NCBI RefSeq assembly: GCF_000223395.1
Contig: NC_015931.1
Location: 1,110,001 to 1,142,000, forward strand
DNA: 32,000 nucleotides
Reading direction: 5' to 3'
Source: Pyrolobus fumarii 1A
Lineage (GTDB): Archaea > Thermoproteota > Thermoprotei_A > Sulfolobales > Pyrodictiaceae
Shown here piece after piece: positions 1-32,000 of the stretch; the first letter of the stretch is position 1; each line of letters starts with the position of its first letter. The position numbers and the translations under genes are program-made. The notes below the pieces were generated by a model that worked only from the letters and a program-made list of their open reading frames with translations, did no database searches and was not told the DNA's origin.

Positions 1-328
1 CGTTGCGGGCAGCCACGGCCAGCGTGACCATCACGGCGATTATGGAGGCTACTAGCACGGCTAGGGACTCCAAGCGCAGTATCTCGTACCGCGCCCTGTA
101 CGCCACTGTGCGCGACGCGGCGACGCGGAAAGCGACCGCTAGGCTACCGAAGCTCATGGCCTCTATTAGCCACACGAACGCCTCCATCAGGATTACATCG
201 GATGGCTCACGCAGGTAGAGCACGAGCCCCACCAGCGACAACAAGAGCGACACGAGGGCGACGGTGTAGGCTGCCCTTAGGGCGCCAGACGCGACCAGTA
301 TCTTTCTCACCGCCAGCCTCCTCACCAC
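1..328 (-). CDS. Membrane protein, N-terminal part only (gene runs off the window start); tentatively cation-diffusion-facilitator-like
   Basis: The minus-strand frame is open from the window edge to GTG at 328/325; TGA (332-334) closes it upstream. Manual translation VRRLAVRKILVASGALRAAYTVALVSLLLSLVGLVLYLREPSDVILMEAFVWLIEAMSFGSLAVAFRVAASRTVAYRARYEILRLESLAVLVASIIAVMVTLAVAARN shows about 3 hydrophobic helices. Helix spacing resembles CDF TM1-TM3, but the canonical H/D ligands are not evident. Absent from the ORF track because there is no stop in the window. Confidence 0.5.
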   Translation of the reverse strand, partial: MVRRLAVRKILVASGALRAAYTVALVSLLLSLVGLVLYLREPSDVILMEAFVWLIEAMSFGSLAVAFRVAASRTVAYRARYEILRLESLAVLVASIIAVMVTLAVAARN

Positions 329-947
329 GCCTCATCACCCCCGCCACGGGCAACACCCCGGGGCCAGGACGGTCAGGCTGGGTGCAGAGCGCGAAGGGCA
401 TGAGGGCGGAGGCCAGGAGACCCAAGTGTAGAGGTATAGAAGTTAACCGTGCGAAACAAAAGGAATATCGAGGGTATTAGTTTTTGCATCAGTCGCTTCA
501 AAGATGATAAATAAAACAAGAGTATTGATTGCCGCAAATTATCAATAATGTGATGTTCTCCAAGCCCTGTTAGCCAGGACAAAGTCATACAGTGTTTGTT
601 TCTCCGTCCTAACATGCTAGCTCTGATGTAACCTGCAAGACTAGGATGCACGACGCTATTGGTCGTGATTCACAAGCTTGTAACCGAGTAGTGAGCAGGA
701 ACGGCTACACATTAAGCTTAGTATGCTCGTCCAGTATGATGGGGGCCGGTGGACCTCGATAGGTTTGTTGCCGAAGTAGCGTCTATGGGCCTCCCCGTTG
801 ACCCGGTGCTCGATCTCATAAGGCTTGTGTACACGGTTAGAGAGCTACCCTACGAGCTTGTAGAGAAGACGGGGGAGAGAAGGCCGCGTTAGCACCCTCT
901 TCCTGGTCGACGAGTGGATTATAGAGCTGCTGTATAACTATAATCTG

Positions 948-1850
948 ATGCCGCGCGGCATGAGCGAGACTACACTATACGGTGAGTATGCTAATGTCAG
1001 GTACTACAGGCTTACGCAGAGGGGGCTAGAGATAGGCTCTCGGGTCTTCGTTAGACACCTGCGCGGGGTGTTTGACAAGCTGTTGGAGGTTCTAGAGGGG
1101 TATCCCCTGGGCTTGGTGCGTGTTATCGCGTTGAGTGCTCTCGACTTGCGGAGTGGCGAGCTGGGCTGGATAGAGGTTATGGTTGAAGGGTGGGACTTGA
1201 GCAAGGCGTTGTCCCACACGATTTCCGACATAGAGTTCTCGCTTGTGGACACTGTGGAACTTAGGGAAGTCTATGCAGGGTCTAAGCTTGTGTTCGGCGA
1301 CCTCAGGTTGGTCTTCGAGAGGTTGAAGCGTGCTAGAGCAGGCATGTACAAGCCTAGGGTCTACGACGTGTTTGTCGCCAAGCTGTTGGTGAGGTACAAT
1401 GGCGAGGTTCGTAGGATGGCCCTAGAGCTGATGGAGAAGCTTGTCGAGTTAGGCTTGGCGGGTAGAATCCCGCTCTTCGACAGCAAAGGCAAACGCTACA
1501 CGGACGCATATCGGGCTCCACCCGAGGTAGCCTACGTGCTCGAGAGGTACTCCTCTAGTTTCGACATGTCGCACATCCGGAGGCACGTTCTTGCCGCACA
1601 GCTTGTTATGGAGGCGTTAAGGAAAGAGCTGACTAAGAGCGAGCTTCTGGCGGCCCTGATGGGCCTAGGCATCCCGGAGGAAGAGGTGAAGTCCGCCCTG
1701 GAGGCTCTATACGCTAAGGGCGTGACATCAAGGTACAATGAGGCTGGAGGGCCAGACTCACCTCCCTTCATTATCCTCGACGAGGAGAGGGCGAAGAGGG
1801 AAGCCGAGGCGGTAGTCAGGCTAGCCGGGTCTCTACTCCTCGCGCCTTAA
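948..1850 (+). CDS. Hypothetical protein (300 aa), helical, possible winged-helix segments; family not recognised
   Basis: Long ORF with genome-typical codon usage, followed by a T11 tract. A 5' extension from GTG 749 is possible if the G5 run at 871-875 is a frameshift (see findings). Confidence 0.6.
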   Translation: MPRGMSETTLYGEYANVRYYRLTQRGLEIGSRVFVRHLRGVFDKLLEVLEGYPLGLVRVIALSALDLRSGELGWIEVMVEGWDLSKALSHTISDIEFSLVDTVELREVYAGSKLVFGDLRLVFERLKRARAGMYKPRVYDVFVAKLLVRYNGEVRRMALELMEKLVELGLAGRIPLFDSKGKRYTDAYRAPPEVAYVLERYSSSFDMSHIRRHVLAAQLVMEALRKELTKSELLAALMGLGIPEEEVKSALEALYAKGVTSRYNEAGGPDSPPFIILDEERAKREAEAVVRLAGSLLLAP

Positions 1851-1883
1851 CCGGTATACACTAGGCTGCAACCCACACTAGCG

Positions 1884-1894
1884 TTTTTTTTTTT
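1884..1894 (+). terminator. Oligo-T (T11) tract 34 nt downstream of the 948-1850 stop; likely archaeal intrinsic terminator
   Basis: gcgTTTTTTTTTTTgaag read directly. Archaeal RNA polymerase terminates at oligo-T tracts (established knowledge). Confidence 0.45.
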
Positions 1895-2632
1895 GAAGAG
1901 GTGAGGTTTCACATACTTGACTTGATGCTCTACAAGGTTTTCCGTGAGGCTAGCGGGCCCGCGGCGAAGGCGAGGCGTCCATGCTGTCACGCAATATAAG
2001 CTATAAGAATAAGACTGACACAGGTAAGCTGCTCCACTTTGTCCACCGAGCTATTAAGATACGATGGAAGCCCGTAGGATGAATCATATTGAGCTAGCTG
2101 GTAAATGTGGCGAGTTACTCGGCTGACTCGAGCCTAGTCTAGAGAACGTCTACTAAGGGGCTTCAAGGTGTTCATAGTCATGGTTTCAGCAGCGGCACTG
2201 AGACGCTAATGTTGAGAGATGGTGCAATGCTCACCCCTCGAGTACTAAAACAGCGCTTGCAGCATTATCAACGTCAATATCTGCTGGGTTGAGATTGATA
2301 CGGCTGTTCGAGCATGTGAGTAGATTGCCGTGAGAGGGAGCTTGCTACAGGGCTAGAGAGGTTCGTAAGGAAATGAAGTGCTCGGGGTGCAGAGGGCGCT
2401 ATAGTGACTTGATTACTGGGCTTACGGCCCTCATGCTCTGGTTGAGTGGAGTGTACAGCTCCTACGGTGTACCTGCGTCCGGTGTTGCTCTAGACTCGGA
2501 TGGTGGCGAGTCTCTCCATAGTGGTGGCTATGCTGGGTTGCGGGAGGGAGGATGGGATGAAATCGTCCGCAAGGTTAAGGACGTTATGAGCAATTGTGGG
2601 CTCCGGGAGCTTCGACGACAGGTGGCGATTGT

Positions 2633-3074
2633 ATGCGGCAAGGGCATAACCGAGGACAGAGCCTAAATCCAGCACACTTCTTCAACCTTGTAGAGCATAT
2701 CAAAGATCTGGGCTGGTTTCCAGAGGAGGTCGTTCTTAGGAGAATCATTAGTGGCCTCTACTTCTCACTCTACAACTACTGGGCGTATAAGAAGTACTCC
2801 AGGGGCGTAAAGGGGGAGAGGATACTGCCAAGACATGTACCCTATGAAGCAGTTCTACCTAGATACACTGGACGCTGGGAAAGATAGGCAGCTGCTTGAA
2901 CTCCTCTACTACCGTGTAGCTGCTGATCACCACATCGCAAACCCGACGAGAGTCAAACTCTACATATCGAAGAGCATTTCTTACGGCGAGAGAACGATCA
3001 TGATAACGCTCGAAAATGTAATCAAACTGCTAAGGACTGCCAGAGAGTTACTCGACACTATAGAGAGGATGTGA
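2633..3074 (+). pseudogene. HEPN-like protein gene split by a frameshift
   Basis: Two overlapping ORFs in different frames (2594-2887 and 2835-3074) read as one protein: MRQGHNRGQSLNPAHFFNLVEHIKDLGWFPEEVVLRRIISGLYFSLYNYWAYKKYSRGVKGERILPR // MYPMKQFYLDTLDAGKDRQLLELLYYRVAADHHIANP... It contains an R-x4-H motif (RVAADH) in a helical context. The segment has lower GC than its flanks. Confidence 0.4.
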
Positions 3075-3510
3075 ACTTAGGAGTACCGAGCAACATGCAT
3101 GAGCTGCTTCGGGTCGACACCAAGAGTCTTCTCTCAGCTCATTGTACCCCCGAGTATACCCGGAACAGCCTTTCCTCCTATTTGCTCTGTAAGCGGCTGC
3201 ACGGGGAAATACAAGCTATTGCCAGCCAATGACCAGGGAGAGGAGCCACTGTAAAGAAGCATAATAGACACTATACGAGTGATCGGATGATAAGAGGAAG
3301 AAGCTAGTCTTAGAGGCCCTACTACCTTTCTCCTTCTCCAGTACTCTCTTACCACATGCTAGGCCGTATCGGATCAACTGTATAGATTGGCTCTGAGCCA
3401 TGGCGCTCGTGAGGCTTGAGAGACCGTTGAGACTGTGAGGCCGAACCGGGAGTTGTGTGAGAACCGGCGGTTATGAGGCAAGGGCATGGCGCCAGCAGTT
3501 GCGTCTGTGC

Positions 3511-4380
3511 TCATCTCGTGATTATCTCCACGTCTAGTGCTTTGGCTGCCTCGCGGGCCCTATCGTCGGCGTAGCACGTTACGATGATCTTCTTTGTCTT
3601 TGGCGGCTTCACGACCTTCTGGTAAAGCTTGCACTTCTCGTTGAAGACTTTGACGTCGGCTACGCTGACGCTAGACTTCACCTCCACGAGGTAATGCGTA
3701 TCGTCCTTGACCACAACGTCTACCTCGATTAGAGTCGGGTATCCGAAGACTACACCCTCCCTATCGAAATACTCCCATTTCCCCACCTGGGCCACGCCGA
3801 AGTACTCATGGAGGAACCTGCGCAGACTCTCCCGGACAGCCTCCTCCGCGTACAGCCCCCACCTTGAGCCCAGCGCCGCGAGGCGATCCCCAAACCTCCT
3901 AAGCTCCTCTTGGAGACCCCTAATCACCCTGCTATGCTCCTCGATCCTCTCCTCGAGCTTGGCGACCTGCTCTTGTAGCGCCCTGATAGCCTTGCTGTGC
4001 TCTAGCACCTGCTCCTGGAGCTTCACCATCTGCTCTTGAAGTGCTTTGACCTGCTCTTGTAGAACCTTAACCTGCTCCTGAAGCGACCTAACCTGCTCTT
4101 GTAGCGCCCTTATAGCCCTGGTATGCTCCTCTATCCTCTCCTCGACTTTCAACAGTCTCTCTTCGATCCTGGCCATCCTCTCCTCGATCTTCGCGAGCCT
4201 CTCCAGGATCTCTAGGAGTCCTAGCTCAGCAGCAACAGCACGGCGAAACTCCCAGTCGCTGCGCAACAACTCCAGGATAGCACGCTTCAAGTCCCCCTGG
4301 CCCGTTGTACCCGACGCCATGTAGTGCAACCCACGATGCATACTTTGCAATTCTCTCGCTTTACTCTTTCTACCTGGCAT
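3511..4380 (-). CDS. Coiled-coil + PD-(D/E)xK nuclease-fold protein, paralog 1 (DUF3782/PDDEXK-like); likely true start ATG at 4320 (MASGTTGQGDLKR...)
   Basis: N-terminal LKRAILELLRSDWEFRRAVAAELGLLEILERL, then heptad repeats (IEERxxx, LQEQVxx x5). C-terminal GYPTLIEVDVVVKDDTHYLVEVKSS gives a D...E-x-K restriction-endonuclease-like core. Paralogous to 5753-6496 and 23130-23935. Confidence 0.8.
   Translation of the reverse strand: MPGRKSKARELQSMHRGLHYMASGTTGQGDLKRAILELLRSDWEFRRAVAAELGLLEILERLAKIEERMARIEERLLKVEERIEEHTRAIRALQEQVRSLQEQVKVLQEQVKALQEQMVKLQEQVLEHSKAIRALQEQVAKLEERIEEHSRVIRGLQEELRRFGDRLAALGSRWGLYAEEAVRESLRRFLHEYFGVAQVGKWEYFDREGVVFGYPTLIEVDVVVKDDTHYLVEVKSSVSVADVKVFNEKCKLYQKVVKPPKTKKIIVTCYADDRAREAAKALDVEIITR
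4008..4112 (-). repeat. Five tandem 21-bp units (cctgctcttgtag-type) encoding LQEQVxx heptads inside paralog 1
   Basis: The (c/t)ctgctc core recurs at 4008, 4029, 4050, 4071 and 4092, an exact 21-nt period; 3966 is also in register. Confidence 0.8.
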
Positions 4381-4717
4381 GACGCAAAACCAGATGTCCT
4401 AGGCGTACAGCCAGCCTGCAATCCCAGCCATCCGAGCCACAGGGCTACATTCATGCTGGGCTTAGCTGCTTGGTGAAAGGGAGGTGCGGGGGCCTCATAC
4501 TATAGAGTTTGCACTGTTCATCACAGCTTGAAGAAGATATGGGGCTCTTCGAAAAAGGCTCCTAGCCCGATCTCGTCAACGTCATTGAGGTATATGCCTC
4601 TATACTGGATACCACTGAATCTTACCCGCCTCGATAGACTGGATGTAGTGTACAACAATGCATACGATTATCCCCGGTGTTGCGATAGTGCTTTCCTCAC
4701 GATACCCTAAGAAATGA

Positions 4718-4727
4718 AAGCTATATA
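4718..4727 (+). promoter_or_regulatory. Possible BRE/TATA element (gaaatgaaagCTATATAg) for the vapBC-1 operon
   Basis: AT-rich TATA-like octamer abutting the annotated GTG. If functional, the real start would be the in-frame TTG at 4764 or GTG at 4791. Confidence 0.3.
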
Positions 4728-5027
4728 GTGCTGCTCTTGTCCACCTCTCGCCTTGGTGGGCTGTTGGCATCTGGTGGGATTATTGTCCGGGTGGACTCCA
4801 AGGGTAGGGTTACGATCCCCCTTGAGGTTAGGAGGAGGCTCGGGCTGAGAGAAGGGTCTATGCTCCGCGTCATTATCGACGAGGGCTCAAAGAGGATTAT
4901 GTTGGAGCCCGTGGAGCAAGGTACCGCTGAGAGATTCTACGGTGTTTTCCGCGTCAGGCGCTGGCCTCGTGACCTGGACGGGGTTGTTGCTGACGCGGTG
5001 TACGGGGCATGGCTAGGAGATACGTAG
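4728..5027 (+). CDS. vapB: AbrB/SpoVT-family antitoxin (VapB-type)
   Basis: VRVDSKGRVTIPLEVRRRLGLREGSMLRVIIDEGSKRIMLEPV is a typical SpoVT/AbrB swapped-hairpin motif. It overlaps the downstream PIN gene by 19 nt. The 5' end is probably shorter than the ORF call. Confidence 0.85.
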   Translation: MLLLSTSRLGGLLASGGIIVRVDSKGRVTIPLEVRRRLGLREGSMLRVIIDEGSKRIMLEPVEQGTAERFYGVFRVRRWPRDLDGVVADAVYGAWLGDT

Positions 5028-5425
5028 ATGTTAACGTGTTTGTCTACTGGCTTGGGGGCCACCCGGAATACGGCCAGAGGGCGCTAGAGTGGATACGGGA
5101 GATTGAGAAGGCTCCCAACGGGGCCTACATTACTGCTAGCCTTACGGTGTTCGAGCTTGTAGTGATAATGTCGAGGCTCACGGGCGCCAGGCTAGGCGAC
5201 ACGCACCTCATCACAACGATCCTGGAGGCCCTGGGTAGCCTCAAAGGCCTCAAGATAGTCGAGACGCTCTACAGTGACTACGTGGAGGCACTGAACCTCA
5301 TGAAAACATACAAGCTAGACTTTGAAGATGCGATACACCTAGCAGTAGCCATGAGGGTTAATGCCAAAGAGATAGTCTCCAATGACGCAGACTTCGACAA
5401 CACACCCCTGAAGAGGGTATTCTAG
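5009..5425 (+). CDS. vapC: PIN-domain ribonuclease toxin (VapC-type)
   Basis: Acidic PIN residues in the expected order: YVDVNVF, VFELVV, FEDAIHLA, SNDADFD. Size is 138 aa and it is operonic with an AbrB antitoxin. Confidence 0.9.
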   Translation: MARRYVDVNVFVYWLGGHPEYGQRALEWIREIEKAPNGAYITASLTVFELVVIMSRLTGARLGDTHLITTILEALGSLKGLKIVETLYSDYVEALNLMKTYKLDFEDAIHLAVAMRVNAKEIVSNDADFDNTPLKRVF

Positions 5426-5752
5426 CTTCCAGGAAACGCCATTAAAACGTCAAGATTGGGCCACAATGCTGATGCTCACTTCCATCACGAGTAGCTGCCC
5501 TACCTGTTTCTTGCCTCTCAACGGCAGCTCCCCCGATGCACAACAATAGACGGGCCGCTATGCTCCTGCTGCAGGCCGAGCCCGGCGCAGGCTAGGCAAC
5601 CAATGTTAGCAACGCTAACGCGCATCTACGGGTAGAGCAGTCGTTCTCCAGCCTGAGCGGCCCCTTAGCAGGCAAGAGCTACACTTGCTTAACAAGCCTC
5701 GTGTAGTGCGAATATGCAATACTCTCCTATACACCTGGGGGAGGAGCGCCTG

Positions 5753-6496
5753 CTAGGCTTCGGTCTCGACTGCGGGCTTTATCTCCACGCCTAGCTTCGC
5801 GGCTGCTTCGTAGGCCTTGGGTGATATGAAGCCGCCTACTATGAGTACGCGGGGTTTGACACGGTAGAACTTCTCGTATAGCTTGGCTTTGAGCGCTGCT
5901 ATCCTCACGTCGCCGGGGTCGACCCTCGACTTCACCTCTACTATCACGTGCCGTGTATCCCTTACAACCACGTCCATGTCTACCTCGCAGGGGTAGCCGT
6001 AGACTATCCCCTCCTCGTCACGCAACGTCAGCTTCGAGACACTACCAACCCCGAGTATCTCCTCGATGACGGTCTTCATCGTCTCCTTCAACCCAGCCTC
6101 GGTGACAAGCCCAAACCTATGCGCAACTATATTCACAAGCCTCTGCAGCTCCACAATCCTCGACTCGAGTCTTATGATCGCCTTGCTATGCTCGGCCATC
6201 TGCTCCTGTAGCTTGACAACTTGTTCCTGTAGCTTGAAGACTTGCTCTTGTAGCATTCTAACCTGCTCTTGCAGCTTGGCGACCTGCTCTTGTAGGGCTA
6301 GGGTCGCCCTACTATGCTCAGCCATCCGCTCCTCGAGCCTCTCTAGCCTCTCCAGGATCTCCAGCAGCCCAAGCTCAGCTGCAACAGCACGGCGAAACTC
6401 CCAGTCGCTCCTCAACAACTCCAGGATAGCCCGCTTCAACACATCCCTGTTAATAGCGTTGCTCAACACCAGCACCAACCTACACGTAACGCTCAA
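5753..6496 (-). CDS. Coiled-coil + PD-(D/E)xK nuclease-fold protein, paralog 2; start more likely GTG 6469 or TTG 6466
   Basis: Same 32-aa N-terminal motif as paralog 1, LQEQV heptads, and C-terminal GYPCEVDMDVVVRDTRHVIVEVKSR. Confidence 0.8.
   Translation of the reverse strand: MSVTCRLVLVLSNAINRDVLKRAILELLRSDWEFRRAVAAELGLLEILERLERLEERMAEHSRATLALQEQVAKLQEQVRMLQEQVFKLQEQVVKLQEQMAEHSKAIIRLESRIVELQRLVNIVAHRFGLVTEAGLKETMKTVIEEILGVGSVSKLTLRDEEGIVYGYPCEVDMDVVVRDTRHVIVEVKSRVDPGDVRIAALKAKLYEKFYRVKPRVLIVGGFISPKAYEAAAKLGVEIKPAVETEA
6199..6303 (-). repeat. Five tandem 21-bp heptad-coding units inside paralog 2
   Basis: The ctgctc/cttgttc/cttgctc core recurs at 6199, 6220, 6241, 6262 and 6283, an exact 21-nt period. 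Confidence 0.8.
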
Positions 6497-6704
6497 CCAG
6501 GCTTACATCGATTCAAGCATTGACATGCTATCAACACTTGGTCGAATAGCGCTGGCTAGCATCCCGTTCGAGAATATCAACAAGTGTTTGCATTGGATGC
6601 GGGGAGGCTCGAATAGGTGCTTTGGGGAGGTACGCGGGGTGCTGAGGATGGTGGATAGACATTAGCTCTGGTGTCGAGGTTGTTGTCCTCGGGTTGGCGC
6701 TGAG

Positions 6705-7805
6705 TTGGTGTATAATGGCGGTGTTTTTGTCGATGCTGGTTATCGTACTCTGCTTGGCACTGGGTTCTACGATAGGCGTGAGGAGCTTGAGAGGATAGCG
6801 GAGCTTCTACGCGCTGTACGTACCCTCGTTATCTATGGGCCTAGGAATGTTGGGAAGAGTGAGCTAGTGAGGTACTTCATAGCCCGGAGGCTTGGCCGTG
6901 GAGCGTTAACCGGTCTTACTAGGAGGGTTGTCATCGTCGACGCTCGTCAGCGAAGAGTAGAGCGGTATTTTGGAGTGGAGCGTGGCTTGCTCGGATTACT
7001 CGAGGAGATGCTTAGTTCCGTGACGGGTTTGCCTCGTGGCCTGGTGGGGCTCCTGGAGGAGCTGGTCTCTAGGCTTCGGCCTCCAATCCTCGTGTTTATC
7101 GATGAGTTCCATCTCCTCTTCCGAGGTAGTCTTGGGGATGCACTGGTCGAGCTCGAGGCTGTGGCGGGATTCCTGGCTAAGAGGGGGGAGGAGCAGATCC
7201 GCCTGGTAGTTACGGTGAGCGAGGGCTTCTTTGCGACTCTCGGTGCGCTGCATAGGCTACTCGGCTACTCTGTCGGGTATCTGCTCGTGGAACCGATGAG
7301 TGTCGGAGCTTTCAAGGCTCTATACGAGGAGTATCGGGGCAAGCATGGTTGCAGCATTGGCTTTGATCTGTTAACCCGGCTGGCGGGCACCTCCCCCGGC
7401 TACCTGGTAGACCTGTGCCCCAGGAGCGGGAGCCTGCTAGAGGAATGGGTCCTTGGCGAGCTGCAACGGCTAAGTGCTGCGCTAGACCTTGCAGCTGAAG
7501 CTGCGGGTATTAGCAGAGAGGAGGCTGTACGTGTTGCCACTAGGCTCCTACGAGGCGAGCCTGCAGAAACTCCTAGAGAGCGGAGGCTAGGCGAGAAACT
7601 GGTAGAGATGAACATAGCGTATCCGTGCCAAGCGCGGTTACAGCGGATATATCTCCCTCAGCTCCCGCTCTACAAAGTCGCACTGGAAACAGCTGTAAAC
7701 ACGGGACTCGAGAATATGGACTTAGACTTACAGCTTATAGCCGGGTACGAACAATTTACATTGAAACGCTGCTCCGATATAGTGTCGCGCCCAGCTGGAG
7801 CCTAG
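6705..7805 (+). CDS. Archaeal P-loop NTPase (Arch_ATPase/PF01637-like), divergent from paralog 2
   Basis: FYDRREELERIAELL N-terminal motif, Walker A GPRNVGKS, Walker B ILVFIDEFH. TTG/GTG start at 6705/6708. Confidence 0.8.
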   Translation: MVYNGGVFVDAGYRTLLGTGFYDRREELERIAELLRAVRTLVIYGPRNVGKSELVRYFIARRLGRGALTGLTRRVVIVDARQRRVERYFGVERGLLGLLEEMLSSVTGLPRGLVGLLEELVSRLRPPILVFIDEFHLLFRGSLGDALVELEAVAGFLAKRGEEQIRLVVTVSEGFFATLGALHRLLGYSVGYLLVEPMSVGAFKALYEEYRGKHGCSIGFDLLTRLAGTSPGYLVDLCPRSGSLLEEWVLGELQRLSAALDLAAEAAGISREEAVRVATRLLRGEPAETPRERRLGEKLVEMNIAYPCQARLQRIYLPQLPLYKVALETAVNTGLENMDLDLQLIAGYEQFTLKRCSDIVSRPAGA

Positions 7806-7874
7806 GGGTACGCCGAAAACCACACGGCACAAGACGAGCAGATGCTCTACTAATGCTTATACGCTTATAGTAGT

Positions 7875-8135
7875 GTGTCTACATGTGCTCGTATACGGTG
7901 CCCCGTGGTGGCGCCGAGCGTTGTCCTATCGGTTCGTATACGGAGAGAGCTTAAGGAGGAGGCTGAAAAGCTGGGTATTGACATCAGGAGTGTCGTGGAG
8001 AGGGCTCTCGAGGAGGCCATCAGGAGGGAGAAGATTAGGAGATTGTTGAGTGCTGCGAGGGAGGCGGTCAGGGAGTTGAGCAGGGTTGAGCTAGAGGAGT
8101 GGGTTGCAGCGGTGAGAGAGGCGAGGAGGGGTTAA
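7875..8135 (+). CDS. vapB: Ribbon-helix-helix-type antitoxin (VapB-like); probable start GTG about 7905
   Basis: VVLSVRIRRELKEEAEKLGIDIRSVVERALEEAIRRE has a beta-strand-helix-helix pattern. It overlaps the following PIN gene. Confidence 0.7.
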   Translation: MSTCARIRCPVVAPSVVLSVRIRRELKEEAEKLGIDIRSVVERALEEAIRREKIRRLLSAAREAVRELSRVELEEWVAAVREARRG

Positions 8136-8548
8136 GCAAGCTACTCTTCGACGCATCGGCTCTATATCCTCTAGCAAAGCTCCTTGTCAAGAAGCCATAC
8201 ATCACGGAGAAGCTCCTGGATAGGCTCGCGATACTCGACTTGACCCTCTACGAGGCTTGCAACGCCGCGCTTATCGAGCACCGTAGGAGGCTTGCACAAG
8301 ACCCGCATAGGGTCTGTAAGTTTGTGGCTAACTTGGCCGAGCTTATCGAGGTTATAAGGGTGCAACCCGCGTGGCTCAATGGTATAATGGAGGTTGCACT
8401 TAAGAAGAGGTTGACCTTCTACGACGCCGCCTACGTTTACACCGCGACACTCTACAACTACACGCTTGTAACCGAGGATAGTGACATTCTACGTGCTCAT
8501 CCTAATTCAATACGAGCATCGCAACTCAAGCTAGAAGAGACTTTGTGA
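8099..8548 (+). CDS. vapC: PIN-domain toxin (VapC-type)
   Basis: LLFDASALYPL, LTLYEACNAAL, TFYDAAYVY and LVTEDSD give the four PIN acidic positions. Confidence 0.85.
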   Translation: MGCSGERGEEGLSKLLFDASALYPLAKLLVKKPYITEKLLDRLAILDLTLYEACNAALIEHRRRLAQDPHRVCKFVANLAELIEVIRVQPAWLNGIMEVALKKRLTFYDAAYVYTATLYNYTLVTEDSDILRAHPNSIRASQLKLEETL

Positions 8549-8637
8549 AACCGCTAGGAGACTAGCGATGATGTTTTGTAGCGTTGCCGAGGTGCTCTAA
8601 CGGGGTTACAGCTAGGCATGGCAATGTTTTATGATGT

Positions 8638-9207
8638 TTGCTTTGCTGTGTTCTTCCCGGGGCACCGCCCATCATGATTATTGTTGCTATCCCTCGGAGG
8701 CTTGTAGATGCTATCCGTAGACGCGGCCACGTAGACGTAGAGTCTTTCGTCTTGGAGGCTGTTGAGCGCGCATTGGATCTCGACCCTGAGGAGGAGCTGG
8801 AGACTCGTGTTGCTGTAGCCGAGCATATGCTTCGGCGTGCTAGGGATGTGCTCGAGAAGGGCGATGCCGTGCAGGCTAGCGAGAAGCTCTACAAGGCGGT
8901 AGAGGAGTGCATCAAGGTACTGGCCTGCCTCGAGGGCCTCGAGGAGTGTAGAAGAGCGAGAGAAGAAGGTCAATGGTGGACGAAACTGCTGAGTAGAGCT
9001 GCTCGTAAACTCTCCGTGAGGCTTAACGAGCCACTGGTGCTTGAAGCATGGGGACACGCGTACGACTTGCACGTCCACGGGTTTCACGAGCACGCGCTGG
9101 ATGCAGAGAACGTGGCTAGGTCAGTCCCTGTTGTGGAGAAGCTAGTCAGCTACACCAAAAGGATACTTGGAGAGAGGATCCGGCGCGACGGCAACAAGGC
9201 CGGTTGA
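8638..9207 (+). CDS. PaREP1-family protein with N-terminal RHH-like segment; probable start ATG 8674 (MIIVAIPRRL)
   Basis: LEKGDAVQASEKLYKAVEECIKVLA ... EAWGHAYDLHVHGFHE matches the PaREP1 hallmark (KGD-VQASEK ... LH-NFYE), as also seen in 20077-20607. Confidence 0.7.
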   Translation: MLCCVLPGAPPIMIIVAIPRRLVDAIRRRGHVDVESFVLEAVERALDLDPEEELETRVAVAEHMLRRARDVLEKGDAVQASEKLYKAVEECIKVLACLEGLEECRRAREEGQWWTKLLSRAARKLSVRLNEPLVLEAWGHAYDLHVHGFHEHALDAENVARSVPVVEKLVSYTKRILGERIRRDGNKAG

Positions 9208-9359
9208 AATACATCCTGGTCCTCGCGATGCACATAACCGTTCATCTAAACCCGCTCACGACATGTGTTGTTCATAGGTAGCGCTATGCTCCATAACGAG
9301 CCACTAGCCTATAGTAAAGTGGGCTTTACCCCGGAGGCCTAGAGTGTAGCGACACGGCA

Positions 9360-9983
9360 CTAGGATGCTCGTAGCTTTCCTCTTAGGTGGCTTAACGCTT
9401 GTTCGTGCTCCTGGCTCCATGCTCTGGCTTCTTCTAGCTTGGGTTTCACCCTCTCGACTATCTCTAGGAGCGTCTCTACCAGGTAGAGTATGTCTTGCCG
9501 TGCTTCCTCCTCGTCGGGGTACTTGCTGAGCGTCATGCCGGGGTCTGGCCCGTGATACTGGTAGTCATGGAGGTTGAGCGCCGTGTCTGTCAGGGAGCGG
9601 ATGTGCTTGTAGCCTAGTTGCTCGAGGAGCCTGGAGAGGGGCTTCAGCCTAGCCGTGGGCACCCTGGGTATCCCGACCTCCTCTAGCCACCTTCTCTCAT
9701 CCTCACTCCTCAGCAGGTTGTCCAACCTGGGCTTCTCCAGGGCGAGAAGAGCCGCTATCAGCGCCCTCCAGGCTTGGAATGTCTTGCCTGCCGCGTTGCG
9801 CGTGTAGCCCTCCTCGAGGAACCGGAGGGCGAGCAACGCCTCCAGGAGAGACTCCAGCAGCCTAGCGCCAGCGTAGCCCGTGAGATCCCGCTGCGGCTTT
9901 GGCAGCGGTCTCTCCAAGGCACGTGTAGTTACCGTCACCTCGCAAAACCCGTGTGACATGTATCTCCCAGAATGTATAAACAT
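9360..9983 (-). CDS. PaREP1-like protein (divergent)
   Basis: LEEGYTRNAAGKTFQAWRALIAALLAL ... ALNLHDYQYHGPD follows the same helix pattern as the PaREP1 genes, with a longer insert. Confidence 0.5.
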   Translation of the reverse strand: MFIHSGRYMSHGFCEVTVTTRALERPLPKPQRDLTGYAGARLLESLLEALLALRFLEEGYTRNAAGKTFQAWRALIAALLALEKPRLDNLLRSEDERRWLEEVGIPRVPTARLKPLSRLLEQLGYKHIRSLTDTALNLHDYQYHGPDPGMTLSKYPDEEEARQDILYLVETLLEIVERVKPKLEEARAWSQEHEQALSHLRGKLRAS

Positions 9984-10049
9984 TGGCGGCTCTGCACACG
10001 CCGCGAGACTCCTTCGGCCATTACCGAGGGAGGATGCTTGGGATGGGAG

Positions 10050-10976
10050 CTAGTGCTGCCTGCTCTTGCCGAGGAGGTAGCCTATCAGTGCGGCTGTTAG
10101 CGTGAGGAGTAGCCAGGGTAGGGGTTCGGGTTCTCCGGCTCCCGCTGCACCCTCTCCAATCGTCATCGTCAATGTTACTGTTGTAGTTATGGCTGTGATT
10201 ATGGTTCTGGGCGTGAAGGTTACCGTCGTAAACCTCGTGACTGTCTCTGTGATTGTGGTGGTCTGTCCCGGCCTCTCGACGGTCACGGTCTCCACGATGT
10301 TCCTGATTGTTGTTCTTGTCACGGTGATTGTGACCGTCACGGTATGCGTGACTGTCCTAGTCTCCTTCTCCTCCCTGCACTCGGCTAGAGCCTCCGTCTT
10401 GGGGGCATAGAGGGGCCAGGTGGGGCGGAACTCGTTGGGGTAGTCGCGGGGCTCTGCTAGGCCCCGCTCCAGTAGCCACGCGTTGACGTTTAGGAGTGTA
10501 GTCTCGTTATGGTCTATGAGGAGCACGCCAACTATCCTCCCGTACTTGTCAAACACGTACACATCATCAACGTCTATATAGAGCGTCTCGTGGCCCGCGA
10601 GGAGCGCTTGAAGCGCACGCTTAGCCTTGATGCCCTCCGGCGTGTCAATCTCCGGGGCGTTCACGTCAGCAAGCCGAAGCCTCCCCTCGAACCCCACCAG
10701 CTCCGAGAACCTCTCTGAGCAGGCTTTCACCACGACAATCCTGACAGTGTCGCCGTCCACCACGTACTCCAGCCTCGCTATCACATCTACACGCTGCGCG
10801 GTTGCAAACAGCGGAGTAGCAACAACCAACGCTAGAACTGCGAGTATAGACACGAGTGTCAATGTAGAGATCGGCGACTGTAAACCATTGGCGGCGGGCA
10901 CACCCGTATGTGAATGGCCGTGGGCTAGCTTGTTTCCCACGGCTCTCACCGTGTAAGAGCAAGCATTGTGCGCCAC
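10050..10976 (-). CDS. Membrane-anchored thermonuclease (staphylococcal nuclease/SNase fold) with Thr/Val-rich stalk and C-terminal TM helix
   Basis: YVVDGDTVRI ... RLRLADVNAPEIDTPEG ... DKYGRIVGVLL ... NAWLLERGLAE is the SNase signature. N-terminal hydrophobic segment LVSILAVLALVVATPLFATA. TV-rich region aa 206-273 (nt 10158-10361). C-terminal LPWLLLTLTAALIGYLLGKSR. Confidence 0.85.
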   Translation of the reverse strand: MAHNACSYTVRAVGNKLAHGHSHTGVPAANGLQSPISTLTLVSILAVLALVVATPLFATAQRVDVIARLEYVVDGDTVRIVVVKACSERFSELVGFEGRLRLADVNAPEIDTPEGIKAKRALQALLAGHETLYIDVDDVYVFDKYGRIVGVLLIDHNETTLLNVNAWLLERGLAEPRDYPNEFRPTWPLYAPKTEALAECREEKETRTVTHTVTVTITVTRTTIRNIVETVTVERPGQTTTITETVTRFTTVTFTPRTIITAITTTVTLTMTIGEGAAGAGEPEPLPWLLLTLTAALIGYLLGKSRQH

Positions 10977-11186
10977 CTAGACTGGGTCAAAAGCTCGCAG
11001 CGCCCAATAGCATAGGGTGTGGCGCCACTCTGGGGCCGGTCGCGAATAGTGCTCGGGGGGAAGCCCTGCCCCTAGAGGGGGCGCGTTTACGCGTGAGGGT
11101 CTATGCGGGGACTCGCCTTATCCAGGATATGGGGTTTAGCTCGTCACTCTGTTACGCGGTGGCATCTGTGCCTGCATGTTCGTCTT

Positions 11187-12005
11187 CTAGGTTAGCGGCT
11201 GGTTTGGCGTGCAGGCTGTCTGGGCTGTTATCGTGGCGAGGCGCCCCCGTAGCTCCTCCATGAGTATCGGGCATTCGAAGCCGAGGTTGTCCCAGAAGTG
11301 TTGGCATTGTATCTTACACTCGATGGCGAAGGGGAAGAGTAGCTTGTCGTGCATGAATAGTGTCACTTTGTGGTGCTCCGTGTGTATGGATAGTGGTAGT
11401 GTCCGTGTGATCCCCCGGAGGGCTAGCCGTATCCCGCTGCGCAGGTAGCCGGGTGGTACCCCGAGCCTGTGCGCTAGCTCGTCCAGCACCTCTGTGAAGC
11501 TGGCGCCGTCGCGCAGGTATGCTAGTATCGCTTCTTTGAGCAGCCTCAGGACATGTATTGACGCCTCGTCTATCTTGCATATCGTCATGTTCTTTAGCGT
11601 TAGCCTCCTCCTCTGGGCTTCGACGCCAAGGATGTATAGGAATCCTAGGAGCTCCTCCGGGGTGGCCCTAAGCCCCCATATCCTCCCCATACACTCCGCG
11701 AACATGTTCACATCGATGATGTTGTTCACGTAGAGCGTTATGCACCCCTTGGCGGATAGGGCTAGCGTCTCTCTAGACCCGTCAACGGGTACGACGACGC
11801 GCTTCTCTAGCAGCTTCTTCGCCTTACGGTAGACGGTCGCCACGTTGAGCTGAGCCATGCGCGCGATCTTGTAGGGTGTTGCTGCGCCCGCTCTCAGGTA
11901 GTAGAGCAGTATCCTCTTCTCGGCGTCGTCAACGTCGGGTGTTAGCTGGCGCCAGATGCTCTTGACCATCTCTTCCAGGGTATCCAGGGTATATGCGCCG
12001 GTCAT
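11187..12005 (-). CDS. Winged-helix transcriptional regulator (TrmB/ArsR-like N-terminus) with uncharacterised C-terminal domain
   Basis: RILLYYLRAGAATPYKIARMAQLNVATVYRKAKKLLEKRVVVPV has an HTH plus wing pattern. Confidence 0.6.
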   Translation of the reverse strand: MTGAYTLDTLEEMVKSIWRQLTPDVDDAEKRILLYYLRAGAATPYKIARMAQLNVATVYRKAKKLLEKRVVVPVDGSRETLALSAKGCITLYVNNIIDVNMFAECMGRIWGLRATPEELLGFLYILGVEAQRRRLTLKNMTICKIDEASIHVLRLLKEAILAYLRDGASFTEVLDELAHRLGVPPGYLRSGIRLALRGITRTLPLSIHTEHHKVTLFMHDKLLFPFAIECKIQCQHFWDNLGFECPILMEELRGRLATITAQTACTPNQPLT

Positions 12006-12193
12006 ACACCATCAATAGTTGGAAACGCCATTTTAGACTAGAAATAGTTGGTGCCGTACATGTGGGGCTAGTAAGCCCTCTTATCATGGCCGTTGAGAAG
12101 AGGCTACTAGAGGCCACGCCACCGGGTAATCAAGCGTCTTGATAACAACGCGGATTAGAATGGTGCTCTGTTGTTCTACCCGGTGCTGGGAGG

Positions 12194-13237
12194 ATGGTAA
12201 CGAGGAGGGAGTTCATAAAGAGCTTCACGTTCGCGATCCTCGGTGGCCTGGCGGCTTCCAGCGTTGCGCCCACAGCTAGTGCTGCTGGCGCCACCGGTAA
12301 GGGGGAGGCGCCTCCACTCCCGTGGCCGTACGTCAAGCTCGACCCGGAGGAGACGAGGAAGCTTGGGCACCTCGGGTACTACGCCTTCGAGTGTGCGGGT
12401 GGAGCGTTCTGGGCTATAGCGGTCCAGCTCCGGGAGAAGATAGGCTACCCGTGGACCCTCCTACCCATACCGAGCCGCGAGGAGGTACTCAGGGCGGTCA
12501 ACGAAGGTGGTCACGGGCACCTAGCTTGCCCGATGCAATACGGGTATGGCGGCGCGGTAGGCTGGTCTACGCTGTGCGGCTCGCTCAACGGCAGCCTCTT
12601 CATAATAAACATGGTTGCGGAGAACCGCGACTGGGACAAGATCGGAAAGGCGCTGATGAGGTGGTATGAGACCTTTCCCTTCCCAAGCGACAAGATGAAC
12701 GAGTATGTCACCCGCGGCGAGGTTTACGTGAAGAGAGAGCGGTTGAAGAGCAGCAAGTGGCTCCCGAGGAGCGTGAGCGGCTCTGTCCTATGCCACGTGT
12801 CTGTTAGCAAATGGTGTGTGGTCTCCGGCTACGCGAGCGGCTCCAAGGAGAGGGCCGAGAGGTGCGCGAGGCTAACGGGCGACGTTGCCGCGAAAACCGT
12901 CGAGCTTCTCAACGCGTACTTCGAGGGTAGGCTCGAGGAGGTCACGAAGATCAAGCTGTCACCGACGACTGTGGGCTGCAGAGTCTGCCACTATAAGGGC
13001 AAGGAGTACGAGATAGGACAGTTCACGCGAGGCTATATGCAGTGCGAGACGTGCCATCACGATCTGCGACCGCACGCCCACACGATAGTCGCGTTCGGCC
13101 AGCAGCCTAGCAGCGAGCTGCAAGCGACGCCCGCCAAGAGGGAGTTCGAGAGCCTAACGAGAGCCGCGATAGGCTCCACCATCGCGATAGGCGCTCTGAC
13201 TGGAGTCCTCGCTGTCGCCCGTAAGCGCAGCAAGTAA
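12194..13237 (+). CDS. Tat-signal C_GCAxxG_C_C-family redox protein fused to a di-CxxCH segment and a C-terminal TM anchor
   Basis: Twin-arginine motif TRREFIKS plus hydrophobic region and ASAAGA. Cys motifs FECAGGAFWA, TLCGSLNG, SVLCHVSVSKWC. CRVCH (12977-12991) and CETCH (13043-13057). C-terminal IAIGALTGVLAVARKRSK. Confidence 0.7.
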   Translation: MVTRREFIKSFTFAILGGLAASSVAPTASAAGATGKGEAPPLPWPYVKLDPEETRKLGHLGYYAFECAGGAFWAIAVQLREKIGYPWTLLPIPSREEVLRAVNEGGHGHLACPMQYGYGGAVGWSTLCGSLNGSLFIINMVAENRDWDKIGKALMRWYETFPFPSDKMNEYVTRGEVYVKRERLKSSKWLPRSVSGSVLCHVSVSKWCVVSGYASGSKERAERCARLTGDVAAKTVELLNAYFEGRLEEVTKIKLSPTTVGCRVCHYKGKEYEIGQFTRGYMQCETCHHDLRPHAHTIVAFGQQPSSELQATPAKREFESLTRAAIGSTIAIGALTGVLAVARKRSK

Positions 13238-13258
13238 CACCCTGGGGGTGACGTTCCT

Positions 13259-14245
13259 ATGACCGCTAGGCTGTACTCCCCGGGGCGGCTCATAGGCAGC
13301 TTCATAGCAACCTCGATAGTGCTTGGCCTTGGCTGGGCGCTTGTCTACGAGTATGCCATCAAGGTGTTGATGAGGGAGGGCCACTTGAAACTCCAGAGGC
13401 TGCTAGAGTTTGACCTCGTGAGTACGCTCTGGTGGAGGGATTTCATAGCGCTGGCTTTCGACCTGCTGATCATAATAGTCGCGGCGATAGGAACATGGTG
13501 GGTCGTGGCGCACTTCGTGCTTGAGGCTCGTGAGGCTGGCAAATGGCGCCTCTACTACAACAGCCCGGAGGGTAGGCGCGACACCTGGGTACCGAGGCTA
13601 ACCGCATGGCAGAGGGTGCAACACCTCTGGCTCATGATCACGTTCATAGTCTGCGCCGTGACGGGCATGGCGGCGCACCTCGACGTGCTGGCGGACCGCG
13701 CTACGCTACTCACGATACACGTGTACTCCGGCATAGCAATGGGCATCCTCGCAATCATACACGTGGTGTACTATGGGGTGCAGGCGCTGGTCGCCAAGGC
13801 TAGAGGCGAGAGCCTACGCGAGAAGTTCCCCATGCTCGAGATATACAGCATCCGCTACGTTAAGAACCTCGTGAAGGCGCTTATACACCCGTTCTACCCG
13901 CGCGTGAAGCCAGAGCCCTACGGCAAGTACGACCCGGAGCAGATCTTCGAGTACTGGGGCGTCTACTGGGGTATGGCCGTACTCGGCATACCAGGCGTAC
14001 TCCTGGCGCTCTACGGCCCGAGCATCCTCGACGGAATCCTATGGGTCATGCACTGGAAGGAGGCGATACTAGCAATAACGTTCATACTGATGGTGCACAT
14101 GGGCTACACGCACCTAAGGCCAAGCATCTTCCCGATAGACACGACATTCATACACGGCAAGATGCCGATGAAGAGGGTGAAGGAGGAGCACCCGCGATGG
14201 GCGCAGGAGCTGGCCGGAGAGGCACAAGAACAGACCAGCGGATGA
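13259..14245 (+). CDS. Polytopic membrane protein, b-type cytochrome-like (FdnI/HyaC-type)
   Basis: WQRVQHLWLMITFIVCAVTGMAAH, IHVYSGIAMGILAIIHVVYY and HWKEAILAITFILMVHMGYTH place His residues inside predicted TM helices. It starts 22 nt after the preceding gene. Confidence 0.65.
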   Translation: MTARLYSPGRLIGSFIATSIVLGLGWALVYEYAIKVLMREGHLKLQRLLEFDLVSTLWWRDFIALAFDLLIIIVAAIGTWWVVAHFVLEAREAGKWRLYYNSPEGRRDTWVPRLTAWQRVQHLWLMITFIVCAVTGMAAHLDVLADRATLLTIHVYSGIAMGILAIIHVVYYGVQALVAKARGESLREKFPMLEIYSIRYVKNLVKALIHPFYPRVKPEPYGKYDPEQIFEYWGVYWGMAVLGIPGVLLALYGPSILDGILWVMHWKEAILAITFILMVHMGYTHLRPSIFPIDTTFIHGKMPMKRVKEEHPRWAQELAGEAQEQTSG

Positions 14246-14537
14246 GCACCGCTACTCTCCGCCACACGCGGGGCCCGCGCCACGGGACGCCCAAACATCG
14301 AGACGCGCTAAAAGCCGCTAGACACTGTTTTGCCCTCCGCCCAGCTGGCGGCTTCTTCCGTTGCTAACGTCGTCTGGACGTGTGGCTAGAGATGTTCGCG
14401 GGTAACTCGCTTGGAGTATTGACCTGGCCCTCTGGCCTTTAAGAGCTTGAGACTCGCAGGTGGCAAAATACGAGTTTATTTTTCCGTGGAGGCGCATGGC
14501 ACGGGACGAGCCGTCATCTGCGCGTGACGCTGGGCTG

Positions 14538-14975
14538 TTACTTTTCAGGCTCGACTACGATTACGTCGATGCCCTTGGCTATGTTGACTAGCTTGGAGGT
14601 GACGCTGCCTAGGAGTTTCACTGCGAGGCCGCGTCCCCTCCTACCGACGACTATCGCGCTGCAACCCTTGCCCTTCGCGACGTCGAGGAGGCTTTCGGCT
14701 GGGTCGCCCTCGACGACCATGGTCTCTATCTCGACGTTATACCTTCCGCGTATGTCCTCGGCCAGCTTGTCTAGACCCTCCCGCACCGCCTCGAGTACCT
14801 GCTGGGAGGGTACGGGCTCTGGTAGGAGGAACTCGCCGAGGAGGATGGAGGGCGTGGGCACCACAGTAACTATGACCAGCTTGGCGCCGAGCTTCTCCGC
14901 GAGCATTGCCGCCTTCTCAACCGCCTTCTTCGCGGCGTCGCTACCGTCGAAACCCGCGACTATACACGTGTACAA
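14538..14975 (-). CDS. uspA: Universal stress protein (UspA family)
   Basis: IVAGFDGSDAAKKAVEKAAMLAEKLGAKLVIVTVV ... IVVGRRGRGLAVKLLGSVTSKLV is the ATP-binding USP motif G-2x-G-9x-G(S/T). Confidence 0.9.
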   Translation of the reverse strand: MYTCIVAGFDGSDAAKKAVEKAAMLAEKLGAKLVIVTVVPTPSILLGEFLLPEPVPSQQVLEAVREGLDKLAEDIRGRYNVEIETMVVEGDPAESLLDVAKGKGCSAIVVGRRGRGLAVKLLGSVTSKLVNIAKGIDVIVVEPEK

Positions 14976-15127
14976 GGCCTCGTGCCCCTAGGATAACCCA
15001 CGCCTAGACGTTAAACACCTTGTGACGGGGCGTGGCTACCACTAGCTGAGCCGCTGTGATAGTCGCGCCGTTCATCACTCCTTCGTGTCTCGTGGCTCCG
15101 GGTGTCACCGCGTCCTAGCCGGGCTGA

Positions 15128-15457
15128 TTGGCGGAGCGGGGGAGCAGAGCTAGGGGGATAGGGATGCCCGTGATGCTCGTTGTTTTCGACCCGGATGGGC
15201 TCCCTGTTGACGTGCGTGGCGCTGAGCTGCTAGACCCGGAGCTTGTAGCGGCTATAGGGGCTACCCTCTGGAGGGTGTCTGGTGAGATTGGGGAGAGCCT
15301 AGGGTCTAGGGTTGACCGTGTGAGTCTACGCGCCGGGCCCCTGCACCTTGAGCTCAAGTTCGGCGTGGATGCCGGCTATGCGGTCGTGATAGACGAGGTG
15401 GCTGCGGGTCTAGTTGGGCTCCCGGAGGATGACGCAGCGGAGCCCCTCAGCGCCTAG
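15128..15457 (+). CDS. Small Roadblock/LC7-like protein (tentative); probable start ATG 15164
   Basis: MPVMLVVFDPDGLPVDVRG...AAIGATLWRVSGEIGESLGSRVDRVSLRAGPLHLELKF..GYAVVI shows a Roadblock-like alternating pattern. Family call is weak. Confidence 0.4.
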   Translation: MAERGSRARGIGMPVMLVVFDPDGLPVDVRGAELLDPELVAAIGATLWRVSGEIGESLGSRVDRVSLRAGPLHLELKFGVDAGYAVVIDEVAAGLVGLPEDDAAEPLSA

Positions 15458-15513
15458 ACCGCTCCCGCTTTTACAAGCCGCTCTTCCTCCTCGTCACCCC
15501 GGGGCGCAGCCTC

Positions 15514-15906
15514 TTGACTACAAGAGCACGCGACATTATGTCCACAAGCCTCGTGACCGCTAGACCAGAGGAGCCCGTACGCGAGGTTGTCAAGAGGATG
15601 GTGGAGCATAGCGTGGGTAGCGTGCTCATAGTGGATGATGAGGGTAGGCTAGCCGGGATATTCACCGAGCGCGACCTAGCCAGGCTAGTTGCACGCGGCG
15701 CCAGCCTCGAGGAGCCCGTGAGCAAGTACATGTCGAGGAGCCCAGTCACAGCTTCACCCGACGAGCCCCTCGCCAAGATAGCCACCAAGATGATAGAGCA
15801 TTGGCTCCGTCACATACCGGTGGTCGACGAGCAGGGTAGGCCCCTAGGAGTGATAAGCATACGTGACGTACTACGCGTAATAGCCTCGTTCGAGTCCTTC
15901 CCCTAA
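15514..15906 (+). CDS. CBS-domain pair protein
   Basis: Two CBS repeats: ARDIMSTSLVTARPEEPVREVVKRMVEHSVGSVLIVDDEGRLAGIFTERDL and VSKYMSRSPVTASPDEPLAKIATKMIEHWLRHIPVVDEQGRPLGVISIRDVL. Confidence 0.9.
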   Translation: MTTRARDIMSTSLVTARPEEPVREVVKRMVEHSVGSVLIVDDEGRLAGIFTERDLARLVARGASLEEPVSKYMSRSPVTASPDEPLAKIATKMIEHWLRHIPVVDEQGRPLGVISIRDVLRVIASFESFP

Positions 15907-15984
15907 CGTCTACCCACGCACACCTCCTTACACACGATGATGCGTTTTCACAGTGTCGCGCCGACATGTTTTCGGTGCGACGAG

Positions 15985-17379
15985 CTAGGCTTCGCTCCAA
16001 AGGCTCTCAGCCTCTTTAACGAGCTGCGGCCAGAGTAGAGTGAAGTCCACCACAGCGTGGTGACTATCCAGATGTCTCACGGGCTCTTCTTGACCCTCTA
16101 CCCTCCCCGCCACGACCAGATAGTGGTTCACGGGTGACTGGAGGCCCGTGTACGTCGCCAGCCTCTCCAGCCTCTCGAGGAGCCGGGCTGCATCCCTAGA
16201 GTCTATGCTTAGCTTCACCTCGATGAATGTCGTGGATGACCCCGGGTCACGCACAACCATGTCTATCTCCATGTCTTTCTTCCACCACGGCCCGTGTTCA
16301 ACCGGGGGCGTTGGTATAACCCCGGCCACGTGTAGCTCTGGAAGCAGCTCCTCAACAACTTGCTGGAGTATAGGGCCTAGCAGCCTCTCCCTCACGAGCC
16401 TAGATGCTATCTCTACCGCTCTTGCTGTGTAACCAGCCTCTACGAGGCTCTGCACGCGGGGTGTCACGGTGAACCAGTAGCGGAAGAAGGGGTCGCGAAT
16501 GTAGAGTCTCGATCCTCTCTTTGAGCCTAGGGGCGTTCTCCTCTCCAGTATATCCAGTTGCTCTAGGGTAGAGATGTAGTGGTGCACCGTCCTCGGGTCA
16601 ACCCCGGCTGCCTGCGCAGCCTCGCTTGGCGTTACGCGGCCCTCCGCGACAGCTCGTAGGAGTGAGAGGTATGTGCGCGGCTCTCTAAGCTCCTGGCGTA
16701 GAAGGTCGAGGGGTTCGGTAAGCAGCGGGTGGCCCGGCTCGAGCACCCGCTCTAGTAGCTCCTCTAGGCTCCGGGCGCCGCGCGCGTGGGATGCGTAAGC
16801 CGGTGTGCCCCCGAGCACCGAGTACATTGCGAGCTCCTCTAGAGGATCGCTCGCATCACGGTAGAAGCCGTGAGCTTCGATAAGCCTCATCGGGCGTAGA
16901 CGGATAACCCTACTCCTGCGCCCGAAGAGAGGCGCCCGATATCCTAGCAGCTTTTTCTCGAAGAACGAGACGGCTGAGCCACAGAGGATGAGCATCAGCT
17001 TAGACTCGGATAGCACACTGTCTATGCTCCTCTGTAGCCTCGAGGGTAGGCTAGGGTCAGCCTCAACCATATACTGGAACTCGTCGAGGACAACAACAAG
17101 CCTCTCGTGTAGAGCGGCTAGCCTCTCCAACGCCTCCACGAGGTCAATAGGCACATAGATCCCAAGCTGCTCGCCAACAGCAGCGGCGAACTCGGAGTAG
17201 AGGTCATCCGCGGGAAGCTCGGCAGCCACGTAGTAGACACCACGCTTGCCCCTCATGAAGCGGCGGAGTAGGGCCGTCTTCCCAACCCTCCTCCTACCAT
17301 AGACTACCACGAGAGAGAAACGACCAGAGGCCCACTCCGACTCTAGCATGTTAAGCTCGACGCGCCTATCGAGGAACAA
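15985..17379 (-). CDS. Arch_ATPase + wHTH + DUF234-type C-terminal PD-(D/E)xK-like domain (fused NTPase-nuclease architecture)
   Basis: TTG start. FLDRRVELNMLE, Walker A GRRRVGKT, Walker B VVVLDEFQ. The C-terminus PWWKKDMEIDMVVRDPGSSTTFIEVKLS has the same D...E-x-K arrangement as the stand-alone coiled-coil nucleases. Confidence 0.85.
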   Translation of the reverse strand: MFLDRRVELNMLESEWASGRFSLVVVYGRRRVGKTALLRRFMRGKRGVYYVAAELPADDLYSEFAAAVGEQLGIYVPIDLVEALERLAALHERLVVVLDEFQYMVEADPSLPSRLQRSIDSVLSESKLMLILCGSAVSFFEKKLLGYRAPLFGRRSRVIRLRPMRLIEAHGFYRDASDPLEELAMYSVLGGTPAYASHARGARSLEELLERVLEPGHPLLTEPLDLLRQELREPRTYLSLLRAVAEGRVTPSEAAQAAGVDPRTVHHYISTLEQLDILERRTPLGSKRGSRLYIRDPFFRYWFTVTPRVQSLVEAGYTARAVEIASRLVRERLLGPILQQVVEELLPELHVAGVIPTPPVEHGPWWKKDMEIDMVVRDPGSSTTFIEVKLSIDSRDAARLLERLERLATYTGLQSPVNHYLVVAGRVEGQEEPVRHLDSHHAVVDFTLLWPQLVKEAESLWSEA

Positions 17380-17391
17380 GCGTAGCTACCC

Positions 17392-17447
17392 ACGCGTATC
17401 CCGGTACGCGTACCTAGATACGCGTATCCACATACGCTATCAGCACG
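17392..17447. promoter_or_regulatory. Four tandem 14-bp repeats, three with an ACGCGT(A) core, immediately upstream of the ATPase-DUF234 start
   Basis: ACGCGTATCCCGGT / ACGCGTACCTAGAT / ACGCGTATCCACAT / ACGCTATCAGCACG. GTACGCGTAC (17404-17413) and ATACGCGTAT (17418-17427) are perfect 10-bp palindromes. Confidence 0.55.
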
Positions 17448-17629
17448 GAACACCCGAGAAGCGAAAAACCGTCATCCCCGAGTGCCGCACGCCAGCCCCA
17501 GCCCATGGTGCTACATGTTCACAGTGGCTAGGTGCCTGTGCCCAGGCGGTTGCGGGCGGCGTGTGCTGTCAGGCTTATTCGTCGTGGTTTGGGGGTCCTT
17601 AGCATCCCGGGAAGGAGAGGTAATGTGTT

Positions 17630-18931
17630 GTGACCGGCAGGGTGTTTGTGACGCGCTTTGACCTGGAGGTGTTGCTGGAGGCTCTGGTTGAGGCTGAGAG
17701 GCTGAGGCCGGCTCAGTACGCGAGGCGGCGTGTGTTCGCCCGGAGGGGGGTGGCTGGCGGCAAGGCGAGGTTCCTGGCAGCGATACTGGCTAGCATCTGG
17801 AGGATGGCTGGGCTTCTAGACGAGAGCCTCGGGGCTGCCGGCATTGACGTCTCTATGTTGGACGAGAGGGGTAGGAGCGAGGCTAGGCTGACAGCCTACC
17901 TCCTACTGAGGGAGGAGAGGTGCGCGAGAGACGAGAGGTGTGTGCGGCTTCTCGAGGAGCTTGGTGGTGTGGCAGCGAGGGTTGTTGAGGCGTGGAGGGC
18001 TGGGCGTCTGGAGCTTGACGAGGAGCTGCTAGAGTACCTGGTGCCACGGTGGCTCCTTGAACGGGTGAAGAGTCTCCTCCCGGGCGAGTGGCGGGAGCTA
18101 CTCCGGGCTTTCAATAGCGCTCCGCCGGTCTCGCTCCGCGTCAACACCCTCAAGGCTAGCTACGACCGCGTGTGGCTCATTCTCGAGGAGGAGGGTAGGG
18201 AGCCGAGGCGCTCCAGGTGGGCCCCCGAGTGGGGTGTTATCGTCGGCAACCCGAGGGATCTCCACGAGTCTAGGGTGATACGCCACGCGCTCGCCTACCC
18301 CCAGGATGAGGCCAGCATAGTGGCGTCTCTCGTCCTCGACCCGAAGCCCGGCGAGCTAGTCTTCGACCTGACGGCCGCGCCGGGCGGGAAGACCCTCCAC
18401 ATGGCCGCCCTGATGGGCAACCGTGGGAGGATAGTCGCGATCGACGTCTCTAGGCTCAAGGCTAGGCTCCTAGAGAGGAACGTGGAGAGGCACGGGGCGA
18501 GGATAGTGGAGGTTCGCGTGATGGACGCTAGGGAGGCGCCGCGCGTCTACGGCGAGAGCGTGGCGGATCGCGTGATGCTGGACGCGCCGTGCACGAGCAG
18601 CGGGACGCTGGCAAGGAACCCGGACCTCCGCTGGAGGATCACACCCGAGGAGGTGTACAAGATGCATAGGCTCCAGGTTGAGCTCCTAGAGGCCGCGGTT
18701 AGGCTTGCAAAACCAGGCGCCCGTATACTCTACGCGACGTGCAGCATCTTCCCCGAGGAGGGCGAGGAGGTCGTAAAGAAGATCCTAGAGAGGAGGAGTG
18801 ACGTCGAGGTGGTGCCCCTCGAGGCTCCATTCGACCCGAGCCCCTGGCTAAGGGGCGCAATGAGAGCCTGGCCGCACCGCCACGGCACCATAGGCTTCTT
18901 CTACGCGCTCCTGGAGAAGACCAGGCGGTGA
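17630..18931 (+). CDS. RsmB/Nop2/Sun-family RNA (cytosine-C5) methyltransferase
   Basis: YPQDEASIVASLVL, SAM motif FDLTAAPGGKT, catalytic DAPCTSSGT and YATCSIFPEE. Confidence 0.9.
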   Translation: MTGRVFVTRFDLEVLLEALVEAERLRPAQYARRRVFARRGVAGGKARFLAAILASIWRMAGLLDESLGAAGIDVSMLDERGRSEARLTAYLLLREERCARDERCVRLLEELGGVAARVVEAWRAGRLELDEELLEYLVPRWLLERVKSLLPGEWRELLRAFNSAPPVSLRVNTLKASYDRVWLILEEEGREPRRSRWAPEWGVIVGNPRDLHESRVIRHALAYPQDEASIVASLVLDPKPGELVFDLTAAPGGKTLHMAALMGNRGRIVAIDVSRLKARLLERNVERHGARIVEVRVMDAREAPRVYGESVADRVMLDAPCTSSGTLARNPDLRWRITPEEVYKMHRLQVELLEAAVRLAKPGARILYATCSIFPEEGEEVVKKILERRSDVEVVPLEAPFDPSPWLRGAMRAWPHRHGTIGFFYALLEKTRR

Positions 18932-19143
18932 GACGCGGAGCACAGACCCGCGAATCCAATTGCCTCCCTCGCGGCACTGTTATACGGTGAAACGCCGGCT
19001 TTACTAGTCAAGCACGATGCTTACGGGAGGTAGTTGAGCAAGGCCCTAGCTTGTAACTTTATGCCTTGCTCACACATACTGAGCAACTTCTTACAAAGCA
19101 CCCTGTCGGCAATAACTAACACTTAATGTAGGGTGTTGACGGG

Positions 19144-19893
19144 ATGTCGCGTACCGGCCTCGCACTACTAGTAGGCATCATAATTGGCATCGGATTGATG
19201 CTCGGGTACACCTACCGCTGGGGCCAACCAACCCCAACAACCATCACGACAACCACCGAGAGCAGCATGACGCCGCATGGCCCCGGCCCACAGGGTCCAC
19301 AGACGGGAGCAACCAGCGAGACGACCACCCCAATGGGGAGGCATGGTGGACCAGGAGGGCCGATGAGGGGCACAGCGGGTCCAGGCAGGGCACCATCCGA
19401 CATGGGTATGGAGGTTCCGAGCACGTGCCTCGACGTTGGTAACGGGCAGCCCCCAGGCCACAACATAATGTGGCTCTTCAATAACCACGACGTGTTCCGT
19501 TACAAGCTGCTAGAGTTCCCGGAGAACAAGACACTCGTCTGGATAATCACCGCGCCCAGCCACGACGCCCTAGAAGTGCTAGTCAGCCACATCGAGCAGA
19601 TGGAGTGTATCGTCGAGCACGGAGGCCAGCCGAGGCCGCACGACCCGCTCTTCAGGGTGGACGCGGCTATCACAAGCAAGTATGTTGACACGAAGATAGT
19701 CTGGCTTAACGACACGGCAGTCAAGATAATCAAGGTGGCCAAGAACGACTGCGCCTTCGAGGTCATAAAGCTACACGCGCAGGTTGTGAAGGGCTTCTTC
19801 GAGACCGGTAGGCTCGAGGCTATGAAGATACACGAGGTGCCACCCGAGGCCCTCCAGCTCTGCGCACCCTACCTCAACACCACCAGCGGGTAA
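19144..19893 (+). CDS. Hypothetical membrane-anchored extracytoplasmic protein (N-terminal TM, Pro/Gly/Thr-rich linker, unknown C-terminal domain)
   Basis: MSRTGLALLVGIIIGIGLMLGY anchor, then a PTPTTITTTTESSMTPHGPGPQGPQTG linker. Family not recognised. Confidence 0.55.
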   Translation: MSRTGLALLVGIIIGIGLMLGYTYRWGQPTPTTITTTTESSMTPHGPGPQGPQTGATSETTTPMGRHGGPGGPMRGTAGPGRAPSDMGMEVPSTCLDVGNGQPPGHNIMWLFNNHDVFRYKLLEFPENKTLVWIITAPSHDALEVLVSHIEQMECIVEHGGQPRPHDPLFRVDAAITSKYVDTKIVWLNDTAVKIIKVAKNDCAFEVIKLHAQVVKGFFETGRLEAMKIHEVPPEALQLCAPYLNTTSG

Positions 19894-20076
19894 GAAACAG
19901 CTACACAAACTCCACGCAACTAAACCCGTTTTTACGCCCCAGGGGCTCCACCCTCGTTCTACTCCAGCTCCACATTCCTGGTTTTCACGCCCCTCACGCG
20001 CTTATACAGAAACGATACACTTAGGAGCGTGTTGAGGGCGCTCTTGAACAAGTAAAGTTTTCCCGTTTCAAGCTTC

Positions 20077-20607
20077 TTGAGTATCTGTATCCCGTGGGGC
20101 TATGGCTTGACTCTACTAGAGGCTATTCGCCTACCTCGCAGCATTGCCCAACGCCTCCGTATTGAGGCCGAGAAGCAGGGTATGAGTCTAGAAGAGTACC
20201 TCGTGGAGCTTGCCACGCGGGACCTGGATCCGCCGGAGAGGGCGCGGGAATACATCGAGACAGCACGGGCGCTCCTGGAGCAGGCTCGCGAGGAGCTAGA
20301 GAGGGGCGACGTGAGACAGGCTGCGGAGAAAGCCTGGGGCGCGGCGGCACTAGCGGTAAAGGCCTACGCAGCCTGGAGGGAGGGAAGGCGGCTCACCAGC
20401 CACGGTGAGCTCTGGGAGTATACACTGGTGTTGCGCAAGGAGCTTGGAAAGTGGGTTAGTAGCGCATGGAACGCCGGTAACAGCATGCACACCTGCTTCT
20501 ACGAAGGATGGTGCGAAAGGGAGCACGTGGAGGACGCGATAGAGGAGATAGAGAGGCTAGTAAAAACAGTCGAAGAGAAGATCAAAAAGACCCATACGGA
20601 AACATGA
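20077..20607 (+). CDS. PaREP1-family protein with N-terminal RHH-like segment
   Basis: LERGDVRQAAEKAWGAAALAVKAYAAWREGRRLTSHGELW ... NSMHTCFYEGW is the classic PaREP1 signature. Confidence 0.8.
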   Translation: MSICIPWGYGLTLLEAIRLPRSIAQRLRIEAEKQGMSLEEYLVELATRDLDPPERAREYIETARALLEQAREELERGDVRQAAEKAWGAAALAVKAYAAWREGRRLTSHGELWEYTLVLRKELGKWVSSAWNAGNSMHTCFYEGWCEREHVEDAIEEIERLVKTVEEKIKKTHTET

Positions 20608-20662
20608 CTGAGATAGTATTGATGTATATACGGGCATGCTCCTACAAGAAGCTGAAACTAAC

Positions 20663-20703
20663 AAAAAAAAAAAAAAAAAAAAAAACAAAAAAAAAAAAAA
20701 AAA
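20663..20703. repeat. A23-C-A17 homopolymer tract (T17-G-T23 on the minus strand) between convergent PaREP1 and sucD genes; probable sucCD terminator
   Basis: Counted directly: A run 20663-20685, C at 20686, A run 20687-20703. It lies 76 nt downstream of the sucD stop on the minus strand. Confidence 0.9.
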
Positions 20704-20778
20704 GACGTGATCTTGTCCAGGCGCAAGGGTGTGTATACAGAGTTGAGAGAAAAGGACGATTGATTAGTTAGCTGTGTG

Positions 20779-21669
20779 TTAGAGCTTGCCTAGCTCTCGG
20801 AGCTTAGCCTCGACTAGATCCGGAACTTCTGTTGGTACTCTTGCCACCGGTATCCCGGCCTCCTGTAGCACCCTCGCCTTCTCCTCGGCTGTGCCGCTCG
20901 ACCCCATGACTATGGCTCCGGCGTGACCCATCCTCTTTCCTGGCGGCGCGTTGCGGCCCGCGACGTAGGCTACCAGCGGCTTCTGTATCTCGCCCCGCTT
21001 GTAGGCCTCTGCCAGCCTCTCCTCCTGGTCGCCGCCGATCTCGCCTATGACTACGACTAGGTCGGTTTGCGGGTCGTCGTTGAAGAGCTTGACAGCCTCG
21101 ACGAGGTCAGTGCCGATTATTGGGTCGCCGCCGACGCCGATCACGGTCGACTGGCCGATGCCGCGCTCGGATAGCATGGCGGCTATCTCGTAGGTGAGCG
21201 TGCCGCTCCTCGAGACTATGCCGACGTTGCCCGGCTTGAAGTACTGGTGTGGCATTATCCCTAGCTTCGCCTCGCCGGGGGTTATGACCCCGGGGCAGTT
21301 GGGGCCTATGACGCGGACGCCGCGGCTCCTAGCGTAGTTTATCGCGCGGAGCGAGTCGTGTATCGGGATGCCCTCGGTTATCACGACTATGAGCTTGATC
21401 CCCGCGTCCACAGCCTCTATGATCGCGTCGGCGGCGCCCGGGGCAGGCACGAATATGATGCTCGAGTTTATCTCGGGGTGTTCCCTTACAGCCTCCTCGA
21501 CGCTGTCATACACCGGGACTCCGTGTACGTTCTCCCCGCCCTTGCCGGGCGTCACGCCCGCCACTATCCTGGTACCATACTCGAGCATTAGCTTCGTGTG
21601 GAAGCTGCCGTATCGCCCCGTGATACCCTGGACGAGGGCGACCGTACCCTTACCCACGAGCACGGGCAT
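20779..21669 (-). CDS. sucD: Succinyl-CoA synthetase (ADP-forming) alpha subunit
   Basis: [30 protein letters not shown], and the phosphohistidine loop GHAGAIV. Directly abuts sucC. Confidence 0.95.
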
Positions 21670-22815
21670 TCACGCCTCACCCCCAGCCTCCTTCGCGAGC
21701 CTCACGGCCTCGCGTACGGCCTCATCCATCCTCTGGTACACCTTGAATCCCTTCTCCTCGAGGATACGCCTACCCTCCTCCTCCATGGTGCCCACGAGCC
21801 TCGCCACCAGCGGCTTCCTCACACCAGACTCCTCATAAGCAGCGACGATACCGTGCGCCACCTCGTCCACGCGAGTAATGCCGCCGAAGACGTTCACTAG
21901 TATGACCTTGACCTTTGGGTGGCGGAGGAGGAGCGTAACAGCCCTCTTGACCTTGTCGCGGCGCGCGCCGCCGCCGATATCGAGGAAGTTCGCGGGCCTA
22001 CCGCCGTAATGGTATATCATGTCGAGAGTTGCCATCGTGAGGCCAGCGCCGTTGCCAATTACACCGATGTCGCCGTCCAGCTCGACGTACGCGAGGCCGT
22101 AGAAGTGGGCTATCCTCTCCAGGCCGCGTAGCTCATACTCGCGGAGCTTCTCGAACTCCGGGTGCCTATACACCGCGTTATCGTCGACCACCATCCTGAA
22201 GTCGAGCGCCACAATCCTCCCGTCCTCGGTGATGGCCAACGGGTTGGACTCGACGAGCTCCGCGTCATACTCGATCAGCATCTTGTACATGGCTTTGGCT
22301 ATCTCCTCGAACTGGCGGAGAAGCTGCCCGGATAGCCCGATGTTCTTGGCGATCTTCCTGACCTGGTAGCCCTTGAGCCCGACGAACGGGTCGATATCCA
22401 GCCTCTTGATCGCCCATGGTTTCTTCGCGGCTATCTCCTCTATCTCCATGCCACCCTCGCTGCTAGCCAGCATCGTTATCGTCCTGTTGCTTCTGTTGAC
22501 TATGAAGGAGAGGTAGAGCTCCTGCTTGTGCGGCACAGCCTCCTCGACTAGCACAGAGTAGACCGGGTACCCCTTGATCTCCGAGCCGAGCATCTTAAGG
22601 GCTATCTCGTAGGCCTCATCCTCACTCTTTGCCAGCTTTACGCCACCGGCCTTACCCCTGCCTGCCACCGGCACCTGCGCCTTGATAACCACCGGGAGGC
22701 CGAGGTGGTGTATAGCGTCGATTACCTCCTCGGGGCGCGTAGCCAGCCTACCCTCTGGTATCGGTATGCCGTACTCACGCGCTATCCTCTTCGCCTCGAA
22801 CTCGACTATGTTCAA
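21670..22815 (-). CDS. sucC: Succinyl-CoA synthetase beta subunit (ATP-grasp)
   Basis: [51 protein letters not shown] and [11 protein letters not shown] start. Confidence 0.95.
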
Positions 22816-23129
22816 ACGCGGGCTCCCCCCAGGAGCGTGAACGAGTAAGCCCCACGTTAAACCAGTAGAACCTAGAGTAAAACATTACGACTCTAGACGC
22901 GGGCACAAGAGACGAGCCATAGACACTAGCCTATCATGCCACCCTGGCAACCCGCGGATGACGAAACCACAGTGACAAGCCCCGTGCAACTAGAGTTATG
23001 ACACGGCCCGCAGGGCAACCACTAGCGAGCCGAGAAGCGCCGCGTGAGAGGCTATGGGTGTTCGGGAGGCGCGAGGGTGAATACACGGCTAGGAGGAGCA
23101 GCCAGGCCTACGTTGAGATGCACGCTATC

Positions 23130-23935
23130 CTACCATGCATAGACCCTGACTCCCTTTGACAACGCGTATTGCACTATCTCCCTGCCTATCCTGGCCCCAG
23201 TCAACACCGGTATGACCTCCCTACCCGGGTTGCGCCTAGCCACAATCTCGGCTTTCGCCAGGAGCGCCCCAACATCGGCATGCTTGGGTTGAACCTTGAC
23301 CTCCACCACGTATACGCGCTTCTCTGTGACTATTAGAAGGTCGATATCCTCTGTATCGATGCGCGCGTTCCTCTCCCAACTGAGGAGGCGGTCACCCGAC
23401 GCAGCAACCTCCTGCACAATGATATCTAGAGTGAACTTGCTGTAGGTGCTTTCGGCGAGAGCACCGAGAGTATCAGATAGCCTCGCAACGCCCCCTCTAG
23501 GCTCCTAACTCTCCCCTGCATATCGCTAATCATGTCCTGCAAGCTCTTAACCTCCTCCCTCAAGTTCCCCGTCTCGCTCTTCAACCCTCCAATCTCCTCC
23601 CATACCCTCCTAACCTCCTTCCTCGTCCCCCCAATCTCTTCCCTCATCTTCCCAACCTCCTTCCATATTCTCTTGATCTCCTCCCATATCCTCCTAGTCT
23701 CGTCTCGCAACGCGCGAATCTCCTCCTGCACCGCCTGGAACCTCTTCTCGAACTCCACCCTCATCCTGCGCAACTCCTCCAACAGCTCCTCGAACCTCTT
23801 GTCGTGCACCTCAAGCCGCTCTAGTATCTCGAGCATGCCGAGCTCGGCAGCCACGATCCTCCTGAACTCCGGGTCTCTGCGGATAAGCTCCAGGAGGCGG
23901 CGCTTCAGCTCCTCATCGCTTATGCCGGCTGTCAC
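23130..23935 (-). pseudogene. Coiled-coil + PD-(D/E)xK nuclease-fold protein, paralog 3, split by a 1-nt frameshift at a C5 run (23491-23495)
   Basis: ORF 23426-23935 carries LKRRLLELIRRDPEFRRIVAAELGMLEILERLE plus heptads. ORF 23130-23417 carries DIDLLIVTEKRVYVVEVKVQ. Manual translation of the third frame links them: ...ARLSDTLGALAESTYSKFTLDIIVQEVAASGD. One extra G in the minus-strand GGGGG run restores a single frame. Confidence 0.75.
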
Positions 23936-24023
23936 CCTGTCGCACCCTAGAGTGAATCGTGGCCGCCCAGCCTCCTAAATAGCGTTGAGAGCACTCGAAG
24001 CTCTTGAAGGCGAATGTAGCGTC

Positions 24024-25058
24024 TTAACCGCCGCCCACGAGTTTCTGGATGGCTGTGCGGTAGACGGGGGTCTGCCAGGCGAGCCTCTGGCCGATGCCGA
24101 GCCTGGGGTCGATGGACGGCGGCTCGTCAACCCAGAGCCACTCGCTCCTCTCGGCGGGTATCTCGGCGACCAGGTTGAGCCCGACAAGCCTCTCGAGCAG
24201 GGCGGGTCTCTGTAGTACAAGCTTCTCGCCCCTAACCGGGTCGGCGGCGAAGACGCGAAGGGCCTCCAGGTCCTCGGGGTTAAGGCTTGTTACGAGTCTC
24301 TCCAGCATCCTAGACTCGGTGACGAACTGGACGAGACACTCCATGCTCCAGTCTAGCTCGTAGAGCATCCGGAGTATACGCCCGTTGCCACCAGTCACTA
24401 GCCACGCTTCCTCAGCGTCTAGCCCCCGTTCTGGTAGCTGCTCGTAGAGCCTCTGGAACCCCCTGCGCGACAGGTTCCACATCGCGTAGGTTAGGACCCA
24501 GTTGTGCCTAGCAAGCCTCCATCGCGATAAACCCTCGCTACTGGCCATGAGCACCACCATACGCTCGTATTCGCCCGGAGGGTACTCCAAGAGCTCCAAT
24601 AGGCTCTTTGCAAGTCCCTCAACACGTTCGAGACCAACTGCTTGGAACACATCGTCGAGTATCACAGCGAGGCGTGCACCACGAAGCCTTCTAAGCGAGT
24701 AAGCCACTAGCTCGGAAACAGCCTCAACCAGACCAGCAGCGTCGACACCCGCCAGCCGCTCGAGTAGTGCCCCTGCAACCCTCTTCACACCTTCAGACAC
24801 GCGGAGTCTCTCGGCAACGGGGCTCTCCAAGGGCCTCAGCATGACGACCTCATAGCCCTCCTCTTCGAACACCTTCTCTGCGCATAGGAGGAGGGCAGTC
24901 TTGCCGCAACCCTCCGGCCCGTATATCACGATAGGCAGGCTGGCGCCGCGAGCAGCTAGACGCCGTAGTCACTCGACACCCCGCTCTCTATCCACGAAAG
25001 ACACGCCAACGCCAGGCGTGAAGACGAGCCTCAAACCGCTACACGAATCTAGTGGCAT
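24024..25058 (-). pseudogene. Arch_ATPase-type P-loop NTPase interrupted by an in-frame TGA (24969-24971)
   Basis: The track ORF begins at GTG 24929, only about 5 residues before Walker A (GPEGCGKT). In the same frame upstream I read MPLDSCSGLRLVFTPGVGVSFVDRERGVE-TGA-LRRLAARGASLPIVIYGPEGCGKT. The F-x-D-R-E to Y-G spacing is the same as in the 15985-17379 ATPase. Walker B is AVILDDVF. Confidence 0.7.
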
Positions 25059-25164
25059 ACACTGCCATCCTCGGTTATTATCGCCGCCTCATGGTGCTTA
25101 AAGCGCTGGGTTAGCCCCCCGGCAACCCGGCTGGCTAGGCTGGTTCTTCAAGGTTGGAGCGTCG

Positions 25165-26028
25165 TTGCTAACGCTGGGGTTGCTTGTGGAGATCTTCGAG
25201 TACCGGTACGCTGGCCTCGTGTTGACCGGGTGGGATGTCGAGAGGGTGCTATCCGCGTGCCCGCGCGGGGAGGCCCTGGTCGAGAACCGGTCGAGAACCG
25301 CCCGCGTAGAGTGCAACGGGGACACCATCTGCGTTGACAGCGTGTGCTTCGAGAGGCCTGTGGAGCGTCTCGAGCCCGGCATGCTCTACTGGGTGTGGCG
25401 TGGCTCCCTACGCCCCGTCGAGGCGCGCGACGGGGGCTACCTCCGGCTCAGGGCGCCGGGGGACGGCGTAACGACAACCCTAGAGATAGACGGTGTGCAC
25501 ATGCATCGTGTGGAGGGTGTCGACCCCTGGACGGACACGCTGAGCAAGGTGAGAGCCGCGAGGGTGAGGAGGGGCGACGTGGTGCTCGACACCTGCATGG
25601 GCCTGGGTTACACGGCGATAGCGTCGGTGCTGCGGGGCGCGAGGAGGGTGGATACCTTCGAGGTGGACGAGAGGGTGATATGGGCGGCTGAGCGTAACCC
25701 CCACAGCCGCCTCCTAGACGCCCCCAACATCCACATCTTCCACGGTGACGTCACCGAGGCGGTGAGGAGGCTACCCGACGAGGAGTACACAGTCGTGATA
25801 CACGACCCGCCCAGGTTCTCGAGGAGCACCGGCGACCTATACAGCCTCGAGTTCTACCAGGAGCTCTACAGGGTGCTGCGGCTCGGCGGCCGCCTCTTCC
25901 ATTACACGGGGAGACCCCACGGCGGGAGGATACTCCAGGGGATAGCACGCAGGCTGCAACAAGCCGGCTTCGTGAGGGTGAGGTGGGTAGAGGAGGCACA
26001 GGGCTTCATAGCCGTAAAGCCACGCTAA
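25165..26028 (+). CDS. Class I SAM-dependent methyltransferase (COG2521-like, predicted archaeal methyltransferase)
   Basis: Motif I VLDTCMGLGYTA, motif IV VIHDPPRF, and LGGRLFHY. Start uncertain (TTG 25165 or GTG 25186). Confidence 0.75.
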   Translation: MLTLGLLVEIFEYRYAGLVLTGWDVERVLSACPRGEALVENRSRTARVECNGDTICVDSVCFERPVERLEPGMLYWVWRGSLRPVEARDGGYLRLRAPGDGVTTTLEIDGVHMHRVEGVDPWTDTLSKVRAARVRRGDVVLDTCMGLGYTAIASVLRGARRVDTFEVDERVIWAAERNPHSRLLDAPNIHIFHGDVTEAVRRLPDEEYTVVIHDPPRFSRSTGDLYSLEFYQELYRVLRLGGRLFHYTGRPHGGRILQGIARRLQQAGFVRVRWVEEAQGFIAVKPR

Positions 26029-26481
26029 CCCACCATGCGAAACCACCCAGTCAAAACTAGACCGGGTGGTCAAACCGCCGCTGTACACCCCCGACACGAG
26101 TAAACCAAACGCTCAAACAAGGTCTGACCAAGTGGTCAAACAAGCGCCAGTCTATAACCTGGTGTAAGGCGGTGATAGGAGTGCATCGGGGGATGCGGAG
26201 GGTTAAAAGCGGCGAACCGCGGCTCCGTGAACGCCGCGGGATGCGCAAAGCCAGGCTGCCGACCCCTCCCCTCCACACCAGAGACTAGGCAATCACCACG
26301 TTCTACACGCAGCAAGACGGACAGTCAGGGAATCCAACCATACACTACACGAGACGCACCAAACAATGAGGTATGATACGGCACGTGATGGGAGGAGACC
26401 AGGAGTGTGACAGGTGTAGGAGGAAGTCGGGAGAGAAGCGTGCCGGGTTGAGGAGGAGTGTGGCGGGGGGTGGTGTGCGGG

Positions 26482-26501
26482 GGCGCGGGGCGCGGGCGGG
26501 G
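26482..26501 (+). repeat. 20-nt G-rich direct repeat, copy 1 (ggcgcggggcgcgggcgggg), inside a multi-G-tract block
   Basis: Exact match to 27139-27158. Seven G3-6 tracts lie between 26465 and 26513. Confidence 0.85.
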
Positions 26502-26552
26502 CTTGGGCGGGGGTGGTGCCTCTCCACCCGGGGTCATCGAGGCGGGGGAGTG

Positions 26553-27029
26553 TCACCTGTGAGCGGCTACGTGCTCCACGTGGACCGGGTTGACTATGTC
26601 CTCGTAAGCGTCCTCTAGCCTGTGGACCTTGGCCTTCAGCTTCCTAACCTCCTCTTGCATCTCGAACAGCTGGCTCTCCAGGTCGACGAGGCGGTCCTCG
26701 AAGCTCTGCCTCATCTTCTCGAGCATCACCTGTATCTCCATCAGCTTCTCTAGCACAGCCTCATCGACCCTACCCTGCCTCCTCGCAACCCTAGCCTCCA
26801 CCCTCTCCCCATCCTCGCCCTCAGCCACCCTCCTCGCCGGCTCCGCCTCGACACCCTCCTCGGCCTTCATAGCCTCCAGCCCCTCTAGTATGAAGAGCCT
26901 CACTAGCTCCGACACCCTCATGCCGCGCTTCGCTGCCAGTCGCTTCAGCTCGCTGTGTATATGGTCCGGCAGGTAGACGTGTATCGTTGGCATACTGGCT
27001 TCAATCCTCCGCTTTAGAGAGTGAGACAT
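26553..27029 (-). CDS. Ribbon-helix-helix DNA-binding protein with C-terminal coiled coil; probable start ATG 26993 (MPTIHVYLP...)
   Basis: MPTIHVYLPDHIHSELKRLAAKRGMRVSELVRLFILEGLE has an RHH pattern. The C-terminus LEKLMEIQVMLEKMRQSFEDRLVDLESQLFEMQEEVRKLKAKVHRLE is heptad coiled coil. Confidence 0.65.
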   Translation of the reverse strand: MSHSLKRRIEASMPTIHVYLPDHIHSELKRLAAKRGMRVSELVRLFILEGLEAMKAEEGVEAEPARRVAEGEDGERVEARVARRQGRVDEAVLEKLMEIQVMLEKMRQSFEDRLVDLESQLFEMQEEVRKLKAKVHRLEDAYEDIVNPVHVEHVAAHR

Positions 27030-27138
27030 AGGGCCTACTATTAAGGGGATCGGATTTCAGTCCGCCGTGTACAGTAGTCGGATGGTAATACACCGCTCGC
27101 GGTAATCCTATCCCAGGGCTTCGCCCCTAGTGACACCC

Positions 27139-27158
27139 GGCGCGGGGCGCGGGCGGGG
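27139..27158 (+). repeat. 20-nt G-rich direct repeat, copy 2, ending 8 nt upstream of the CopG-like ATG
   Basis: ggcgcggggcgcgggcgggg, identical to 26482-26501. Confidence 0.85.
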
Positions 27159-27166
27159 GATAGGAG

Positions 27167-27340
27167 ATGAGAGTAGTCACATTCAAGGTGGATGAGGAGC
27201 TACTCGAGAAGTTGGACACATACGCCAGGCTAAAGGGCATAACCCGCAGCGAGGCAATCAGAAGGGCCATTGAGAAGTTATTGAGAGAAGAGGAGCCGAG
27301 GATCGCGCCAACCCCCAAGATAATCAGGATATACGGCTAG
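27167..27340 (+). CDS. CopG/ribbon-helix-helix protein, 57 aa (below the ORF-track size cut-off)
   Basis: Manual translation: MRVVTFKVDEELLEKLDTYARLKGITRSEAIRRAIEKLLREEEPRIAPTPKIIRIYG, a textbook RHH (beta-strand VTFKV, helix-turn-helix). The listed antisense ORF 27127-27318 is less plausible. Confidence 0.75.
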   Translation: MRVVTFKVDEELLEKLDTYARLKGITRSEAIRRAIEKLLREEEPRIAPTPKIIRIYG

Positions 27341-27550
27341 CCGCGACCCAACCCAGTTTTTAAACTAGTAGGAAGGCGGGGGAGGAAACCCGCCCCATTC
27401 TCCCGCCTACTACAGCCCACCTCGTCGCCTACCATAGCTGCTTGTTCTCTCCGCCCGGGTTGCATTGCACCAGCTTTTATCGCTGTGCGAGTCGCGCCTG
27501 TGGAGTTATACTGCAGCGCGTCGCCTACCAGCCCTATACTGGTGTGACGT

Positions 27551-28300
27551 GTGCGCGTGGTTAGCCTCTCGCCACCCGTGACGGATGCACTCGTCGCTAT
27601 CGGAGCCTCTGATGAGATTGTTGGGGTCTCGGTATACTGTAGGCCCTATGCGCCGAGCCACGCAGAGGTGGTCGGGACGCCTGGCGGTGTGCGCGTCGAT
27701 AGGCTCCGAGACCTGAACCCCGACGTTGTGTTCACAAGTGGTGTGAGCCAAGAGAGGCTAGCCTCGAGGCTCCGGGAGGCGGGTTTCCGCGTTGTCCACC
27801 TGCCAGCGCCGCGGAGCCTCCACGGTATAGCCGAGATAGTGTGGGTCATCGGCGCCTACGTGGGCCGGGTGTTTGAAGCTGCTAGGCTGGCATCGGAGCT
27901 CGTTTCCGGGATAGAAGGGCTTCGAGGTGCAGCGCCACCCGCCCGCATAGCCTACCTCGCGAACCTCGGCGAGATACTGGCTCCCGGGGCTCTTAGCCAC
28001 GCTGGCCACGCGCTGACTCATATAGGCGTGCGCCACCCCTACGAGGCCACCCCGCTAGACTGGGTGAAGCCGACACCCCGTGAGGTGCGCCTCTACAACC
28101 CGCAGATGTTGGCCTACGAGGCTAGGCCCGGCGAGACGCCGGAGGACGCGAGAAAGAACCTCCAGAGGCAGATGCTGCTAGACGATAGGCTCTTGAGGCG
28201 CACGAGGCTGGTGATACTCGAGCCGGGTACACTCACGCACTACGGGCCCAGGATAGCCGAGAACCTACAGAAGCTGGTGAAGCAACTCCAGGACACATGA
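27551..28300 (+). CDS. BtuF/TroA-like (class III periplasmic-binding-protein fold) protein without an obvious signal peptide
   Basis: RVVSLSPPVTDALVAIGASDEIVGVS ... DRLRDLNPDVVFTS is typical of the cobalamin/siderophore-binding PBP N-lobe. Confidence 0.65.
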   Translation: MRVVSLSPPVTDALVAIGASDEIVGVSVYCRPYAPSHAEVVGTPGGVRVDRLRDLNPDVVFTSGVSQERLASRLREAGFRVVHLPAPRSLHGIAEIVWVIGAYVGRVFEAARLASELVSGIEGLRGAAPPARIAYLANLGEILAPGALSHAGHALTHIGVRHPYEATPLDWVKPTPREVRLYNPQMLAYEARPGETPEDARKNLQRQMLLDDRLLRRTRLVILEPGTLTHYGPRIAENLQKLVKQLQDT

Positions 28301-28315
28301 ACCCCGTCTGCACAG

Positions 28316-29575
28316 CTACCGTCTAGTAACGTTGACCAGTCTTATCACGAGCATGTCCCCCTTGACGCTCGACGTGGATGTCACGCCCAGGCTTAGGCTG
28401 ATGAAGGAGGGCAGCACCTCCCCCAAGTGGATGAGCAGTATGCCATCAGCGTCTATCGCTATCTCGTGCAGCAGACCGTCGATATAGGTCGCGTTTAGTA
28501 TATCGGCGTTGACCCATAGCCAGTAGCAGCCGCCGCCCAGCCTCAACACGTAGGTCTCGCTTATCGCGGTGGAACAGTCACTCCCCTCAACCTCCCTAAT
28601 GACGTCTATCTCGCCGTCGCCCAGGTAGAGCTTCTCAAGGAGACTAGTGTTCACCGGGAGTATGACGAGCGTATCATTCTCCTCATAGTAAATGTAGTGC
28701 CTTATGAATGGCGGGAGGTTCTCCCACTCCCGGAGCCTATCGAGAATGCCACGCATCTCCTCGGGCGTTACGTTACCCGCCACTCTCGTCAATAGGGGTA
28801 TCCCGCGCAGACCAATACCCGGGTGCGTGACAGGCTCAACAACTGCTACACTCTCGTTCACCCAATGCACGAATATCATGTCCGCAGCTCCACAGCCATA
28901 CTCACGGAGATACACGCGAGGAATCAGCGAGTAGAGCAGCAGGGCGTCCCGCCTAACCGGCAGCATGAAGACAAAGTGGCCCAGTGGCCTCCCATCCGGC
29001 GTATACGCAAAACCCCGCTCATAAACAACTATGGTGGTTGTCAAGTTGAGAGTATCGAACTTAGCCGTACGAACCTCGATCGTCCCGTTGCAAGACGTAT
29101 TGGTGACGCCGCATAGCCTCTGCTTGATAGTCCTCCATTCACACCCCTCGCACGGAGGCAACCTATCCACGCCCGGCATGCACCTCGCAACACCATCACG
29201 CAGCACGAGCGTAACGTTAAACACCCTCTTCCCAAGCGTACCGCCTACCTCGCCACGAACAACTATGCTCATGCCACCAGCGCGGATCCTACACGAGTAG
29301 AGCAGTAGGCCGCGGATCTCGCGAGGACTAGCAGCGTAAAACTCCATTATCCTGTCCCCGAGCCACACTACATCAAAGACACTATACCCTCCACCATCAA
29401 CGATCACATCATAAACCAGGATTATGCCACGTTCGCCACCCTCACCAGGCCAGAAGACCACACCAACACTAGACGACAACACCACTAACAGTGCAACAGC
29501 CAGTACCACCAGAAGAATAATCAGCACTAACATACCCCGAGGCATACACATTGACACCCAGTTAGAACAAAACAT
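28316..29575 (-). CDS. Hypothetical N-terminally anchored extracellular protein, Cys-containing, with 10 N-x-S/T sequons; probable start ATG 29545
   Basis: MPRGMLVLIILLVVLAVALLVVLSSS anchor. Sequons counted: NVT, NTS, NGT, NLT, NES, NVT, NDT, NTS, NAT, NVT. Confidence 0.6.
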   Translation of the reverse strand: MFCSNWVSMCMPRGMLVLIILLVVLAVALLVVLSSSVGVVFWPGEGGERGIILVYDVIVDGGGYSVFDVVWLGDRIMEFYAASPREIRGLLLYSCRIRAGGMSIVVRGEVGGTLGKRVFNVTLVLRDGVARCMPGVDRLPPCEGCEWRTIKQRLCGVTNTSCNGTIEVRTAKFDTLNLTTTIVVYERGFAYTPDGRPLGHFVFMLPVRRDALLLYSLIPRVYLREYGCGAADMIFVHWVNESVAVVEPVTHPGIGLRGIPLLTRVAGNVTPEEMRGILDRLREWENLPPFIRHYIYYEENDTLVILPVNTSLLEKLYLGDGEIDVIREVEGSDCSTAISETYVLRLGGGCYWLWVNADILNATYIDGLLHEIAIDADGILLIHLGEVLPSFISLSLGVTSTSSVKGDMLVIRLVNVTRR

Positions 29576-29841
29576 GCAGCGTAATTAACGCTACCGTATT
29601 GTATGTGTTTTGTTCTCTGAATACATGCTTCCAAGTCAAGACCAACAACCACGCCGAGCAAACAACCACTTACGGCTGTGCCCTCCCATACATGTTTTAC
29701 TATTACCGCGATGCTCCAGGTCCAACCTCACATTTACGCGGATATTTTCGGCACAAGCATCTTATTGAGCCGAGGATGGCAGAAATAGCTTCTATTCGAG
29801 TTATAACTGAACACTAGTATAGCTAACGTAGCGGACCTTTT

Positions 29842-29912
29842 CATGTCCACGTCTATCCTTCTGAGCTGTTGACGGAATGAATGTGTTACTGTTCATCATA
29901 GACGTGGACATG
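29842..29912. repeat. Perfect 15-bp inverted repeat (catgtccacgtctat / atagacgtggacatg) with a 41-nt spacer
   Basis: Arms at 29842-29856 and 29898-29912 are exact reverse complements. It sits in a low-GC 400-bp gap between two co-directional minus-strand genes. Confidence 0.85.
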
Positions 29913-29973
29913 GACGTGGTAAGGGCTAGTTTGGGTGCTTGTCGAGTTATCGTAGTGAAGGGTCCTAGAGCCG

Positions 29974-30921
29974 TTATCCTACCCTTAATCTCTCTTCGTG
30001 AGGCATGACCCATTTCCCTCCGGGCCAGTCAACCTCCACGAAGTACGACCTGACTGTTAACCCCGTCTCCACGGTGAACCTCAGTACCACTTCCATCGTG
30101 CCGTTCAGCACTGGTATCCGCCTCTCGGCTACCGTCTTGTCCGGGAGTAGCCTCCTATCCTGCCTGACCTTCACCACGACGTCGTGCGCGTAGCCGCTGA
30201 GCCTTACCACCACGGTTACGGTCTCCCCCTCTGTTGCAGTGCCGCAGGGTACACCTCCGCAGAGCCACTCAACGCTCTCGATGTGGACTATGGGGTTGCC
30301 AGAGTAGCCGGGTGCTATGCCAAGCTTCCGCTCAATACTCTCAACTACGCTCTTAACAGGCTTCATAGCCTTGGCTACAACCTCGCCAACCGGCACCCTG
30401 CGCTCAAAGTAGACTACCATGCTTATGGGTAGCTTGGCACCGAGGAGGGTTAGCGGCACCACAGCCTCGCCCCTCAACACGATGTAGTTGGCCTCTTCGC
30501 TCGACGAGGCCGCTAATGCCTCGAGGAGCTTGACTCCGTTGACATTCAGCCTTATCGGGAGTAGCTCCCAGCCGCCAGCCTTGACACAAGCGCCATGCTC
30601 CGAGCGGAAGGTGCCAATAACCTCACCACCAAGCATGATAACACCATGCACCTCATCAATGCAGAGCATCACCGGTAGAGGCGCGCGAGGCGACACGTTA
30701 AGATAGACGGTGAACTCCGCGCTGCCACCCTTCAAGAGCCCAACCAGGCCCGTAACCAGGCCCTTGACGTCAGCAACCTGGATGCCACCCTCCTCTAGGC
30801 TGGAGGCAGCAACTTGCACAGCGTACCCATAGACGCCCAGGAGTATCACAGCAAGCACAACGATAGACGTTACTACCTTCGCCACCCTACCCATATCCCC
30901 ACCCCACGCATATACATACAC
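29974..30921 (-). CDS. Hypothetical N-terminally anchored extracellular protein (possible LEA_2/WHy-like beta-sandwich; weak)
   Basis: VVTSIVVLAVILLGVYGYAVQVAAS anchor, followed by beta-rich sequence. Confidence 0.55.
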   Translation of the reverse strand: MYVYAWGGDMGRVAKVVTSIVVLAVILLGVYGYAVQVAASSLEEGGIQVADVKGLVTGLVGLLKGGSAEFTVYLNVSPRAPLPVMLCIDEVHGVIMLGGEVIGTFRSEHGACVKAGGWELLPIRLNVNGVKLLEALAASSSEEANYIVLRGEAVVPLTLLGAKLPISMVVYFERRVPVGEVVAKAMKPVKSVVESIERKLGIAPGYSGNPIVHIESVEWLCGGVPCGTATEGETVTVVVRLSGYAHDVVVKVRQDRRLLPDKTVAERRIPVLNGTMEVVLRFTVETGLTVRSYFVEVDWPGGKWVMPHEERLRVG

Positions 30922-31215
30922 GCATAATCAACTAAAAATACCTTAACCAGACTCTATGCGCAACCTACTCGACCCAACCAACCGCCTAGAACAGGCTACG
31001 CTAGCCAATACCCCAGACAAGACAATCATATACACAGAGAGCAACAGTATAACACACGACGTGCTACTAGACGCCATTCCCTGCTACACATGGGTGGGTA
31101 GCGGAGCCTGCACTGTCAGCGGCTACCTCTGCGGTGGTAGATCCTGGAAACAAGACTAGGCGGCGTGTCCAATCACTTTAGTGGCTGGGGTTTCCCCATA
31201 CCCCTCTTTGGGTAT

Positions 31216-32000
31216 GTGGTTGTGCGTGGCTGCCGTCTTATTGCGAGGAGCCTGGAAGTGCAAGGTTTCAAGAGCCTGCGTGACGTGAGGATCGAACTGA
31301 TGCCTGGGATTAACGTTGTTGTAGGTCCAAACGCATCGGGAAAGAGTAACATTGTTGATCTTTTTCTGTTCCTCCGGAAGGCTCTCTATGATGAACTCGG
31401 ACGTGTGCCTTATGCTCCTCACCTGCCTTGGGGTGACCCGAGGAACCTCACCTGGGAGACGAGCGGACTGCCGGTACGTGTCGCGATAGAGTACGAGCTG
31501 GTACTCGAGAAAGACGTGCGTCAGACTGTCATATATGAGGTCGTGTTCGGCCTTGAGGAGGGTGCGACCCTAAAGCCTATAGAGGAGTACATCCGCGTCC
31601 CGGTGCTTAATGCTGCACTGCTGCGGCGAGGTAGAAGGATAGACGTCTATCTCAGCAGGCGTTGGGGTAGAATAGAGCAGCTCGGAACCATGATGAAAAA
31701 AGCCGCTACTCTACTCGGTGCGGCGGAACTTGAGATACGGTGCGATGCACGCGGTTGCTACGCGGGCGCTACAGTCGAAAAAGAGTTCACCAGCATCTTT
31801 CAACTCGTCCCGATAACCTACGAGCCGTTGTTCGAGGCACTAAGCGACGTGATTAGAGAGTTTAGAGACCTGACTCGCCGCCTTAGTATCCGGTTTTACC
31901 GTAGCCTATCTATGGGCCTAGTCCTACCCTGGCCCCGCATCTTAAACCCGTGCTTAGAGCTAAACCGCTTACTACTGGTTATCCGCTCGTTCTTCGCCCG
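31216..32000 (+). CDS. ABC/SMC-like AAA ATPase (AAA_21/COG1106/OLD-type N-terminus), partial, continues beyond the window
   Basis: Manual translation: ...RSLEVQGFKSLRDVRIELMPGINVVVGPNASGKSNIVDLFLFLRKAL... The frame stays open to nt 32000. Start is GTG 31216 or 31222 (31165 also possible). Not in the ORF track because there is no stop in the window. Confidence 0.8.
   Translation, partial: MVVRGCRLIARSLEVQGFKSLRDVRIELMPGINVVVGPNASGKSNIVDLFLFLRKALYDELGRVPYAPHLPWGDPRNLTWETSGLPVRVAIEYELVLEKDVRQTVIYEVVFGLEEGATLKPIEEYIRVPVLNAALLRRGRRIDVYLSRRWGRIEQLGTMMKKAATLLGAAELEIRCDARGCYAGATVEKEFTSIFQLVPITYEPLFEALSDVIREFRDLTRRLSIRFYRSLSMGLVLPWPRILNPCLELNRLLLVIRSFFA

What the first reader, a model, noticed from the sequence alone, without database searches (positions are those of the whole stretch)
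5753..7805. Candidate two-gene module: archaeal P-loop NTPase plus coiled-coil PD-(D/E)xK nuclease-fold protein (intact divergent copy)
Seen in the sequence: the 247-aa protein has three parts. These are a conserved N-terminal helix (LKRAILELLRSDWEFRRAVAAELGLLEILERL), about 100 aa of heptad coiled coil (LQEQVxx x5), and a C-terminal restriction-endonuclease-like core (GYPCEVDMDVVVRD...VIVEVKSR). About 210 bp away, divergently oriented, is a 366-aa NTPase with FYDRREELERI, Walker A GPRNVGKS and Walker B LVFIDEFH. The same two families are adjacent again at 23130-25058, and an analogous pair of domains is fused in 15985-17379. Established: as far as I recall, these match DUF3782/PDDEXK-type and Arch_ATPase (PF01637-type) families, neither with a demonstrated function. 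Inference: an NTPase (sensor/motor) plus nuclease (effector) module. It sits in an island with VapBC, PaREP1 and HEPN-like genes, so it is a candidate defence, abortive-infection or DNA-surveillance system.
Basis: partly seen in the sequence, partly recalled or inferred. Interest (0 to 1): 0.8.

Follow-up and report, generated by a model that had tools for sequence, protein, structure and literature searches.

The report
Neighbouring nuclease and ATPase, not a module
Two real genes of already catalogued but uncharacterised archaeal families (a coiled-coil PD-(D/E)xK nuclease and an AAA+ "ATPase_2") lie back to back in Pyrolobus fumarii, but the pairing is not kept in other genomes, so it is most likely a chance neighbourhood in a toxin-antitoxin-rich island, not a two-gene system.

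Summary
Window 5753-6496(-) encodes a 247-aa protein (237 aa as annotated) with Pfam DUF3782 and PDDEXK_10. Window 6705-7805(+) encodes a 366-aa ATPase_2 (PF01637) protein. They are divergent and 208 bp apart, in Pyrolobus fumarii 1A.

The nuclease site (E133, D175, E187-x-K189) is invariant in 33 homologues, and the model's catalytic domain resembles NucS/EndoMS. The ATPase model matches the stand-alone archaeal AAA+ proteins SSO1545 and PABY2304.

- Of 79 species-level loci centred on the nuclease family, one has an adjacent ATPase_2 and seven have one within 10 kb.
- Of 149 immediate neighbours, the recurrent families are MNT nucleotidyltransferases, HEPN/PaREP1 and PIN.
- Five of six lineages of the ATPase's orthologues lack the nuclease.
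- The closest Pyrodictiaceae relatives of the nuclease lack the ATPase.
- Where the two families do meet, order and orientation differ each time.
- The window's three ATPase_2 genes share only the Walker A region.
- The "second pair" is a frameshifted nuclease next to a stop-interrupted ATPase.
- A third, intact nuclease paralogue (3511-4380) with no adjacent ATPase was overlooked.

Both families were already described and have no known function. Interest is low.

The parts
5753..6496 (-). Gene A: coiled-coil PD-(D/E)xK nuclease of the DUF3782 + PDDEXK_10 (DUF1626, COG5493) family. The maximal ORF is 247 aa; the annotated start is the TTG at 6466 (237 aa).
   Evidence: P0001 is 100% identical, Pyrolobus fumarii 1A. 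AlphaFold model with pLDDT 88.7.
6344..6439 (-). N-terminal conserved 32-aa helical motif of A (aa 20-51).
   Evidence: Nearly invariant columns in alignment A1. Identical in the paralogue at 3511-4380, with about nine single-base differences across the 32 codons, all synonymous. A motif-only HMM is specific to the family.
6116..6364 (-). Coiled-coil stalk of A: one 83-residue helix in the model. It is heptad-based, with two MAEHS[RK]A polar-core layers, and is encoded partly by 21-nt tandem repeats.
   Evidence: Literature on this family's stalks: PMC4786415.
5774..6118 (-). PD-(D/E)xK catalytic domain of A. E133 lies in helix 1, D175 in strand 2, and E187-x-K189 in strand 3 (247-aa numbering).
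   Evidence: These residues are invariant in 33 homologues (numbering). [quoted passage not shown] The best Foldseek PDB matches are NucS/EndoMS 5gkj and 2vld.
6497..6704 (.). Divergent intergenic region between A and B.
   Evidence: Read directly. No obvious TATA/BRE element or shared palindrome was seen. The bacterial-type promoter scan is uninformative for an archaeon.
6705..7805 (+). Gene B: stand-alone ATPase_2 (PF01637) AAA+/STAND-like NTPase with a C-terminal helical and winged-helix region. Walker A is at 6837-6860 and Walker B at 7089-7112. It has no nuclease domain.
   Evidence: AlphaFold model with pLDDT 88.9 and pTM 0.89. The best Foldseek matches are PABY2304 (2qen) and SSO1545 (2fna), followed by Orc1/Cdc6, CED-4 and Avs4.
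3511..4380 (-). Second intact paralogue of A (289-aa ORF; about 48% identical by the match to P0011), not mentioned in the finding. Its neighbours are small ORFs and a VapBC pair; no ATPase is adjacent.
4728..5425 (+). VapBC-type toxin-antitoxin pair (MazE/AbrB-like antitoxin plus PIN toxin) between the two nuclease paralogues.
7875..8548 (+). Second antitoxin-like plus PIN pair, immediately downstream of B.
8638..9983 (.). Two PaREP1 (HEPN-superfamily) genes, at 8638-9207(+) and 9360-9983(-).
   Evidence: A link between PaREP1/HEPN, MNT and DUF1626 genes was reported in PMC3710099.
23133..23974 (-). Third, frameshifted copy of the nuclease family. The N-motif and coiled coil are in one frame; the nuclease domain, with D and E-V-K retained, is in another.
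24024..25058 (-). ATPase_2 of a different subfamily ('D-type'), interrupted by an in-frame TGA at 24969-24971 inside the conserved N-terminal FVDRE motif.
15985..17379 (-). COG1672-type fusion of ATPase_2 + wHTH + DUF234, where DUF234 is a PD-(D/E)xK-superfamily domain. It matches PADLOC candidate PDC-S27.
   Evidence: DUF234 is classified in the PD-(D/E)xK superfamily in PMC3424549. It gives a weak match to the nuclease-domain HMM.

Best explanation
A and B are two independent genes that sit side by side in a variable island of the Pyrolobus fumarii chromosome. The island is rich in toxin-antitoxin genes (roughly 3.5-10 kb of the window: two VapBC-like pairs, two PaREP1/HEPN genes, two nuclease paralogues and one ATPase_2).

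Gene A is an ordinary member of the known COG5493 family (DUF3782 + PDDEXK_10). This family is multi-copy, fast-turning-over and normally solo in thermophilic Thermoproteota.

Inferred mechanism for A. Several chains assemble through the long parallel heptad stalk. By analogy with the N@d/beta-layer stalks described for this family, the assembly is probably a trimer. This brings the C-terminal NucS/Hjc-like Mg2+-dependent endonuclease domains together at one end. The strongly constrained 32-aa N-terminal helical head sits at the other end, as a likely partner-binding or regulatory module. The stalk is a spacer whose length changes in whole heptads. The substrate is probably DNA. The role is probably in genetic conflict (defence or addiction), given the recurrent HEPN/MNT/PIN neighbours.

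Gene B is a stand-alone AAA+ ATPase_2 of the SSO1545/PABY2304 type with its own winged-helix region. It acts independently of A.

Shown: domain content, conserved catalytic residues, folds, and the lack of conserved pairing. Inferred: oligomeric state, substrate and biological role.
For: Identity of A and B:
- Pfam hits are above the curated cut-offs.
- The exact proteins are already in NCBI as a DUF1626/DUF3782 protein and an ATP-binding protein of P. fumarii.
- R127, G129, E133, D160, D175, E187 and K189 are invariant in 33 homologues.
- The A model has the canonical topology and a NucS/EndoMS-like domain.
- The B model matches full-length ATPase_2 structures.

No conserved pairing, seen from the nuclease side:
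- 79 nuclease-centred loci from different species hold 96 family genes. A family-wide ATPase_2 profile finds hits in only 7 loci within 10 kb, and immediate adjacency only in L029.
- In the Pfam census of 149 immediate neighbours, the leading families are Polbeta/NTP_transf_2 (8 and 6), HEPN (4), Peptidase_M20 (4, housekeeping), PaREP1 (3), PIN (3) and HepT (2). ATPase_2 is not among the 25 commonest.
- The closest relatives of A (Pyrolobus sp. at 60%, Pyrodictium abyssi at 46%, and a close relative of paralogue P0042) have no ATPase_2 within 5 kb.

No conserved pairing, seen from the ATPase side:
- The loci of B's orthologues L080, L081/82, L083, L107 and L110 have no nuclease. Only L108/109 has one, on the same strand with an opposite-strand gene in between.
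- The arrangement differs every time the families meet: divergent, tandem in either order, or convergent.
- The nucleases involved belong to different subfamilies.
- The window's three ATPase_2 genes share only the Walker A region.

Family behaviour:
- The window holds three copies, one of them frameshifted. Several other loci hold two copies.
- The family is not found on viral contigs.
- The N-motif shows only synonymous differences between paralogues.
- Stalk lengths are quantised in heptads.

Prior descriptions: PMC1913061, PMC3424549, PMC4786415 and PMC3710099.
Against: - Within P. fumarii, two of at least three or four family copies lie next to an ATPase_2. That is unlikely under uniform genome-wide placement (P about 0.001-0.015 for 10-40 ATPase_2 paralogues).
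- Seen from the ATPase side, a nuclease-family gene lies within about 2.5 kb in roughly 3 of 25 further lineages (L108; the L085 group; L103), plus L029, which was retrieved through its nuclease genes. This is above a uniform expectation. I explain it by shared residence in islands, but I could not test that against whole genomes.
- Fusions of ATPase_2 with a PD-(D/E)xK domain (COG1672, as at 15985-17379) show that the two domain types can work together.
- The oligomeric state, substrate and conflict role of A are inferences without experiments.
Confidence: 0.75

Rival explanations
1. A and B form a dedicated two-gene system in which the ATPase_2 protein senses or motors on nucleic acid and licenses the coiled-coil nuclease as effector (defence or abortive infection). 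The pair is expressed from divergent promoters.
For: - Divergent adjacency with a 208-bp spacer.
- A second adjacency of the two superfamilies in the same window.
- One further B-type locus with a nuclease 550 bp away.
- Fused ATPase_2 + PD-(D/E)xK proteins exist.
- The context is TA-rich.
Against: - Adjacency occurs in 1 of 79 nuclease-centred loci.
- ATPase_2 is absent from the commonest neighbour families.
- 5 of 6 further lineages of B's orthologues lack the nuclease.
- The closest relatives of A lack the ATPase.
- There is no conserved order or orientation.
- The ATPases of the two window pairs are unrelated beyond the P-loop.
- The second pair is decayed.
- An intact paralogue 1.4 kb away has no adjacent ATPase.
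Confidence: 0.07
2. Loose, facultative partnership. Stand-alone ATPase_2 paralogues (B- and D-type) are exchangeable accessory partners of COG5493 nucleases, a split counterpart of the fused COG1672 proteins. They are used in only a minority of lineages.
For: - Seen from the ATPase side, a nuclease-family gene is nearby in about 12% of further lineages, plus L029 with two nuclease/ATPase pairs.
- Two adjacencies in P. fumarii exceed a uniform null.
- The fusion precedent.
Against: - The rate is about the same as for generic island families (HEPN, MNT, PIN) next to the nuclease.
- The arrangements are inconsistent.
- The nucleases involved come from different subfamilies, whose other members lack an ATPase.
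- B has no similarity to D- or C-type ATPases beyond Walker A.
- D-type ATPases also occur as tandem arrays with no nuclease (L086).
Confidence: 0.1
3. A works with HEPN/PaREP1-MNT (or PIN) toxin-antitoxin-type genes rather than with the ATPase. This is the operonic association of PaREP1-type HEPN, MNT and the DUF1626 restriction-endonuclease-like protein noted by Anantharaman et al. 2013.
For: - MNT (Polbeta/NTP_transf_2), HEPN, PaREP1 and HepT are the commonest immediate neighbours of the family (clusters 1 and 10).
- PaREP1 genes lie 2 kb from A in the window.
- The published note in PMC3710099.
Against: - Only about 13% of immediate neighbours are of these types, so most family genes are solo.
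- In the window, B and a VapBC pair separate the PaREP1 genes from A.
Confidence: 0.15

Closest known systems
COG5493 / Pfam PDDEXK_10 (PF07788, formerly DUF1626) with DUF3782 (PF12644): coiled-coil PD-(D/E)xK nucleases of Crenarchaeota and some bacteria (Knizewski 2007, PMC1913061; Steczkiewicz 2012, PMC3424549; Hartmann 2016, PMC4786415)
   Same: Gene A is a member. [quoted passage not shown] No function has been published for the family.
   Different: Nothing essential. A keeps the motif III lysine, which some members (for example L085) have lost. Its stalk is purely heptad-based, with H@d-type polar layers rather than the nonad beta-layers highlighted for some crenarchaeal members.
NucS/EndoMS (PDB 5gkj, 2vld) and the archaeal Holliday-junction resolvases Hjc/Hje
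   Same: They are the best structural matches (NucS) and the published profile matches (DUF91, Hjc/Hje; PMC1913061) for the catalytic domain. The spacing from D to ExK is the same.
   Different: A has no NucS N-terminal DNA-binding domain and no PCNA-binding motif was examined. Instead it has an N-terminal head and a long coiled coil. Sequence identity is only 17-23% over about 105-115 aligned columns. A is not a member of those families.
Stand-alone archaeal ATPase_2 proteins SSO1545 (PDB 2fna) and PABY2304 (PDB 2qen); Pfam PF01637
   Same: Gene B matches them over its full length by fold and matches PF01637 by sequence. Like them, it has an AAA+ core, a helical lid and a winged helix.
   Different: About 14-20% identity. 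B belongs to its own subfamily with an extra conserved N-terminal beta element (VDxxYRTxLGTxFYDR). The function of the whole family is unknown.
COG1672 / PADLOC candidate PDC-S27: fused ATPase_2 + wHTH + DUF234 (PD-(D/E)xK-like)
   Same: It combines an ATPase_2 NTPase with a PD-(D/E)xK-superfamily domain. One such gene is in the window (15985-17379).
   Different: A and B are separate genes whose pairing is not conserved. A's nuclease domain is PDDEXK_10, not DUF234. B lacks DUF234 and shows only P-loop similarity to the fused protein.
C3a181 (Tpen_1359 cluster), a candidate type III CRISPR accessory family (Shah 2018, PMC6546367; PADLOC PDLC01085)
   Same: A matches this profile over its full length (3.5e-13), so it is the same protein family.
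   Different: The cluster had only 3 members and a low score in that study, and its 'diadenylate cyclase' label finds no support in the Pfam, NCBIfam or fold matches of A, which show only coiled coil and nuclease. No cas genes were seen among the window ORFs I scanned.

Membership tests
PDDEXK_10 + DUF3782 (COG5493) coiled-coil nuclease family | Significant matches to PF07788 and PF12644 above the curated cut-offs | tested here: met
   PDDEXK_10 scores 64.9 bits against a cut-off of 21.2; DUF3782 scores 81 bits against 24.4.
PDDEXK_10 + DUF3782 (COG5493) coiled-coil nuclease family | PD-(D/E)xK catalytic signature (E in helix 1, D in strand 2, ExK in strand 3) on a restriction-endonuclease-like fold | tested here: met
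   E133, D175, E187 and K189 are invariant in 33 sequences. The model topology is H-EEE-H-E. Foldseek gives NucS/EndoMS. Residue clustering in 3-D could not be measured because coordinates are not returned.
PDDEXK_10 + DUF3782 (COG5493) coiled-coil nuclease family | N-terminal coiled-coil stalk | tested here: met
   The model has an 83-residue single helix. There are heptad repeats and many coiled-coil profile matches.
PDDEXK_10 + DUF3782 (COG5493) coiled-coil nuclease family | Nuclease activity | not testable with these tools
   No biochemical data were found for any member.
ATPase_2 (PF01637) archaeal AAA+ NTPases | PF01637 match above the cut-off, with Walker A and Walker B | tested here: met
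   52.2 bits against a cut-off of 33.2. GPRNVGKS and LVFIDEFH are present, and G45, K51, D133 and E134 are invariant in 42 homologues.
ATPase_2 (PF01637) archaeal AAA+ NTPases | AAA+ core plus C-terminal winged helix, as in SSO1545 and PABY2304 | tested here: met
   Model with pTM 0.89. The top Foldseek matches are 2qen and 2fna over the full length.
Conserved two-gene NTPase-nuclease module (the claim) | Co-occurrence of the two genes across genomes above background | tested here: not met
   Adjacent in 1 of 79 nuclease-centred loci, and within 10 kb in 7 of 79. ATPase_2 is not among the top 25 neighbour families. 5 of 6 further B-type lineages lack the nuclease. The closest relatives of A lack the ATPase.
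Conserved two-gene NTPase-nuclease module (the claim) | Conserved gene order, orientation and spacing where both genes occur | tested here: not met
   The window A-B pair is divergent. The window's second pair is tandem with the ATPase first. L029 has one tandem pair with the nuclease first and one convergent pair. The L085 group is divergent. L108 is tandem with an intervening opposite-strand gene.
Conserved two-gene NTPase-nuclease module (the claim) | Partners co-evolve, so that linked genes form matching clades | tested here: not met
   The ATPases of the two window pairs are unrelated beyond the P-loop. Nucleases next to ATPases fall in different subfamilies whose nearest relatives (L019, L040, L047) have no ATPase.
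COG1672 / PDC-S27 (ATPase_2 + wHTH + DUF234 fusion) | DUF234 domain fused C-terminally to the ATPase | tested here: not met
   B has no DUF234 match, and PADLOC gives no PDC-S27 hit for B. The feature is met by the separate gene at 15985-17379.
Known anti-phage systems in PADLOC | Full-length match of B or A to a component of a validated system | tested here: not met
   B gives only partial matches covering its N-terminal part only, to mad8 and PDC-S01. A gives only coiled-coil matches plus the candidate cluster C3a181.
NucS/EndoMS | Two-domain architecture with the NucS N-terminal DNA-binding domain | tested here: not met
   Only the C-terminal catalytic domain aligns (103-115 columns). A gives no Pfam NucS/DUF91 hit.
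RmuC (coiled coil + PD-(D/E)xK) | Match to the RmuC family profile | tested here: not met
   No RmuC hit in Pfam or NCBIfam at E <= 0.01. The resemblance is architectural only and comes from my own knowledge.

The most novel reading that the evidence does not exclude
The COG5493 proteins are stalked, probably trimeric, endonucleases. Their extremely constrained 32-aa N-terminal head docks exchangeable partners encoded nearby in conflict islands. Stand-alone ATPase_2 NTPases in some lineages (as in P. fumarii A-B, L108 and L029) and HEPN/MNT proteins in others would be such partners. The heptad-quantised stalk would set the distance between sensor and nuclease. That would make A-B one instance of a modular, previously unrecognised archaeal defence architecture.
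Probability: 0.08. Interest if true: 0.6.

Novelty: already known. Interest (0 to 1): 0.2.

Why it matters
If the pair had been a conserved NTPase-nuclease system, it would have been a new candidate archaeal defence module in a hyperthermophile. The evidence says it is not. Both genes belong to catalogued families of unknown function, and their adjacency is not preserved.

What remains useful is modest:
- The COG5493 family is abundant, multi-copy and associated with conflict islands.
- It has an intact nuclease site, a head peptide under strong purifying selection, and a stalk whose length varies in whole heptads.
- It is still wholly uncharacterised, so it is a reasonable target for biochemistry, but as a solo protein rather than as a partner of this ATPase.

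Tried and rejected
- The look-up of encoding contigs for the other P. fumarii paralogues P0011 and P0042 returned nothing. P0011 turned out to lie in the window itself (3511-4380). The context of P0042 was approximated with its close relative P0048.
- The first alignment was too diverse for the search for related loci; a narrower one worked.
- The sequence search of the PDB gave only coiled-coil matches. The PHROGs scan also gave only coiled-coil matches. The viral contig scan found no family member. So a viral or mobile-element origin is not supported.
- The NCBIfam scan gave nothing specific.
- Rfam found no RNA family in the window.
- The sigma-70 promoter scan of the spacer is not meaningful for an archaeon. 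I saw no clear TATA/BRE or shared operator by eye and did not pursue it.
- I considered that the D-type ATPase subfamily, rather than B, might have a real link to the nuclease family. Of 23 metagenome loci, 4 (two lineages) carry an N-motif protein nearby. I rejected it as a module because the orientations differ, the nucleases are of unrelated subfamilies, and D-type genes also occur as tandem arrays with no nuclease.
- I considered recent gene conversion as the cause of the identical N-terminal peptide. I rejected it because the DNA differs at synonymous sites.
- The literature search on PF01637/DUF234 was swamped by DUF2345 papers.
Full report
**What is there.** The window is a piece of the Pyrolobus fumarii 1A chromosome. 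The product of 5753-6496(-) is 100% identical to a P. fumarii protein annotated 'protein of unknown function DUF1626 / DUF3782 domain-containing'. The product of 6705-7805(+) is 100% identical to a P. fumarii 'ATP-binding protein'.

Pfam confirms the recalled families:
- Gene A: DUF3782 (7e-23) plus PDDEXK_10 (7e-18).
- Gene B: ATPase_2, PF01637 (9e-14, 52 bits against a cut-off of 33).
- The 464-aa protein at 15985-17379: ATPase_2 + wHTH + DUF234.

**Gene A in detail.**
- In an alignment of 33 homologues, R127, G129, E133, D160, D175, E187 and K189 (247-aa numbering) are invariant.
[quoted passage not shown] E133 opens the first helix of that domain, D175 lies in strand 2, and E187-x-K189 lies in strand 3.
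- Foldseek against the PDB puts NucS/EndoMS first, and VC1899 and Can2 lower down. This agrees with the published profile links of DUF1626 to DUF91 (NucS) and Hjc/Hje (PMC1913061).
- Sequence searches of the PDB and of PHROGs hit only coiled coils.
- The family was described as a new PD-(D/E)xK family with an N-terminal coiled coil in 2007 (PMC1913061). It was listed with unknown function in 2012 (PMC3424549). Its crenarchaeal stalks were used as a source of unusual trimeric coiled-coil periodicities in 2016 (PMC4786415).
- A full-length match to PADLOC profile C3a181 traces back to a three-member, low-scoring cluster found near type III CRISPR loci (PMC6546367). That is a weak lead at most.

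**Gene B in detail.** The model (pTM 0.89) matches the structural-genomics ATPase_2 proteins PABY2304 and SSO1545 over its full length. Orc1/Cdc6, CED-4/Apaf-1 and Avs4 follow. B is therefore a complete, stand-alone AAA+/STAND-like NTPase with a winged helix and no nuclease domain.

I ran it from both sides.

Centred on the nuclease:
- A scan of one genome per species returned 79 loci with 96 family genes.
- Unbiased clustering of about 1,000 flanking ORFs found no widely shared neighbour.
- A Pfam census of the 149 immediate neighbours put MNT nucleotidyltransferases first (Polbeta 8, NTP_transf_2 6). HEPN (4), the housekeeping Peptidase_M20 (4), PaREP1 (3), PIN (3) and HepT (2) followed. ATPase_2 was not among the 25 commonest families.
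- A family-wide ATPase_2 profile built by jackhmmer found hits within 10 kb in only 7 of 79 loci, and immediate adjacency only in L029.
- The closest relatives of A have no ATPase_2 within 5 kb. These are Pyrolobus sp. (60% identity, flanked by EMG1 and PurP-like genes), Pyrodictium abyssi, and a close relative of paralogue P0042 (P0048).

Centred on the ATPase:
- The loci of B's orthologues at 71, 65, 61, 51 and 40% identity have no nuclease-family gene, even by six-frame HMM search.
- One lineage at 42% identity (L108/L109) has a DUF3782 + PDDEXK_10 gene 550 bp upstream. It is on the same strand, with an opposite-strand DUF7980 gene in between.

**The 'second pair'.**
- The ATPase at 24024-25058 is a different subfamily. 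It shows no BLASTP similarity to B beyond the P-loop, and it carries an in-frame TGA at 24969-24971.
- The nuclease-family gene next to it is split by a frameshift, although it keeps D and E-V-K.
- Among 23 metagenomic loci of this 'D-type' ATPase, two lineages carry a protein with the family's N-terminal motif nearby: L085/89/91 and L103.
- The arrangements differ: divergent there, tandem in the window, and tandem in the other order plus convergent in L029.
- The nucleases involved belong to different subfamilies. Their nearest relatives (L019, L040, L047) have no ATPase.
- D-type ATPases also form a four-gene tandem array with no nuclease (L086).

It lies 1.4 kb from A across a VapBC pair and has no adjacent ATPase.

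**Statistics.**
- With 3 + 3 genes among about 46 ORFs, at least two adjacencies occur by random placement with P about 0.04.
- Under uniform genome-wide placement the figure is 0.001-0.015, so there is local clustering.
- The window region 3.5-10 kb is dense in conflict-type genes: two VapBC-like pairs, two PaREP1/HEPN genes and an SNase-domain protein. The nuclease family's neighbours elsewhere are of the same kind. A link between PaREP1-HEPN, MNT and DUF1626 was noted before (PMC3710099).
- Shared residence in variable islands therefore explains the modest ATPase-side association (about 12% of further lineages) without a functional link.
- I could not run the island-aware whole-genome test that would settle this.

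**Most likely mechanism.**
- A is a solo, homo-oligomeric endonuclease. The single long helix cannot stand alone.
- The stalk is heptad-based, with polar-core layers (MAEHS[RK]A in A; VAENTKAI-type N@d layers in homologues). In related stalks these layers specify parallel trimers (PMC4786415). Linking the N@d motif to trimer specificity also rests partly on my own knowledge.
- This arrangement would cluster the catalytic domains at one end and the N-terminal heads at the other.
- The head is the most constrained part. Its 32 residues are identical between the two intact window paralogues, which are otherwise about 48% identical. The nucleotide differences within those 32 codons (about nine) are all synonymous.
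- In 68 family members the stalk ranges from 48 to 160 residues, almost always in steps of seven. This matches the 21-nt tandem repeats in the DNA. The stalk thus behaves as a length-adjustable spacer that keeps its register.
- Multiple copies, pseudogenes and conflict-gene neighbours suggest a role in defence or addiction. The substrate and trigger are unknown.
- B most likely acts on its own, like other stand-alone ATPase_2 proteins.

**Verdict.** The family assignments are right. The two-gene-module interpretation is not supported by comparative genomics. Both genes are members of already described families, so novelty is low. The main residual possibility, at about 0.1, is a facultative partnership between stand-alone ATPase_2 proteins and the nuclease family, echoing the fused COG1672 proteins.

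Noticed in passing
window 3511-4380 (-): A second intact paralogue of the coiled-coil nuclease (289-aa ORF), 1.4 kb from gene A. A VapBC pair (4728-5425) lies between them. It was not mentioned in the finding and has no adjacent ATPase.
   Followed up: yes
window 6344-6439 and 4172-4290: The 32-aa N-terminal peptide LKRAILELLRSDWEFRRAVAAELGLLEILERL is identical in the two intact paralogues, while the DNA of the surrounding 119-nt repeat is only 89% identical. All differences within the 32 codons are synonymous. This points to strong purifying selection on the head, not recent gene conversion.
   Followed up: yes
window 6200-6295 and 4030-4204; proteins P0001-P0084: The stalk is encoded by 21-nt tandem repeats. 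Across 68 family members its length runs from 48 to 160 aa, almost always in steps of exactly seven residues (48, 62, 69, 76, 83 ... 160). The coiled coil therefore expands and contracts in whole heptads.
   Followed up: partly
window 23133-23974 (-) and 24024-25058 (-): Each of two neighbouring genes carries a single lesion. The nuclease-family gene has a frameshift but keeps its catalytic D and E-V-K. The ATPase_2 gene has an in-frame TGA at 24969-24971. This is either recent decay or sequencing errors.
   Followed up: partly
L086 4216-8992: Four tandem paralogues of the D-type ATPase_2 on one metagenomic contig, so this ATPase subfamily amplifies on its own.
   Followed up: no
L108 1820-2065: An 81-aa ORF carries only the family's N-terminal motif (E 1.5e-10 against the motif HMM). 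It lies 1.6 kb from a full-length family gene. It is either a head-only mini-protein or a gene fragment.
   Followed up: no
L085 2465-3334, L089 629-1477, L091 4713-5540: A divergent branch of the family keeps the N-motif and coiled coil, but its C-terminal domain reads E-V-A where E-V-K is expected, so the motif III lysine is lost. This kind of loss was noted for some DUF1626 members in PMC1913061. The gene is encoded divergently from a D-type ATPase_2.
   Followed up: partly
L001-L079 (immediate neighbours of the family): The most recurrent neighbours of the nuclease family are MNT-type nucleotidyltransferases and HEPN/PaREP1/HepT proteins, followed by PIN. This is consistent with the HEPN-MNT-DUF1626 association mentioned in PMC3710099. 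They account for only about 13% of immediate neighbours.
   Followed up: partly
window 10050-10976 (-): A 308-aa protein with a staphylococcal-nuclease (SNase) domain lies at the edge of the TA-rich stretch, next to the two PaREP1 genes (8638-9983).
   Followed up: no
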